The notes under the pieces were generated by a model. The model searched no databases, was not told the origin of the DNA, and saw nothing but the letters and a program-made list of their open reading frames with translations. A stretch of 62,873 nt of DNA, the filler included, from Dirinaria sp. TL-2023a (Eukaryota), in assembly GCA_051941275.1 (NCBI GenBank). It is 5 parts of 5 records of this genome, joined end to end, with 100 filler letters (N's around TTAATTAATTAA, not from the genome) between each part and the next. Parts side by side here need not be neighbours in the genome. Positions count along the whole stretch, not along the records: positions 37,799 to 50,287 come from JAVEBF010000765.1; 4 more parts are not named here. One strand, given 5' to 3'. A program made the position numbers and the translations under genes. Below, one piece after another: positions 1 to 62,873 of this stretch (position 1 is the first letter of the stretch; each line of letters starts with the position of its first letter).

Positions 1-433
1 GTGATAGGAGTGGGCTATCTGAATATGTAGGTAAGGTTAGTTATGTAGTTTAGAATCCGGCACTTGTATATATACATGTATATATAGTTTTTTTTTTTTT
101 TTGAATTTTCAAATTCGCAAAAAGATCTCGGCTGAAATTGTCATTTCCTGAGCGCTTGAATATTCGTGCTCCACATGGCCTCCGAATCGTGAGAGCTCAT
201 CACGATTCCTTTCGGAATTTGAACTCAGGGCTAATACAGATTACATTTAAGAAAATTTGAGGCTAGAATATTCGTGTATGTATGTGAAAGCGAAGTTTCG
301 ACGAAATATACAAGATTAAGGAATCGAAAATACATAATATAGAAGAAACGTGTCAAGCGCAACCTTCGAGCACCAACGCTGAGCACATTCAAAAGTACAT
401 CTGCTCTCCGGCTCCACAGAAACTATCCACAAC

Positions 434-2132
434 TCAAGACGTCCTCGCCAAATACTGCCTGATGCCAATCGCAGCCAACAGAACAAGGACGTACCTCGCA
501 GCGCCACCCATCAGGCTCCCCGCGCCCAACTTCAAAATGTAATTGACGACGCTGAACTTGACCTTGCCGTCGCGGTCGAAGTCCGGTTTCTGCTCGATCA
601 TGCGCTGCGTCTTGGCCAGCTTGCCCTCGTACGGCGGGTAGCGGACTTCGAGCAGCCTCTCCATCCAGCCGGGCGTCGTGGTGATGCTACGGTGGTGGGA
701 GAAGCAGTCGAAACTGGCCTTGCCTCTGTACGCGCCCTGGCCGGAATCGCCGACGCCGCCGAAGGGCATGCCCGGGATGGAGCCGTGCTGGAGCCCGTCG
801 TTGACGGAGGCGCCGCCCGAGCGCAGTTCGCGCAGCATCCGGTCGGTTTCCTTGCGGTTGCCGAAGGGGTAGATGGCGAGCGGGGTGGCTTGGACTTCGT
901 TGGCGATCTTGATCGCTTCGTCGAGGTTGTCCACTGCTACGATGGGCATCAGCGGGCCAAACGATTCTTCCATGATCATTGGGTCATGGAAGTCTTCGAT
1001 TTGGATGAGCGTGAGTTCAATGAAGCGTTGCGCCTCGTCGGTGGACCCGCCGAACAGGATTTTGCCTTTGGTGTTGTCTAGTAGTTGCTTCAAGCGTGAC
1101 CATTGGCGGTTGTTGATGATACGGCCAAAGTCGGGCGATGCCTTGATACCGTTAGGAAAGAAATCTTTGATCGAACTCTTCAGCTCGGCGATGTAGCCTG
1201 GGAGGACTTCTTTATCGATTATGGTGTAATTATGCGAGATGCAGACTTGGCCTGCGTTGAGGATTTTGGTCCATAACAGCCTTCGAGCGGCAAGCCTGAC
1301 ATCGGCATTCTTCGTGATGATAGCTGGATTCCGCCCTCCGAGCTCCAGTGTGACTGGAGTAAGCGTTTCGGCCGCTTTCTTTGCGATGATCGTCCCAACA
1401 GTGGCGCTGCCAGTGTAAAAGATTTTATCCCATTTCTGCTCCAAGAGCAAGGTCGTTTCGGGCACCCCACCTTGTACCACGGCGAACGCTTCTGGGTCTA
1501 GACTTTTCTCGATGATTTGTTTCAGTACGACCGCGACCGTTGGAGCATTTTCGCTGGGCTTTAGAACTACCGTGTTGCCAGCAGCGATAGCTCCGACAAG
1601 TGGACCCACAGTAAGGTTGACTGGAAAATTGTACGTCCTTTAAATGATTAGCACACACACACCACATCTCAGACTGAAAAAGGTTGCAGAGAGTCCCATA
1701 CCCAATGACTAGGACGCAGCCCAAAGGATCCTTCCTGATTCTCGGCTTCACAAAAGAATTGGTGAAGGGTATGTCTGCCGGTTTCTCGTCTTTGGCCCAT
1801 TTTTCAAGGTTCTTGCACATAGAGACGATATCGTTCGTGACCCAACTGATCTCGGTCAACATGGCTTCGAAGATGCCTTTGCCCAAGTCCACCTTGTTCG
1901 CTTCGAGGAGCTCTGCTTCATGGTCTTTGATACTATCATAGCGCGCAACAGGTTAGACTCCCACGGGCCGTAGCATGGGACTTGCTTACGCCCAATAGAG
2001 CTTGCGTAGTTGCAGAAGACGGAATTCGAGAGGTTTAGTTTTCTGAGTGTGGAAGGTGTTGCGAACCCGATGCACGATAGGAACAATGTCGTCTACGGCA
2101 GTGTACTCAAGTTTGGGGATGGTTGGGGCCAT
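434..2132 (-). CDS. HFD1: Fatty/aromatic aldehyde dehydrogenase (ALDH3 family, HFD1/CarD-like), at least 3 exons
   Basis: Start MAPTIPKLEY at 2132; GT-AG introns near 1989-1937 and 1700-1639; ALDH motifs LKPSE, FYTGS, TLELGGRNP, NAGQVC, EESFGP, PFGGVGDSG; hydrophobic C-terminal anchor. Orthology HFD1 vs CarD is not resolvable by eye. Confidence 0.9.
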
Positions 2133-2727
2133 TTTGAATGTTTGGCCTTTGGAGAGAAGAATTTTGTATTTGTGGAAGATATACGCTCATACAGTACGGG
2201 AAAGACGCATGTTAATCCCAACATGCGCATCTTTAAGAGATCAGGAGAGATGCACTATGATAACACACCTCGGCTTGCCAGAGACAGTAGTTCGAACCCC
2301 TCAAACCAACACGTTGGGCTAACTAACGCACCGCTTTCCATTAGCGTCCGAAATGACATGCAGCCACCTTCGAACGGCTCATGGAGGTGTGCGCGAATTC
2401 AAATACTGCCCTATCGAAATGTGCAACCCAAGGTTGACTTTCCTTATGATAGATGCATTTCTTTGTGGGATATACAACAAGGCTAGCACTTCGAGCAAAA
2501 CGCCTAAAGTAGTCATGTGGCTAAGATTCAAGGCAATACGTGCCTCAGCTACCACATCTTTCGAAACCGCCTTCACAATGTTACATCTTTCTGAAAGCAT
2601 GCAGTTGACTAGCTGGCGAGCGACAGTGTGCTCCTACCCATACGTTTATCAGCAATGCCTCAAGGACGCCTTTATGCTCGTTAGCCCTGTACAATGCCTG
2701 CTACAGATTCCCTTCGTGACGACTACA

Positions 2728-5700
2728 TCATTTTTTCTTTCCCTTCTTTTTGCTTTTGCTTGATGCGTTCGATGCCACACTGGCGGCTCTAGATGTCTGC
2801 ACAGATGTAGACTTGCTCCCATTCTTGACCGCGTCTAATTTTTTATTCTGGCGCACTGTGTCAATACACACGCTGGGAGCATAACGCGGTGCGAACGTAC
2901 CTTGACCCCGTTCTTAGCTTTCTTCTTAGCAGGCGCCACATCCTCCTCCGCCTCTTCATCCTCCTCATCTCTCGGCCGGATCTTGTTGACTCCATTGGCC
3001 ATCTTCGAGTCGCCAGCCTCAAATTCTCGCGCTACTGTTGTCAAGAGGGTCGCACATCGGCGGCCGATCTCGACAGGGGTCCGGCTCAGGAAAAACCAAT
3101 CGAAGCGAAACAAGGGGCTTTCGCGGATCTCATCACGGATCCGCTCGTAGATGCCTTCTCCGTCGATACCATAACGGTCCAGCATAACAAGCAGGAATCG
3201 GTCTTCCTCCTCGGTGTAAACCTTCTTGTTCGTAGTTGACACAGAGTAATTCAGTTTCAGTTGCTGCAATGGTACACGGTACATTTCCATCTTGCGCTGC
3301 AACATTCGTCGTTGATGATTGAGTTTACGCGCCTTCTCCTCGCCAGCTTCGATGGTACCAATGTACTTGGGGAAATCTTGAATCTCTTGGTATTTCACCC
3401 AGAAGGTCTTCGCGTACTCACGAATCTCACGCTCATTCTTGCCATCGACTTCTTCAGCTATTCCACTGTAATTGTGACGACCATACTTCGCGGACCCATT
3501 GATGAACTGTTGAAAGTCTCGTCGATTCCAGTACACGAAGCCTTGCTCCGACATCTTCGCCTTCTGCTCTTGCTCTTCTTCAGTCAATGGCGTTGCGTCG
3601 TCGATTTCCCGCTGTTCAAGCGCACGCTCAGACTCTTTCTCATCCTCGTCCATATCTTCGCGGTCAGGTAGCGGAGCCTTATAATTGATCTCCTTACGAA
3701 ACCACGCGGTTTCTCGCTCCTGCAAATCACGAAGCTGGGGCGGGAAGAACTGGTAGTCATGGATCTGAATCTGTTTGGGGGCACGGGGCGCTTTAGGCTT
3801 TGTATCTGCCGTTCGTCCACCAGTAGAGAGGGCTTGCCTATAGTATTTGTCCATTGAATAAGACTGCTCTTTGCGTTCTCGCTTTGATGGGTTAATCCAA
3901 TTGACCCCGATATCCTTTTTGGCGTTCTTGGTGAAGTCCTCACCATTCCACTCATAGGCATTTTCCGAGGAGAACTTCTGCAGGTCGTCGATACCAAGCT
4001 TCTCATATCGGGCGTTTAACGCCGCTGTTCTCTCCTCCCCGTGTTTGAGGATATCGTCGATATCGTCGTCGGAGAGGTTCGACTTACTTGCAAGCATTCC
4101 TGTAGGGCCCTTTGTATCAAATACTTGCTCCGCCCCATGCTGGATCATGTTAAGCAATTCATCCTTTGATGCAGCTGCCTTAGCAGACTGCTGGGCTCGT
4201 CCTTGCTGTATGACTAATTGATCTAGACGGAGCTTCTGCGCAGCTCGCTCAAGTACCTTTTCCTCGATTGCTTGTTCGGTGACAAATCGAAACACAACAA
4301 CTTGCTTTGTCTGCCCTATTCTATGAGCGCGGTCCATCGCCTGCAGATCGGCCTGTGGATTCCAGTCGCTATCGAAAAGGATGACAATGTCGGCGCTAGT
4401 CAGATTAATACCAAGACCGCCTGCACGGGTTGTCAAAAGGAATAGGAACTTCTCGGAGCCAGGTTTATTATACTCGTCGATTGCAGCAATGCGATCCTCA
4501 TGAGCCGTGGACCCATCGATCCTGCAGTATTTATGTTCACGGAACACGGAGTAGTCTTCTAAGATATCGAGTACACGGCTCATTTGGGAGAAAATGAGGA
4601 CTCTGCTCCCTTGTTTTTTCATTCTAACAAGAATCTTGTCAAGCATAAGCATCTTCCCGGCATTGTAGATCAAATGCTCATCAGTTGTGTAGGGAGGCCC
4701 AGGTTCAGCGCCTTCGAAAAGGTAGGGATGGTTGCAGCATTTCCGGAGTTGCATGACAATGTTCAGGAGCCTGGTCTTCGATTCACGCTTACCGCCAGCT
4801 CCGTTGACCGCATCGATGTCTTTCTCGAGAATTTTCTTATACCACTTGACCTGCATATCGGACATGCCAATGTAAAGATTGACTTCTTTCTTGGGAAGTA
4901 AACTCTTCTCCACATCACTCTTCACTCGCCGTAGAAGAAACGGTCGTAGTACGCGGTGTAGCTGCTGAACGACCGTATCTTGGTCGGCGTCTTGGTTCGA
5001 GAACCATTGATCGAAAGCTTCCGAGTCGCCAAAGACATCGGGCAGTAGGAAGTTTAGCAAAGCCCAAAGTTCATGCAGATTATTCTGTAGAGGTGTTCCG
5101 GTTATGAGCAGCCGATTTCTTGACGAGAAGAGACGGATTATCTGCGCGAGTGAGGATTCTTCATTCTTAATACGGTGGGCCTCGTCGATGATGATATACT
5201 CCCAGGCGAATTTTTTGAGGTGGGTCTTTTCACGAAGGATCATCTCGTAGCTGGTGATGCAGACATCAAAGTTCTCGTCGACCAGTCTATCTTGGATCAG
5301 ATCCTTCCTCTCGTCCTTGGCGCCCTGCAACACCAAGACATCGACCTCTGGAGTCCACATGGAGAATTCGCGCTTCCAGTTGTCAAGTGTAGACTTGGGA
5401 ACAACGATGAGATGAGGACCTTTTGTATCGCAGATGTGTCGAAGGTAGCCTAGAAACGCTATTGTTTGCAAAGTTTTGCCTAAACCCATCTCGTCCGCCA
5501 ATATGCCCGAAATGCCGTTCTCGTGCAAGGATACGAGCCAGTTGAGACCTGCTACTTGATAGTCACGCATTTCGCCATTTTTGACAAAGCCGGGCGACTC
5601 GCGAAAAATGGTATCTGCGTTCCCACCGCGCTTCTCGTCCTTCAAAAGTTCAGCATCCTCTTCCTGCTCAGTGCGTCTTCTCCTTTGCCCAGGGGCACCA

Positions 5701-6375
5701 CCAGCTCTTGCGTGGCCTTTCTTGGCTTTCTGCGTCTCTTCCTCATTTTGCCGATCAATTTGTGCCATGATTTCTTTGATGCGTGGATTTGGATTAGCGT
5801 CAATGAAGTGCCGGAAGAGATCCGTGAGACCCAGCAGATATCGGAATCGTCGTATCGAATCATCTTCCTGTCAGGGGCATTATGTTAGCAAAGTTCAAGG
5901 TGCAGAACCTGCCTATGGGCATATGTACCTTCGACTCATCTAGCCGGTGATGTTTCTTACCAAAGACGCTTTTGCGCAATTGCGTTGCTTCTGATCTCCG
6001 CTTCCGACCGTCAGCCGGCGTAGCATCTCCAGCAATACTGCTTGCAGTGGTATTTAGATTCGTGTCCGAGTCCTTGGAATATGGTTAGTACGTCTGAAAC
6101 TAAGACGATGGTATGCCATGATGTTACTGACAGAATAGTCTGGAGTGTCTTGGTTCTCCTAGAGGCAGATTGTCAGCCATGGGTACCTTGATTCACGATC
6201 GCGTAGCGGCAGGGTAGACATTATGAAATTGAAGAGGTCGGCTTTCTGAGGAACCTACCGCGACGCTGTCATCTTCATTTGGCCCGTTTCCAATACTATT
6301 TGCATCTGCCATAGATTTATCGGAGGGAGAGGACGCGCCATTGGCATTGGTGGGATAGGCTTTGGAGGGAGCCAT
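2728..6375 (-). CDS. ISW2: ISWI-family chromatin-remodelling ATPase (SNF2 helicase + HAND-SANT-SLIDE)
   Basis: [41 protein letters not shown] motif [11 protein letters not shown]; several short 5' exons from MAPSKAY (6375); last exon after an intron at about 2900-2848 ends [14 protein letters not shown] at 2728. Confidence 0.95.
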
Positions 6376-7264
6376 CTTCCCGGACTCTCAAGGAGCTGTT
6401 CCCCGTCTAGGGATCACGCGCCGGTTGATATTACTTTCAGATGGGAGTGTATGAAAAGCACCAGCTCAAGTTAGATAGGCACTCTGTAACGCGTAAATGC
6501 TCTGATACTTGGGAAAGGGTGTGGTGGCAACAATGATCAGAAGGAGAGATGGGGAGTTGAGTTGGAGGAAACTCGCGTAGCTACATTTCTAAGGCACTTT
6601 ATGGCGCTAATCGGACTAGGCGACAAAACCAGTGAAGTGAGTTGTGCTTTGAGACTCTGGGTGAATTTGTGTTGGTGAAGGCAACGGACTGCATTCGCAT
6701 TACAGAGATCTATACATAGTCTGGCACAAAAACCTCCTCCTGCCTCAACCCCATTTTTTGCACCTGTATTCTGTGGTTTCCGCATACATTATGTAAAGCA
6801 TTGAGGCAAAGTAGGTACGATATTCGAAGTTTCCCATACACATACGGCGTACCTAAGTAGACTAGGCTCTTGGCCCTGGAAAACAAACAGTCCAAACAGA
6901 TGATCAATCGCTTAACCGCCAAGTCTCGGTCGATGAAGCGAGATGACATGGAGTGTGGGGGATGGCGCCTGAATGGCTCGTTGTTTTGTGTGCCAGGCTG
7001 GCCAGGGTAGGAGTGTGGTAGGTAAGCAGCCTTGGTCATTCATTCCGACTATCACCATCCCAGTCCGTCTTTGTGGGATCACAACCATCTGTCACTCGTT
7101 CACCTGAGCAAAAACCTCTTCAACATACTCTGACATCACTCACCCTATGGTGCAGCGGGTCTCTTTGTTTCTAATTTAGTCAGTCTTCTGTTCGTTTCAA
7201 CCGCTCTGCTCTACATCATCGTTATTGGAGTGCCGACCGTGCGAATACCAAGTTTATCGCTCCC

Positions 7265-8101
7265 ATGGACTCCATGCGAAGCTTGAACAAGTCACTACCT
7301 CGATCTCCTTCAAAGCAACGACGAGGGCAACCTCCAGAGCAGCTTCTTCAAGCTTTCAAAGCAGCAGCACTCTCTGTTACAACCCTTTACAAGACTGCCG
7401 CGTCGGATCAAGCTGGTGCACGTGCCGCTGGCTATCAAGATGCACTCGATGATATCCTTGCATTCCTCGATAAAGAGCATCTAGGCTTGGGAGATGGGGA
7501 GGGGTGGAAAGTCCGTCAGTGGGCTACGGAAAGGCTGGACGGATCTCCCGTGTCAACAGGAAATGAAAGCGACGAGGATCGGGATTCAAGCAACCAAGCA
7601 AGGGGTAGCTCGCCACTGTTACAGAGAGGGGAGGTCCCGTATGGCAGGCAGGCCTCGAGACCACCATCGCCAGTTCGGACAGTTTCAACAGCATCACAAA
7701 CATCGGCTCCAGTTCAGCAACCCAACGCCAGTGCCGCACCGAGGCCTGAGGTATTCACTTTCACGTCGCCGCAGCCTTATCCACAAGACATGGACGTGCA
7801 GCCGTCAGACCCTGCTCTAAGAAATGCCTCCCAGCTCGACAGTCACCCACCGAACCCAAGCAACAGCACAACGTCGACGGTACGCCTTGAGGTGGTTCCT
7901 CCTAGAGGATCCAGGACGCCGCTCAGAAATAGCAATCACCCAGGCAGACACAACGCCAGAAACTCTAATGCTATACGATCCCTAGGTTCCGGTGCCGGCT
8001 CGAAGAGGAGGGTACAATTTGCTGACTACTTTGACCTTGGAAACCTTGGAGACGGAAGGGACACCCATGGTGGAGGCGGGAAAAGAGGAAGATATTGTTG
8101 A
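7265..8101 (+). CDS. Conserved fungal protein, YJR056C/HAPSTR1-like N-terminal helical domain with disordered tail
   Basis: 278-aa ORF; MDSMRSLNKSLP...LLQAFKAAALSVTTLYK...GYQDALDDIL resembles my recollection of yeast Yjr056c; basic C-terminus (KRR, KRGR) suggests an NLS. Confidence 0.8.
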   Translation: MDSMRSLNKSLPRSPSKQRRGQPPEQLLQAFKAAALSVTTLYKTAASDQAGARAAGYQDALDDILAFLDKEHLGLGDGEGWKVRQWATERLDGSPVSTGNESDEDRDSSNQARGSSPLLQRGEVPYGRQASRPPSPVRTVSTASQTSAPVQQPNASAAPRPEVFTFTSPQPYPQDMDVQPSDPALRNASQLDSHPPNPSNSTTSTVRLEVVPPRGSRTPLRNSNHPGRHNARNSNAIRSLGSGAGSKRRVQFADYFDLGNLGDGRDTHGGGGKRGRYC

Positions 8102-9176
8102 TCATTGTTTCGGATTTCTGCATCATCGGTCGGTTCATAGAGCATGCAAGCGGTCTGAAGGTGCATACAGAGCGGCATAGCGTGGGGGCTTGGCTTTACG
8201 GATCTCGTCCTTCGGCATTGACGGCCGCATGGTTAATTTGCTAGTGGTGTTACTTAGAAAATCGATCTGTCTTCCGCATTTCTTCACTTACCCTCCCTGA
8301 GCCTTACTTCTGGCCCACAACATTGACAGCGTGCAAGGTTGGTTTAATCCTGCCAGGCTGCTCTTCAGCCCCTATGAGCTTGCAACGTGACCGTGTCCCT
8401 GCCGCCCCTCACGGTGCTGATCAGGATTTCTCGTCTACAAGCCATATAGGTACCAACAAGCCTCGAATGGACCGTCTAGCGTTGCTGGCTTTGGCCCTCT
8501 GGTAGACCCACTGAGTTTCAGTGCTTTCGTTTAGGCCCTGGTACTCTGAGAATTCAATTGACCAAGCGCCATAGGCCCATGCCAACCAGCGAGCCCGCAA
8601 TACCGACTAATCCCATTTGCCTTGACCTCATCCCAAACCTACTGCCACTTCGGATGATTGCAGTCTCCTGTTTGCGTAGCTGATGCTGTCCGGAAAAGTA
8701 GCTGTAGCCCCCAAGTCCAACAAGCGCCGCCGAACCTAGAACAGGAAAAGGCAGTCGAGTAAGTCATCTCTTCACGGATGACATTGAGAATATCGCAAAA
8801 GGATCGCAGATGTGCAAAGCTCACCTGTGAGTCTACAAGACAGACAATCTTCAGGCTTGTCCGCTTTGAGAGCTTCAGATAGCTTCTGTGGACGTTGGAG
8901 ACTGGTGAGCTGGGGGTCCTGAGGCATAGTGTCGCGGGATCACGGAAAGCATCCAGGGTTCTCGACAACACTACTACCAAGGTACCGTACGGAGTACTGC
9001 AATCCTCATTTGGCTTGGGCTAAGGTAGGTACCTCACTGTAAATTTGGTGAGGTAGAGAGTAGTCCGATTGGTCGTTACGGGCCGAGTCCCGAGAGCTTC
9101 TCCAGAGCGCAACCATCCTGCCCCTCGGCCGTCCTTCAACAATCGCACTTACATTACCAGTAAACATGATCATATC

Positions 9177-10964
9177 ATGATGAGCAGCGCCATAGAGGCG
9201 CTGTATATTTTCGACCACGAGAAGTACGATCGTTCGCATAGGTTACGAACGAGGAAAGCTGACGGCCAGTCTGCAGTGATTGCATCCTCGAGCATGTATA
9301 CCGCTCAAGACCAGCTCCTCCCAGGGTTGTCTTCCCCCTCTATCTCGCCCATCCCGTGCCACGACCCTCCTTGATCTATTTAAACAACATTAATCCACCC
9401 ACCCTTCTCTTCTCGCTGGAGCATTCTAACCTTCTTTTCTTGTGCCCTGTGTCAGAAGACACTGAGCCCCTGTTCGTTCTCGAATTCCTGCATAGGGTTA
9501 CCGATGTCTTCGAGGAATTTATCGGATCACCTCTCCTGGCGAGTAAGATTGAAGGCTCGTACGATCTCGTTGCGCAACTGCTCGGTGAGATGTGTGATGC
9601 CGGTAGCGTCTGCAACACGGAACCGAACGCACTCAGGGACGACGTTGAAGTCACAGGATGGATGGGTAAGCTGCTGGGAGGTGTAGGGCTACCTGGGTTC
9701 GTTGGCCTACTTTTTCAATGCAAATGGCATGATTTGACTGGTGGTTTGCAGGTCTTCGCCGGCATTGCTGCCTTCCGGAGGTTTGAAGCAACAATTGAAT
9801 ATTAATCCATCCAACAGTAGTTCAGCAACCAATGGCCCAGCAATCCCCTGGCGCCGAGCAAACGTTCGGCATACTAGTAATGAGCTATATGTCGATATAG
9901 TGGAGACCCTTTCTGTCAACTTGGCACCTTCGGGACGCCCTTTGTCAGCTTTCGCAAACGGTTCGATAGCCTTTACTTCAAAGATATCTGGTGTGCCCGA
10001 TCTGCTTCTTACGCTTTCCGCCTCGGGTGGCAAGCTGGGTCTTGAACGAGCCATAGAGTTGCCCGTGTTTCATCCCTGCGTGAGGCTTGCTAGGTGGAAA
10101 GACCGACCGGGAGAGCTTAGTTTTGTGCCACCAGATGGAAAATTCATCCTAGCGGGCTACGAAGTCGATCTACTACCTTCCCACTCGGACGTAAGGTCCT
10201 GGGCCAACTCGAACGTACAACTTCCTATCTCGCTCGAAGTCTCGAAGTCTCTCGGCCCTACAGGTGCCGATTTCGAAATCAATCTTCTACTTTCTCCTCC
10301 CGCTTCCATCAGCACAAACTCATCCTCATCCGTACGTCCAGGACTTGGTTCTGCGCGTGGGTCTGGCCGATCCACCCCTGTCTTTGGCTCCAGTGCCGCC
10401 AGCTCATCATCTCCGCTGCTTCAAGATGTGGTTGTCACAGTTCCCATCCCGAAGGGTAGTCGCAACATTACAGACCTACGTGCCAGCCGTGGGGAAGCCT
10501 ACTTTACGCCCATGGACAATGTTGTCGAATGGCGTCTCCCGGCAAAAGACACTGCCGTTGCCGGAAGCGCCACACTTCGCTGTACGATCGTGGGCCCCGT
10601 GGACGAAGAAGATGAGGAAGAAGCTATGAATGGCTTCCGCACAGATACCACCAACCGCGAATATAATGAATTTGAGACGTATCAGGGCTCGTCATCGGAG
10701 CCTGCTAAGCCAGCATCGTCTGGGAATGGTCAAAGGCAACAGCAAGAGCAACGAGACATAAGGAAAGTAGAGCAAAATAGGTATTTCATGCCGAAGTCCG
10801 CTTCTGTTAGCTTTAGCGTCAAAGGGTGGCTGGCTAGCGGTATTCGCGTTGATGGATTGGTGGTTGATACTCGGAAAAGCCGGGGTCTCGGTGAAGGCGT
10901 GAGGCCCTACAAAGGTGTCAAATACTTAACTGTCTCACGAAAAGGGGTCGAGACAAGGTGCTAA
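9177..10964 (+). CDS. APM3: AP-3 adaptor complex mu subunit
   Basis: IEALYIFD start, FVLEFLHRVTDVFEEFIG, IPWRRANVRHTSNELYVDIVE, FHPCVRL, LSFVPPDGKF, KGVKYLT; introns at about 9224-9277 and 9697-9751. Confidence 0.92.
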
Positions 10965-11509
10965 ACTTCCTTAAGAGTGATAGACATATGAGGAAAGAAG
11001 GGACAATCCAAGACAGGAAAGCGGAGCTAACAGAAAATGATATAAGGCCCAAAACGACTCTTCGACGAACTCTTTTCTGGAGTCTTGACGTTTATACTTC
11101 AATTGCTCGTTTTTCCATCTACAGTACAGGAAAAAAATACTTTGTGGGCTTCTGCAAATAGGCTATATCTAACCTCGGCTTTTCAATCCCTGGGAAATAC
11201 TAATACGAAGCTGCAAGCCGTACGTAATGAGTAATCGATACATATAATACAAAGGCACCTCGGAAGGAGATTGAAGGCCCCGGTGGCGCAGGTCAAGATA
11301 CAAACGTCCAAGGCGAAGGTCAGAACTATTTTTACGATCTTTACATGTTTCCGAGCATTCCTTAGCCGGAGATATTCAATTTACCCGTCTTATAAGAAGG
11401 TGGAGGCTCATGTCTGTCCCACAGCCAAGAGTCCACGGTTCTAACTCTATACAGTCGCAAATACAGTGTGTTTTTTCAATTGGCTGAAGGCTCGATACCT
11501 GTCTCTGAA

Positions 11510-12505
11510 CTAGGTTGAAACCGTATGCTTTCCACGGCGTAAAACCCATGAACATGAATTGGAAAATATTCTGCACTTCACACTGAGTTGTTCCAGCCAT
11601 CCGGGCGATTGCGGCGTCGCGAGCGACAAGACGATTGCAATCACGAGCCCACCCAATGTCTTGATCTTTGCAGTGAGCGAATTTTTAAAGCAAGCACCAC
11701 CGACCCGAGCGGCCAAGAAGTATGACCTTTGCCAGAGCGCTACGACTCTTGCCCGCTTACGCCGGAAAGACTTTGCATGAGCGCGGAAGATGGCTGGAAA
11801 TGACAAAGCTGCACCGCAAATAATACCGATGTTGATCTCAAGGACGCTACTTGGATTCAGCGTCAGAGCCTAGGAACCTTCGATAGGACTGCAAACCTCA
11901 GGGTCGCGGCCGAGCCCATGACCCAGAATACATCTAGGCTATTAGCGTTACGAGAGCACACCACAAGGCGACCGAAGCTCACGCCGCATGCGCTAGCGGA
12001 TAGAATGTTAACAGACGGCAAGATATGGATCATGAGCGCTCACATAAAGCCTGTTGAAAATAAGGCGATAATAGCCAGCCTTTTAGAGACAGAAATTTGA
12101 AGTTTAATGACCAAAGTGATAGGTAAAGCGATGACCAGCAAATCCATAGCCACGCTAAGAGCACTTTGAGCGATGACCACATTTGAGATGGTGTTGCAGA
12201 GGTGACCCTGCAGTGATTTAATAGACACGCAAAGAGAGTGCGCTGAGCAAGCCGCGGCAAAGTCAATCAAGAAAAAGAGAGTCTGAGACACCAGAACGAA
12301 CATGACCAAATATCTGTACCTTCGCGAGGGGCCAAAGACTCGAAAGTGTAAAAGGACTAGCGATAATCGCACAAAAAATGCGGTGGGCCCGTAGACCAAA
12401 TTTAGGGCGTCCAGATCCTAGCAGTCGTTAAAGATGTCTTCTTTCGCGAAGCAAGGTTGAGCTGAGGGCTCACATGTGCAGCTTTCGGGGTAAAGTTATC
12501 GGCGC
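11510..12505 (-). CDS. PTH11-like / fungal rhodopsin-domain integral membrane protein, 5'-truncated at contig end
   Basis: YGPTAFFVRLSLVLLHFRVF, SVAMDLLVIALPITLVIKLQISVSKRLAIIALFSTGF and EINIGIICG...FPAIF are characteristic TM motifs of this family; several short introns. Confidence 0.8.
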
Positions 12506-12605
12506 NNNNNNNNNNNNNNNNNNNNNNNNNNNNNNNNNNNNNNNNNNNNTTAATTAATTAANNNNNNNNNNNNNNNNNNNNNNNNNNNNNNNNNNNNNNN
12601 NNNNN
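12506..12605. other. Artificial contig linker (N44-TTAATTAATTAA-N44)
   Basis: 100 bp, palindromic 12-mer with stops in all six frames flanked by N runs. Confidence 0.99.
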
Positions 12606-13144
12606 ATATCTTACTCTATCTTATCATCCCCCGTCCATCCCTAACTGGGCATTCGTACAGGACGATCATACCAGGGCCCCTTAGCCCCGGCACGTGGACA
12701 ATCCATAGCATTGGCTGGACCGTATTCAGATACGACCCGAGCGAAAAAGTTAGTGCACTCGGTCGCCACGGGTTACTATTTCTCGCTTAGGGGATGAATC
12801 CATGTTGCAGGCCACTCGGAGTGTTTCTCTCTAATCAGTGCGTTGTGCGAGGGTTTACCTTACATACCCTTACGCACCCTACCTTAGCCGGCTGGGCAGA
12901 TGCTGCTTTTAGCAGAGGACGTCGCTTACGTGAACCAATCCCACATCCACCACGTTTCCTCTGCTGCTACATCACCCTGGGAAACTAGACTCAGGCGGGC
13001 AGCATCTAGGCCTAATCGTGTTTTACAGTTTGGTGGCATCCGCGGATCTCTCCACGAATCTTCAACTCCTGCATAGGTGCCTTAAGACATATGGCATCCA
13101 AGCACCTGCCCGGCGACTAGCTGTGACAGTCGAAAACCAGTACC

Positions 13145-13181
13145 AAAACCCAGCAAAACCCAGCAAAACCCATCAAAATCC
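13145..13181 (+). repeat. Short 10-bp tandem repeat (AAAACCCAGC)
   Basis: aaaacccagc aaaacccagc aaaacccatc aaaatcc. Confidence 0.7.
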
Positions 13182-15094
13182 GTCGAAACACGGAGGTGGG
13201 CTCCGAAAAATACAACCACCGCTAGAGATCGGAGCCGTCGTACGATGCTGAAAGGTCCGCTCTTGCTAACGTTCCTGCCGTAGGTTGGTGGCGTCATGCA
13301 AGTGATTGAACCATTCTACTATTGTTTTAAAAAAATTTAAAAAAGAAAAAAAGGAAGAAGAAAAAAAGAAAGAAAGATAAAGGAAAAAAAGGGGTTTCGA
13401 ATATTAGAATTAAACTTTCTCAGCATTAAATTTTCTTCGGAGGATATCCGCACGGGCGGTAGCAACAGTCAGCATTACCACGTGGCACACAGCGCCGAGC
13501 ATCGAGGCGCAGGCCCGCATAACTCTGAATCCTGAATGCAATTAATCCTTCAGCCTCCCTCCGCCAGCATCCTTCGTGCATCTGAAGATCTAAGTAGCCC
13601 TAGCGCTGACAAAAGATACCGCGTCTCTGGGCTCTACAACTGCGATCAAAAGCTTTTCGATCAAAACGTCCTTGGATGATCCAACGGTTGGAAATCAGTC
13701 TAGATCAGGCCGTGTACAGGGTTCAGGGGATCGCGGTGCTGCGCATGCTTCAATGCTCTAACACGCACGGCACGTCCATCACGTGCTGTGTCTCACCTAT
13801 CGCGTGCTATGACTCGAGCATGCCGCCTGCTTTTTGTATAAGATCTCTATGCCCGCGGACTTTTGCTTTCTCATAGGGTTAATGTGTTTCGGCTAAACCT
13901 TGGCTCGAAAGCCTTGGCAACAGAATGCCCCGAATACGGGCCACACAGGGATAGCACGGGTACTATTCCTTGGTAGGCTTACTGGCCTTAGTCGCTTCTT
14001 CGCGAATCCACGAATGAGCGAGATGGAGAGAACTTGATAAAACCTTATTAGAAGGCTTGAACCGCAGTCTGTTGCAACCCTCCACGAACAAAGTTTGCCG
14101 TGGTATCCCTGTGATAGCATCATCACCGAATCTCGGAGTCATTCGCTCCAAGACAGCTGTTCCTCAGTACACCCTCCAAAATGATACAACTCCGCTACCA
14201 GCACTAATCTTTGGACCATCAGATGCTGCTGAACCGTCTGCTAACTTAGCCACGTTTCCAACACCAACCCGGATCCGGACTAATGTCTGAAGGGGAAGAA
14301 AAGAATCCTGAGTGTTTTCAAGTAAATGATGTCACGAGAATCGAGAGGACTGTTCTGTAGCCTTCTGAGCAGCATCATTACAGCTATGAGCCCTGTTATC
14401 TAGTAGCGGGGAGTGATCGAAGGTGAAGACGCGAGTACATGGTCAGCGCGTTCTCAGCTCCTGGCTTTAAGGCCGTAAAACACCCATGGCCAGACACTAA
14501 ACAGCATTGGAGCCATCGGCAAGTCCCAGGCATCGTGAGTATTCAGTGACAAATCTCTACGAGGCAGGAAAATCTCGTAATTCAACCTATCAAGCTCATC
14601 CAATCGAAATGTTCTACTGCTACTCATGTGCCTTTCTAAGATTCAAACTATTTTGTCGCTTCTACCATTAGACCTACTCAAAAGCAGCATCAGCGGCTCT
14701 GATAGCTATTTGGAAGTCTCAGCTCTACTCTAGGGCTGGCTCGAGAAATTGAGGGAAGCCGTTGATGGCTCACTCCGATGATCGTAAGCTAAGCAAGAAA
14801 TTTCCAAAGCGGAAAGAGAATAACGTCCATCTGACTAAAATTTAGTTTTCATACACGGTTTTCATCAGATCCGCAATATCCGCATACTCTGCGATCTTCT
14901 AGTTTTCTTGTCATTCGTTCAGGTCCTTCAACAGATGTTGAAAGCCTGGGTGCGGTTGCCCTTGTTTTTCTTTCTTTTTTTCTTCTCTTTGCCGGCCTTC
15001 ATATCAGGGAGCGACTCGGGACTTCCTTTGCTTTTCTCCACTTCGTTCCTGCCACCAGAAGCCTTGGGGATCTATTTCTAGCTTCTGTGATACG

Positions 15095-15920
15095 CTAGAA
15101 GCTCGACTCTCGCATCTCTTCCCAAGTCCGGTTTTTGGTAATCGCCAGTTCTGCTCCGCGACCCCTGTCTATCATTTCCCACCCGGTAATTTCCATCTTT
15201 GGAGCGTGGTTTCTGCCATCAAGCTCAAAAATCTCGTTGGTCTCATTTCTTGTCGTCGAGCGTAATCTTTGCCTTTTCCTTCGCAGAAGGATGGTAGCAA
15301 AAACCGTGATGGAGATCGTAAGGGAGGTAACAGGAATCCCAGTCCCAATCCCAATAACAATTTTTATGTTCCTCGGCACCGAGTGACCAATATGAGCGGC
15401 AGCGTGCGTGGTGTAAAGCCACTGGTGAGGTATTAACGGCCTTTTATGAAGAAGTGTAATCGTTTGACACTGCGGTATCGTCAGGGAGAAGGACTCGACT
15501 TGATGAAGCCATGCAAGGCTTGCACCTACTGAGCACAGCATATGGTAGTAGTGCCATCTATGTTGGTCTTGATCCATCAATGCTGTCCCAGCCGTAGGAC
15601 AGACGCCAGGTGACCAGTAGGACTATCAGTAAGTTAACGTTGTCTTACCATGACTGATTGGATAGCAGGCTACGGCTCGCCCAGCTGAAACTTCGATAAT
15701 TACCTAACAGAAGCATTAGGGACTTTTTACCATCGGCCATTCCCACCCACAAGCAATTGTCATCCCATATGAATGTCTAAGAGTAAGAACTTGGCAAATA
15801 TAAAATCGTCGTTAAAGGTTTAGGTGGTAGGAGGCCCCCTGTAGTAGCTCCTGTGACACAGGCGGTGCTATAGGACGTTACCGCGGCGGTCGGTGACACG
15901 ATTACCGTGCCTATGAGCAT
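15095..15920 (-). pseudogene. Decayed single-pass membrane/cell-surface protein gene (Cys-rich ectodomain, TM, ELxG tail)
   Basis: Fragments in different frames: MLIGTVIV...KPLTTILYLPSSYS-stop, ACYP, YWSPGVCP, then TM IKIVIGIGTGIPVTSLTISITVFATILL-RRKRQR and FELDG; internal stop and frame changes. Confidence 0.5.
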
Positions 15921-18900
15921 TTCAAAAAGGCCGGAACAGAGCACAAAAGCATAGAGTAGCCAGTATGATTGATTTCGATATACGAGGGAAACCCCAATGC
16001 GATATCACAGTCTCTGCAAGGTTGAGTCGCGCCTGCCCCAGTCGAAGTATGTGGTCTGAAGTCCGCCAAAGCCTGTGAAAGCAGCATGCTGCTTCTTATC
16101 GACGGGGCATAGAAAAAGTTAAAAGGCGTCCGAGCATGCCCAAAGCATGAAACACTTCATAAGGATTTACAATTGTGCGAAAACATTGAAAACACTTTGA
16201 AATAACAGAGATCGGTTCATAGCAGAGCGACATCAGAGAATGAGCGTGTATCTGATGGCCTATCACTGATTGGCTCTTCTGCTGATCAATGGAGGATTTA
16301 ACGGTAAATGGATGAGTAATATGTGGGAATTCAAGACCAGCCGGATCAACTCAAGGAAGGATTCACAGTTGAATGTACGAATTTTGCCGTCATTCATGAC
16401 TACAAGTACACGTTGCCCTCATCTTTGATCACACTGAAGCATGCTGGAACATGTCACTTGTCGCTCGAGACTACTAGGCGCTAAGAGTTCAGGCGCAAGG
16501 CTATGAGCTCGCGGTATTCAGAAGAATTCACGTAACCCTCTAATTCAATGTAGTACTCGTACGTACGTGTTACGAGTGACAGAAGGCACAGAAATTTAAG
16601 GGCGTCGAATGCTTTTAAGAGAAGTTACCTATTCTTGATGAAATTGCCCAAAAGAACGACATTTTTCCACTAGACTGCAGTATTCAAAGACCGCGCGATA
16701 GAAGGAACGCCATCTCAACCCAGGCATCTCAGCACACCAAGCTTAATAAAGATTTTAGCTCGAAATCCTTTTAGACACACTGAACTCAAATGCATTAAGA
16801 TACTCTCGATGCTGTATCGAAGAAGCCGAGACGAAAGATACTACTTCTTGAAATAATTGCGTGTGGAGCGTGTACTGCGGGATGGTAATAATAATGAAGG
16901 CGTCTGTGCGGAAGAAAGGGGAAAGGGGAAATTTCAATCACGTGATCGCTATGTATTGGCGGCCAACGACAACCAATCGTTTGGCAGGGGTTGTAGAAAT
17001 TCTAAAATAAAGTAGTTCTGCGCATTTCCACGTCCTCGCAACAGTGGGTGCTGAATACTCTTTGACTGGCCCAAGGACTGCCGTACCTGCTTGTTGATTC
17101 ATGGTCAGGTAAACTCTTTCGATGCTCCTGCTGCGGCTGAGACGACGGACTCTAAACGGGTTGTCGAATCGACGATGGCCCTTTGGTGACGGGCCCAACC
17201 TCGTCATCTGGTCAAGTCATTGCCATCATGAAGTGCTGATATGCTTGGACTTGGCTTCCTGTCGGACCATGGGACAATGATATCGTATATCGTGGAAACG
17301 TTCCTTCTCAAGACGATACAGGCTTCTTGAGGATCAAGCCAATAAGAAAAAGCGTGCTGTCGAGAGCAAGCTCAACCCGAAAGTACGTACTTGTTCTCCT
17401 ACTTACCTCTAAGCGGTATTTGACACACTACCATCTTGTATATTTATGGTTGGAGATCTCGCTCATGCTTTTGTCTGACAGTGCTTTCATCGTGGCAAGA
17501 ACCTCGTGTGGTTGCGTCTTGGCATTGTATGTGTATTACTGTGCACCTCCCGTCCATAGTAACCCTTTTCCCTTTATATTTTTCATCATTTATTCTGCAG
17601 AATCTCCGATAAGCCGAGCATAAGAAACGCTTTTTGGTTCAATTCCTATGAGCAGGATCATGGGTGCTAATAAATGGTGCATATATGCACGTTCGGGGCG
17701 TTGCCGGGTCCGAGGCGTCCGAAGGGATTCCCTGTTCGGGGCATAACGTGTTACACCGACCAATTAATTCCCAGCTAAAAGCTACCTAGCAGCGGCTATA
17801 GCTAATCACAGAACGGACTCCTATTCCTGACGAGCTATCATGATGGCTCTAAAAGCCTCTAGATGGCAGAAGGGGAGCGGCCCTTTAGGTGTTGATATAC
17901 AGGAGTGCCCGATTTATAGTCCCACGTCAACGCACTCAGTCTTGGCTTCCCCGAAAAGCAAAAAGCTAGACTGCGGCTTTGAGAGTTGAGAGGGCAAAGT
18001 AGCAGCATATTCCCGGTGGCTACGACCATCCAAACCGAGTCCGAACTAAAAATGGTGCTTGGCACCATGACGTTACGAAAAGAAGGCATCTGCCTACTTT
18101 ACCAACGCATATACGCCTCGTCTAATCTTTCTCTTCACTTCGACGCCTGAGCCGGGAACCGAATCAGGCATTTGTTGTATCTAACGCCCCTAGCAGGTAC
18201 GGAAAACTAGCCGGCGTTGCACAACCTGAAAGGTTACCCCACCATGCTAGTCCTGCTTCAGAAGCATACTGAGGCACGAGAAGATCGACTGTGCTTCTGG
18301 TTTAAAGCAGCGGCCCCTCCTAGCACCTCAACCAGCTAAAAGGGCAGGACCGGGCCGTTCATGATGAGCACGAGATTCAAACAACACTGGTTCAGACTAA
18401 AAGGCGTTCACCCACACAAGAGAGACGGTCTCAGGCTCGGGCTTGCTGGAGGGCTCTGCAAGCATTGTAGATCGAACAACACTGATATGTGGTACCTGCA
18501 TCCGCCTCCTGCAAGCAAATCCTATACTTGGTTGTTTCATCCTTCGAGATCGTGAGATGTGCATGTGTTTAGCAGCCGACCATTTCGAGACTGGATCTGT
18601 CAAATCACGAAGTACGATCTATCCCCTTCGGTTCCGGCAGTTGGAGCGAGATGCTTCGGCCGCCCACACACCGGCTAGAAAGGGTAAATATGATTCCATT
18701 TGTCGAAAATATCAGCCTTTCTATTCGGCTGAGTTCGAAAGTACCGAGGGACACGATTCTTATTTGAGCCAGCTCGCACCGCACGTACACGTACACGACC
18801 ATTAACTCTATTCCCTAAACATCCCTTACAACATACCAATCAGCATTTCGAAACACGACTCTCAATCTTCGTGTTCCAATACCAAAACCCTACATGAAGA

Positions 18901-19810
18901 CTGCGATCTTTATGCTCGCATGTCTGATAGAGTAAGCACTTTACCTCAGGTTATCTCATACTGTACCAGAGTCCTATACTTCCACCCCCATCCTGACCTC
19001 ACAACCACAACAACAATCCCGTACTCCCAAAAAACAAGAACAAAAAAACAAAAACAAAATAGCGCAGCAATCAATATCATACCACAACCAAAACCCTATC
19101 CCCAACTCTCCAACTCCTCAAAATCATCCCAACCACACACAATAAGCCAGCATCTCATCAATCCATCAATCCATCACTCGCGTCAATCAATCAATCAAAA
19201 AACCCATATTCTCACCCCCACCAAAAAAACTAAAAAAAAAAAAAAAAAACATAACCGTCCTTCATCTCTCCTCCCTTCTCCGCATAAATCTCTCGAAAAT
19301 ATGTCTAAGGCGAAAGGTTTTATCTACAAAAAAAACTAGGTGGGTGGGTGGGCTTTCGTACACGTACGTCAATTTTGCCCGGAGATGTGTGTGTGTGGGT
19401 CCATCTCGGTTACCGAGACTCAGGCATGGGTAATACTCCGGTCCCCGAATGATTGATTACCTATTGAATCGAGGGAAAAACCGACTTCTGTTTCTGCTTT
19501 TTGTTTTTTTTTTTTGTTGGAGTGAGAGAGAAGAGAAAACCAAAAAGAAGAGGGAGTCAATCACGATGAGATTCCTATTTCAGGAAATACCATGAGTCGG
19601 ATTCTCTCTGTCTGTCTATATTGTGTCCGTCTCTCTATCCTACAGACATTTGATGCAATCTATTCTGGTTCCCTCGCTGCTTCTATTTATTTTAGGTACC
19701 GGGAACCGGGCCAAACCAGGTATTGGACTTCTTTCCCATACCGGTGAGATCATATTCATTCCCCCACATGATGCTCTTCTCTTCCCCAGATCAAGTTGAG
19801 AGGTGGTCGC

Positions 19811-22111
19811 TTAGACAGACATCTCCCTTGCCTCTTCTGCTTTCTCGGTCTGGATCCTCTCCTCCGTTCTCATCGCGCGGACCAACGGCGGCATGTGCGT
19901 GATGTCGGTCGGAGACGCCGTGCGCGTGTGAGAATCGGTGCTTGTCCTCAGGCGCGCTGCCGTGGCTGAGTCTCTGTCCTCCTGGTCCTTCTCTACACTT
20001 ACCCCTTCGGCCTCCTCGGCTTCTGGCATTTCCTTCTCGCTCGAACTGATTTGACGTTCGCTTCCTTCCGTTGTGGTAGCCTGCTCGCTGTCGGGATTCT
20101 TCGGCGGAAGGTCCGTTTTCACACTGCGCCACTCCATGCCGACGGCGCCCAAGATGGTGATGCAGGCCATAATTAGGGCGACGCGGAAGCAGACGCGCAG
20201 CGAGTCGTTGTATGCCTGCAGGGCCATGGCATGGTCATTGGGGGGGATGAAGTCGAGGAGCGTGGTAGCACCTGTGTTTGAGATCAAATGGCCAGTGATG
20301 CCCGGGATGCTGGCGAGGCGCTTGGCCAGCTGGTTGTCAAGCAAGTTCTGGCCGACCGAGATGAACACGGAGCCCAAGAGCAGCTGACCGAAGAACATGA
20401 GTGATGCGCCGATGGAGACGTCCTCCCGCGTGAGCACCGTCTGCGCGGCCATGTTGGGTGCCTGGAAGCACAGGCCCATGCCGAAGCCGTACATGATCTG
20501 GTACCCGATCCACTTGCCTTCCGAGGTGTTGACCTCGAGGGCGTTGAGCAAGCCCGCGCCGATCGCTGTGATGCAGACGCCGACGATCATAAAGGGCGTG
20601 TAATAGCCGATACGGGAAACTAGTATGCCCGTAATAATGGATGCTACAACGACTGGTAGGACCATGGGGAGAAGGTGGATGCCGCTCTTGACGGCCGAGT
20701 CGCCTTTAATGGCCTGGAACCAGACGGGAAGGAAATATACTGGCGTCACAACATCAGCACGCGACAAGTATATTTGGCGATCAAACTATATCAGACTTAC
20801 TAAACACCATCTGATGCGCACCGATGCATGAGCTCACCCAGAAGCCGGAGGCGATGCTGCGCTGCATAAAGATGCGCGGTGGTATCGTGGCTTCATCCGG
20901 CTTCCAGACCTGGACCAAGACAAACGCGATCAAGAGCACAAAGGTGAGTACAAGCAACGCGACAATGCGTCCCTCGCTCCACTAGACGCAGTCAGCTCTA
21001 CCGGCGCGAGGCAGCAAAGAGAAATGCTGTGGGAGGAAAGCTGGACTCAAAACTCACGGCATACGTGACGCCACCCCATTGTAGGGCCAGGCACAGGCAG
21101 ACGACTCCGGGGACGAGAAAAAGCAGACCAATTGAGTTGAGCTGCCGCAGCTTCTCTTTGATAGCAATCTTGGTGTTTTCACGGTCGGGGATATGGAGAA
21201 ACAAGAAAACCAGCACCATGACCGCGCCTCCTAAGGGAAGGTTGATATAAAAGCACCATCTCCAGGAGACGTTAGTGGTGAAGGCACCACCGACTAATGG
21301 GCTATATTGAAGTTCGGAATCAGCATTACTGGAAGGGGAAACGAAGATCCGGCATCGCTTACCCCAGTATCGAAGAGATGCCAAATACGGCACCAAAGGC
21401 ACCCTGGTACTTTGGCCGTTTATGCAGCGGAGCAGCGTAGACAATGATGACAATCTAAGGTACTAAGTGTCAGTAAATCATTGGACAAAAAGGGAAAAAA
21501 ACAAAAAAACAAAAACAAAAGGAAATGGCTAGGTATAATGAATAATAAAATAGTAGGGTTTGAAAAGGGAGAAAGTTTCGAAAGAAGAGTAAGAATTGCA
21601 CGAAAAACACAACAAAATCAAAAAAACTCACGATGCCAGCATTTATGCCTCCGGAACCCACACCGGCAATGGCTCTGCCAAGGATAAAAGCGAGCGAACT
21701 CGGGGCCGCCCCGCAGATGGTTGAGCCGATCTCGAAGAAAAGGATGGATATCAGAAAGGTGGCTTTGATGTCGAAGAAAGCGTACACCTTCCCAAACAAC
21801 AGCTGAAAGGCGCAGTTGGTGAGCAGGTACGCAGTACCATACCAGCCAATATCATCCCCCGAATTGAACTCGCTGGTGATCTGGGGAATTGCGGTCGAGA
21901 TGATGAGACGGTCCTGCGAGCGAACCCTGGTCAGTTTGTAGCTCAGGCTCCTGGACGAGCCTGCTACTTTAGGGACTGGAATGGAGGTGATGCGCTAACG
22001 CACCAGGGCGACCAGGAACATGCCAACGAAGATGGACATCATCAGGAGAAAGAGCCTGAGACCCGTTGGGTATGCGATGCCGGTTTGATCCATGGCCACA
22101 GGACCCGCCAT
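19811..22111 (-). CDS. MFS drug/toxin efflux pump (14-TM DHA2, AflT/GliA-like)
   Basis: Start [93 protein letters not shown]; multiple GT-AG introns. Confidence 0.93.
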
Positions 22112-23003
22112 TGCTTTCGTTTGAGCTTTTTCTTTTTTTAACTTGGGCACGTATATGAGGAGGGAGGCTTCGACTAGGAAGCAGATATTGACAAGATGCG
22201 AGGGTTCCGCGAAGTTTTTATTGCAGTCAGCAAAGTCCCAAGAGATGCGTCTTGGCCAAAATCCAAGAAAGCAAAAGCACTGCAGGTCTGACAGGGATTG
22301 CAGAAAAAGCTATGGGGAGAGAATACAGCGACAGAGCGAATATACGTTCCCTATCACGGAGGGAGGGTCACAAGAAGCCTTGATGCGGCGGTGGACGACA
22401 GCAAAGTCTCTTGCTCGAACAACTCCAGCGAAACATATTGACGCCAGCGTACATCATCCTTAGGCATTGAAGCTTGAGACGGGCCCGGGACCATTCGCTG
22501 AGACCGACGTCCGAAACCCGACAGGATTGACAGTGCAGAAGGAGGCGTGCAAAGCGCTGTCCTAAGGTACCGTAGGCTCCTAGTCCTAGCGGACTCAATA
22601 TCACAGCGTAACTGGAAGCGGCAGCGGAGGAAAAATGGAACCAATCGGGGGGAATGAGCCCGAGGCTCGGGAGGAAGCGATGCGGCTTCGGGCGAGTCAC
22701 TACTGCAGTCCGGAGAGTAATCTGAACCGAGAGGTGAAGCTTAGCCGGATCGGTCTTGGCAGATCGACCGCTTGGCATTTGATTGGTAGAAGCCTGTCCT
22801 ATTTTGATGGACGGCGGCGATCATTCATCAATGCTCTGTCCTCGCAGTAATGACTATGGGAAGGTTGAATTTAGGAGAGGGATGATTTGTTCGAGAGCCG
22901 CGCTCGCTAAAGGTTTGCGGTCCGAATCATGGATTCCAACGCGAGAATACAGGGCCCAAACCTATCCAGCAGTCAAATGTCGCTCGTGCTAGTGCTCATT
23001 TGT

Positions 23004-23017
23004 CCCGACAAATCGGG
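23004..23017. promoter_or_regulatory. Palindromic CCCGA-N4-TCGGG, candidate Zn2Cys6 binding site in MFS/P450 divergent promoter
   Basis: cccgacaaatcggg about 120 bp upstream of the P450 ATG; contains everted CCG/CGG triplets. Confidence 0.35.
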
Positions 23018-23134
23018 CAATAAGTACAAGTGCAAGAATGGTGAGGCACGAACTCATGGGTATATGAGGCATTCATTCGAACTCATTCCATCCCATCGAT
23101 AAGCAAGAGCGTTTGGAGATCCAACGTCGAAAAC

Positions 23135-24951
23135 ATGGACTTCGCTACGAACATGACTTCGAACAGCCCTCTGCCCAGCATGGACACGGGTTATGCTTTT
23201 GATTTTCAGTCGCCAATGGCACTCGGCCTAGGTGGTTTCATGGCCGCTGTTCTCAGCATCCTGGCCATGATGTCCCATACTCCTAAGGTCGATAAGAAAG
23301 CACCACCTTTCACGGATGACGTAACCCCCTTCGTCGGCTCCTGGAACTTCTTCACCTCCAAGATGTGAGCCGTGCCTTCTCTTCCACTATTAACCCCGAG
23401 CCTCTTGGCGCTAACAACAAGGTCTAGGGGCTTCTGGAGGGCGGCGGCGAAGAAGTCCAAAACCGGAAACTTCAGTTTCTGGCTTGGCCAGAATCACATC
23501 GTCGGTGTGTCGGGCGAGGCTACTCGCAAGATGATGCTCGAAAGCCGCAGCATGGATCTGATCAAAGGTATTCCCCTCGTGGGACACGGACCAGACTTCA
23601 TCGATGGGGTATATACGAACATTCACGATGTGTGGAAGCCTGCTTTCAAAAATGACCGTACCTATGTTCAGCGCCGCCTGCTCGACCTGCTGAAATCGGA
23701 GCAACTCAACAAGCGTCTTCCTGCCGTTACTAGGGACGCTCGCGTGGCTATGGAGACGATGGCCAAGGACCCAGCTGGCTTCACGAACCCGGCCAGAACC
23801 TGCTTTCGCCTCGCTGTAACGCAAAGTGCGCGTGTTGTGTTCAGTGATGAGGTCTCGGATGACCCCAAACTGCTGGAGAGCCTGCTCGGCTACATGCCTA
23901 TCCTCCAGGGCACCAACACTATGTACCTTCTCGCCCTCCCTTGGTTGTGTTATTTCAGCCCCGGATACTGGAAGCGTCACTATGCACGTTATGGTATCTA
24001 CAGGATCGTGACTTCTATCCTCGACAGGCGGATGAAGAAGGGCGCTCCGCGCGGGGACGACGCTTTGCAAACCCTGATCGACAACGGCGATAGCAGGGGC
24101 CACATTATCAACTACGGTATCGGCATGCTGTTCATCTCAGGCGCCAACGCCGGTATTCTGACCGGCGCCATGCTGAACATCGTGGCCCATCACGCGGACT
24201 GGCAGGAGAAGATCTACAACGAGATCAAAACTATGGCTGCAAACTACTCCCAGAACAAGAACGCGCCCCTGGTCGATCAGCTCGACTCGATCCCGCTCCA
24301 GGCGTGGGAGTCGTCGTTCCCCTCAATCGAACTCTGCTACAACGAGGCCATCCGCATGTGGGTCGCCTTCCCCTTGCCCCGCTTCAATCACAGCGAAAGC
24401 TCCATCCCTATCCCTGGAACCGACGAGGTGATTCCATCGGGCAGCTTCGCCGTCTATAACACGGTCGATGTGCACTACAACGACAAGCTGTACCCGGACC
24501 CCATGAAGTGGGACCCTGAGCGCTTCCGTGAGGGCCGTGAAGAATTCAAGAGAGAAGGTTATGGCTGTGAGTATTTTCAATCTCATCCCTCCTACTTTCC
24601 TTCCTACACCTTTTTGTAGGACAGCAGTGTCGGTGACACTTTTCCAACAATTTCCCGCCCTGTTTTCCTTTCAACTTCTACCCCATCAGCAGCACTTACT
24701 GACTCGTCTTTCTTCTCAAAGTTATGGGCTGGGGCGGAGGACGCCATCCCTGCGTCGGCATGCGCTGGGCCAAACTGCAGCAGATCATCCAACTCGGCTA
24801 CGCCCTCGCCATGTTCAAGTGGAGCGGCTGCGACGCCAACGGCGACCCCTTGAAGGCCAACTTCAAGCAACCGACCACCGCGTTGAACGAGCTTGCCCCG
24901 AGTCTGCCGACGGGCAACTTCTGCAAGTATGTTCCCCGGGAGGAATCGTAA
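23135..24951 (+). CDS. Cytochrome P450 (3 exons)
   Basis: N-terminal TM anchor; introns 23365-23427 and about 24567-24721; ExxR (EAIR), WDPERF, heme motif GWGGGRHPCVG. Confidence 0.93.
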
Positions 24952-25107
24952 ATGGCGTGAACCGTATGGGGGATGGATGGGAATGGGTGTGCGAAGGTGG
25001 TAGAAAGAGTTTTTTCGTATACAAAACCTTAGTTGCGAGGGGCTGTACTGGCCTATACGTGTTTGCTTTTGGATGGTGTGCAAAGATCCTGAGGTATGGA
25101 AGTGGGA

Positions 25108-25207
25108 NNNNNNNNNNNNNNNNNNNNNNNNNNNNNNNNNNNNNNNNNNNNTTAATTAATTAANNNNNNNNNNNNNNNNNNNNNNNNNNNNNNNNNNNNN
25201 NNNNNNN
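25108..25207. other. Artificial contig linker
   Basis: Same N44-TTAATTAATTAA-N44 as at 12506. Confidence 0.99.
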
Positions 25208-25685
25208 TGTCTTTTTTTTTTTTTTTTTTTTTTTTTTTCTTCTTTCTTCATTTGGTTAGAGATAAGGTAAGATTACCAGATCCAACTTTTGAAAATAAAA
25301 ATAAAAATTAAAAAAGGGCAGATTATAGGATTTTGGAAAAGGGGGGAAAGCTTTGTGTGTGTAATAATCGATCATGTATATCTGCGCACTTTCTATTTCT
25401 TTTTGGGGGGGGGAATTGGGGGGGGAAAAAAACCCTCCATTCCTCTTCTGTCCATCTGCGCTTTTCTATTTTCTTTGACCGCATGCCACGCCTATGAAAC
25501 GCGCGAGGAAAGGGATAAAATTCTATGCAGGTGTAAACCGCCCTACTTTTCACCAAATTGCCTCCTTTCTCAGAATTGCGGATCGCTGTGTCAGGTACGG
25601 TCTTTGGGAGTTCCCACGGGCTGGACACGTAATGCCGTAACGTATTCTCCATGCTCAACATCGTTTCCGCCGCCGGACGAATTCA

Positions 25686-27110
25686 TTACTGGTGTTTCGC
25701 CGTGCTGCCCTTCGCTCGAAAAGTGCTGACGGCGGGAATATTCGCCTTGAACCGCTCCTCCTGTGTACTATACGCTCTCGGCGTGAGTTTGATGAGCGTA
25801 TGCAGGGGAACCTCCATCCAAGGCGACTGCTCCTGCGGGACATTCATGTAATACGCGTAGATGCATCTCAGGACGGCTTGGTGCGTGACGATGATGATGT
25901 TCTCGCTCCGCTCCAGCTCCATGATGATCGGTTCGAGCCGGATCACGACGTCCCTGTAGCTTTCGCCGCCGCGGTAGCGGTAGTTGTATTTGTCCTCGTC
26001 GCGGGCTTTGAAGTCCTCTGGATACCGGTGCTCGATTTCGGCGTAGGTCAGCCCGTCGCAGGATCCTGAGTCTAGTTCGTCCAAAGCTTTCCATTCTAGT
26101 TTGTTGTAGCCTTTGTCGGATTCGGCGAGGAATCGTGCCGTCTGGATTGTTCGCTTGAGGGTCGAGGTCCAGATAGTCAATTGGCGGTCGGGCTCCACGG
26201 ATTTAGCCACTAGTTCGGGCAGGGCTCTGGCATATAGTTCTCCACGCGGTGACAGATCCGCATCACCTCCAATTTTCCCCTCTAGATTGAAATTGGACTC
26301 GCCGTGCTTGACAGAGATCAGTATTCAGGGTCCACGCAGGATCTACATGACACATACCCTCGAGAGCCAGATGGACCGCGGTCTTATATGGAGGTTCATG
26401 AGGTAATAAACCACACGGCTCTGCAGATAATCTTGGATTTGGTTGATAATGACCTGGTGACCGACATCGATCAATTTCACGTACGTGAGGTCCTTCTCGT
26501 CCTCATCGATTGTCTCATACACCTTCTCATAGTTTTTTATTCGGTTGCGGAAGTCTTGAGCTGCTGCTTCGGGATCCTGGCCTTTGTAGTCGGGCGAAGT
26601 CGTCTTGACCTCCATGATGTTGCTCATGATGATGTCCTCCTTATCGCACTTGGACTCAACGTAGAGTGTATGTATGCGATTGGCTTCGCAACGCTTGGCA
26701 ACCCAGCGCCGACGGGCCTTTGTAGAATTCGTTGCATCCAGTATGGCAACAACACCCTCTCCTTTGTCAAACCACTGGATCATGTCCTTGACCGCTGCCT
26801 CCGCAGCGGCGTGTCGCAAGCGTTCGCCTTCGGCATTGCCTGTGTTGAAGAATTCCGCGGTTGGCTGTGGAGTGTCATTCCGGCGGTAGGAGCCGACGTT
26901 GAAGCATTTGGAGGGTATCGAGAGCCAGGCGAGGTAGCGGACCACTGCGCATCGAGTATCAGCCAAGGCACGACTATGAGCGCGCATCTGCGTACCTTTC
27001 TGAGCTATCAAGCTTTTCCCACGAGCAGGCAAACCGACCATGATCACGGCGATCCTGGTGTCCTCGACCTGAACGAATTTGCCGTTAGTACTTTTATGGT
27101 AAGTAGGCAT
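25686..27110 (-). CDS. FBP26: 6-phosphofructo-2-kinase/fructose-2,6-bisphosphatase
   Basis: VIMVGLPARGKS, FNVGSYRR, LDATNST, SR/HGES split by an intron (about 26356-26308), GGESYRDVVIRLEP, THQAVLRC; first intron about 26995-26945. Confidence 0.95.
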
Positions 27111-29129
27111 ATCGGTGCACAATTTTGAATCCATTTCGGCACAGATTCATGAAGGGTTCGAGCAAGGAAAGGCAACACAGTTCGAGGGAGAAGTAATTGT
27201 AATTTTGAGAGTTTCTGTTGCTCTTGACAGTGTACGACTCGGAGAGCCCAACACAGTTCTTGGGCTTTTGGGCAAACACTGCTTCGTATCAAAGTGTTCC
27301 AGCTTAACAGCCGTTGGTAATTTTTGTAGGGACGGTCGAACAACCGACGGGGCGAGCAGGAGAATCAGGAGAGCTGCAATGTTTGCTTGGGTCATCTGGC
27401 CCGGAGAATGCTGATGTCGCTTGATGACTGTTGTTGCAGTCATGGTGCGATGAATGGCAATTATTGATTATGATTATTATTGCAGGCAAGAGAGCGAAGC
27501 CATTCAACCTCGGGAATTCGATTTGACGATTTTTTAGGTTTCGACCTTTTCCGGAAAAAATTCTTCCCTCAATAATTTCCTCTTTTTGCCTCGCCGGAGC
27601 CACCCGAAGACCCGGAGGCCAAAGGGAAATGCCAAGACTCCTCTTTCAGTATCGAATATTAACCGGATGGCAAATGATGATCTTCTTCTAGCTGCTCCAA
27701 ATGACCTTCTGGAAGATGACGATACGCGCCTCCATCCCTTTCTGCGTGAGTCATGATCAAAAGTAGCGCAGTCTGACGGTTATAGTTCACTTATCGCAGT
27801 GGGAGGGATCGGCTACATGAGCGCTTCTCCACTGAATGATAACCCCCACAGGGTGCATGGTAGGCCAATCCCGAGTACCAGATATTTGCGAACGACGTAG
27901 AGTGTCGGTCAATTGAGTCGGGTTTGCTCTCAGAGCCCGGAGTCCTCTCCCGCCGAAGGAACGGCTCTAGGTAGGTAGACGCCATTGAAGGCTCGGCAAT
28001 GGAACAAGCCCGTGACAACACACCAAAGAAAAAGTGATGAAAGATTGAGATGTATTCAGAGTGGGTAGATATGAGATTGAATGGAGAACACGGAAGAAAT
28101 AGTTTCATGCTTACATTGCTCATCGAGAATGTCGCTCCCCGCCATCGTGGCATCGCGACTGGCACGCCGCTTCACCTGAACGCCGGTCGGATCAATACAG
28201 CTCTCACGACCTGGTCGATCTTGAGGCATGCAGAATTCAAGTATCGAATTGAGGCAGCGTTAAATGAAATGCAATGTGATATACAGTGCTGACAGCCTTC
28301 ATGTCGGCACACGTCCGAGTGACCAATAGCGTGGCCCCTTCCTTATCAGCGGCATCGCAAACAAAAGTAACACTCCATTGTTTAACTACCTTACATATGA
28401 CTGCATTCGGCTGCCCACTTTGACGGTCCTATGTATCTTACAATTCTAATATTCAACTTCGGCTTTGCTTCTTCCTCCCAAGTTCTGCTACGGTAAAGCC
28501 ATACCCATCTGGTTCTGCTTTCAAGGCCGAGATCCTCCGCCGCTAGGACGAAGCGTCTGCATGAGCCCCATTCCCTCTAAATCTGCTCGAACCTTCAAGT
28601 AGCTACCCATCTTAACAGAAGTAGCAGTGGAAGTCATTAGAATTCGAGCTAAGCTCTTTGGTTTCACGTCCAACGCTGGCCTGAAGGGACGTCTCCCACT
28701 TGTGATACTTCATCAGGTTAAGGTTCACCCTTGAGGCTCAGAGTCATGGGGATTATCCACATCCGTAATGCTTGAGAAGCGTCGCACGATACTCGTTACA
28801 CAACGATATTCAAATCTATGAGGCCTGCGTCAGCTTGAATCGAGCACTGACATTTGAGAAAGGGGTCAGAAACAGAGGCATTTCAGACAGCAGTTGTACA
28901 AAAACCAGCGTCCACATATAGGTTCGGAACAGGTCTGTGAATGTGATTTATGCTTCATCATGGAAGAGGGAAACCTACAAGAAAGCAAGGAAAGGACTGA
29001 CCTGCTCCAAAAGTCGGGAAGGTGGAGGTAGCTTTGGCGGTCTAAACGAGGATATTATTGTCCGTGCCATGTGGAAACATGATCCAGTTGAAAGTGTCTT
29101 CTGTGACATTGCCAGTCCAAAATCGAATC

Positions 29130-30069
29130 TCATCCAACCTTGTTCTTTTTGTTGAAAAATGACTCGATCTTTTTCTGGCCTTCGTCATGCTTCCCACTGC
29201 CTACGCCTCTTGTTCGCTTTAGCCCTTGCAGGTGCTCTTTACCATTGACCGCTTTGATAATCATTCTCAAGCCTGCCATCGGAGTCAAGACATCAGCCTC
29301 TGCCGGCGCATTATCCCCCGTTTCTGACTCACGGACTGATGGTGCCTTGCTGGACACTACGGGCTGGATGTCCAACTCAAGATAGCCTGTATTTGACCAT
29401 CCGCCCAGATATTCCAAAGGAGTGCTACTGCCGGCAGCTCCCACGGAGAGACCAGGGGCCAGAGCGACAGTTCGTTGAGCGAACAGTTTAAGGATGCTGC
29501 GCCATAGATAGTTAAGCATGATGCCATGAGAAACCACTGCGACGGTGTATTCCGTCGACCCGTTATCCTTGCAGATAAGTGGCAGCAGATGCTCGTGGGT
29601 AAACACGTTTGCTCTTGACATCAGAGACTCCTTTGATTCCAGGTCTTGAAAGCCAGGCTCTTCATTGTGTTGGGCGCGGTGTTCTTCCTTTCCAGACTTG
29701 TTTGAGCCGCTGGGACGGGCGTAGAAAGGTTTGCCCTCGTAGAAGCCAAAATCTTGCTCCCTTAGGAGTTTGAGCTGTTTGACCAGCAGCTTCTTGTCCG
29801 GCCTGCTGACTTGAGTCGCACTTATGGCGTCCGCAGTCTTGTGGGCTCGTTGGAGGTCTGATGAGAACAGGTGGGTAAAGCGCAGACCACGCTTTGTCAG
29901 ATACTGCCCGAGTCGCTCGGCTTGGAGGACACCGTGGTTGGTGAGGGCGGAGTCACGCGTACCAGCACTACAATCGTCAATAGATGCAGGAGTCGAGGAC
30001 AGGAAATCCTCACTATAGCTGCGCGACATTGTCGACCGTCTCTCCATGGCGGATTAGGAAAAGCTTCAT
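29130..30069 (-). CDS. Histidine phosphatase / phosphoglycerate mutase family protein (TIGAR-like)
   Basis: MKLFLIRHGETVDN, intron, then SALTNHG, FSSDLQRA, LREQDFGFYEG, VVSHG, WSNTG. Confidence 0.9.
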
Positions 30070-30532
30070 AGCATAGAGCGCCTCCTCCGGCCAGAGAGAA
30101 CCAGATGGCCGGCTTGCTTCCACATCCAAAGGGTTGGTTCGAGGAATCGAGGGATTACTTGACGGAATTTGATCCCGGTTGTGCCGGCGAAAGTACGCTA
30201 GGCTGTCCTTCACGAAAGACCGCAGTCCCTAGGTACATGTGAGCGAACTACCACTACTTTGCCCATAAATCCTTGCACATCATATTCCCGGGAGGTGGAG
30301 TACTATAATCTAGTATAACGCGGTTTGAAGGAGATACCATAGATCCGGAGTGTAATCACAATGGTTTAGCATATATCATAGATCCCGATGGGAGCCTGGC
30401 ATATGGGAGTAAGCGAGGCTACAGCACAGCCACAAAGCGAGAATTCTATCAATCTGCCTTCCGGCTCTCAGATTCCAGAAGCGACAAATATCATAAAGCA
30501 AGCACGCGAGAGATGAACGCGCATGCTGTGTG

Positions 30533-31663
30533 ATGGATTTGTTCAAGCAATTTTTGGACCAGAGAAGCCCCTTTTGTGAGGACCAGTTTTCCGGGAATTA
30601 CTCCGCATCCAAGATATATACAAGTATGCCGATGAGAGAAAGATCGATGAAGCGGCCACTTTCTAATCCAAGCTTCATGACAGAGAAGCGCCGGCCAGGT
30701 GCCATGAGACTTGAGAGCGACGTCTCGTCATGCGGGAGTGCAACCACTCAATCCTCTGCATCCTCTTTGAAAAAGCCCGAAGCGATCTCCCACGGTCGTA
30801 AGTACTTTACGCCCAATGCTCTCCTCCAAGGCACTTCCCGATGCCTCGAGAGCCTACGATTGCGGGTACAAGAATGGCGTAAAGCCCGCAAAAATTCAGC
30901 CCAAGCCACGCCAGAAGCTGCAGCTAGAGCCCGATCGTATGAAATCGACGCTAGCCTCAAAGCATCCGCTGCAGGAATGGAGCAAAACCCTACTATCCTC
31001 GTTCTTGGCGATTGCGACACAACTCGCGAATTCATGACTCAGCTGCAGCGCAGTCCGCAATGCATTCCGGCGCCGCAGACCTCAGGATCCGACCCGCACG
31101 ACGGAGACTACCCCAGAAGACTGAAATGGGCGCACTTGATGGGTAGTAGCAGTTCTGACATCAAGAATGAAAGAGAGAAGTTCCATCTTCATATACATAG
31201 GCCTGGAAGCGGGATTCATGAGCGGAAATTGAGCAGGACTGGAAGGTATTCGAGTATGACCGCCGTGGTATTCGTGGCCGATATCAGTTCGTACGATGAA
31301 ACATCCGTTTTTGACGAGAGCTGCAATAGGATTACGACCTCGCTCATCTGGTGGGATAGTGTGGTCAATACAAGGTGTTTCGACTTCGAGAGGACTATGC
31401 CATTCATCCTTTGCTTTTTGGGCGTTGACGATTTTAGACGCAAGCTGAAGGAAAAACCGTTCTCCAGATATTTCCGCGACTTTCGGGGCAAGGACGAGCA
31501 AGAAGCCCTCGACTATATCCTTGCTCGTTTTAGCAATGTGGAAAGAGTGCCCAGAACGGTCTATGCGTTAATGATTGAGAATGGAAATGAGAATGAGGTC
31601 GTCGCAAAGAATTTGGTAGCTGTCGTGAAGCTGATTGACAAGAAAATGAAATATAGAGTTTAG
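30533..31663 (+). CDS. Highly divergent G-protein alpha subunit-like protein (probable pseudo-GTPase)
   Basis: C-terminal half aligns by eye to G-alpha: TAVVFVADISSYDE...NRITTSLIWWDSVVNTRCF...PFILCF..VDDFRRKL...FSRYFRDFRG...ALDYILARF; single exon. Confidence 0.75.
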   Translation: MDLFKQFLDQRSPFCEDQFSGNYSASKIYTSMPMRERSMKRPLSNPSFMTEKRRPGAMRLESDVSSCGSATTQSSASSLKKPEAISHGRKYFTPNALLQGTSRCLESLRLRVQEWRKARKNSAQATPEAAARARSYEIDASLKASAAGMEQNPTILVLGDCDTTREFMTQLQRSPQCIPAPQTSGSDPHDGDYPRRLKWAHLMGSSSSDIKNEREKFHLHIHRPGSGIHERKLSRTGRYSSMTAVVFVADISSYDETSVFDESCNRITTSLIWWDSVVNTRCFDFERTMPFILCFLGVDDFRRKLKEKPFSRYFRDFRGKDEQEALDYILARFSNVERVPRTVYALMIENGNENEVVAKNLVAVVKLIDKKMKYRV

Positions 31664-31714
31664 ATCTGCCAGCTTACGGAACGCCGCGCTTATTATACGA
31701 AAAGGCAGAGCCAT

Positions 31715-34588
31715 TCAAAGGCCAGCCGCAAGTAGAAGTCCATAGCCCACGCTGATGACAACGGCAAAGGTGATAATGCTGGATGGGATACCACGAGTGA
31801 GGAAATGCTGGACTCGAAGGTATCGATGCCCAGTCTCGCTTTCCATCATAATGGCCGCTGTAATAAGTATAAGCATTTTCTACGTGGTTCAGACTGAACG
31901 GAAAATGCTTACTCATGTTCGGAAAGCCGCTTGTTGGAAGGCCCTGAAAATATTTCGTCAGTAGGACGTTGAGCTATGAAGAAGAGAAAAACTTACCATC
32001 GCAGCGGAACACATGAGGGCACTTCCCATGACCAATAGATTTGGATGCGGCTCTTCCATGCCCTGGCCCACCTGTTGCACTAAAGGGAGGATGATCAACG
32101 CAGCAACCGTATGGCTGATGAATGTCGCAACCACTAAGATCAACGCTGTGAACACCACTAGCACACCATACAAACTCATGCCCCCAACCCTTTCCGTGAT
32201 TCCACCGGCGATTGTATCCAATAGGCCTGAAGAGGAAACGGCTTTGCCGAGCGACAGGCCACCGGCAGCGAGGATAATGATTGTCCATAGGAAATTATTG
32301 AAATCTTCCTTGGTGAGGATACCCGTACCAAAGAAGAGCACGATAGGGATGATGGCAACAACGCCCATATCACCAAATACCTCTTCGAGCTGATGCGTTA
32401 CGCACCAAAGTACAATAGTAACAATAGTCACCACGCTGATAAACCATTGGACGCCTGTAAATCGGTCTTTCATTGGCCGAATCGGGACAATCGTGGTGCC
32501 TTTACCGGGTTGGAACGTCACGAGCAGAAGAAGCCATATCAATACAATGGAGATAATGCAGACAGGCAGAGCGACCAGGAACCAGATGCCCCAGCTTGGC
32601 TCCGGACGCATGTTCTGCAATGCGATAATGTTTTGGGGCGAGGCAATAGGGGAAGCGGCGCCGCCAATATTGGAGGCGAGAGCGATACCAAGGATCAGTG
32701 CTTTGGAAAAGTTGGAGTCGGCAGGGAGATTACGGAGGATCGGCTTGAAAGTTGAATGAGCATGTTGCCAATCGAGGTAAAGAGGGTTCGGCTTACTTGG
32801 ATGATAGAAAAGCAGAGAACAGGAGAGGCAACATTGCTGATCCACATGCTTGTCACCAGGGCAACAAACATATTCGTGATCAGGACGGTGCGTGGTCGTG
32901 TGCCAGCTTTGCTTAGCACAAATGTCGCCATAAGCTTCGCGATGGAGTACTTGGACAAGGCGGCTGCGATAGTAAAACCACCTAGCAACAGCATAATGAC
33001 CGGTGTCCACATCGCTGAGAAGACATATTTAGTCGCGCTCTTCGTGTCCAACCGACGATGCGTATCATCGGATCGGACGACCTGCAGTATCACAGCCAGG
33101 AACGGCACAAGCAAAGCAGTCACAAATAGTGGTATTACCTAGACCGCGTCAGCATGGACGAGTAAGCTCTACAGTAGGATTTGCTTACTTCTGTTGCCCA
33201 CATCAGGCTGACGAAGATGACCAGCGCCAGACAATTCTGCTGCACCTGCTCTTCCATGATAGGTACCACTAAGAGTACGATGAAAATGGCAAGGATGACG
33301 ACCAGGGTGAAGAAGGTGGAGCTGAACAGCCATCGAGGACATTTGACTCTGCCGACGGGTGTCACCAATTCTTTCGATTCCATCTCGTCTGGTTCGTCAC
33401 CCTGCAGCCGTGCTTTGGAAGGATCGTGGTCGCCCCCAAGTAAAGTTCTTCGTATGCCCATATTCGCAGCCTGTGCTTTCCGCTCGACTCCGATCATTTC
33501 TCGCCAGACTGTGTTGCGTTCCCAGACAACGTGCTCCCGAAGATGTAATCGCAACTCTCGTTTGGCAGCGTTGACGTCGTCCTTCGTGACTACATGAGCA
33601 TAGGATTGTTCGATTTTGGAAATGTTGTCGTCCAGATGTTGCATGGTCGACTGCCGAAAAGGGTAAGCGGGATTGACGCTGCTCTTGATATAGACACTTT
33701 TCAGACTCCGGTTAAGCGTTTTATCATACTTTTTACACGCTTTGGAAAACCCAGTCTTGTTTAATTGTATGAACGATTTGAGTTCGCAGAGGGAAACGTA
33801 GAGGCTAATTGTCCGCTTTTTCAAAGTCATTCCTGAAGCGGCCAATGACGCAAGGTTTTGCTCACTGTCCTCCATTGCCTGACTTGGCCTCCTTTTCGAT
33901 GACGGCCACTCCCTCGAACTGCGAAGGTCCTCTACACTACGTTCAGCGTTCGCAGCGTTCGCATCGAAGGTCTTTCTCCTCTCCTTGATCGATCCACTTT
34001 TAGTCAATGGAGCTATTTCGTCCCCATCACCATCACTGTCCCCATCTTCGTCTCCCTCATCTATGGAGGGACTCAGGGTACTGGGCCGACGTTTCCGCCC
34101 ACCCAGTCCAGCGAAACCGAGACTTTGAAACATGCTGCCATGCCTTGGCCTCTGACCTCTGATATAGCCTCGCTCCGTTGCGCCATCGAATTGGTCCAGG
34201 TCCATGTTCTCCGCTTGCTCTCCGTACTGCTCTCCGTCCTGTAACAGTTCTGTGACCTCTCCATATATCTCCAGCTCTTTCACTTCGTAAAAGGAGCATA
34301 TCTTCTCAAGCTCGGTGTCGAGGGCTCGACGGAAGACTACATCGGGATTCTCATCCTGATCCAGCAGCGGCGATACCTCCGCATCCTGGCCACCTCCACT
34401 CTGATTGATGTGTTTCTCGAGCTGGTATATCCTAGAAAAAAGCTTATCAGTTTGCAATAATGGATGAAAGACAACATTTTTGCGGCATCTTCCGTAGGCA
34501 CGCACAATTTCTTCAAATTGCTGTAATTGATGTAATGGCTGCTCCAATCGGGCACGGCATTGAACTGGATACTGTGCGAGAATTTCAT
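31715..34588 (-). CDS. PHO91: SPX-domain low-affinity phosphate transporter (Pho87/Pho90/Pho91 family)
   Basis: MKFSHSIQFNAVPDWSSHYINYSNLKK SPX start, LNKTGFSKACKKYDK, HVVWERNTVWREMIG, SMWISNVASP, ASPIASPQN, LPTSGFPNM; ends GYGLLLAAGL-stop at 31715; multiple introns. Confidence 0.93.
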
Positions 34589-35154
34589 GGCTGCCTTTTG
34601 CTACGTAGGGTAGATAGAGCTTCGGTTTCTCACGCCGATTGCCTTGGTGTATGAGGTTTCTGCAGCTTTATGGTCTTGAACTCGAGGATTGAGAATGGGA
34701 AAAGGTACATATATAAGGTCATGTCACCGGACGTCGCATGTTCGAGTAGGTAGCTCGAGTTATTTCTCAGTGATGTTCAGATGATGGTAGTGGGACAACG
34801 TGCATTGCCTCAGGCGCTGATTGGCTGTCTGGGCGTTTGTCGGCCCGAAAAAATGCATGTGATTTTGGCTTTGCTGATCAGGGCTCAGATAGGGCTGCAA
34901 TTCCCCTCGAAATCTTCGCGCCAATTGTTCGAAATCTGTGTGTGCAAAGCCCAGTCAAATCAGGTCACTCGATGCTATTGAAGTGGCTCAGATGCCTTTA
35001 TCCCTGCTGCACGAAAGTAATTTGCGAAGATGCGCTGATCTTTCCCAACCTTTGTTGCCTTGGGATATAAACCTTTCCTGTCCTCTGAACCAATACTCTC
35101 ATGATTGATGGTTTATTGAATTGACAGGAAAGGACTGGCATTGGAATCGTAGAA

Positions 35155-37698
35155 ATGGACGAGGTTCAAAATGAAAGGTATCGCGTTCTGCTGGTTGGAT
35201 CCGGGGGCAGAGAGCACGGTAAGGTTTCTGCTTCATTTGTCAATCAGCATTCTCCAATGATATCTCCATCCCTTGTTACTGTCTCCTACTTTTTTTGTAG
35301 AAGGCCTTGGCACCAGCTAAGGCATGCATGCCAGCTATTGCTTGGAAATTAGCCCAGTCACCTCAACTTGAGGCAGTCTACGCATCTCCAGGAAATCCAG
35401 GCATTGCACAAATAGCAAAGACACAGATCGTACCACCCAGCGAAGTCCCTCCAGACGACTTTTCTGCGCTTGTGAGATTCGCCAAAGAGAGGTCCATCAA
35501 CCTGGTGGTTGTCGGTCCAGAAGTGCCAATATGTCGGGGTATCTCAGATTATTTTCGTGCGGCCGGGATCAGATGCTTTGCTCCGAGTCTGCGCGCCAGT
35601 TCTTTGGAGGCGTCCAAGGCGTTCGCGAAGTCTTTCATGATCAGAAACTCCATTCCGACGGCAAAGTTCCAGACACACAATGATTACAAAAATGGAAAAA
35701 GGTGCCTCGACGAGGTCAACTACCCCGTCGTTCTGAAAGCGAGTGGGCTCGCTGCTGGAAAGGGAGTCCTTTTGCCATCCACTAATGAGGAAGCTCATGC
35801 CGGGCTTAAAGCGATAATGGTGGACAAGGAGTTTGGTGCATCTGGCGACGAAGTGGTGATAGAGCAGCGCCTTACTGGCAATGAACTATCTATTATTAGT
35901 TTTTGTGACGCCTATACAATTAAGAGCTTTCCACCCGCACAAGATCACAAGCAAATTGGGGATTTCGGTACGAGATCCCATTTGACAGCTATACTGTAAA
36001 TACTCATGATGGTCCAGACCAAGGTCCCAATACAGGGGGAATGGGGGTTTATTCGCCACCGCCTGTATCCCTCGTTTCTGATGCTCTCCTCACCAAAATA
36101 CACCAAACAATACTGCAACCGACTATCGATGCTCTTAGGGCGGATCATATCCCTTTTTGTGGCTGGTTGTTCACCGGATTAATGCTCGGTGACGATGGGG
36201 AAGTCAATGTACTCGAATATAATGTGAGGGGTAAGCAGGCCGACCAGATTCTCACTGAGTGGCGCTGATTGCTTTTTCCAAACAACAGGCGGGGACCCTG
36301 AGATTCAAACTCTTCTCCCATTAATGGAGTCTGATCTTTTAGAGGTAATGGTTGCATGCACTGATAACTACCTTGATACTGTTGAAGTGCGATGCAAAAA
36401 CGAGACCGCAGTTACTGTAATAGCTGCGGCGGCAGGTTATCCTGGCCCTCCTGCTAAAGGCGATGAGATATCAATTGAACTGAATGGTAAGTTTGGACAA
36501 TACCCTTCATTCGGCTCTGAAACAAGTTTATCGATTGAATCGAAGTCCGTCAGTTTCAGGAACATTTTTCATTTCGCGTGAGGAAAAGCTTTTCTATTCC
36601 TTCATGCACTGGGCCAGATTTACGTGCTGATAACCGAACTAGTTACAGATGGTGACCACGACCATATCTTCCATGCTGGCACAGCTCGGGATGCCGAAGG
36701 AAAACTCGTCACTGCCGGCGGTAGGGTGCTTGCAGCCACAAGCGTGGGCAAGACCCTCGAAGACGCGCTGAAATCTGCATACACGACCATGAGCTCAATA
36801 AAATTCAAAGGCATGCAGTATCGATCCGACATTGGCCACAAAGCTCTGGCGCACATGAAACGAGCCAAAGAAGCCAAGAACGAACCCTCTACATACGCCA
36901 ACGCTGGCGTCGACATTCAAGCTGGAAACACGCTCGTCAAACGCATTGCAGAGTATGTCCAGTCTACAGCTCGCCCAGGAGCATCACCCGAGCTTGGGGG
37001 TTTTGGCGGCATGTTCGATCTCCACGATGCAGGCTACCCTTCAGCGCCTACGCTAGTCGTAGGCTCTGATGGAGTGGGCACCAAACTCTTGATTGCGCAG
37101 GCGATGGGCAAGCACGACACGATAGGGCAGGATCTAGCCGCGATGAATCTCAACGACTTGATCTGCCAAGGTGCAGAGGTACGTAGATACCCTGCCTCTG
37201 CTTCTCGTTCTTCCGACTTCGCCACTAACCCGTAGCAAAAAATATCAGCCGTTGCTCATGACAGATATCTACAGCTGCGGCAGACTCGACATCGACGTCG
37301 CAGCGAGCGTGATCCGTGGAATCAGCAAAGCATGCAAAGAAGCAGGGTGCGCCTTGGTCGGCGGCGAAACGGCCGAGATCCGCGGCATCATCCCCCAAGG
37401 CGTGTACGATGTCTGCGGGACCGCGATCGGCGCGATCCGCAAGGGCGACAGGATATTGCCCTTGAAAGATGAGATGGAGGCGGGGGATGTATTGATCGGC
37501 TTGGCGTCCAGTGGATGCCACAGTAATGGCTTCAGCCTGATCCGGAAAATCATCGAGAAAGCGGGCTTGAAGTACCACGATCCAGCTCCGTGGGAGGAGG
37601 AGGGCAAGTCCGTCGGAGAAAGTCTTCTGGAGCCGACACGGATTTACGTCAAAGCTGTGCTCTCGCTCGTTACCAAAGGTCTTATCAAAGGTAAATAT
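35155..37698 (+). CDS. ADE5,7: Bifunctional phosphoribosylamine-glycine ligase / AIR synthase, 3'-truncated at contig end
   Basis: [57 protein letters not shown], then [46 protein letters not shown]. Confidence 0.96.
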
Positions 37699-37798
37699 NN
37701 NNNNNNNNNNNNNNNNNNNNNNNNNNNNNNNNNNNNNNNNNNTTAATTAATTAANNNNNNNNNNNNNNNNNNNNNNNNNNNNNNNNNNNNNNNNNNNN
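37699..37798. other. Artificial contig linker
   Basis: Same N44-TTAATTAATTAA-N44. Confidence 0.99.
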
Positions 37799-38071
37799 CT
37801 TACTAAGCAAATTAATAAGCAAATTAGTAAGCAAGTTCGTAAGCATTAGCTTAGTAATACTTCTTTTAACACTGTGTTGTTCGTTTTTTATGTATTATCG
37901 CTGGAACGTTCACAAACTTATAAGCTTACTAATAAAATTAGAAATCAAATCATAAAATTGATTTTAAATTCTGAAAATCATAATCGATTTTGAATATAAG
38001 AAATCAGAAATTGATTTTGCAAATTTTCGAAAATCGATTTTAAAATTGATTTCTGAATATTCGTTACTATA
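37799..38071. repeat. AT-rich mutated repeat/transposon-end relic
   Basis: Very AT-rich, almost no CC/GG; 12-bp tandem TAAGCAAATTAR at 37805-37850; recurring AAATCGATTTT/AAATTGATTTT motifs; abrupt return to normal composition at about 38072. Confidence 0.5.
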
Positions 38072-39633
38072 GAGAAGAGATCTCTAGAATACTAGCTAGG
38101 GGATTTGCCATCTACATAGCCACGAAAAAGACTGCGCGCATGCTGTGGGATAGTTGTGAATCACTTTTTAACGGCTTCAAGATTTACAAAACTGCTGTAG
38201 CGATGCGTTATTCGTGAGGATACTGATGGAGAGTAGTTGACAAGTAATTCCATGAGTGTGTTTATCATAACAAGGAACTATGGGTACAACCAGAATCATG
38301 ACGTCTAAATAGGGTACGCCTGAATCTGACGAGCAGTGGTCCCCTTTTGGAGAGCTTTATCAAGGATGGCCTCATAGTATGAGGTCCCAGCTATTTTGGC
38401 CGATGAGCACAGTAAGTTCCGAGGTTCAATGGTGTGATGCAAGATATCGCATAGGGTCCAGAGGTATCTTTCGAGCACGGCAGACGTGAACAAATCCGAA
38501 AAGCGTTTCCAAAGCCTACGAGAAACGGAGTCACTTATTTGTTGATTTGTTCTCCGTGCCAGGCCGCTAAGATCAATGCTTCCTGACACTCGTGCTTTGG
38601 CATATATACGTTCTTATCTTTATAATAAAGTTGAGTTCTGTACTTGTTTAGATGAGAAACATCCAGCGAAACTTCCCACCATTGACTCTCGACGAGGTAT
38701 ATCTTGCTATTCTCATGCCCAGTCGAGATGAAGTTTGGGATTCCGCTGAATAAGTCAGTTTTATTGTTTTCTACCAAAGATGAGTATTGACATATTGGAA
38801 TGAGTTCTGAGACGAGACATTGGTGAATGGTGTTGAACATTCGCACAACATTACCTTGAATACTGTTAGACTTTCCCCGTAACATGAATTGAGGTCATCA
38901 ATTCATTCAAGACTCTCTATGCCTATACCTACATTATGCGTCAAGACGTATACCCACATATTTTACTGGCAGTCCGAGCGATGCAGTGGTCTTCTAGTCC
39001 ACTTGGGTACCTCCAGTATGCTTTGTATAGCTGTGCTGACACTTATTTCAAGCGCATTGCGACGAGTACCACTGCGACAACGGAGCGCGGACCTGCATAA
39101 CTGCTTGGCCTATTAGGCAATAATACCACAGTGCTGACAATGTATGTTGGCCACCTTTCATACACCGAGACACCATACCGAGGGAGGGACTCGAGACGTC
39201 GCTTGTTTCAAGTGATCATGGGGGCGCTTCCTTTGTCCAGCTTGTCCTCAAACAGCTAGTCCGGCCCCCAATATCACACTAAGCCCGATCGAGCGGAGTT
39301 CTGGCCACGCAGGCGGTTGGAAGGTCGGTTTCCTGTTATGCGACACGTACCCAGTTCCACATTCTTGCTCTCTTTTAAGCGTTTCTGAAGTCACTCCGTT
39401 TCTCCCGCAGAGTGTTGTAAGTACTCACTTGAAGTGATCGACGCAGTGGTGAACAAAGCGGTGTACGGGCCATGCACTTTTCCAGTTCGGGGAGCAAACA
39501 TTCACATTTTCTTACCATGCACAATCACACCTTGCATTCCGTCGATCCGTTGCCATGACACAATTTTACTCAAATTTCATTCCCAGCCGGTTCGAGCTTC
39601 CTGGTAAGACCAAGGCAAAGCGTTTCCGCTCCA

Positions 39634-42471
39634 ATGGCTGGCTTTTCAATTCCACTTCCTTTTCTGGATGAGGCAGCAAAGCTACAGCTCAAAGAGTCTT
39701 CCAACCATCTACGTACCGTCTCCGCTGAGCCAATCCATGCTGTGAAGGTCAAATTGCATGCTCGCGGCTCTCAATCTCTTGACTTGGCCAACCCAAAGCA
39801 GAAGAAGATTATCGATCAGTATGACACATGGACAGCTGCTCGAGCAGCATTGTCGGCCAAGAAGCGGAAGCAATTAAAGCACCAGTCCAGCCAGTCTGTC
39901 GAGTCAGTCTCTTGCGCCAGACACCTGTGTAGCAAATGCCAGACCTTCCCTTTGCAAAGCTGCCTCACTTCACCTGAACCTGGGCGCATCTGGACGTCGC
40001 CTCTTAAACGACTGATTTGGCACCAGAATGATTGTCCACTTTGCAGTTTACTGACTCGCTCACTATGCCAGCCACAGAACGATCCTTTGATGCATCCTAC
40101 TGTGTCAGTGAACCTACCCGAAAACCTGCGGAAGGACACCATGCAGACATGGCTCACCGCTCTGCTATTAGATGACGTTTGGCTTAATACTAAAGTCTCA
40201 TGGGGCCATCTTCAAAGGTGGCCATTTGCTGTTCAGGAAACTGAGGCCGAAAAGGAAAGTGCCGAGACTGATCCCACCGACATGCCTAGAATTTCATCGG
40301 GTAGTCTCAGTCAAGGCTTCGTAGCAACGACAATCGACAAGGGTGACAAGTCCACCGATACAAAGTCAAGGCTAATTCAAGCAACGTCTCCGTGTTATGT
40401 AGCGATCTCAAACAATTCAACAGCCCCGGGGCTGCTTGACGTCAAACTTTGGGGCTACCCGCGAGGAAAGAGGACTCAGATTATGGCACTGAGCAGCTTT
40501 AGACTTCGAATAGAATCAGAGTGGCCAATTTTCCAGTCTGCACGAGAAAATACGCCCTTGTCTTACGGTCACATCCTCGATTCGGATCATATAGATCTGA
40601 GTCTCGGACGAATGTGGCTCGACCACTGCGAGCAATCCCACGGCGTGTCTTGTAGCAAACAAGGATGGCCTTTCAAACTAGGCAGACCCGACTTTTTCCG
40701 GCTTATTGATGTCGATGATCTATCTGTGGTTGAGGTGACTGGATCTCAAGCGTGGAGCTACAGATATGTGGCTTTGAGCTACGTTCGCGGCCATGCAGAG
40801 ATTTACAAGCTCTTACGTAACAACAAGAACCGGCTAGTTAGAACTCATGGGCTTTTCAAAGTATTTCGCCATAATCTGTCGAAGACTGTTCGAGATGCAA
40901 TCTCAGCGACACGAGCATTTGGGGAACGATACCTATGGATTGACTCACTTTGCATCGTCCATGACGATGAAGTTGAAAAGCGGCAGCAACTGGACGTCAT
41001 GGATCGAATCTATGGCAACGCAGTCCTGACATTGGTCGTGGCTGATGCAGAACATGCTGGCGTCGGCATTAGCGGCGTTGAGGAAGGCTCCCGTGAAATT
41101 CAGCAGATCTGTGAGGAGATAGAGCCTGGTATCCGTATGATGCTTCCACTTCCAGAGACAAGGAGCTTGGCCTTAACACCTTGGAATAATCGCGCATGGA
41201 CATTTCAAGAACGGTTGATGTCACGCCGCTTGGCTATCTTCACCAACGGCCAGCTAGTATGGCGCTGCCACAGGACCGTGGCGTTCGAAGACATGACTGC
41301 AGCTGAGCGCGCCGAAGAGGCCGAGGATTTTCCATTACTATCAATGGTGCCTCAAATGACAGGGATCAAAAGTCCAGGAGAAAGCTACATAAATTGTAGT
41401 CTGATAAAGCTCGACAGCGGCAAGACCCAAGTGGTACGATCTGCAGCTTTCAAGGAATATGCTTCCTTAGTAACGCAATATACACGACGGCGGTTGCATT
41501 ATCCTTCCGATGTGCTTGATGCCTTTGCCGGACTTTCCCATGTCATGGAGCTCTGCTTCAAGTGCGCCATTAACAAAGGACTACCAGAGAATCTTCTCGA
41601 CACGGCAATTCTGTGGCGTCCAGTAGAGCGGTTGCGCAGGCGTGCCGCTGATAGTACACCAAGCTGGTCTTGGGCCGGCTGGGAAGGTTCAGTAAAGTAT
41701 GAGGATGCCTTTCGAATGTATAAGGATGACTGGACTCTCAAGCGTATCCCAAGCCACGACGGTACCGAGCCTTTTCGCCCTCTGCTTCGGTGGTTCGTGC
41801 CGAAGAATGGAGGCCTCCAATTGATCAACGGTAATGGTCTAGGTGTGCCTTTACAGACAGAGACAGAGAATCTTCCCAAGGAATGGGACAAACATCCCCC
41901 TTTCTTGTCTCCAAGAGGAAGTGAAGACGAAGACAACCTTGGATACTGGAATTATATAATGGACGACATCGAGAATATGCTTCTCGATTCCAGCAAAGTA
42001 GCAGAGATTCGCGCTCATGTCGAGGTATCAGATTTGCCCGAAACACTCATACCAAAACTCAGTGACCGGAATCTGATCTTTCGCACAAGCTGCACAGAGG
42101 CGTTGTCATTTGGGCGTATCAAACGATCCGCGGTTGTTGACCCTAAGATTCCACTTCAGTATCCGATTCTCCAACTAGCGAATACCAGGGCAGAGAGACA
42201 AGTAGGACACTTACGTCTCGATGGTGACGGACCACGGCTGTTCGATCCCGGAAGGCACTCACTGATCGTTATATCCGAGGCCCTATACTTCAATATCAGC
42301 CAAAATGATCAACAAGACGATCGCGAGGACTTTCCCCTATACAATGTCATGCTCATAGAGTGGAAAGAGGGCGGACCTTTAGCCGAGCGTCTGGGACTCG
42401 GACGTGTGTACAAACATGCCTGGAAGACTTTTGAGCCACCGCCGGTCGCAAAGGTTGTAGTGCTAGGATGA
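39634..42471 (+). CDS. HET-domain (heterokaryon incompatibility, PF06985-type) protein
   Basis: 945-aa single-exon ORF; CxxC pairs (LCSKC, CPLC), WLDHCEQSH..C, FRLIDV, YVALSYVRG, YLWIDSLCIVHDD, MDRIYGNA, WNNRAWTFQERLMSRR, YTRRRL...DVLDAFAG, PSWSWAGW, ERLGLG. Confidence 0.93.
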   Translation: MAGFSIPLPFLDEAAKLQLKESSNHLRTVSAEPIHAVKVKLHARGSQSLDLANPKQKKIIDQYDTWTAARAALSAKKRKQLKHQSSQSVESVSCARHLCSKCQTFPLQSCLTSPEPGRIWTSPLKRLIWHQNDCPLCSLLTRSLCQPQNDPLMHPTVSVNLPENLRKDTMQTWLTALLLDDVWLNTKVSWGHLQRWPFAVQETEAEKESAETDPTDMPRISSGSLSQGFVATTIDKGDKSTDTKSRLIQATSPCYVAISNNSTAPGLLDVKLWGYPRGKRTQIMALSSFRLRIESEWPIFQSARENTPLSYGHILDSDHIDLSLGRMWLDHCEQSHGVSCSKQGWPFKLGRPDFFRLIDVDDLSVVEVTGSQAWSYRYVALSYVRGHAEIYKLLRNNKNRLVRTHGLFKVFRHNLSKTVRDAISATRAFGERYLWIDSLCIVHDDEVEKRQQLDVMDRIYGNAVLTLVVADAEHAGVGISGVEEGSREIQQICEEIEPGIRMMLPLPETRSLALTPWNNRAWTFQERLMSRRLAIFTNGQLVWRCHRTVAFEDMTAAERAEEAEDFPLLSMVPQMTGIKSPGESYINCSLIKLDSGKTQVVRSAAFKEYASLVTQYTRRRLHYPSDVLDAFAGLSHVMELCFKCAINKGLPENLLDTAILWRPVERLRRRAADSTPSWSWAGWEGSVKYEDAFRMYKDDWTLKRIPSHDGTEPFRPLLRWFVPKNGGLQLINGNGLGVPLQTETENLPKEWDKHPPFLSPRGSEDEDNLGYWNYIMDDIENMLLDSSKVAEIRAHVEVSDLPETLIPKLSDRNLIFRTSCTEALSFGRIKRSAVVDPKIPLQYPILQLANTRAERQVGHLRLDGDGPRLFDPGRHSLIVISEALYFNISQNDQQDDREDFPLYNVMLIEWKEGGPLAERLGLGRVYKHAWKTFEPPPVAKVVVLG

Positions 42472-43402
42472 AGGCCATATTACTACATACCGCCGAAGAG
42501 AAGCCTGCAATCATTGCCACCACTTCCACCAACAAAGGATAGGTTGCCGATCGGAATAATTGCTATTGGACTGAAAATGCTGAGTCTCGCCACACAAAGT
42601 CTAATTTTGTTGACGCAGACCTGTATCGCCGCCCAGGGTCCAAGTCCATCGTGACTCCTCCAAATACCTCAACCATTCAGCCTCCTACCATCACCGCATG
42701 GGTTCCTGATTATTCTCGGCAATTGCCAGATCTCCCTCCGAATCGTCGGGGAGGCTACTTCCACCTACCTGATCATCCAAAACGGACTGTACGTATTTTG
42801 CACAAGGACGATGATCTGATCTCGAACAAAGAGCCTTTTTCATCATCATTCGCAGCCCTTTGCTGCGAGACGCACATTCTACAACATAGGTTATATTCAA
42901 AGCCTTTCGATGACACGTTTTCTCATTCAAGGGCATCGAACATATTATGTGGATTTATACTACTGTTATTTTCCATGTGAATTTCATGTTGTCAAATATA
43001 CTATCTAAGAACCTGTTATACAGGTCGCAGAGCCTTACTTTTATGCTCGGAGACTTTGAAAGGACCGGGTGGTAATGGAAGCCCATCTAGCACGCCGTCG
43101 CTACCACACGAGTATCAAGCGTTCGAGGCGGGTTACGGCACATTGGACGTTATCTCCAACCACGATGAGAGTGATATTGGACTCTTCCTCAACGACATCG
43201 ACGTTCCTATCTCATATGTGCTCATGCATTGCGAAGGCATGACTCATTGAATGGCCGATCCGTTGGGAATTGGCGCAAGCCTGCGCTAACTCACATCATT
43301 GATTTCTTCTCAAACGGAAAATTTTTCTTCTCAGTATTGCTCATATGACCTCAACAAATCCGGTAGGGGGGTCCTCGACCCAGTCTTTCACTCTCCTAAT
43401 AA

Positions 43403-43411
43403 ATATATAAG
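43403..43411 (+). promoter_or_regulatory. Candidate TATA box for the 43610 gene
   Basis: atatataag followed by a pyrimidine-rich tract, about 200 bp upstream of the ATG in good context (accATGG). Confidence 0.4.
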
Positions 43412-43609
43412 GCCGGTTCCTCTCCCCTCTTTCTCATGACACCAGAACTCATTAGATCACTGCTTGCTTTTCTCTCGCCTGTAAAATATATCGCACACAG
43501 TGACCATTAGTAGACTACTCCATAAAATATAATCTTTGCTACCCTCTTTATCAATATCACTGCTCCTCTGTACGCCCTCATCCATACATTCTTCTGCCTC
43601 CATCAATAC

Positions 43610-45845
43610 CATGGCCCAAGCCTTGACCACAATGTCCGTAGAGTACGAAAACTCGAGCTTTGAATCCGAGGTGGTCCTGTCTTTCGACCTTGCAGCCAGT
43701 CCCAGTGAGAATACGAGCATGCTGCAGGGCTTCCAAGAAGAATTTGCTGAAGATCCTGTCGCAGCCAGCGACGAGTCTTTCATGCTCGACAATCTGGAGG
43801 AATCGGAGGATCACAGCGGTGCCGAGTCATTCGAAGAAGACACTTTAGATGAGTCTGCGGGATACGGGGAGAGTGAGTCATGGACAACTTGGAGCAACGA
43901 AGAAGTTCCCACAAACTGCGCGGCAGATGGATGGGATGCCGCTTGCGGTGAGGTGGATGTACCGCTCCCAACGCCAGAGCGAATCTTTCCTTCTTGGAGC
44001 TCCCCTCTCCCTACCTCACCTGAGCCCTTACAGATCGATAGCGTCACAATCGATGGGCATCCATTCCTGACTGCCTTTTTCGAGCAAACGCGGGCCATGG
44101 ACATCCCCTTTGCAACCTCTCACCGTCTAGCGAGTTTCCTAATGCATCTGGTAGAGGAATGCTGCTTCGACTTTGTCCAACGCGTCTATCCGGACGAGCT
44201 ACCGGACGTTGGCTTTGAGGCTAATCCAGACCGCTTGGAGAGGCTACCAGTCACATCAGGAGACCAGATTGAGGTCCAGCAGTGGGCGATGCCAGTTTCC
44301 AGATGTCTCAGGCGCTTGCAATTTGAAGCGGGGTCCAACGATAATACCACATGCAATGTACGGGATCTTACGCCTATCAGGCTACTCGGGGTACACAGCT
44401 GGGCTGTATACAACACAAGGTACATCAAGCAAGTGGTCGGCTTGGTAGCGCTGCTCAAAGACGAATGCCGGCTGAGCAAGATCGAGCGAGTCTTGCAAGT
44501 GCTCTACCAGCGGCAGCAACCTCCCAGCGAAACCGCGCCAGTGATCAGTGCCGAGGACAATCGCGCGGTCGACATAGCTCTGGGCCTTGTACCGTCTCCC
44601 GCCACGACAACAAATCAGCTCCTCTGCCGGGTACAGGACATCGTGGAGAAGTCCTGCTTCGACTTCTGGTCCGCCAGACAACCGGAGTGGCTGCTCGAAC
44701 GGGGGTGGTCGGGTAACGCATGGGTAGGTAGTTCGCCAAGTACCGTTGATGGAACGGGCTGGGATTGTCCCGAAAGGGTGGAGTTGAACGTGTGGACGAA
44801 CATGGGCTGGCACTTTCCGGAGTTCTCAAGCACGAAGGATCCTTTGGCCCGGGAGCGTAAGAGGTACTATCCAGCCAGGTGGTATCTCTTCGATCTTTTG
44901 CGCAGTATGCGACGCCTGCGCAACAATGCAGCTCACAAGGGTATTGGACTCCGCGAGCAAGATATCGGAGGCCTCGAGAAGCTACTCACCGATGCCTCGG
45001 AGCTGGCCACGCTGCTTGGCGATCCGGTCGCGACAGCCCAGATCCGGGCCCTTGTTGCTCAAGCCGCGCCCGTCACTCAGCTTATTCTTGCGAGGGAGGC
45101 TGCCGAAAGAGAACTCGAGAGACGGTGGAACGAGGAATGGCAAATCCTAGGTTCGATAGAGGTTTGGGATTATACCGACCTCCTGGACCATTGCCATGGG
45201 TTTTGCCTCCACGTTTTCCCCGCAGCGGTAGCCGATGAAGAACGCACTGGACGATGGAACAAGGAATGCCAAAGTTTACTCTCGATAGAGCTTTGGAATT
45301 ATACCGACCTCCTGGACCATTGTTACGGGTTTTGCCTTCACGTTTTCCCCGCAGTGGAAGCTGATGAAGAACGGATCAGACGATGGAACAACGAATGCCA
45401 AAGTTTACTCTCGATAGATCTTTGGGATTACACGGACCTCTTGGACCATTGTAATGGGTTCGTCCTGCGTTTTCTGGGAGAGATGGTTCAACCACCTCCG
45501 CCTTGGGAGATCTTCTGGTGGGAATGGCAAAGCCTAGCTTCGATGAGGCTTTGGGACTACACAGATTTGCTGGACCATTGCGATGAGTACATCCTTGATT
45601 TCCTGTTGGTGCCACCATCTCCGGAGTTCTTCCACTGGAGATGGTACGCTTCGCTCGATGAGAAGCGCTGGTACGGGGATGATTGCTGTTCCCAATACCC
45701 CCCCTTGGACGTCGATAGTTGCCTGCCTCATTATCCCCCATTCACCCCCGAAGAGCTGCAGATGCCGTCGCTAACCTTCATGCCAATATGGCGCGACAAT
45801 CGGACCACCGGAGCCGCATTGATCAACCCTATCGGCAGCATCTGA
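43610..45845 (+). CDS. Uncharacterised protein: acidic N-terminus, two duplicated helical domains each with R-x4-H (HEPN-like), four C-terminal 43-aa repeats
   Basis: Uninterrupted ORF, first ATG at 43610. Internal duplication LVEECCFDF...DQIEVQQW...IRLLGVH...LVALLKD vs IVEKSCFDF...ERVELNVW...LRNNAAH...LATLLGD; W[DN]YTDLLDHC x4. Confidence 0.8.
45123..45610 (+). repeat. Intragenic coding tandem repeat, 129-bp (43-aa) unit x about 4
   Basis: Units start at 45123, 45252, 45381 and about 45513; core tgg[ga]attatac[cga]ga[ct][ct]t[cg][ct]tggaccattg. Confidence 0.92.
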
Positions 45846-45962
45846 AAGGTTCCTAAACATCTCCCAGCGAACTCGGCAGCGACCTCGATCCACAGCATCT
45901 GAAAGCCTCCTAAACATCTCCCAGCGAACTCGGCAGCGACACCGGTCCAAAGCATCTGAAAG
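45837..45962 (+). repeat. 57-bp tandem repeat x2.2 spanning the stop codon
   Basis: agcatctgaaag at 45837, 45894 and 45951; cctaaacatctcccagcgaactcggcagcgac twice. Confidence 0.92.
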
Positions 45963-46346
45963 CGCTATTCTTCCGTAGATCCATACACCCACGACGGCTA
46001 TGACCACGAAACCCCACATCCTCTCGACGAATTCGACGCCTCTATATATTGTCTGAAGCTCCCAGCGTATCGCAGCTGAAAGTACGACAGCGAATTGAGC
46101 ACCCAAAAAGGTCTCTCCACCCACTTCCCAACACCATTACGCCGCCCTCCAGCCAATTTTGGCCGAGATGTCCAATCATGACTCGGACGCATCCACTCCT
46201 GCCGCGCAGCCTCCACTTTCTCACCCCATCTAAAGCCTTCTTAGCTCAAGCATCTCATAACCGATGCCGCTATCCCTCCGAATAATCGGAAAATAGCTCC
46301 ACATCGAACATCACCCCAAAGAATCACTCGTCGCAAAAAGCAGTCA

Positions 46347-48348
46347 ATGACTGAACCACCTCAATCTCTCCAAAAAACCCCGCGAGAAAAAATATTGCAG
46401 AAATCTAAATCCGCTCTTCGAAATCACGCAAACATCTCAACTGTCGTACGAAAACGACATCATCGCTTTCAACACAACGAAGAATTCAAAACTCGATCGA
46501 GTGCGCGAGTAAATAAAGTATGTGTGCCTCGCAAAAATCGATATCGATCGATCGATAAAAGCCCCACATTCTCAATCCGTCCTCGATCTCCCTCTCATAC
46601 ATACAAACACAAAACCCACCGAGACCACCAACAATAAACCCATTCCTGATCTAGGAGAAGAAACAATATCGGCAAAAACGCTGAACCTCTCTAAACTTAG
46701 CTAAACATCGATCAAAAATTATCAACACTTCGTCTCATCATGCAGCATGCATGACTGAATCACCTCAATCTCTCCAAAAAAACCCCCGCGAGAAAATCTA
46801 TCGCAGAAATCTAAATCTGCTCTTCGATATCACGCAGATATTTAGATCGTCGTATTAGAACGACGAAAAATCCAGAATCGGATCGAATGCGCGCAAGACA
46901 CCACCAAGAATATGTGCCTCGCAAATCCTCACATCGATCGATTGCTAAGAAGCTTCACATCCTCAACCCATCCTCACTCTCTCTCATACAAAACCCAAAA
47001 TCCCAAAAACACCAACGATAAGTCAATTCTGAGTCAAGAGAAGAAAGATCATCAAAAACCCACCAAATCTCTCAATCTCAGCTAAAACCCACCAAAAATC
47101 ACCAAAACTCCACCTCATCATGGAGCATGCATGACTGAACCACCTCAACCTCTTCTCAAGACCATCAAAAAACATCACAGAAATCTAAATCCTCTCTTCG
47201 AAGTCCCACAAAACCTTGTACCGCCGTACCGAAACGACATCACCGCTTTCAACACAACGAAAAATTCAAAATCCGATTGAATGCACACAAGTCACCAGGA
47301 ATGTGTGCCTCGCAAGTCCCACATCCTCAACCCATCCTCCCTCACCCCATACAAACCCAAAATTCCAAACACACCAACGATAAACCCATTCCTCTCCTCA
47401 ACCAAGAGAAGAAATCCACATCGATCGATCGATAAGAAGCTCCACATCCTCAACCCATCCTCCCTCGCTTTCATACAAACCTAAAAATCCCAAAAACACC
47501 AAGCATAAACCACTTCTCAGTTTAGAGAAGAAATTCACATCGATCAATAAGAAGTCCCACATCCTGAACCCATCCTCTCTCTCCCCATACAAACCCAAAA
47601 GTCCAAACACACCAACGATAAACCCATTTCTCAATTAAGGGAAGAAATCTACATCGATCGATAAGAAGCTTCACATCCTCAATTCATCCTCCCTTCCTCT
47701 CTCCCCCAAACATACAAAACAAAAAAATCACCGAAACCATCAAGCATACCTCATTCCTCAACTACGAGAAGAAAGACCACCAAAAAAAACCCCGACCCTC
47801 TTCAAACTCAGCTACAATCAGCAAAATCATCAACACTCCACCTCATCACGCAGAAGCTGCATCTACATACATACATACCCATAAAGCGCCACAAACATCA
47901 ACATTTGCCTTACACCTCGTCACTGCTACCGCTGTTCTTCCTCTTCTTCTACGAACGAATATAACGATTGAACAAGACGCTGTTCATTGCGTCGAATCTG
48001 CGTCGAAATCCGCTTATATATCTTCAGCCTCCCTCTCTCTCTCCTCACACACAAATCTAAAACCATCAGAACCACCAACAATAAAACCATTCCTCAATCA
48101 AGAAAAGAAAGACCACCAAAAAAAACCCCGACCCTTCTCAAACTCAGCTACAATCAGCAAAACCACCAAAACTTCGTCTCATGATGCAGAAGCTGCATCT
48201 ACATACATATCGATAAAGCGTCACAAACATCGACATTCGTCTCACATCTCGTCATCGTTATCATCATTTCTCTCTCTTCTCTCCGTCTACGAACGAATAC
48301 AACGATTGAACAAGACGCTATTCATTGCGTCGAATCTGCGCCGAGATC
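46347..48348 (+). repeat. Nested degenerate tandem-repeat array (about 380-400-bp, 120-bp and 340-bp periods)
   Basis: atgactgaa[ct]cacctcaa at 46347, 46751, 47131; cacatcct[cg]aa[ct][ct]catcc sub-unit at about 46956, 47320, 47443, 47559, 47673; ctacgaacgaata...gcgtcgaatctgcg block at about 47949 and 48287. Strongly C/A-skewed. Confidence 0.88.
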
Positions 48349-50287
48349 TGTTAGGCTCCTAGACCCTGGGGCCGGCTTGGCGGCCCCATTAGTCATCAGG
48401 TAGTACTTAGGGGACGATTGTCCCATCAAATGGACATCATCTTCCTTCCAGATCATGATTTCTCAATAGCTGGTAGCATCAACAAGGCGACGATGTTCAT
48501 CGGCCCGCACATCAACCACCATTATCAGCTCTGTTTTTGCTAGTTCTTTGATTTGATTAGCTTGATAGGCCGTGTAAACGTCCTATTTCTTCAGACCGTG
48601 CAAACGATTCAGTTCGATCGCTCTGCCCGACCGACAAACCTTCGCTTCTTAACCACCCACTCTACACTGCCTCGAGGGCTGTTCAAGCTGACGTCACCGC
48701 CGGATCTATCAAGAGAGATAGTTCAAAAGGCTCATCAGATCAACGATTTCATAAACGCCACCGGCACAATCATTTCTATCGAAGACGCTCGGATTTTCAT
48801 CTACAGCATCGTGTCAACGACGTTGCGGTCACTCATATCGAGAAATCAGACTATTAGAAATACGCAGAGATCACAATCTCAGAAGTCTGTCAATTACTCT
48901 CAGAACTGAGTCATCGATAAGTCAGTCTTTACGAGAGCGATGAAAGACTTTTTGATCGCTACTTTCGCGTACAGATCTACGAACTTTTATTGCTTCTTTC
49001 TTTCGAAAGAATCAACCTCTCAGTCTCAGAATCTCAGCAGTTCATCATCAACAGAGAAAACTTCAAGTTTCGAAGAATCGATTTCTTCAGCATCTTCTAC
49101 ATATCGATTTCGAGATACAGAGAACGTCGATCTCACTTTATCATCTCGACGTATCTCTAGATCATTCACTTCTACATCTAGTGATCGTCATATCAAATCG
49201 TCAACCTCAAGAAATCAAAGAGCTAAGTCTGCGACGACATCGATCATCTCTGCGAAAGAGACAATATACAACGAGTCTATTGAATCTGCTCTCAATCTCT
49301 ATCAGTTTTCTTTCGTTATCTCGACGAATAGTATGACTGATCTTACGAAGACTCAGCAACGTACGATTGCTGAAGTAGTGAGACAAGTACTAGCAGCTCA
49401 GCAATCATCTCGAGAACCTCAAGATCTCTCAGAGTCACAAGAATCTCCGAAATCGTCGACAGAAGATAATTATGAGCAATCAAGATGAAATTCAGCTGAG
49501 ATTGACTTTTTTAATCTCTCACACGATGACAAGTTTCTGATCAGTGACGCCGACGTCATGAAATACGTCAATAAAGAGACAGTAATTCGAGACGTTCATC
49601 TGTTTATACAACGTGCAAACGATATTGCAACGAGTAAGAATGCGAAATTAATGCGTGACAATCTTTATATCTGTCTTAGAGACGAGACTCTGAACTGATG
49701 AGAGATCGAGCTTTCAGATATCGAAAGACGAATGACAAAACTCATCTTCGATGAGATCGATCTCATAAACGAATGATTCAGACTACTGTTAAAACGTTTC
49801 GCTCAGAGATCTAGAATAGCGACAAACGTTATGCTGAAGAAAAGATATACTCTTCGAGATGCGATCAATCGTCGCGAGTCTAGACAATATGCACAAAAGA
49901 TTCTAAGATCAGCAAAGAACGTCGAAATGATCATTTTACAAACGCAGTTAAACATTATCTACAATGAGATTGACTCTAGTTTGATCAAAGAGAATCTGAA
50001 GACGCTCAAGACAGAAAATATCACACTAGAGAATTTTTTAGAACAGCTGAATGATTGCAAAAACAACTGATGAGATTATGTCACTAAAATGCTCAACAGA
50101 GATCAAAAATTCAATCGTATTTCACAATTTCAGCGTCTCTTTCAGCAATCTCGCTTTTCAGACAATAATAAAGCTAATTATCAGCAGCGATTTCAACTCA
50201 ATGACTTTTTCAGTCGCGATTATCAAAATATGAATCGCGTTTATTTCAATCGCTCGTATTATTCTTCGACCAATCGTTCATACTACG
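48349..50287 (+). mobile_element. LTR retrotransposon relic (Ty3/Gypsy-like): putative 5' LTR plus mutated gag, truncated at contig end
   Basis: Begins TGTTAGG exactly where the tandem unit is interrupted. One reading frame (about 48553-50287) is broken only by TGA at Trp-like positions (48907, 49486, 49696, 49699, 49774, 50068, 50071). Gag-like motifs R*NSAEIDFF, RDVHLFIQR, DNLYICLR, LN**. Confidence 0.8.
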
Positions 50288-50387
50288 NNNNNNNNNNNNN
50301 NNNNNNNNNNNNNNNNNNNNNNNNNNNNNNNTTAATTAATTAANNNNNNNNNNNNNNNNNNNNNNNNNNNNNNNNNNNNNNNNNNNN
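50288..50387. other. Artificial contig linker
   Basis: Same N44-TTAATTAATTAA-N44. Confidence 0.99.
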
Positions 50388-50491
50388 GGGTTGAGGTTAG
50401 GGATCTTGAGGGTTTAATTAAATGTTTTGCTAAGTTCTAAGTCATGATTATGATGCGGTTGGTTTTACTGTAGTAGTAATTTATTGGAATG

Positions 50492-50528
50492 TTGGATATT
50501 GGATATTGGATATGGATATTGGATATGG
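50492..50528 (+). repeat. 7-bp tandem repeat (TTGGATA)n
   Basis: ttggatattggatattggatatggatattggatatgg. Confidence 0.8.
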
Positions 50529-50801
50529 GGTGAGCTTTCATTTTTCGAGATAATAGTTTCAACACAAGAGCTGGATTAAAGAAGGGGGTAAAAAAGGGAG
50601 ATGGTCTTATTTTATCATGTTGGATTGAGAGCTAGGGATTACTGAGTTTGTTGAAATGGTTTTGTACCTAGTAAGTTAAAGGGAAGGATTGCAACACGGC
50701 TGGCTGGGGAAGAGATTTTCCCATGCTGTGTGAAAAAATGGGGAGAAGTGCTGGTACAACTATCTGTCTACCTCGTGTCTTGTATCCATAGCATCATCCT
50801 T

Positions 50802-52087
50802 TCATGAATCGCTCAGATGCACATACCACCCAACAGTGTCTCTGACCTGATTTTCATATGGCTGAAACGGGTGACCTAGGAGGTCACGCTCTGCAGACGT
50901 GACATCAAGTTTGCTTTCAATCGTGCCTGGAAAATGGAAAGGTGTCAATATCTTAGTTTTCGCTGGGGGTAGATCGGCCTTTTTGCTGTAACTTTACGAA
51001 CGTACCGATTTCTCCAGCAAAGGGAACCTTGCCGTCTGCTACCTCCTGCGGCAGTTGTCTGCGCACGATATCGACCGCATCCATCCATTTCGCGCCAGTG
51101 GGCGCGTCACTGCAGAGCAGGAAGCTTTGGTACTTGCTCGGGATCCTCGCGGTATCCAGGGCATTGATATGAGCTTCGACAACATCATCCAAATGAACCG
51201 TTTCGGAAAGCAAGGGCGGACGTTCATCCGCCGGAAGAGCCAGGTATGGAGCCAGATTCATGTCGGCGAAAAGGAAAGCCAAGACGACGTTGGATCCTTG
51301 GAAAGCCTCCTGCCGGTTTTGCGCCAGCTCCTCGGGACCGAAAATCCACCCCGGCATGAGGTTGATGATGCTAAAGTGCGCATTCTGGAAAGCTGGCGCG
51401 GCTGTGTATTCATCGACCATGTTGGTCGCAGCGATCTTGCTGTTGATATAGCGGTGGAATCCTGGTGCGTCGTCGGAGATGGGAGGTTGCGTGGGGACCC
51501 TGGTTTCAGCCGTTAATGCGGGCACTTCAGCACCTCTTCCAGACATGATAGCTTGATTGGCAGGGTGTTTCAGCAGCATGCGCTCAAATGGTCGGATACT
51601 CGAAGTCGATGCTGTGAAGATGATCCGTTTCACGGTAGGGGTCGCTTGGGCTGCTTCTAAAATAGCCCTGTTTCCTGCTAATGCTTGAGAAACTAGATCT
51701 CCAGGACGTGTGGCCAAGGGAGATGCCACGTGAATGATATATGAGCAATCTTTAGCGACTTCGTTATAAGCACCTGGTACCGTGTTATCTGGGACGATTG
51801 CGAACGTCAGAGCTCCGGTTGACAAGGAATCCTGGATTGAACGGCCCTTTTTGGAGATCACGTCGGAAGCCTCTTGACGACGGACTACTGCCCGAACTCG
51901 GTACTAGAACCGGGTTTATATCAACAGTCGGTTCCTATTCAATTTTCCATACACCAAATATCCACGGGGCGTGTTCGTGGAGGAGACGCTTGTCGCCACT
52001 TACTCCTGCTTTGAGGGCACTCGCGAGCACCGCATACCCAACAAACCCATTCGCTCCAGTGATCAAAATGAGAGGGGAGGATGGCAT
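50802..52087 (-). CDS. NAD(P)-dependent epimerase/dehydratase-family reductase (GRE2/aldehyde reductase-like extended SDR)
   Basis: MPSSPLILITGANGFVG Rossmann motif, long first intron (about 52003-51909), IIHVASP, FTAST, YINSK (YxxxK), PGWIFGP, VHLDDVVEAHI; last exon ends GWYVHLSDS-stop. Confidence 0.9.
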
Positions 52088-53211
52088 GGTGAACGACGAT
52101 ATGATGTGTAAACAGCCAAGTATCGAGGTGATTATGACATTTTTTCAGTTCAGAAGCGGGGGCTAGTGACAAGATTCCCGGACGCGGATCCTGAATCCTG
52201 AATCCTGAATCCTTCCAATTAGTTCAAATCTGAATCTTCTCAAACAGATTCGAATCTCGATTCGATGTTCGGATTCACACTCAGAACCCGAATCCTTTGA
52301 TTTTAAACTCGAGTCCATGATTTTACTACAGCCTACAGAGCTAGGCAGCATATTTCCGGCCTTCGCAGCAGGTGCTGAGCCGCGCATCTTGAGCTCAGTC
52401 ACTCTGATGATTGCTTGGCCGAGCGAGGCAGGAATTCGCAGAGGCAGGAATAGTAAGGTAGGAAGGGATTTACCGCAACGGTACCTGCAGCGGAAATGCA
52501 ACGTGGTGATGGTGTGAGGCTGCTCGCGCTCTTTCATGAAATCCCTCCGCCCCTGCCACGCTTACCCACTAGGGTCATGCAACTTACAGTGTCTCTGTGG
52601 CTAAGGCACAGGTTCATAGGAAATAACCTCGATGATCACAGGAACGGTTGCTTAAGTGGTAATTCACCGTAGCATGCAGCGGCGACGCTTGCAAGGATCA
52701 CCGAATTTATCTTATTCACCACCCACTCTGTCAAATCGACACCCGTACTTCTCTTGACTATACTTTGACTTCACGGCAAATACCTCCCACAACGTTATTA
52801 TTCATTGGGGATTTTGGACTGGCTCGTGACCCGAACGACCCTGTTCATCGCGGTCGTCCGAATTGCGATTGTGGCGTACGAGACGGGTGTATGATTAGAA
52901 CTAGGCGCCACCCAACAGGAGAGCTGCTGGTACACAGAATGCACTTTAGCTAGGGTCTAGCAAGTACGAGCGGATCGAAGGCGCGGATTAGTGATGGGAT
53001 GGTATTTTGACCCTGACTGCCTCCATTGCCCGCATAACTCTCTATACTCATGTGGTAAGTTGTGTAGCAGAAACCCGCGACCACCACCCATTTGCAGGTG
53101 ATGGGGCATGACAATCTGAAGACACAGCAACGGAATAATGATGGACTCAACTGCCGGTCTTCATGTAGCTCAAGGGGTATCAACAATGAGATCGCAGCTT
53201 GAGCTATGATT

Positions 53212-54975
53212 CTATTCCGTTACGCGAGCCTTCTTCCCATCGTCGCGAGCATGTGCTTCACCGTCTGTCTCCTCTAGCCCTTGGATGCTAGCACTGACCC
53301 TTTCCGCTCTTCTCCTTGCGTCCACCCAAATCATGAATTCGGAGTAGGTTCGTGGCATGACTTTAATGTCCTTCTCGACTAAGAAGGTGTAATTGAACTG
53401 ACCAGTGGGCTTCGTCTCGCCGTGTTCAATATTTCGCACTTTGGAATCGACTCGGACCTGTATCCTAGTGTATTTCGAACTCACCGAGGATTTCTGCTGT
53501 TCAGACGCATGCTCTGATGATATATCGTGGGATATGTCTCCGACGTTAACCATTGGAGGATCTGTGTACGCGACAGTTGCAGTCAAATATAATACAGACC
53601 CTACGGGCACGGGATTCTCGAAAGTGCTCGGATCTAAGCTGACGAACGTGGGCCTTGTGTGGGAGAATGATGCCGCGCAACAAAATGCCAATTCGAAGGT
53701 CGTTTTCAGCAGAAAGCCACCAAATATCATGAAGTTATGACGATTTCGGTATTGAGGCTGCATTATTTGAGTTGAGTGTATCTTAGTGCTGTCCATGTAG
53801 ACGACATTCTCAGGCTTCTGAGTTGCGACATTGGGGTCTGTGGAATTTCCCGGTCAGTATGTATGGCAACAACAGTCTGCTGTAGGTCGATACTGGGGAA
53901 AAGGATCTGTTTTGTGTGTGGGACATGACTGACCATGATATTCAAGCTGGCGAAGCCACATTGCATGAATAAGGTCAGTTTCTTCATCGTTAGGCGTTTG
54001 TTTGCGTAAACCTGTCTTTGCCAGCGCTTTCTTCGCGTTGTAGTTAGTTTCGCCTTGGGCGAAAAGCCGCTTCTCTTCGGCAGTCTCAACGAGCACTGGG
54101 CTTATTTTGACAGATCTGGACTCAATGTCAGCAAGGAATTGCCAGTACCAGTGAGCTCCATACTTCTTGGTTGCCGGATCCAATGAAACCTTATAGCGAG
54201 CACTACATTAGCTATGACCGTGTGAACGAGATCGGTCCAAGGTACCATAGTGAACGCGCATGTCATCAAGACGTCTTCCTTCTTCACACGTGCTCCTTTC
54301 TCAGGGGCTTTAGCGACTTGAAGCGATATCTCCATGCTGCTTCTCCCAGTTGCAAACGTAACTTGGCCTGATAGCTCAATGTCACATATCTCGCTCAGAG
54401 GATGTTGTATGGTTATCCTATCGACCGCAGCAGTAACGGTGGTAACAGACTCTCCGGTGTGTTTGTACGCAATAACACCCGACAGGGCATCTAGGTCCAT
54501 AAAAATGGTTCCCAACCTGATTGCTATCAGCCGTTATAAGCCCGTTTCGACTCGCAAAAGACTACCTGATATGTCCATTGGCGTTGAGGTAGTTGTCGTT
54601 CAGCCATGGGTCTTGAGCGAGCGGTATCACCTATGCCTGTATCAGTCAGTCAGGCGCTGGCTTCTTCTAGCCGACAATTGCTCGCACCACGCGATGAAAG
54701 CTGTCGGACATTTTCTTAGGTGTCAGATCACGGGTTGATGGACTAGCTGTTGTGCCGGACTTTTTCGTTGGATCCACGCCCTCTTCTTTTTGCCTCCTAA
54801 GAGCCTCGATCCACGGAGTCTTGACACGCATCTCTGTCAAATCCTTGTAAACTCCATCTGTAGATCGCGGTGCAGTGATGTGAAGCAGCCGAGTATTTCG
54901 GCGGATCGGAATCGATTGATTGAGTGGAAGTAGCCGTGTATTTCTGGCAGTCCTGAAACATCGGAAAAGATTCAT
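53212..54975 (-). CDS. Mitochondrial double-hotdog acyl-CoA thioesterase (ACOT9-like)
   Basis: Arg-rich presequence MNLFRCFRTARNTR; MDLDALSGVIAYKH, VTAAVDRI, VTFATGRSSMEI, QPQYRNRHNFMIFGGFLLK, PVPVGSVL; several introns. Confidence 0.9.
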
Positions 54976-55392
54976 CTTCGCATATGCTGGACAGCGTGCG
55001 TGGAAGGCCCCAAGCTAAAGGCCTTGAGAACCGGGAGCCAGTCGCAAAGGTGAGAGTCCCAAGGAGGGTAAGGTATTGGAAACGAAGCTGTACGAAAGAA
55101 GTGCAGCGATCTTATCGATCTCATCTGATAAGATAAATATGTGAAGCTAGACATCCGCGGGGGAGGCTCAGAGTCAGAGAGGCTCGGGAGTCGGGAGGCT
55201 CTTACCTACTTTACGGCTCTTAAGGTAGTCTTAGCGGGGAAGTCGAATGGATTAGGTAAGGGAGCCGACCATCAGCAGCGGGAGACGGAGGAACATTATT
55301 GCAATCAATTCAAAGCTTCCCGTACTGAATAAACATTCCCCCTCGTCCCAGCCGATCTAGTTCATTGGCTTCGTCATTGAGTGAGCTGAACG

Positions 55393-56283
55393 ATGGTGGC
55401 TTTGAAGGAACTGCAACCGCTTGTACAGAACTTTCAAGCCGCGCTGCGCGCCTTTATTTCCTCGCCTTCCTCGTTCCGCGTTCTCGCTACATTATCCTCA
55501 TCAACAGCATTCTATACTCCGGTGAAGACGCTATACGTCCTTGACTCGTCCTTCAACCCTCCCACCCTCGCCCATCTCCGCATAGCCATCTCCGCCCTAG
55601 TTTACGACAAGCACGCAAACAGCAGCCCCACAAAAAGGCTACTGCTCCTGCTAGCTACGCAGAATGCGGACAAGGCTCCGAAGCCGGCGAATTTTGAGCA
55701 GCGCTTAGCCATGATGGCTTTATTCGCTGATGAGTTGGTACAGTGCGTGCGATCACTGGATGAAGAGAAAGGTGGGAGAGGTGGACAAGCTGTGGTGGTC
55801 GATGTAGGAGTTACGAAAAGTCCACTTTACCTCGATAAAGCATCTGTGATGGATCAGTCCGGACAGTACGGAGAAATTGGAAGCGGGCCTGAGCAGGTTC
55901 ACCTCACTGGATTTGACAGTCTCATACGGCTGCTGGACCCGAAGTACTATCCTCCCAACCACAACTTACAGCCATTAGAGTCACTCTTTTCAAAGCATCG
56001 AATCAGAGCGACACGCAGAACCGAAGATAAGTGGGGTGGACCAAAGGAGCAGGATGCCTATTTAAAAGCCTTGGCGGATGGAGAGAGAGAGAGCGAAGGA
56101 GGTAATTCCGAGTGGGCGTCCAAAATCGACTTGGTCGAAGGCCGGCAAGAAGGCGAGGAGATCATAAGCTCGACGAAAGTGAGGGTTGCTTCCAAGGACC
56201 GTGATAAAGAGACTCTAGAAAAGCTGGTGCCAAGAGCAATTGCCGATTTTGTTTTTCAAGAGAAACTCTATCAAGAAACGTAA
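55393..56283 (+). CDS. POF1: Nicotinamide-nucleotide adenylyltransferase, POF1-like (HIGH-type nucleotidyltransferase)
   Basis: YVLDSSFNPPTLAH, LLLLATQNADK, GFDSLIRLLDPKYY, ISSTKVR. Confidence 0.85.
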   Translation: MVALKELQPLVQNFQAALRAFISSPSSFRVLATLSSSTAFYTPVKTLYVLDSSFNPPTLAHLRIAISALVYDKHANSSPTKRLLLLLATQNADKAPKPANFEQRLAMMALFADELVQCVRSLDEEKGGRGGQAVVVDVGVTKSPLYLDKASVMDQSGQYGEIGSGPEQVHLTGFDSLIRLLDPKYYPPNHNLQPLESLFSKHRIRATRRTEDKWGGPKEQDAYLKALADGERESEGGNSEWASKIDLVEGRQEGEEIISSTKVRVASKDRDKETLEKLVPRAIADFVFQEKLYQET

Positions 56284-56447
56284 TGGCGCGCAACGTCCAA
56301 GATACCTCAAGCTATGGCTCGACTCGATCAGGTGAGCGAGCAACGAGAAGGAGCTCGTTTGATAGAGTTGGCTGCTATACGCATATCCCCTCAAGGACAT
56401 GCATGCGTGGATTGAGCTGAACTGCCCCGAACGGGATTGAAGGCCCG

Positions 56448-58280
56448 TCACGCTCCTAAATTATCAAAAATTTGGCCATTATCAATGCCAGTAATCTCTT
56501 CGAAGAGAAGATGGGAGTCAAGCAAATCAGTCTGCGAGGCCAACGTGTTGGCATTAAACAGGTCTTCATCTTCACATTCTTCGTCAGGTAGCATATCGTC
56601 GCTGCAAACCGAATCTCCTTCAAGGGGGATGCGTTGCTCGTCTTCCAGGAGAATCTCGTCAAGCATGCTTTCCCCTTGCTCTGACACGTCGCTAGATTCA
56701 AGCATATCATCTAGAGACATCGAATCACTCCCGTCCAGCATCCAGTAATCTTCATCTTCGGTTATTGGGAAAATCGCGCTTTCATAAGTTGCTGGCGGAG
56801 GCTCGTCAGGCATTGAAGCCTGAATTGTGGGAGTCGCATAGCCTGTATTGCGACCGTAGACTGGCTTCAATTTATAAACGGAGCGACAATTCCGGAGTCT
56901 GCTTTGCATAAGCTTCCATAGACGCAGTTCCATTTTGGTGCTCAGTGTTGGAAGCACTCCGTTATGCTTCTCGTCATCTGGGCAATCCTGGGTTAAGATA
57001 AGACCTTCCTCGAGTGATGGTTGGACCGCTTGCTCAATCTCCGCTTTCAGTGTCTGACATTTTGTACGCCCGTGGATTGCTAACAGGCGATTTGTAATTG
57101 AAGGGATAAGGCTGCTCCTCTGCGAGATCGCCTTTAATGACCAATCAGACGCCTAACAATGTCCTGCGCGACACTGCACATACTTACTTGCTGGTAACTC
57201 GGGTTGAAAAGTGCAGGCGCTATTGCAGCGGGAGTCAAAACCTTGGGGCTGTTTAACGCTCTAGTGCCTCTTGCCAAGCATTTGTCATTGCCACCAAGAG
57301 TTCTACGTAGAGCAGCATCCACTAGACCAAAACAATGCTCAACAGAAACATCTCTTGGCAAGGAAGTAGTGCTGTTGTCGTAGTCGTTCTTAGCTAAAAT
57401 AAGCGGAATGGGCTTGTGTGGATAGCTGCTAAAGCTGGAGAAGGAGTTTTGAGAATGGTTAGGATTCATGGCGGATTCATGCCATGATCTCTCTAAACCT
57501 ATTGAGGCGGTGTGTTGGTCGTTAGATAAGGAATGCTGGCGCGCATAAATCTGCTGACTAAATCCGGCACTGTGGCTACCCTGCCCGTCTTCAAATAAGC
57601 TGAAGTCGTCCCCATTTTTGTCTATCAGCATGGATAGGTCAATGTCGCTCGAAAAGCTCTGCTCAGGTTCAGTAGCCCTTTCACGAGCGTCGTCTCTACG
57701 TAATGCAGAGATCGTGAGTGTAAGATCAATGGTCTCGAGATAGATCTGTCGAAGGCCAAGGGGAGGCTTGACACCTTGGCTCGCAAGACCATAAATCCCG
57801 TTGCTGTCATTCGTACCGCCCGTTAGCCGCTCGTTACAAGCCAAAGTAAGCATCAAGTCGGGTATCAGAGAATCGACAACGGAAATTGAGGACGGAAGAT
57901 TCAACGCCGCTTCTGTTCCCAGCTTTTTCCACCACTGCATGAGCACAAAAGTTAATATGAAAAGGGCACAGTAAGAGACAAAGTGGCACCACCTCAGGAT
58001 CTTGAAGAGACAGGGCCAGATGTTCGGCGAGTGCTCGCCCTTTCTGGCTTGAGATACGGACTTGATCGAGAGCCAAATGAATACATAATCTTATGCCGTG
58101 CCCGCGAGCGACCCAGGCTTCGGCAGTATCTAAGAAGTCCAGCAACCCAATCGGATTGGTAGAAGCAAGATTGAACTTCTGACGAGAGGAGAGCTTCAAC
58201 GAGCAAGCAGATTCCAGCTTCAAGTTGGCATCCTCATTCGTGTACCGTAGCTGGGAGAGCCCAGGTTCAATCGAATACAT
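56448..58280 (-). CDS. Hypothetical protein, about 3 exons, acidic C-terminus
   Basis: Three consecutive long minus-strand ORFs joined by plausible GT-AG introns (about 57993-57935 and about 57188-57120); no motif recognised. Confidence 0.6.
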
Positions 58281-59743
58281 GAGCAGATGTCAAGACTGAG
58301 CTACAGCAAGGAACAGGAACAAGGAGTCTCCAATGATCGGCTTCAAAAGAGATGCGAGGCCAACTCCAGAGTTCTACAGGAGCACACGGGTTTGCAATCC
58401 AGGGAACAGTTGCAACCGTCGTCATTTGCGATGCTGAGACAGTATCATGCTCCTAGAGAGCAAACTCAACATTGCAGTACTCCGTACTTTATCTTGGCGG
58501 CTTGGCCGGTGAAAGGTGACTTTACCTTAATTTGAAGGTTGCTTAGTCAGGCGTCGATGAAACGCCCCTTGGCGCGCTTGACGCTCCTCGACTCGTCATA
58601 CCTAACCTACCCCTGACACCGCCATCTTCTCCCGACCGAACCAGACTTCAATTTCCCGCATTTAGCTTCATCGGCTGTCGTTGTCTTGCCAATGTGGATT
58701 GTGGAAAACATTGAAGAGAACCTTGTTCGACTCGAGATGCGAAGGCTGTGAAGCGGAATAGTTCTCTGAGACTACTCTCTCGTCTGTCATGACAGCATGA
58801 AGTCCTTGGAGTCGAGCTGCGTTCACCAGAAGCGATAAGCGACCGGGCGCCCTCGGTACCGAGCATGTGGTACTCCTATTTACGACTTACCGTTCGTTGA
58901 AATTTAGGGAGTGCTAGCTAATGTAAGTATGTACGGAGTACTATGTACAGATTGCTGTGCAGTACCAACACCGGACAAGGGTCTGCAACAGTTCAGCTAC
59001 GGCGACCGCTACAGCAAGATATATTGAACAGTGGCGCAATTGATCTTTGCGGCCCAATTACGATAGTGTGGTGCAAGTTCTCGAAGCCTTGACAACCGAG
59101 AGGCTTTTGAGCCTTGATGGCGAGAACTCATATTTAATAGGTACAGTCCATCAACCGTCGACGGAGCAGTAAGCTCATGTGGCTACCATGGCTACACTGT
59201 ACTCGATGCAGCCCATCTGGATGGATCGATGTTACGCTTGGCATCATCCTGGCTCATGGATAGCGTCGTGCGGGAACCGAGCCGAAATCCAATCAACAGG
59301 CAGATCGGACGGTACCTGCGTTTCGCTGCTTCACAATCCCTGTCTCCAGTTGAACTAGTTCCCAAACCAACCAACTCCCTAATTTCCTTGCGCCCGCTTC
59401 ATTAATCCACCCAAAAAGCCCCATTTCTCCTTTTGTTCCTTTCCTTCTTCTTCTCTTCTTCTTCTTCTGCAGACTGCTGTGCTTGCTCCCACACTCTTTT
59501 TCGCATCTTGTCGTTGTTTGGTGGAAGGGCCTGTCACTCTTTTTGGTCCGTAACCAGTCGCTCTTTTGCGAATAGATTTCGCTCCACGCTCATTCAGCAA
59601 TTACGATTCCAAACACAAGCACTTGCATTTCGGAGCATAGTACAGTAACGAGCATTTTCAAGAACACATCAGCTTTGAGCGCTTCATCCTAAGATTTCAA
59701 GTGCGAAGCATAGATTATACCAATACACAGGCAACTCTTCAAG

Positions 59744-61003
59744 ATGTTTAGGAAGCTCTCTGTTGGCGTTCTGGTGGCCTTCGTCGCCGCTGCTCAAGCT
59801 GGCGCCCCTGGTTATGGTGGATATGGAGCCGCACCGGGCTATGGTCAAGCAGGAGGTTATGGTGCCTATAGCTACAAGCACGCTCACAAGCCCCACCACA
59901 ACACAACCACTCTGGAGGCCTCATCCACCCCAGCGGCCAGCGGCACTTCGAATGGGGCAATCGGCGCCACTTCAAGCGTCCCTGTAGCTTCCCCGTCCGT
60001 GCCACTGAGCACTGGCGAAGCTACACCATCCGTCCCTCTGAGCACTGGTGTGGCCTCTCCTTCCGTGCCTCTGAGCACTGGTCCGGCTTACCCATCAGCT
60101 CCTTTGAGTACCGGTGGAAACTCGGGCACAGCTTCTGCGCCAGCTTCCTCTGGCTCCCCTTCTGCGCCATATCCCATCCCAAGTTCATCAAATGGCAACA
60201 GCCCAATCGGCACAGCTCCAGTTGGAACCGGCAGCAGTGCCCCGATCGGCTCGGGCATTACAACATCACCATATGCAACCGAGACGAAAACCTCCGATAC
60301 TACTCTTACCTACACTCTTGGCTCCGGCTCATCTACTACGGTGGTTACTACTACGATCAAGCACACTACCACTGAGACAGATGTCAAGGTAAAGACCTGT
60401 GGCTGCTTGCGCACTCAAGACATGGGGGCTAATGTTAATGGCAGACCGTCTATGCAACCCATGGCGCTTCCACCGGCGAAAACAGCCCTACCGAGGGTGC
60501 TGGAGGTGCTGGGTCTCCCACGACAACCCTTGAACAGACCTCCACCTATACCAGGGTGGTCACTGTCCAGCCCGTCGAGAGTAGCGGCACTGGAAACAGC
60601 CCTGCCGGTGGCTCGGGCGCCAGCGGCAGCTGCGCGCCTCAAGTTACCGTCACTGTTACAGGCCCAGCGCAGACTGTCACTGTGGTATGTCATGCATTGC
60701 ACAGTCTTACAAGTCCTTAGGCTAATCCTCTTCTAGACCGCCGGCGCCGGACCAGCAAGCACTGGTGGCGAATCACCTGTCAGCACTGCAGTCCCCTCCA
60801 TCAGTTCTGCACCTTACAACAACGGCACGAGCCCCATCTCGCAAACGACAAATTACGCGTCGACTGGCTTCATTACGAAGACTTCCGGAACCGGTAGCAT
60901 CATCCCCAAGCCGACCGGCACTGGTGGAATTCTGCCCGTTCCGTTCAGCGGCAAGCCTCATCCAACGGGCTATGGCCACAGCTACGGCTACGGCCAGTAC
61001 TAG
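59744..61003 (+). CDS. Secreted Ser/Thr/Gly/Pro-rich (mucin-like) cell-surface protein
   Basis: Signal peptide MFRKLSVGVLVAFVAAAQA; GYG-rich N-terminus; 11-aa repeat xxxPSVPLSTG x4; introns about 60389-60444 and 60685-60736; ends GYGHSYGYGQY-stop, no GPI signal. Confidence 0.85.
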
Positions 61004-62873
61004 ACGCCGGTGCTGTTGTCGTGACACCCTTTTCGAAAAGCAAATGAGGCGTCGACATTCTCGGGCAGAATAGCGAGCTTCCATCCACTAGATCTGTTCT
61101 TTCTTGTATATTTATCGTTCTCCTGACCTTTAACCCATTCTTTCACTAGAAAATGTACAATGTCCTACGAGCGAGCGAGGGAGTACGAAGTCGCATACTA
61201 TACCTTGTGAGCGAGTCTTCTAAAAACGCGGCGAGCCCTGTTAGGGGCCTAAGCAAACGTTGTGTCGTATCTGATGGATTTGGATGTAAAAGGCTTATTT
61301 GGTCAATTGAGGTGTTCATCAGGCATAGCCGTGCATTTGGGCGTATCTATTTGGGCATGGTGTGCGTAGCACAGCAGTGACAATGTCAATCAATCCCGGC
61401 CGCGCTCTTTGCTCTGCTTGCCGTTGTGTGCTTCAACAGCAGCCTTTGCGTTTCCTCTCTTCTCGCTTCGTGTAGGTAGGTATTCGTGGAGATCTCTGGC
61501 AGAAATCCAACCGTTCGCTTCAACTTTGACAAGTGACAATGAACGTGTGCTACGTTGGACATTGACGAATTGTTGCTTGTTACGCGTTAGGCAGCCTTGG
61601 AATGCCGACACAATGAGACTCCTGATCGGAATAGCTGACTTTGAAATAAAGTTCTGAAGGACAGCTTCGATTCCGATAACAAGGATAGGCGCACACTTCT
61701 TGGCCTAACTATTGGTGCAACGGTTCATTTTATTCCTGATCCGTGACCCACTTTGAGCTTCTCTTTCCGTGGTAATGATACGGCTCTAGCGGTTTAGGAA
61801 TTGACGATCACTTGTCCTTGGTGGATTGCTCTATCGAATGATCGTCATTTCGAACTAGATCTGGTTTATGTCTGATTTGGCAATGTGTACAATAGTGCGC
61901 TCCTTGAGCCACTATGCTTTTCATCAAACCATGCACCAGGCTAGTAGTCTTGCGCAGCTGGAGCCCAATGTCTCACAGTTAGCAATATGTCGCTCGATAT
62001 TGCATCAAGAACTTGGCGAAGCACTAAAAGCTTAATCGATAGCGTAAGCATCGCTAGTAGGAAGAAGCATCGTCGAGCAGCGAAACATGTGAGTTGATAA
62101 TGCTTCAGATTCTGGGCATTGCGTTGTGGTAGTATCTTGAATGTGACACAGCATTTTCACCTTGTCTGGAACTCCCAAAATCCAGAGTTGTTCCTTGTCA
62201 AGGACTTGTACAGAATATCTTGCCGCGCTGAGGAACAGATAGGAAACGAGGATCGATTGCACCAGGACCTCTGGAACTAACCGACCACGTGACTAGAGTG
62301 AGAACAGCAACCTGCAGGTCCAGCAACATACAGCTAGAGTGTGTGAGAACCAAGATCATCATGAGCCTTAAGATTCGACACAGTTCAAGAGGCATTTTCC
62401 ACGAACCGCGCATGGAATAGATCACTTCTAGGAAAGTCTGTCAATCAGCAGACCCAGCTCTCAGGCGGACGAAGACGGTGTCAACGGAAAATAACCCGCG
62501 ATAAGCTTTCAGAGTTCAGCCGCAGACTGACGATCCAACATATCATTACTCCGCTCGGTTTTGGTCTACAGAAAATGTTCTTGACGCCTAAAAAATGGCA
62601 TTTCCAGCAACTGGTATACATTAAATTGAGCCTCACCGGTGCCAGAGGCAGTCACACTGACCTACCTACGCAGGAATGCCTAGGCGATACGAGCAGAATC
62701 TGCATTATCACCTCGTCCAGAACGTATAGAGAACGCAGCTTCACAGCTCACTACTCCCTCTACCTGTGCAGACTCTACTTGGAGCAGATAGGTGAGTGAA
62801 AAGAATTCTGATATACCTTAGGTTTCGCTTGAATAATAGGGTTGTTGCAACATTCGCTTCTCCGTAGCGTCTT

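Follow-up and report, generated by a model that had tools for sequence, protein, structure and literature searches.

What kind of protein is encoded at positions 43611-45845 of the window (the whole stretch of DNA that was analysed, 62,873 nucleotides), and could it belong to the RNases with which cells defend themselves? HEPN RNases are central effectors of antiviral defence in prokaryotes and animals, with Cas13, Csm6, the Abi proteins and RNase L as examples. A review of fungal immunity and cell death (PMC10197012) has no occurrence of HEPN or RNases, and the available part of another (PMC12881547) has none of HEPN. Judged from its sequence, the protein from this gene, here P0001, is a candidate self-defence or self-recognition RNase. 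Its family, which Pfam lacks, numbers about 70 clusters, has a fused HEPN dyad with both motifs intact and recurs beside HET genes. Such a family would offer fungal biologists a tangible candidate for an effector or a recognition partner, testable by standard genetics.

Gene layout and internal duplication

The coding sequence of P0001 (43611-45845, + strand) is uninterrupted and, as read, predicted to be a single exon; it encodes 744 aa, with the stop codon included in the coordinates. An earlier sequence-only reading placed the start at 43610, which is out of frame; the start codon lies at 43611, within the context ACCATGG. Two insertions of 7 aa each, seen against the homologues P0002 and P0003, were considered as unspliced introns, a reading that was rejected because 21 nt is too short for an intron. 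With tblastn, no second copy of the family was found inside the window. All features described below lie on the + strand. The protein would begin with a disordered, acidic stretch, continue with a tandem pair of homologous HEPN domains of the Abi2/Swt1 clade and end in a variable tail, which carries four repeats in the P0001 lineage. The N-terminal region (aa 1-114; 43611-43952) is rich in Ser, Glu and Asp, weakly conserved in alignments and predicted to be disordered, with a pLDDT below 50 in the full-length AlphaFold model. It is followed by HEPN-like domain 1 (aa 141-308; 44031-44534; bounds from hmmsearch), a diverged duplicate of domain 2 (aa 314-487; 44550-45071), which is Swt1-like by hhalign against PF18731.

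The sequence-only reading had proposed a duplicated helical domain with CFDF in both copies, and this is borne out. CFDF is found at aa 185 and aa 349, BLASTP of one half of P0001 against the other gives an E of 1e-6 over 55 aa, and the family profiles of domains 1 and 2 align in hhalign with a probability of 99.2% (E 3.1e-19, 135 columns), with R-x4-H on R-x4-H. Both motifs lie where that reading had put them: RLLGVH (aa 257-262, with R257 and H262; 44379-44396) at the end of helix 254-261, and RNNAAH (aa 437-442, with R437, N438 and H442; 44919-44936) at the C-terminal end of helix 422-442, from which a loop leads to helix 454-468. A pair of such motifs in one sequence alone proves nothing, since at least two occur in 25% of 20,000 shuffles of the P0001 composition (P=0.25), with 0.96 expected. 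More informative is whether R and H are conserved among homologues, a check that the sequence-only reading had suggested. In the non-gap rows of an alignment of 70 representative homologues, R257 is kept in 61/64 and H262 in 53/64, R437 in 62/62 and H442 in 60/62. By these alignments, the internal duplication together with the family-wide conservation of the motifs is beyond chance.

Other HEPN hallmarks are distributed unevenly over the two domains. The residue after the motif R is polar in HEPN domains (mostly N, D or H), and domain 2 has N438 at this position (N in 48/62 and H in 12/62 rows of the family), motif 2 being a canonical R-N-x-x-A-H-R in most rows. Domain 1 of P0001 has L258 here, and each of the seven HET-linked ORFs from the related loci has Leu as well; in the wider family the position is H in 27/64, Q in 12/64 and N in 11/64 rows (50/64 polar in total). 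Acidic residues are present on the long helix preceding the insert, as expected for HEPN helix 2, namely E346 (55 rows) and E182 (47 rows); the fuller form of this motif, E-x3-[KR], is absent from P0001.

Downstream of the duplication lie four tandem 43-aa repeats (aa 500-542, 543-585, 586-628 and 629-671; 45108-45623), as the sequence-only reading had noticed. Their core, W[DN]YTDLLDHC, occurs at aa 519, 562, 605 and 648, a spacing of exactly 43 aa, and Tandem Repeats Finder detects a period of 129 bp (45120-45460, 2.6 copies, 85% matches). The units are moderately alike, sharing 16-30 of 43 aa and 48-81% of bases. Among the 70 representatives, P0001 is the only one with a four-repeat array; its closest relative, P0002, shows a single copy and P0003 none clearly, and no other match of the HMMER scan has its best match in the repeat region. 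From this comparison, the four repeats are a lineage-specific expansion of the C-terminal tail. In the model, pLDDT drops from about 87 to below 40 across them. The remaining tail (aa 672-744; 45624-45842) is rich in Trp, Pro and Cys and lacks confident structure (pLDDT 28-35, coil). By eye, its start resembles a degenerate fifth repeat. Fungal NLR-type receptors carry ANK, TPR or WD repeats with near-identical units and few hypervariable positions, joined to a NACHT or NB-ARC ATPase; in contrast, the P0001 units are far from near-identical, and the Pfam scan found neither an NTPase domain nor a Pfam repeat family in the protein. The notion of a variable repeat sensor or autoinhibitor, put forward in the sequence-only reading, is thus not upheld, since the repeats are confined to P0001 among the 70, have a low-confidence fold and differ from receptor repeats. 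Zinc binding by the repeats was also considered and dropped by eye, since only the H-C pair is the same in all four units. An amyloid signalling motif was likewise considered and dropped, since with their acidic and aromatic character the units do not resemble the known motifs.

The protein family and its relation to HEPN domains

An HMMER scan of 1.84 billion representatives (E<=1e-3) yielded 70 proteins, each a cluster at 50% identity, which are mutually ~20-55% identical. Family-built HMMs find both domains in 55 of these, domain 2 only in 8 and domain 1 only in 7 (mostly short). Word-indexed searches for homologues returned only P0002, P0003 and P0071, and a first metagenome scan returned no relative. 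Not one of the 70 members reaches a Pfam gathering score, so the family is unannotated: for PF18731 (Swt1-like HEPN), the cut-off is 27.5 bits and the best members, P0058 and P0070, score 13.5-13.6 bits. P0001 itself has no match to this family, nor any match in Pfam, NCBIfam or PADLOC. A sequence search of the PDB gave a best E of 1.1 for P0001 and of 0.33 for the 70-sequence profile. By its sequence relationships, P0001 is a member of an unannotated Ascomycota family within the Abi2/Swt1 clade of HEPN. In the ESM Atlas, the clusters nearest to aa 320-500 are unnamed Ascomycota proteins (0.93). A cluster there with 20% HEPN_Swt1 members scores just 0.83, which we regard as a lead and nothing further.

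Profile comparisons support the proposal that both halves are of HEPN type. Domain 2 matches 30 bacterial PF18731 segments in hhalign with a probability of 95.3% (E 2.4e-8, 115 columns); the alignment spans positions 6-143 of 145 with R-N-x-x-A-H in register, and a reversed control reaches 0.3%. Against 28 Abi_2 proteins, domain 2 reaches 43.6% (E 2.4e-4, 28 columns on the motif helix). To give a scale, Abi_2 and HEPN_Swt1, both accepted HEPN families, reach only 13.9% with each other. Domain 1 alone reaches a probability of 7% (P 0.005) against HEPN_Swt1 and a P of 0.23 against Abi_2, and in these comparisons is tied to HEPN mainly via domain 2. Below threshold, 7 of the 27 Pfam matches at E<=0.1 among the 69 relatives are to Abi_2, HEPN_Swt1, HEPN_RiboL-PSP or DUF4145, and each of these 7 covers an R-x4-H, including motif 1 in P0067. 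A PIN domain was found neither in P0001 (no Pfam match) nor among the 25 most frequent Pfam families across the 70 members.

The AlphaFold model of the core has a pLDDT of 88.9 (mostly above 90 in domain 1) and a pTM of 0.90, which speaks for a confident relative placement of the two domains and for nothing beyond this. DSSP on the models assigns helix 334-356, an insert, helix 422-442 ending in R437..H442, a loop and helix 454-468 to domain 2, and helix 167-192, an insert, helix 254-261 (H262 next) and helix 270-281 to domain 1. In HEPN domains, R-x4-6-H lies at the end of helix 3, after a long helix and an insert, according to the available text of PMC3710099. The modelled placement of the motif in both domains fits this layout, and each R-x4-H would sit at the end of its helix 3. 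VIA-align lists, among its matches to the models, Cas13 (6vrc, Z 6.6, with a range spanning both model halves; Cas13bt3 7vti, Z 5.5), yeast Swt1 HEPN (4pqz, Z 6.4, 128/136 residues aligned), Csm6 (4rgp, Z 6.2; 6tug, Z 6.4, the top row of a second look) and AbiF (8vz6, Z 5.9). HEPN entries score 5.4-6.6 overall. All Z-scores are at most 7.2, a value that unrelated helical domains reach, and stay under what the tool considers safe for helical bundles; helical domains of acyl-CoA dehydrogenases rank level with the HEPN entries. Foldseek, a check that the sequence-only reading had suggested, found nothing in the PDB at E<=0.001 (best E 0.43).

The HET neighbour and competing explanations

Upstream of the P0001 gene, on the same strand and 1.1 kb ahead of it, lies a 945-aa ORF (39634-42471) with a HET domain at aa 378-526 (PF06985, E 1.4e-27, Pfam). 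HET genes are very numerous in fungi (~117 per genome in Sordariales, as given in section 12 in the available text of PMC10890737), so a single adjacency means little. The HET gene lies immediately upstream in 3/3 independent loci with upstream sequence, namely the window, the L004/L005 group and the L002 group; L002-L005 are metagenome contigs rather than a population sample, and the independent loci number only three, all from the closest clade of the family. In L004 and L005, a HET orthologue of 64% identity precedes a tandem pair of family members; these share 32-34% identity with P0001 and 40% with one another. The HEPN gene is also tandemly duplicated in L003. In L002, a broken HET relic lies upstream of one family member, whose HEPN gene is intact, so that keeping the gene does not strictly depend on HET. 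Besides the HET/HEPN pair, no ORF of at least 80 aa is common to the window and these loci, and the outer flanks are unrelated. All three genes have a dN/dS of 0.30-0.44 and are therefore under constraint. Two haplotypes among the metagenome contigs, which are otherwise 98-99% identical, drop to 87-95% identity in a 1.5-kb island that covers one HEPN paralogue; dS is 0.167 in the island and 0.028 in HET. A complex prediction for HET aa 527-945 with the HEPN core scored 0.00; it was run without controls and has no bearing on binding. The linkage of the dyad-HEPN gene to an upstream HET gene is new here: the literature searched contains no description of a stand-alone fungal dyad family with both motifs intact, nor of its pairing with HET. 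Judged by gene order, the location next to a cell-death gene agrees with a role in conflict or immunity, in line with what the sequence-only reading had suggested.

The reading that we favour, and that we consider fairly probable, is of a fungal dyad-HEPN family acting as an intramolecular composite endoRNase with a conflict role beside HET. The two HEPN domains would pack as one rigid unit, an intramolecular pseudo-dimer, with the two motifs presumably juxtaposed. This pseudo-dimer would build a composite, metal-independent endoRNase site, as other HEPN enzymes do by dimerising and Cas13 does within one chain. RNA cut at HEPN sites ends in a 2',3'-cyclic phosphate. The HEPN gene and the upstream HET gene, which is of the TIR-like cell-death kind, would form a persistent and presumably functionally coupled two-gene module. 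Its most likely role would be in biological conflict, either recognising non-self or defending hyphae against viruses; cleavage of RNA would be the output that damages the cell or arrests its growth. A bolder version, to which we give little credence, is an undescribed two-component fungal immune or allorecognition system consisting of HET and a single-chain, Cas13-style dyad-HEPN RNase. Here, activation of HET (possibly via a nucleotide signal, for which bacterial TIR and CARF-HEPN systems offer precedent) might switch on RNA degradation, or the fast-evolving RNase might be a polymorphic partner whose mismatch triggers HET-dependent death, with the amplified repeats tuning the interaction. 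If true, such a HET/dyad-HEPN system would add RNA cleavage to the known effectors of fungal regulated cell death.

The dyad could also be catalytically silent, binding RNA or a ligand as a sensor, scaffold or recognised target, for example as a polymorphic partner 'seen' by HET. Such a role would suit the Leu that follows R in motif 1, both in P0001 and in all HET-linked copies, at a position where active HEPN sites typically have a polar residue, and the greater divergence of domain 1 from HEPN; it also has precedents in the HEPN dyad of Swt1, listed as inactive in Table 1 of PMC3710099, and in HET proteins that recognise an adjacent non-enzymatic partner, as described in the available text of PMC10890737. 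However, binding alone explains poorly why both motifs keep their R and H in a family of such low mutual identity, with motif 2 mostly canonical, and the inactivity of Swt1 is attributed to loss of the motif (available text of PMC3710099), which the P0001 family retains. We consider a silent dyad unlikely. That the R-x4-H pair is conserved in generic helical bundles for another reason, structural or ligand-binding, and that the protein is not HEPN at all, seems highly improbable to us. The missing above-threshold Pfam and Foldseek matches, Z-scores within the range of unrelated helical proteins and the ease with which shuffling yields two motifs would all allow it. They are countered by the full-length PF18731 match with motifs in register and its near-zero reversed control, by the convergence of sub-threshold matches to four HEPN families over the motif, and by a motif position, acidic residue and insert that agree with the published HEPN description.

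An ordinary enzyme of RNA processing or turnover, beside HET by chance or by plain conserved synteny and without a conflict role, is again a rather unlikely explanation. The purifying selection indicated by dN/dS, the abundance of HET genes, which are among the most abundant in fungi, and the small number of independent loci (three, all from one family clade) would be compatible with it. In contrast to what such an enzyme would lead one to expect, the syntenic HEPN copies have diverged to about half the identity of the adjoining HET gene, the gene is tandemly duplicated in L003, L004 and L005, the flanks beyond the pair are unrelated, a divergent island covers one copy in otherwise near-identical contigs, and the tail repeats are lineage-specific. 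Moreover, the family comprises only 70 clusters among 1.84 billion representatives, which speaks against a conserved housekeeping gene.

Comparison with known systems

The HEPN dyad as such is already known from Swt1 and Cas13, so that the architecture is not as novel as the sequence-only reading took it to be. Eukaryotic Swt1 has a dyad of HEPN domains, as does P0001, and Table 1 of PMC3710099 lists this dyad as inactive. Unlike Swt1, which has an N-terminal PIN endonuclease domain, P0001 has an N-terminus predicted to be disordered; its family keeps both R-x4-H motifs, whereas the Swt1 dyad is described as motif-less in the available text of that paper, and is patchy, fast-evolving and adjoins HET. 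The same text reports lineage-specific, catalytically intact HEPN proteins of the Swt1 family in Daphnia, dictyostelids and Naegleria, which are predicted to be defensive endoRNases. By their description, these resemble P0001 in being eukaryotic, motif-bearing and nearer to bacterial versions, with expanded paralogues and a predicted role in defence, but P0001 is a fused dyad and fungi are unnamed among the lineages in that text.

The linkage to HET has its closest parallels in loci where a HET gene is tightly linked to a fast-diverging partner of another family. Besides the het-B locus of Podospora, further two-gene HET pairs occur in Neurospora and Cryphonectria. The Cryphonectria loci vic2 and vic6 are named in the available text of PMC11138114, and that of PMC10890737 describes het-B as a two-gene HET locus of Bh (HET/lectin) and Bp (PII-like), with Bp seen by Bh. 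Loci of the het-B type are marked by coexisting, highly divergent haplotypes, balancing selection and an incompatibility phenotype. In the related contigs, a narrow stretch over the partner, here HEPN, is highly divergent; unlike at those loci, the HET domain is central rather than N-terminal. In the literature searched, no HEPN partner of HET is reported.

In Csm6/Csx1, AbiF, RnlA and the KEN domains of RNase L and Ire1, two chains together make up the RNase site, and ligand-binding domains (CARF, kinase-like, ankyrin) act as the switch. The fold matches of P0001 include Csm6 and AbiF; P0001 differs from these homodimeric RNases in providing both HEPN domains in one chain, with no sensor domain detected. 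Cas13, in which two HEPN domains of one chain jointly form one RNase site, shares this single-chain arrangement and is among the fold matches as well (6vrc and 7vti). Cas13 models are not among the eight PADLOC families matched, and P0001 differs from Cas13 in lacking a guide-RNA-binding lobe, having only the disordered N-terminus and the repeat tail outside the dyad, and in lacking a CRISPR context, being a eukaryotic gene of 744 aa in a window that is fungal by gene content. The resemblance to Cas13 would lie in the way of working rather than in family membership. As a compact eukaryotic single-chain HEPN pair of ~370 aa, P0001 could serve comparisons of how composite HEPN sites are assembled and controlled.

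The dyad-HEPN gene and its C-terminal repeats

The dyad-HEPN gene is an uninterrupted ORF on the + strand (43611..45845) that encodes P0001, a protein of 744 aa. The sequence-only reading had the ORF right but set its start at 43610, one base early and out of frame; the first ATG is at 43611, in the context ACCATGG, and the stop ends at 45845. The elements described in that reading are present where it located them: two R-x4-H motifs on the + strand, RLLGVH (motif 1, 44379-44396, aa 257-262) and RNNAAH (motif 2, 44919-44936, aa 437-442), CFDF at both aa 185 and aa 349, and four W[DN]YTDLLDHC cores at aa 519, 562, 605 and 648, spaced by exactly 43 aa. The gene content of the window is fungal (matches to an ISWI-type SNF2 ATPase, an adaptor mu subunit, P450, G-alpha, SPX and GARS), and the Atlas clusters closest to P0001 are those of Ascomycota. 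The N-terminal 114 aa (43611-43952) are acidic and predicted to be disordered. Tryptophans in G/D/E/S surroundings recur in this region and in the corresponding N-termini of the homologues P0002-P0011; the ten closest homologues all have W108, and the N-terminus of P0003 contains several W-[TD]-D-Q-P-S-D-like units. These tryptophan-containing stretches look similar to short acidic-aromatic binding motifs.

The C-terminal repeats, detected by Tandem Repeats Finder as a 129-bp period at 45120-45460, are predicted to be helical, with pLDDT values decreasing from ~87 to below 40, and are followed by 73 aa of coil. The closest relative, P0002 (52% identity), has one repeat unit and P0003 has no clear unit, while the exhaustive family search returned no other homologue with a best-matching stretch beyond aa 535. 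By these comparisons, the four-repeat array is a local novelty. Its units share 16-30 of 43 residues, and thus differ from the near-identical repeats with hypervariable positions that are found in fungal receptor proteins. The earlier proposal of a repeat sensor or autoinhibitor finds no support, as the repeats are local to the P0001 lineage and their units have diverged. Within the repeat cores (45165-45590), the invariant W-[DN]-Y-T-D-L-L-D holds a Y-x-x-L flanked by acidic residues, which presumably fits the general Atg8-family-interacting motif pattern and is a lead only. Two features mark the 3′ side of the gene: a 57-bp tandem repeat (45836-45963; 2.2 copies, 91% matches) that begins in the last codons and extends into the flank, and a strong strand asymmetry at 46001-50000, where the + strand is C- and A-rich (GC skew -0.46 and AT skew +0.28 at 46001-48000) and G+C drops to 0.42-0.44.

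Family conservation and assignment to the HEPN superfamily

Two R-x4-H motifs in a single sequence are not beyond chance: 0.96 are expected in P0001 from its composition, and two or more occur in 25% of 20,000 shuffles. The signal is instead the conservation of both motifs in the family. A HMMER search of 1.84 billion representative proteins gave 70 homologues at E<=1e-3, 29 at E<=1e-10 and 11 at E<=1e-30. In the 70-row alignment, counting non-gap rows, motif 1 retains R in 61/64 and H in 53/64 (with K at the H position in 4 rows), and motif 2 retains R in 62/62, followed by N (48) or H (12), and H in 60/62. The internal duplication noticed in the sequence-only reading is firm, with the two halves matching by BLASTP over the first helix (E 1e-6) and the family profiles of aa 140-312 and aa 313-490 aligning in hhalign over 135 columns (probability 99.2%, E 3.1e-19), R-x4-H on R-x4-H. 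According to HMMs built from the family, 55 of the 70 representatives have the order domain 1 - domain 2, where domain 1 and domain 2 are the halves carrying motifs 1 and 2. Domain 2 stands alone in 8 (249-486 aa) and domain 1 in 7, mostly of 100-330 aa, which are probably fragments. P0068 (486 aa), a homologue with the second domain only, has an N-terminal, near-threshold BAH match (29.6 bits vs a cut-off of 30.8, E 7e-7), which hints at a chromatin-linked family variant.

P0001 matches nothing in Pfam, NCBIfam or PADLOC, and none of the 70 family members passes a Pfam cut-off. At E<=0.1, sub-threshold Pfam matches occur in the 69 relatives 27 times, 7 of them to Abi_2, HEPN_Swt1, HEPN_RiboL-PSP or DUF4145; all 7 cover an R-x4-H, which in the homologue P0067 is motif 1. 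DUF4145 and RiboL-PSP-HEPN belong to the HEPN clan. For profile comparisons, bacterial genes matching PF18731 (HEPN_Swt1; 33/301 genomes matched, 30 loci) and PF07751 (Abi_2; 40/301 genomes matched, 28 usable ORFs) above the Pfam cut-offs were used. Three Abi_2 loci were set aside, two whose ORF was broken or lacked the motif and one for which no ORF was picked. Both families are listed as HEPN in PMC3710099. Domain 2 aligned with HEPN_Swt1 at 95.3% probability (E 2.4e-8) over 115 columns, covering positions 6-143 of 145 and placing its R-N-x-x-A-H on the R-N-r-W-A-H of the profile, against 0.3% (P 0.2, 20 columns) for the reversed profile. With Abi_2 it reached 43.6% (E 2.4e-4) over 28 columns on the motif helix, against 0.1% (P 0.59, 14 columns) for the reversed control. 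Domain 1 scored 7.0% with HEPN_Swt1 (P 0.005, 49 columns, motif in register) and 0.3% with Abi_2 (P 0.23, 16 columns); the two accepted HEPN families, Abi_2 and HEPN_Swt1, scored 13.9% against each other (P 0.002, 23 columns).

An AlphaFold model of aa 125-500, with the 70-row alignment as input, has a pLDDT of 88.9 and a pTM of 0.90. Each half consists of a long helix with a conserved Glu (E182 / E346), an insert, a helix ending in the motif (H254-261 in domain 1, H422-442 in domain 2), a loop and a further helix. This topology is HEPN-like. The fold searches are only weakly informative; Foldseek returned no match with the model, and all structural Z scores are below the level that the tool deems safe for helical proteins. 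Against ~48,000 representative chains, the best Z at this low level was 7.2, for acyl-CoA dehydrogenase helical domains, and the best 50 matches included Cas13 (6vrc, Z 6.6, rmsd 3.8, 100 aligned), Swt1 (4pqz, Z 6.4, 128/136 residues), Csm6 (4rgp, Z 6.2; 6tug, Z 5.4), AbiF (8vz6, Z 5.9, 141 aligned) and Cas13bt3 (7vti, Z 5.5). Re-scoring of Foldseek candidates, under the same limit, placed Csm6 6tug_D on top (Z 6.4, 111 aligned), 1.2 above the next. Four independent lines thus converge (sub-threshold Pfam matches, profile comparison, predicted topology and weak fold matches), and from them we identify domain 2 as a Swt1-like HEPN domain and domain 1 as its diverged duplicate. The proposed dual-HEPN reading is thereby supported by homology, for domain 1 via the duplication, and P0001 is very probably a tandem HEPN-superfamily protein.

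Linkage to a HET gene

A HET gene (39634-42471, +, 945 aa) is located 1.1 kb upstream of the dyad-HEPN gene. Its HET domain (aa 378-526, E 1.4e-27) follows a 377-aa region, whereas that of het-B Bh is N-terminal. This region (39634-40767) contains paired-cysteine motifs (CSKC, CPLC), matches nothing in Pfam at E<=0.001 and is conserved in the orthologue from L004.

Five loci with family members emerged from a scan of metagenome contigs and represent two independent groups: L003/L004/L005 (~96% identical DNA) and L001/L002 (99.4% identical). L004 and L005 encode a 950-aa HET protein, 64% identical to the window protein over 944 aa. Downstream of it lie two family members in tandem (514 aa and 558-570 aa), sharing 32-34% identity with P0001 and 40% with one another. 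This tandem duplication, which belongs to a related lineage of fungi (L004:9674-13389; L005:9674-13352; L003:1293-5005), retains two R-x4-H motifs in both copies. In L002, a HET relic (2435-3458), matched only over aa 456-804, across three frames and interrupted by a stop, precedes a single dyad-HEPN ORF that is intact (3984-5657). The HEPN gene can therefore persist after its HET neighbour has decayed. The L001 and L003 contigs end too near the gene to show upstream DNA; in all three independent loci with upstream DNA (window, L004/L005 and the L002 relic), HET is upstream of the family member. The window and the metagenome loci have no other common ORF of at least 80 aa at E<1e-5, and the genes flanking the pair are different as well: GARS in the window, a TRI-like acyltransferase in L004 and an AMP-binding enzyme in L002. 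The pair thus travels together in different surroundings, and across these loci the divergence of the HEPN gene by far exceeds that of its HET neighbour.

Between L004 and L005, the dN/dS values of the three genes (0.41, 0.44 and 0.30) place HET and both HEPN copies under purifying selection. Synonymous divergence is 0.167 for the second HEPN copy vs 0.028 for HET. A sliding window reveals a divergence island of ~1.5 kb (L004 about 11050-12600) with 87-95% identity, surrounded by DNA of 98-99%, which runs from the end of the first HEPN copy across the spacer into the second copy, taking in the first two thirds of the latter. Two haplotypes exist here, that of L004 and that shared by L005 and L003. 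The island could represent long-lived alleles under balancing selection, or it could equally have arisen by gene conversion from a paralogue.

Predicted role and relation to known HEPN systems

Cas13 forms a composite site from two HEPN domains of one chain. With their short linker and packing (pTM 0.90), the two P0001 domains would likewise pair within the chain as a pseudo-dimer that holds a single composite RNase site. Leu follows R257 in P0001 and in all HET-linked copies, and may reflect a smaller catalytic contribution of domain 1. Regulation of the predicted RNase could come from its disordered N-terminus, from its C-terminal tail or from the HET protein. As described in PMC3710099, HEPN domains that keep R-x4-6-H intact act as endoRNases independently of metal, with R and H required in RNase L, PrrC and RloC; a section of 10.64898/2026.09.30.754977 describes their active site as composite and dependent on dimerisation. 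According to passages of PMC10890737, HET domains are TIR-like cell-death domains, the HET protein of Podospora het-B works together with the protein encoded next to it, and only a minor share of the numerous HET genes are incompatibility genes. For P0001, both RNase activity and a role in immunity are plausible: we lean slightly towards predicting an active RNase, and more tentatively suggest that it might work with HET in a conflict system.

A fungal stand-alone HEPN dyad with both motifs intact was not found in the literature on HEPN in fungi, nor an HEPN-HET link in main texts, both searched mostly outside subscription journals. HEPN, RNase, ribonuclease and Swt1 have 0 occurrences in the review PMC10197012, and the main text of PMC9815663, a survey of fungal NLRs, does not contain 'HEPN'; additional files of either PMC3710099 or PMC9815663 could list the family. 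In the bacterial loci (L117-L146, one phylum sampled), HEPN_Swt1 occurs in two ORF size classes, ~245-375 aa and ~850-1200 aa, in keeping with the fusions with large ATPases that PMC3710099 describes. The family closest to the P0001 dyad is the Abi2/Swt1 clade of HEPN, and motif-bearing Swt1-family members in Daphnia (46 copies), dictyostelids and Naegleria are presented in a section of PMC3710099 as probable defensive endoRNases. Given these eukaryotic, probably defensive proteins and the known single-chain HEPN pairs, neither feature is new in kind here; the conserved pairing with a HET gene adds interest to the dyad-HEPN finding.

What the first reader, a model, noticed from the sequence alone, without database searches (positions are those of the whole stretch)
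48829..50287. RIP-like hypermutation with CpC->TpC rather than CpA->TpA preference
Seen: by my manual reading this roughly 1.46-kb gag relic has no GG dinucleotide and only about six CC, while CA/TG and CG are plentiful. Every in-frame stop is TGA (from TGG), none is TAA/TAG, and CAA/CAG Gln codons are intact. The translation lacks Gly and Trp; EPQDLSESQESP back-mutates to a GPQGPPGPQGPP tract. TCGA is abundant, as expected from CCGG hit on both strands. Established: canonical Neurospora RIP targets CpA and yields TpA-rich relics; CpG/CpT/TpCpG variants are known. Inference: this lineage has a repeat-directed C->T mutator with a CpC context that standard RIP indices would miss.
Basis: partly seen in the sequence, partly recalled or inferred. 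Interest (0 to 1): 0.7.

Follow-up and report, generated by a model that had tools for sequence, protein, structure and literature searches.

The report
CpC-targeted RIP-like hypermutation, lichen fungus
A dead retrotransposon in a lichen-forming fungus has lost every GG and nearly every CC because a repeat-directed process turns the first C of a CC pair into T, a target different from the CA pair known for the fungal genome defence RIP and one the standard RIP tests do not detect.

Summary
Confirmed. The 1,459-bp Ty3/gypsy gag relic has 0 GG and 6 CC (shuffles: 41.5 and 62.8), intact CA/CG, and 7 of 7 in-frame stops TGA. Copy comparisons in the same genome prove the context: an open-frame copy versus a mutated copy shows 95 C>T, 0 reverse, 1 transversion, with 85 of 174 CpC hit against 10 of 457 other C; isolated CC became TC 68 times, CT never. 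Intact elements and genes keep CC/GG. The same gag family in metagenome contigs falls into three host regimes (23 CpC, 17 canonical CpA, 12 mixed of 52 loci), so the host sets the target. Standard RIP indices score the relic as unmutated. A RID-like methyltransferase is present but truncated by the assembly; enzyme and sexual-cycle link are unproven, and one CpA-type relic also exists in the assembly. Nine literature searches found no CpC-dominant RIP (Clutterbuck 2011 not readable). This scan reported the same signature before on many other pieces of this genome. Verdict: new variant of RIP-like defence.

The parts
48829..50287 (+). CpC-saturated part of a Ty3/gypsy (chromovirus-type) gag relic; ends at the contig end (G000:C765), so pol is not in the window
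   Evidence: 0 GG, 6 CC, 7 TGA stops; homologs are gag-pol polyproteins with RT, RNase H, integrase, SH3 and chromo domains (P0048); the relic itself matches no Pfam family
49414..49449 (+). Eroded Gly-Pro tract (EPQDLSESQESP); holds the only two Pro codons left in the frame
   Evidence: Gly-Pro tract at the same place in P0048 and P0050; codon counts
49486..50073 (+). Conserved gag core with six TGA stops (49486, 49696, 49699, 49774, 50068, 50071); a seventh lies at 48907
48349..48828 (+). Probable 5' LTR start (TGTTAG at 48349) and leader; not CC/GG-depleted (GG 23 vs 20.8 expected, CC 30 vs 38); end of the LTR not fixed
   Evidence: 48349-48468 matches a copy on G000:C1811 at 93% over 120 bp, most differences being CC/TC or GG/GA
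50288..50387 (.). Artificial contig linker (N run, TTAATTAATTAA, N run)

Best explanation
The relic was hit by a RIP-type genome defence: repeated DNA is recognised, and a C5 cytosine methyltransferase-like enzyme (most likely this lineage's RID) converts C to T on both strands, reading the base 3' of the target and preferring C (CpC >> CpT > CpA > CpG in this genome) with no 5' preference. Repeated rounds run CC and GG to exhaustion: Gly and Pro codons vanish, TGG becomes TGA, while CAA/CAG, CpG and TpA stay near normal. Shown: the spectrum, its direction, both strands, confinement to repeats, host dependence. Inferred: homology recognition, sexual-cycle timing, the enzyme.
For: G000:C1265, 1,324-bp duplicated block (integrase end plus LTR), open-frame copy as reference: 95 C>T, 0 reverse, 1 transversion; CpC 85/174, CpA 3/197, CpG 2/100, CpT 5/160 (Fisher p 2.5e-44); 5' base roughly neutral; isolated CC (117) to TC 68, CT 0, TT 1; 34 on one strand, 61 on the other; 7 of 7 TGG became TGA, 16 of 17 Gln codons unchanged. 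Intact element C1331 vs L074: CpC 28/35, CpA 5/38, CpG 0/35, CpT 8/40, 0 reverse, 0 transversions. Half of all CpC changed per one transversion means a burst, not slow decay (inference). 20 of 30 RT loci of the genome have a 400-bp window with CC/GG o/e <0.15; 3 of 39 small contigs taken at fixed steps do, and 0 of 39 are CpA-depleted; genes of the window are unaffected. Independent DNA: L005 vs L006 CpC 293/519, others 1-2%, 410 transitions to 6 transversions, while the same family in other contigs shows canonical CpA decay (L027 vs L029: CpA 39/56, CpC 59/435). A RID-like gene with intact motifs I-VIII including the catalytic Pro-Cys is on G000:C1379.
Against: No cross or methylome. The RID-like gene is cut by the contig end and its target-recognition half was not found. 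On C1265 a mutated and an unmutated copy sit on one contig, and in the window the LTR start is unmutated beside a saturated gag; classical RIP hits both copies, so these joins are either assembly chimeras or a sign of another mechanism; no reads were available to decide. One of 20 own-genome pairs (L103-L104) shows no context bias (CpC 8/185, CpA 11/345; 41 transitions, 22 transversions), and in saturated pairs CpT and CpA changes outnumber CpC in absolute count.
Confidence: 0.6

Rival explanations
1. A second, heterochromatin-directed methyltransferase (DIM-2-type or other) methylates CpC in transposons in vegetative tissue and the 5mC deaminates; RID separately makes (or made) CpA changes.
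For: Would explain CpA-type and CpC-type relics in one assembly (note e1-7585225) and unmutated copies next to mutated ones. RID-independent, DIM-2-dependent mutation is described for Neurospora (PMC12543289, passage).
Against: DIM-2 was not found: two methyltransferase profile searches gave only the RID-like gene and a DNMT5-like gene, and 5 BAH hits were other proteins; the assembly is fragmented, so absence is not shown. CpG, the usual DNMT5 target (recalled), is the least mutated context here (64/2713). 95 transitions to 1 transversion argues for a fast process.
Confidence: 0.27
2. A cytidine deaminase (APOBEC3G-like) edits retrotransposon cDNA at CC.
For: CC is the APOBEC3G target (recalled) and the tested elements are retroelements.
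Against: APOBEC3G edits the 3' C of CC and one strand only (recalled). Here the 5' C changes (TC 68, CT 0 of 117) and both strands are interleaved (34/61, 20/21, 177/162).
Confidence: 0.06
3. UV damage at dipyrimidines in a sun-exposed lichen, tolerated only in non-functional DNA.
For: The preferred 3' neighbours are pyrimidines (CpC, then CpT).
Against: UV mainly changes the 3' C of TC/CC and makes CC>TT (recalled); here there is no 5' pyrimidine preference, CC>CT is 0 and CC>TT 1 of 117; non-repeat, non-coding DNA of the window keeps CC/GG; in the metagenome CpC class the second context is CpG, not CpT.
Confidence: 0.04
4. Composition of the element itself, or a sequencing/assembly artefact that drops GG.
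For: Fragmented short-contig assembly (3,105 contigs); the relic sits at a contig end.
Against: Open-frame elements in the same assembly have CC/GG o/e about 1; changes are directional and context-specific; the signature recurs in independent assemblies alongside CpA-type copies of the same family.
Confidence: 0.03

Closest known systems
Canonical RIP of Neurospora crassa and most Pezizomycotina (RID-dependent, CpA>TpA)
   Same: Directional C:G>T:A transitions on both strands, confined to repeats, sharp borders, graded loads among copies, RID-like gene present.
   Different: Target is CpC; CpA and TpG are kept, TpA is not enriched, stops are TGA rather than TAA/TAG, GC falls only to about 30-38%, standard indices are blind. 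A 1,239-genome survey concluded RIP-like defences share a CpA preference (PMC12543289, section 9).
CpT/CpA RIP-like signatures (Magnaporthe, Botrytis, Sclerotinia) and CpG signatures (Tuber, Aspergillus, Microbotryum) in Amselem et al. 2015 (PMC4352252)
   Same: Lineage-specific 3' context of C>T in transposons; the authors link CpT to a RID-specific motif; CpT is the second context here.
   Different: That survey lists CpA, CpT and CpG only ('CpC' occurs 0 times in its main text).
TpCpG hypermutation of Pucciniomycotina (Horns et al. 2012, PMC3318451)
   Same: Context-specific hypermutation of repeats.
   Different: CpG is the least mutated context in this genome, there is no 5' T preference, and a RID-like gene is present.
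APOBEC3G hypermutation (recalled)
   Same: CC dinucleotide target; Trp codons become stops.
   Different: Opposite C of the pair (TGG>TGA here, not TAG) and both strands.

Membership tests
Canonical RIP (Neurospora type) | Directional C:G to T:A transitions far above transversions | tested here: met
   95 C>T, 0 reverse, 1 transversion; 41, 0, 0 in a second pair
Canonical RIP (Neurospora type) | Confined to repeated DNA, single-copy genes spared | tested here: met
11 of 605 windows depleted, all in the relic; 20 of 30 RT loci depleted.
Canonical RIP (Neurospora type) | CpA preference with TpA enrichment | tested here: not met
   CpA 3/197 vs CpC 85/174; TpA o/e 0.58
Canonical RIP (Neurospora type) | Both copies of a duplication are mutated | tested here: inconclusive
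   Many pairs carry private changes on both sides, but C1265 joins a mutated to an unmutated copy; assembly chimera not excluded
Canonical RIP (Neurospora type) | Requires RID | tested here: inconclusive
   RID-like gene present with motifs I-VIII (label RID recalled from its motifs and layout; tools say only PF00145), C-terminal half missing from the assembly; requirement not testable
Canonical RIP (Neurospora type) | Acts between fertilisation and meiosis, with length and identity thresholds | not testable with these tools
   needs crosses or parent-spore sequencing
Ty3/gypsy chromovirus LTR retrotransposon | gag homologous to gag-pol with RT-RNase H-integrase-chromodomain | tested here: met
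   profile hit P0048 (E 5.8e-60) with those domains; 34% identity relic to P0048
Ty3/gypsy chromovirus LTR retrotransposon | Paired LTRs and pol in cis | tested here: inconclusive
   TG-starting repeat at 48349 shared with C1811; contig ends at 50287
APOBEC3G-type editing | 3' C of CC edited, one strand | tested here: not met
   CC>TC 68, CC>CT 0; both strands
UV signature | 5' pyrimidine context and CC>TT doublets | tested here: not met
   5' A 28/151, C 16/174, G 21/160, T 30/146; CC>TT 1 of 117

The most novel reading that the evidence does not exclude
RID's target specificity has been re-tuned in a clade of lichen fungi from CpA to CpC by changes in its DNA-facing loops: this genome's RID-like protein and its three nearest homologs (one branch, SH-aLRT 97) have Ser-Pro instead of Ser-Asp in the catalytic loop (104 of 120 homologs have Asp) and SGHE instead of RRH after motif VI (4 of 120). 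One retrotransposon family recording CpC, CpA and mixed spectra in different hosts would then be a natural series for mapping what sets RIP's context, and CpC-RIP would be a hidden, fairly common defence that also seeds protein databases with false Gly/Pro-free ORFs.
Probability: 0.3. Interest if true: 0.85.

Novelty: new variant of a known kind. Interest (0 to 1): 0.7.

Why it matters
How RIP makes its mutations and what sets its sequence context are long-open questions; a lineage with a sharply different, nearly pure context gives a direct handle (swap RID or its loops into a laboratory tester and read the spectrum). It contradicts the current kingdom-wide statement that RIP-like defences share CpA (PMC12543289) and shows that index-based surveys will call such genomes RIP-negative, which bears on inferences about sex and genome defence in lichens. 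Practically, CpC relics stay open under TGA=Trp and enter protein databases as genes: 80 of 159 proteins held at that point had Gly+Pro under 1.5% (one is the relic itself), and for the one that could be matched to DNA all 10 Trp are TGA.

Tried and rejected
TCGA excess as separate evidence: explained by dinucleotide counts. Reading C1265 as the two LTRs of one insertion: rejected, the duplicated block includes the integrase end and starts at the contig edge, so it is two copies. CpT as a by-product of CCC runs: rejected, CTT (120/577) and CTA (48/381) are mutated more than CTC (46/564). Search for the C-terminal half of RID in G000: only an unrelated weak hit. DIM-2: not found. Sequencing runs for C1265: none was listed, so no reads were laid. 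Host lineage of the metagenome CpC loci: the one flanking gene tried (ABC transporter of L010) is 92% identical to Penicillium proteins and patchily spread, so uninformative. RID tree is the quick tree only; the Pro loop residue needs 4 changes on it and also occurs in two Teloschistales-labelled proteins, so it is not a clean marker. The G-poor array at 45800-48345 has many transversions (165 transitions, 119 transversions) and was not counted as part of the finding. Literature: 9 searches; in PMC5602860 'CPC' is a strain name.

Full report
Observation. Window 48829-50287 has 0 GG and 6 CC, against 41.5+-5.3 and 62.8+-6.3 in 5,000 shuffles. TC and GA are enriched (o/e 1.90, 1.78), CA and CG are kept (1.12, 1.56) and TA is low (0.58). 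Only 11 of 605 N-free 400-bp windows of the whole window fall below (CC+GG) o/e 0.15, all in this relic. The frame has 7 TGA, no TAA, TAG, Trp or Gly, 2 Pro and 33 Gln codons. TCGA abundance follows from the dinucleotides (21 seen, 26 expected).

What it is. Read with X at the stops, the frame finds a large gag family (1,914 proteins at E<=0.001). Homolog P0048 is a gag-pol with RT, RNase H, integrase, SH3 and chromodomain, so the relic is a Ty3/gypsy chromovirus-type gag. P0048 and P0050 have a Gly-Pro tract where the relic has EPQDLSESQESP, and Trp lies opposite most stops in 50 alignments to Gly/Pro-rich homologs. A probable LTR starts at 48349 and is not depleted; the contig ends at 50287. 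The host is a lichen-forming Lecanoromycete: the top hit for its RID-like protein is identical and labelled Dirinaria by its source, with Physcia, Heterodermia, Usnea and Teloschistales labels further down.

Spectrum in the own genome. The cleanest pair is a 1,324-bp block (integrase end plus LTR) present twice on G000:C1265, once in a 1,315-aa open pol frame: 95 C>T, 0 reverse, 1 transversion; CpC 85/174, CpA 3/197, CpG 2/100, CpT 5/160; 5' base roughly neutral; of 117 isolated CC, 68 became TC, 0 CT, 1 TT; strands interleaved 34/61. All 7 TGG became TGA and 16 of 17 Gln codons were unchanged. Intact element C1331 against L074 gives CpC 28/35, CpA 5/38, CpG 0/35, CpT 8/40, no reverse change, no transversion. 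Pooled over 20 hand-picked, partly overlapping pairs of at least 82% identity, counted symmetrically: CpC 295/968, CpT 320/2747, CpA 173/2748, CpG 64/2713; 860 transitions, 137 transversions. In pairs that have already lost CC, CpT and CpA changes dominate in number, and one pair (L103-L104) has no bias. 20 of 30 RT loci fetched (33 matched) have a CC/GG-erased window; the open-frame elements C1331 and C1265 do not in their internal parts. Of 39 small contigs taken at fixed steps from 3,105, 3 have CC/GG-erased windows and none is CpA-depleted. Against uniformity: one RT locus (C1279) ends in a short CpA-depleted, TpA-rich relic, and L084 has TGA stops with normal CC/GG and low CpG.

Other genomes. 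Several are identical or near-identical, so the number of host species is unknown. In the CpC class L005 vs L006 gives CpC 293/519 and 1-2% elsewhere, 410 transitions to 6 transversions; with heavier load the second context is CpG (up to 0.40), unlike CpT in G000. The CpA class gives CpA 39/56 and CpC 59/435 (L027 vs L029). The element family is the same, so the host sets the context (inference).

Detection. The relic scores TpA/ApT 0.56, (CpA+TpG)/(ApC+GpT) 1.21, composite -0.65, like ordinary genic DNA of the window (-0.59) and unlike a CpA relic (+1.36); (CC+GG)/(TC+GA) is 0.019 against 0.84. RIPCAL's alignment mode does track CpC, so alignment-based tools could see it (PMC2621366). Such relics are called as genes with TGA=Trp: 80 of 159 proteins had Gly+Pro under 1.5%, and 1 of 79 such database proteins could be matched to fetched DNA, with all 10 Trp on TGA.

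Mechanism. G000 has a RID-like C5 methyltransferase on C1379 with motifs I-VIII intact, cut by the contig end; its C-terminal half was not found. The label RID rests on recalled motifs. A second methyltransferase on C712 matches PDB 7R76 (E 1.5e-32; recalled as Cryptococcus DNMT5). DIM-2 was not detected. Reading the 3' neighbour, hitting both strands and acting in a burst on repeats fit a RIP-type methyltransferase pathway (0.6). A somatic methylate-and-deaminate route by a second enzyme remains (0.27), favoured by the CpA relic on C1279 and by unmutated copies beside mutated ones. APOBEC-like editing, UV and artefact fail direct tests. Among 120 RID-like homologs, this protein and its three nearest relatives share Ser-Pro in the catalytic loop (Asp in 104) and SGHE after motif VI (quick tree); this is a lead only, as Pro also occurs in five other rows and no spectrum is known for those hosts.

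Literature. Nine searches found no CpC-dominant RIP. Seen: PMC12543289 (passages and section 9: RIP-like defences share CpA); PMC4352252 (passages: CpA, CpT, CpG); PMC3318451 (passages: TpCpG; ascomycete contexts vary, citing Clutterbuck 2011); PMC2621366, PMC7882544, PMC4943192, PMC5555474, PMC5602860 (passages); PMC5737583 (passages: CpC declines in two species but CpA predominates); lichen papers PMC12542154, 10.1101/2025.11.25.690456, 10.1101/2024.08.16.608140, PMC13535494 (passages: RIP judged by GC content or RIP-affected regions, no context analysis in the passages seen). Clutterbuck 2011 was not seen; I recall that it reports wide context variation and treats CpC doublets, so it may hold a precedent. 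No supplements were read; the k-mer tables of PMC12543289 could bear on novelty.

Earlier scan notes. Consulted after my reading was formed: 54 notes on this genome fit 'RIP', and the eight shown all report the same CpC signature. They are not independent support. Added here: the fully directional C1265 pair, the three host regimes in one element family, the TGA=Trp database artefact and the RID loop lead.

Verdict. Real and strong. It works like RIP but fails the CpA criterion of canonical RIP: a new variant of a known kind, interest 0.7.

Noticed in passing
window 45800-48345: C/A-rich, G-poor degenerate tandem array (57-, 114- and about 340-bp units) directly upstream of the LTR start; GG 19 vs 39 expected, CC 227 vs 271; a copy follows the same LTR start on G000:C1811. 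Nature unknown.
   Followed up: partly
window 48349-48829: Sharp step from an unmutated LTR/leader to a CpC-saturated gag; real mosaic or assembly join not resolved.
   Followed up: partly
L070 3200-3604 (end of G000:C1279): Short canonical-looking CpA/TpG-depleted, TpA-rich relic beside an unmutated LINE-like RT, in a genome otherwise showing CpC decay; could be a second mutator, an imported element or a co-binned fungus.
   Followed up: partly
P0002-P0159; L013, L014: About half of the database homologs of this gag lack Gly and Pro but keep Trp; P0006 is a CpC relic called with all 10 Trp on TGA.
   Followed up: partly
L010 2-1717: ABC transporter beside a CpC relic, 92% identical to Penicillium proteins and 90% to a Coccidioides protein; probably horizontally mobile.
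   Followed up: no
L084 (G000:C2955): RT relic with 4 TGA stops but normal CC/GG (1.10) and low CpG (0.72), a different decay pattern.
   Followed up: no
window 39559-42471 and 43533-45845: HET-domain gene (PF06985) and an adjacent 770-aa ORF without Pfam match that holds 2.6 copies of a 129-bp repeat, not CC/GG-depleted.
   Followed up: no
window 12506-12605, 25108-25207, 37699-37798, 50288-50387: The window is several contigs joined by artificial N-TTAATTAATTAA-N linkers; neighbours across them need not be adjacent in the genome.
   Followed up: yes
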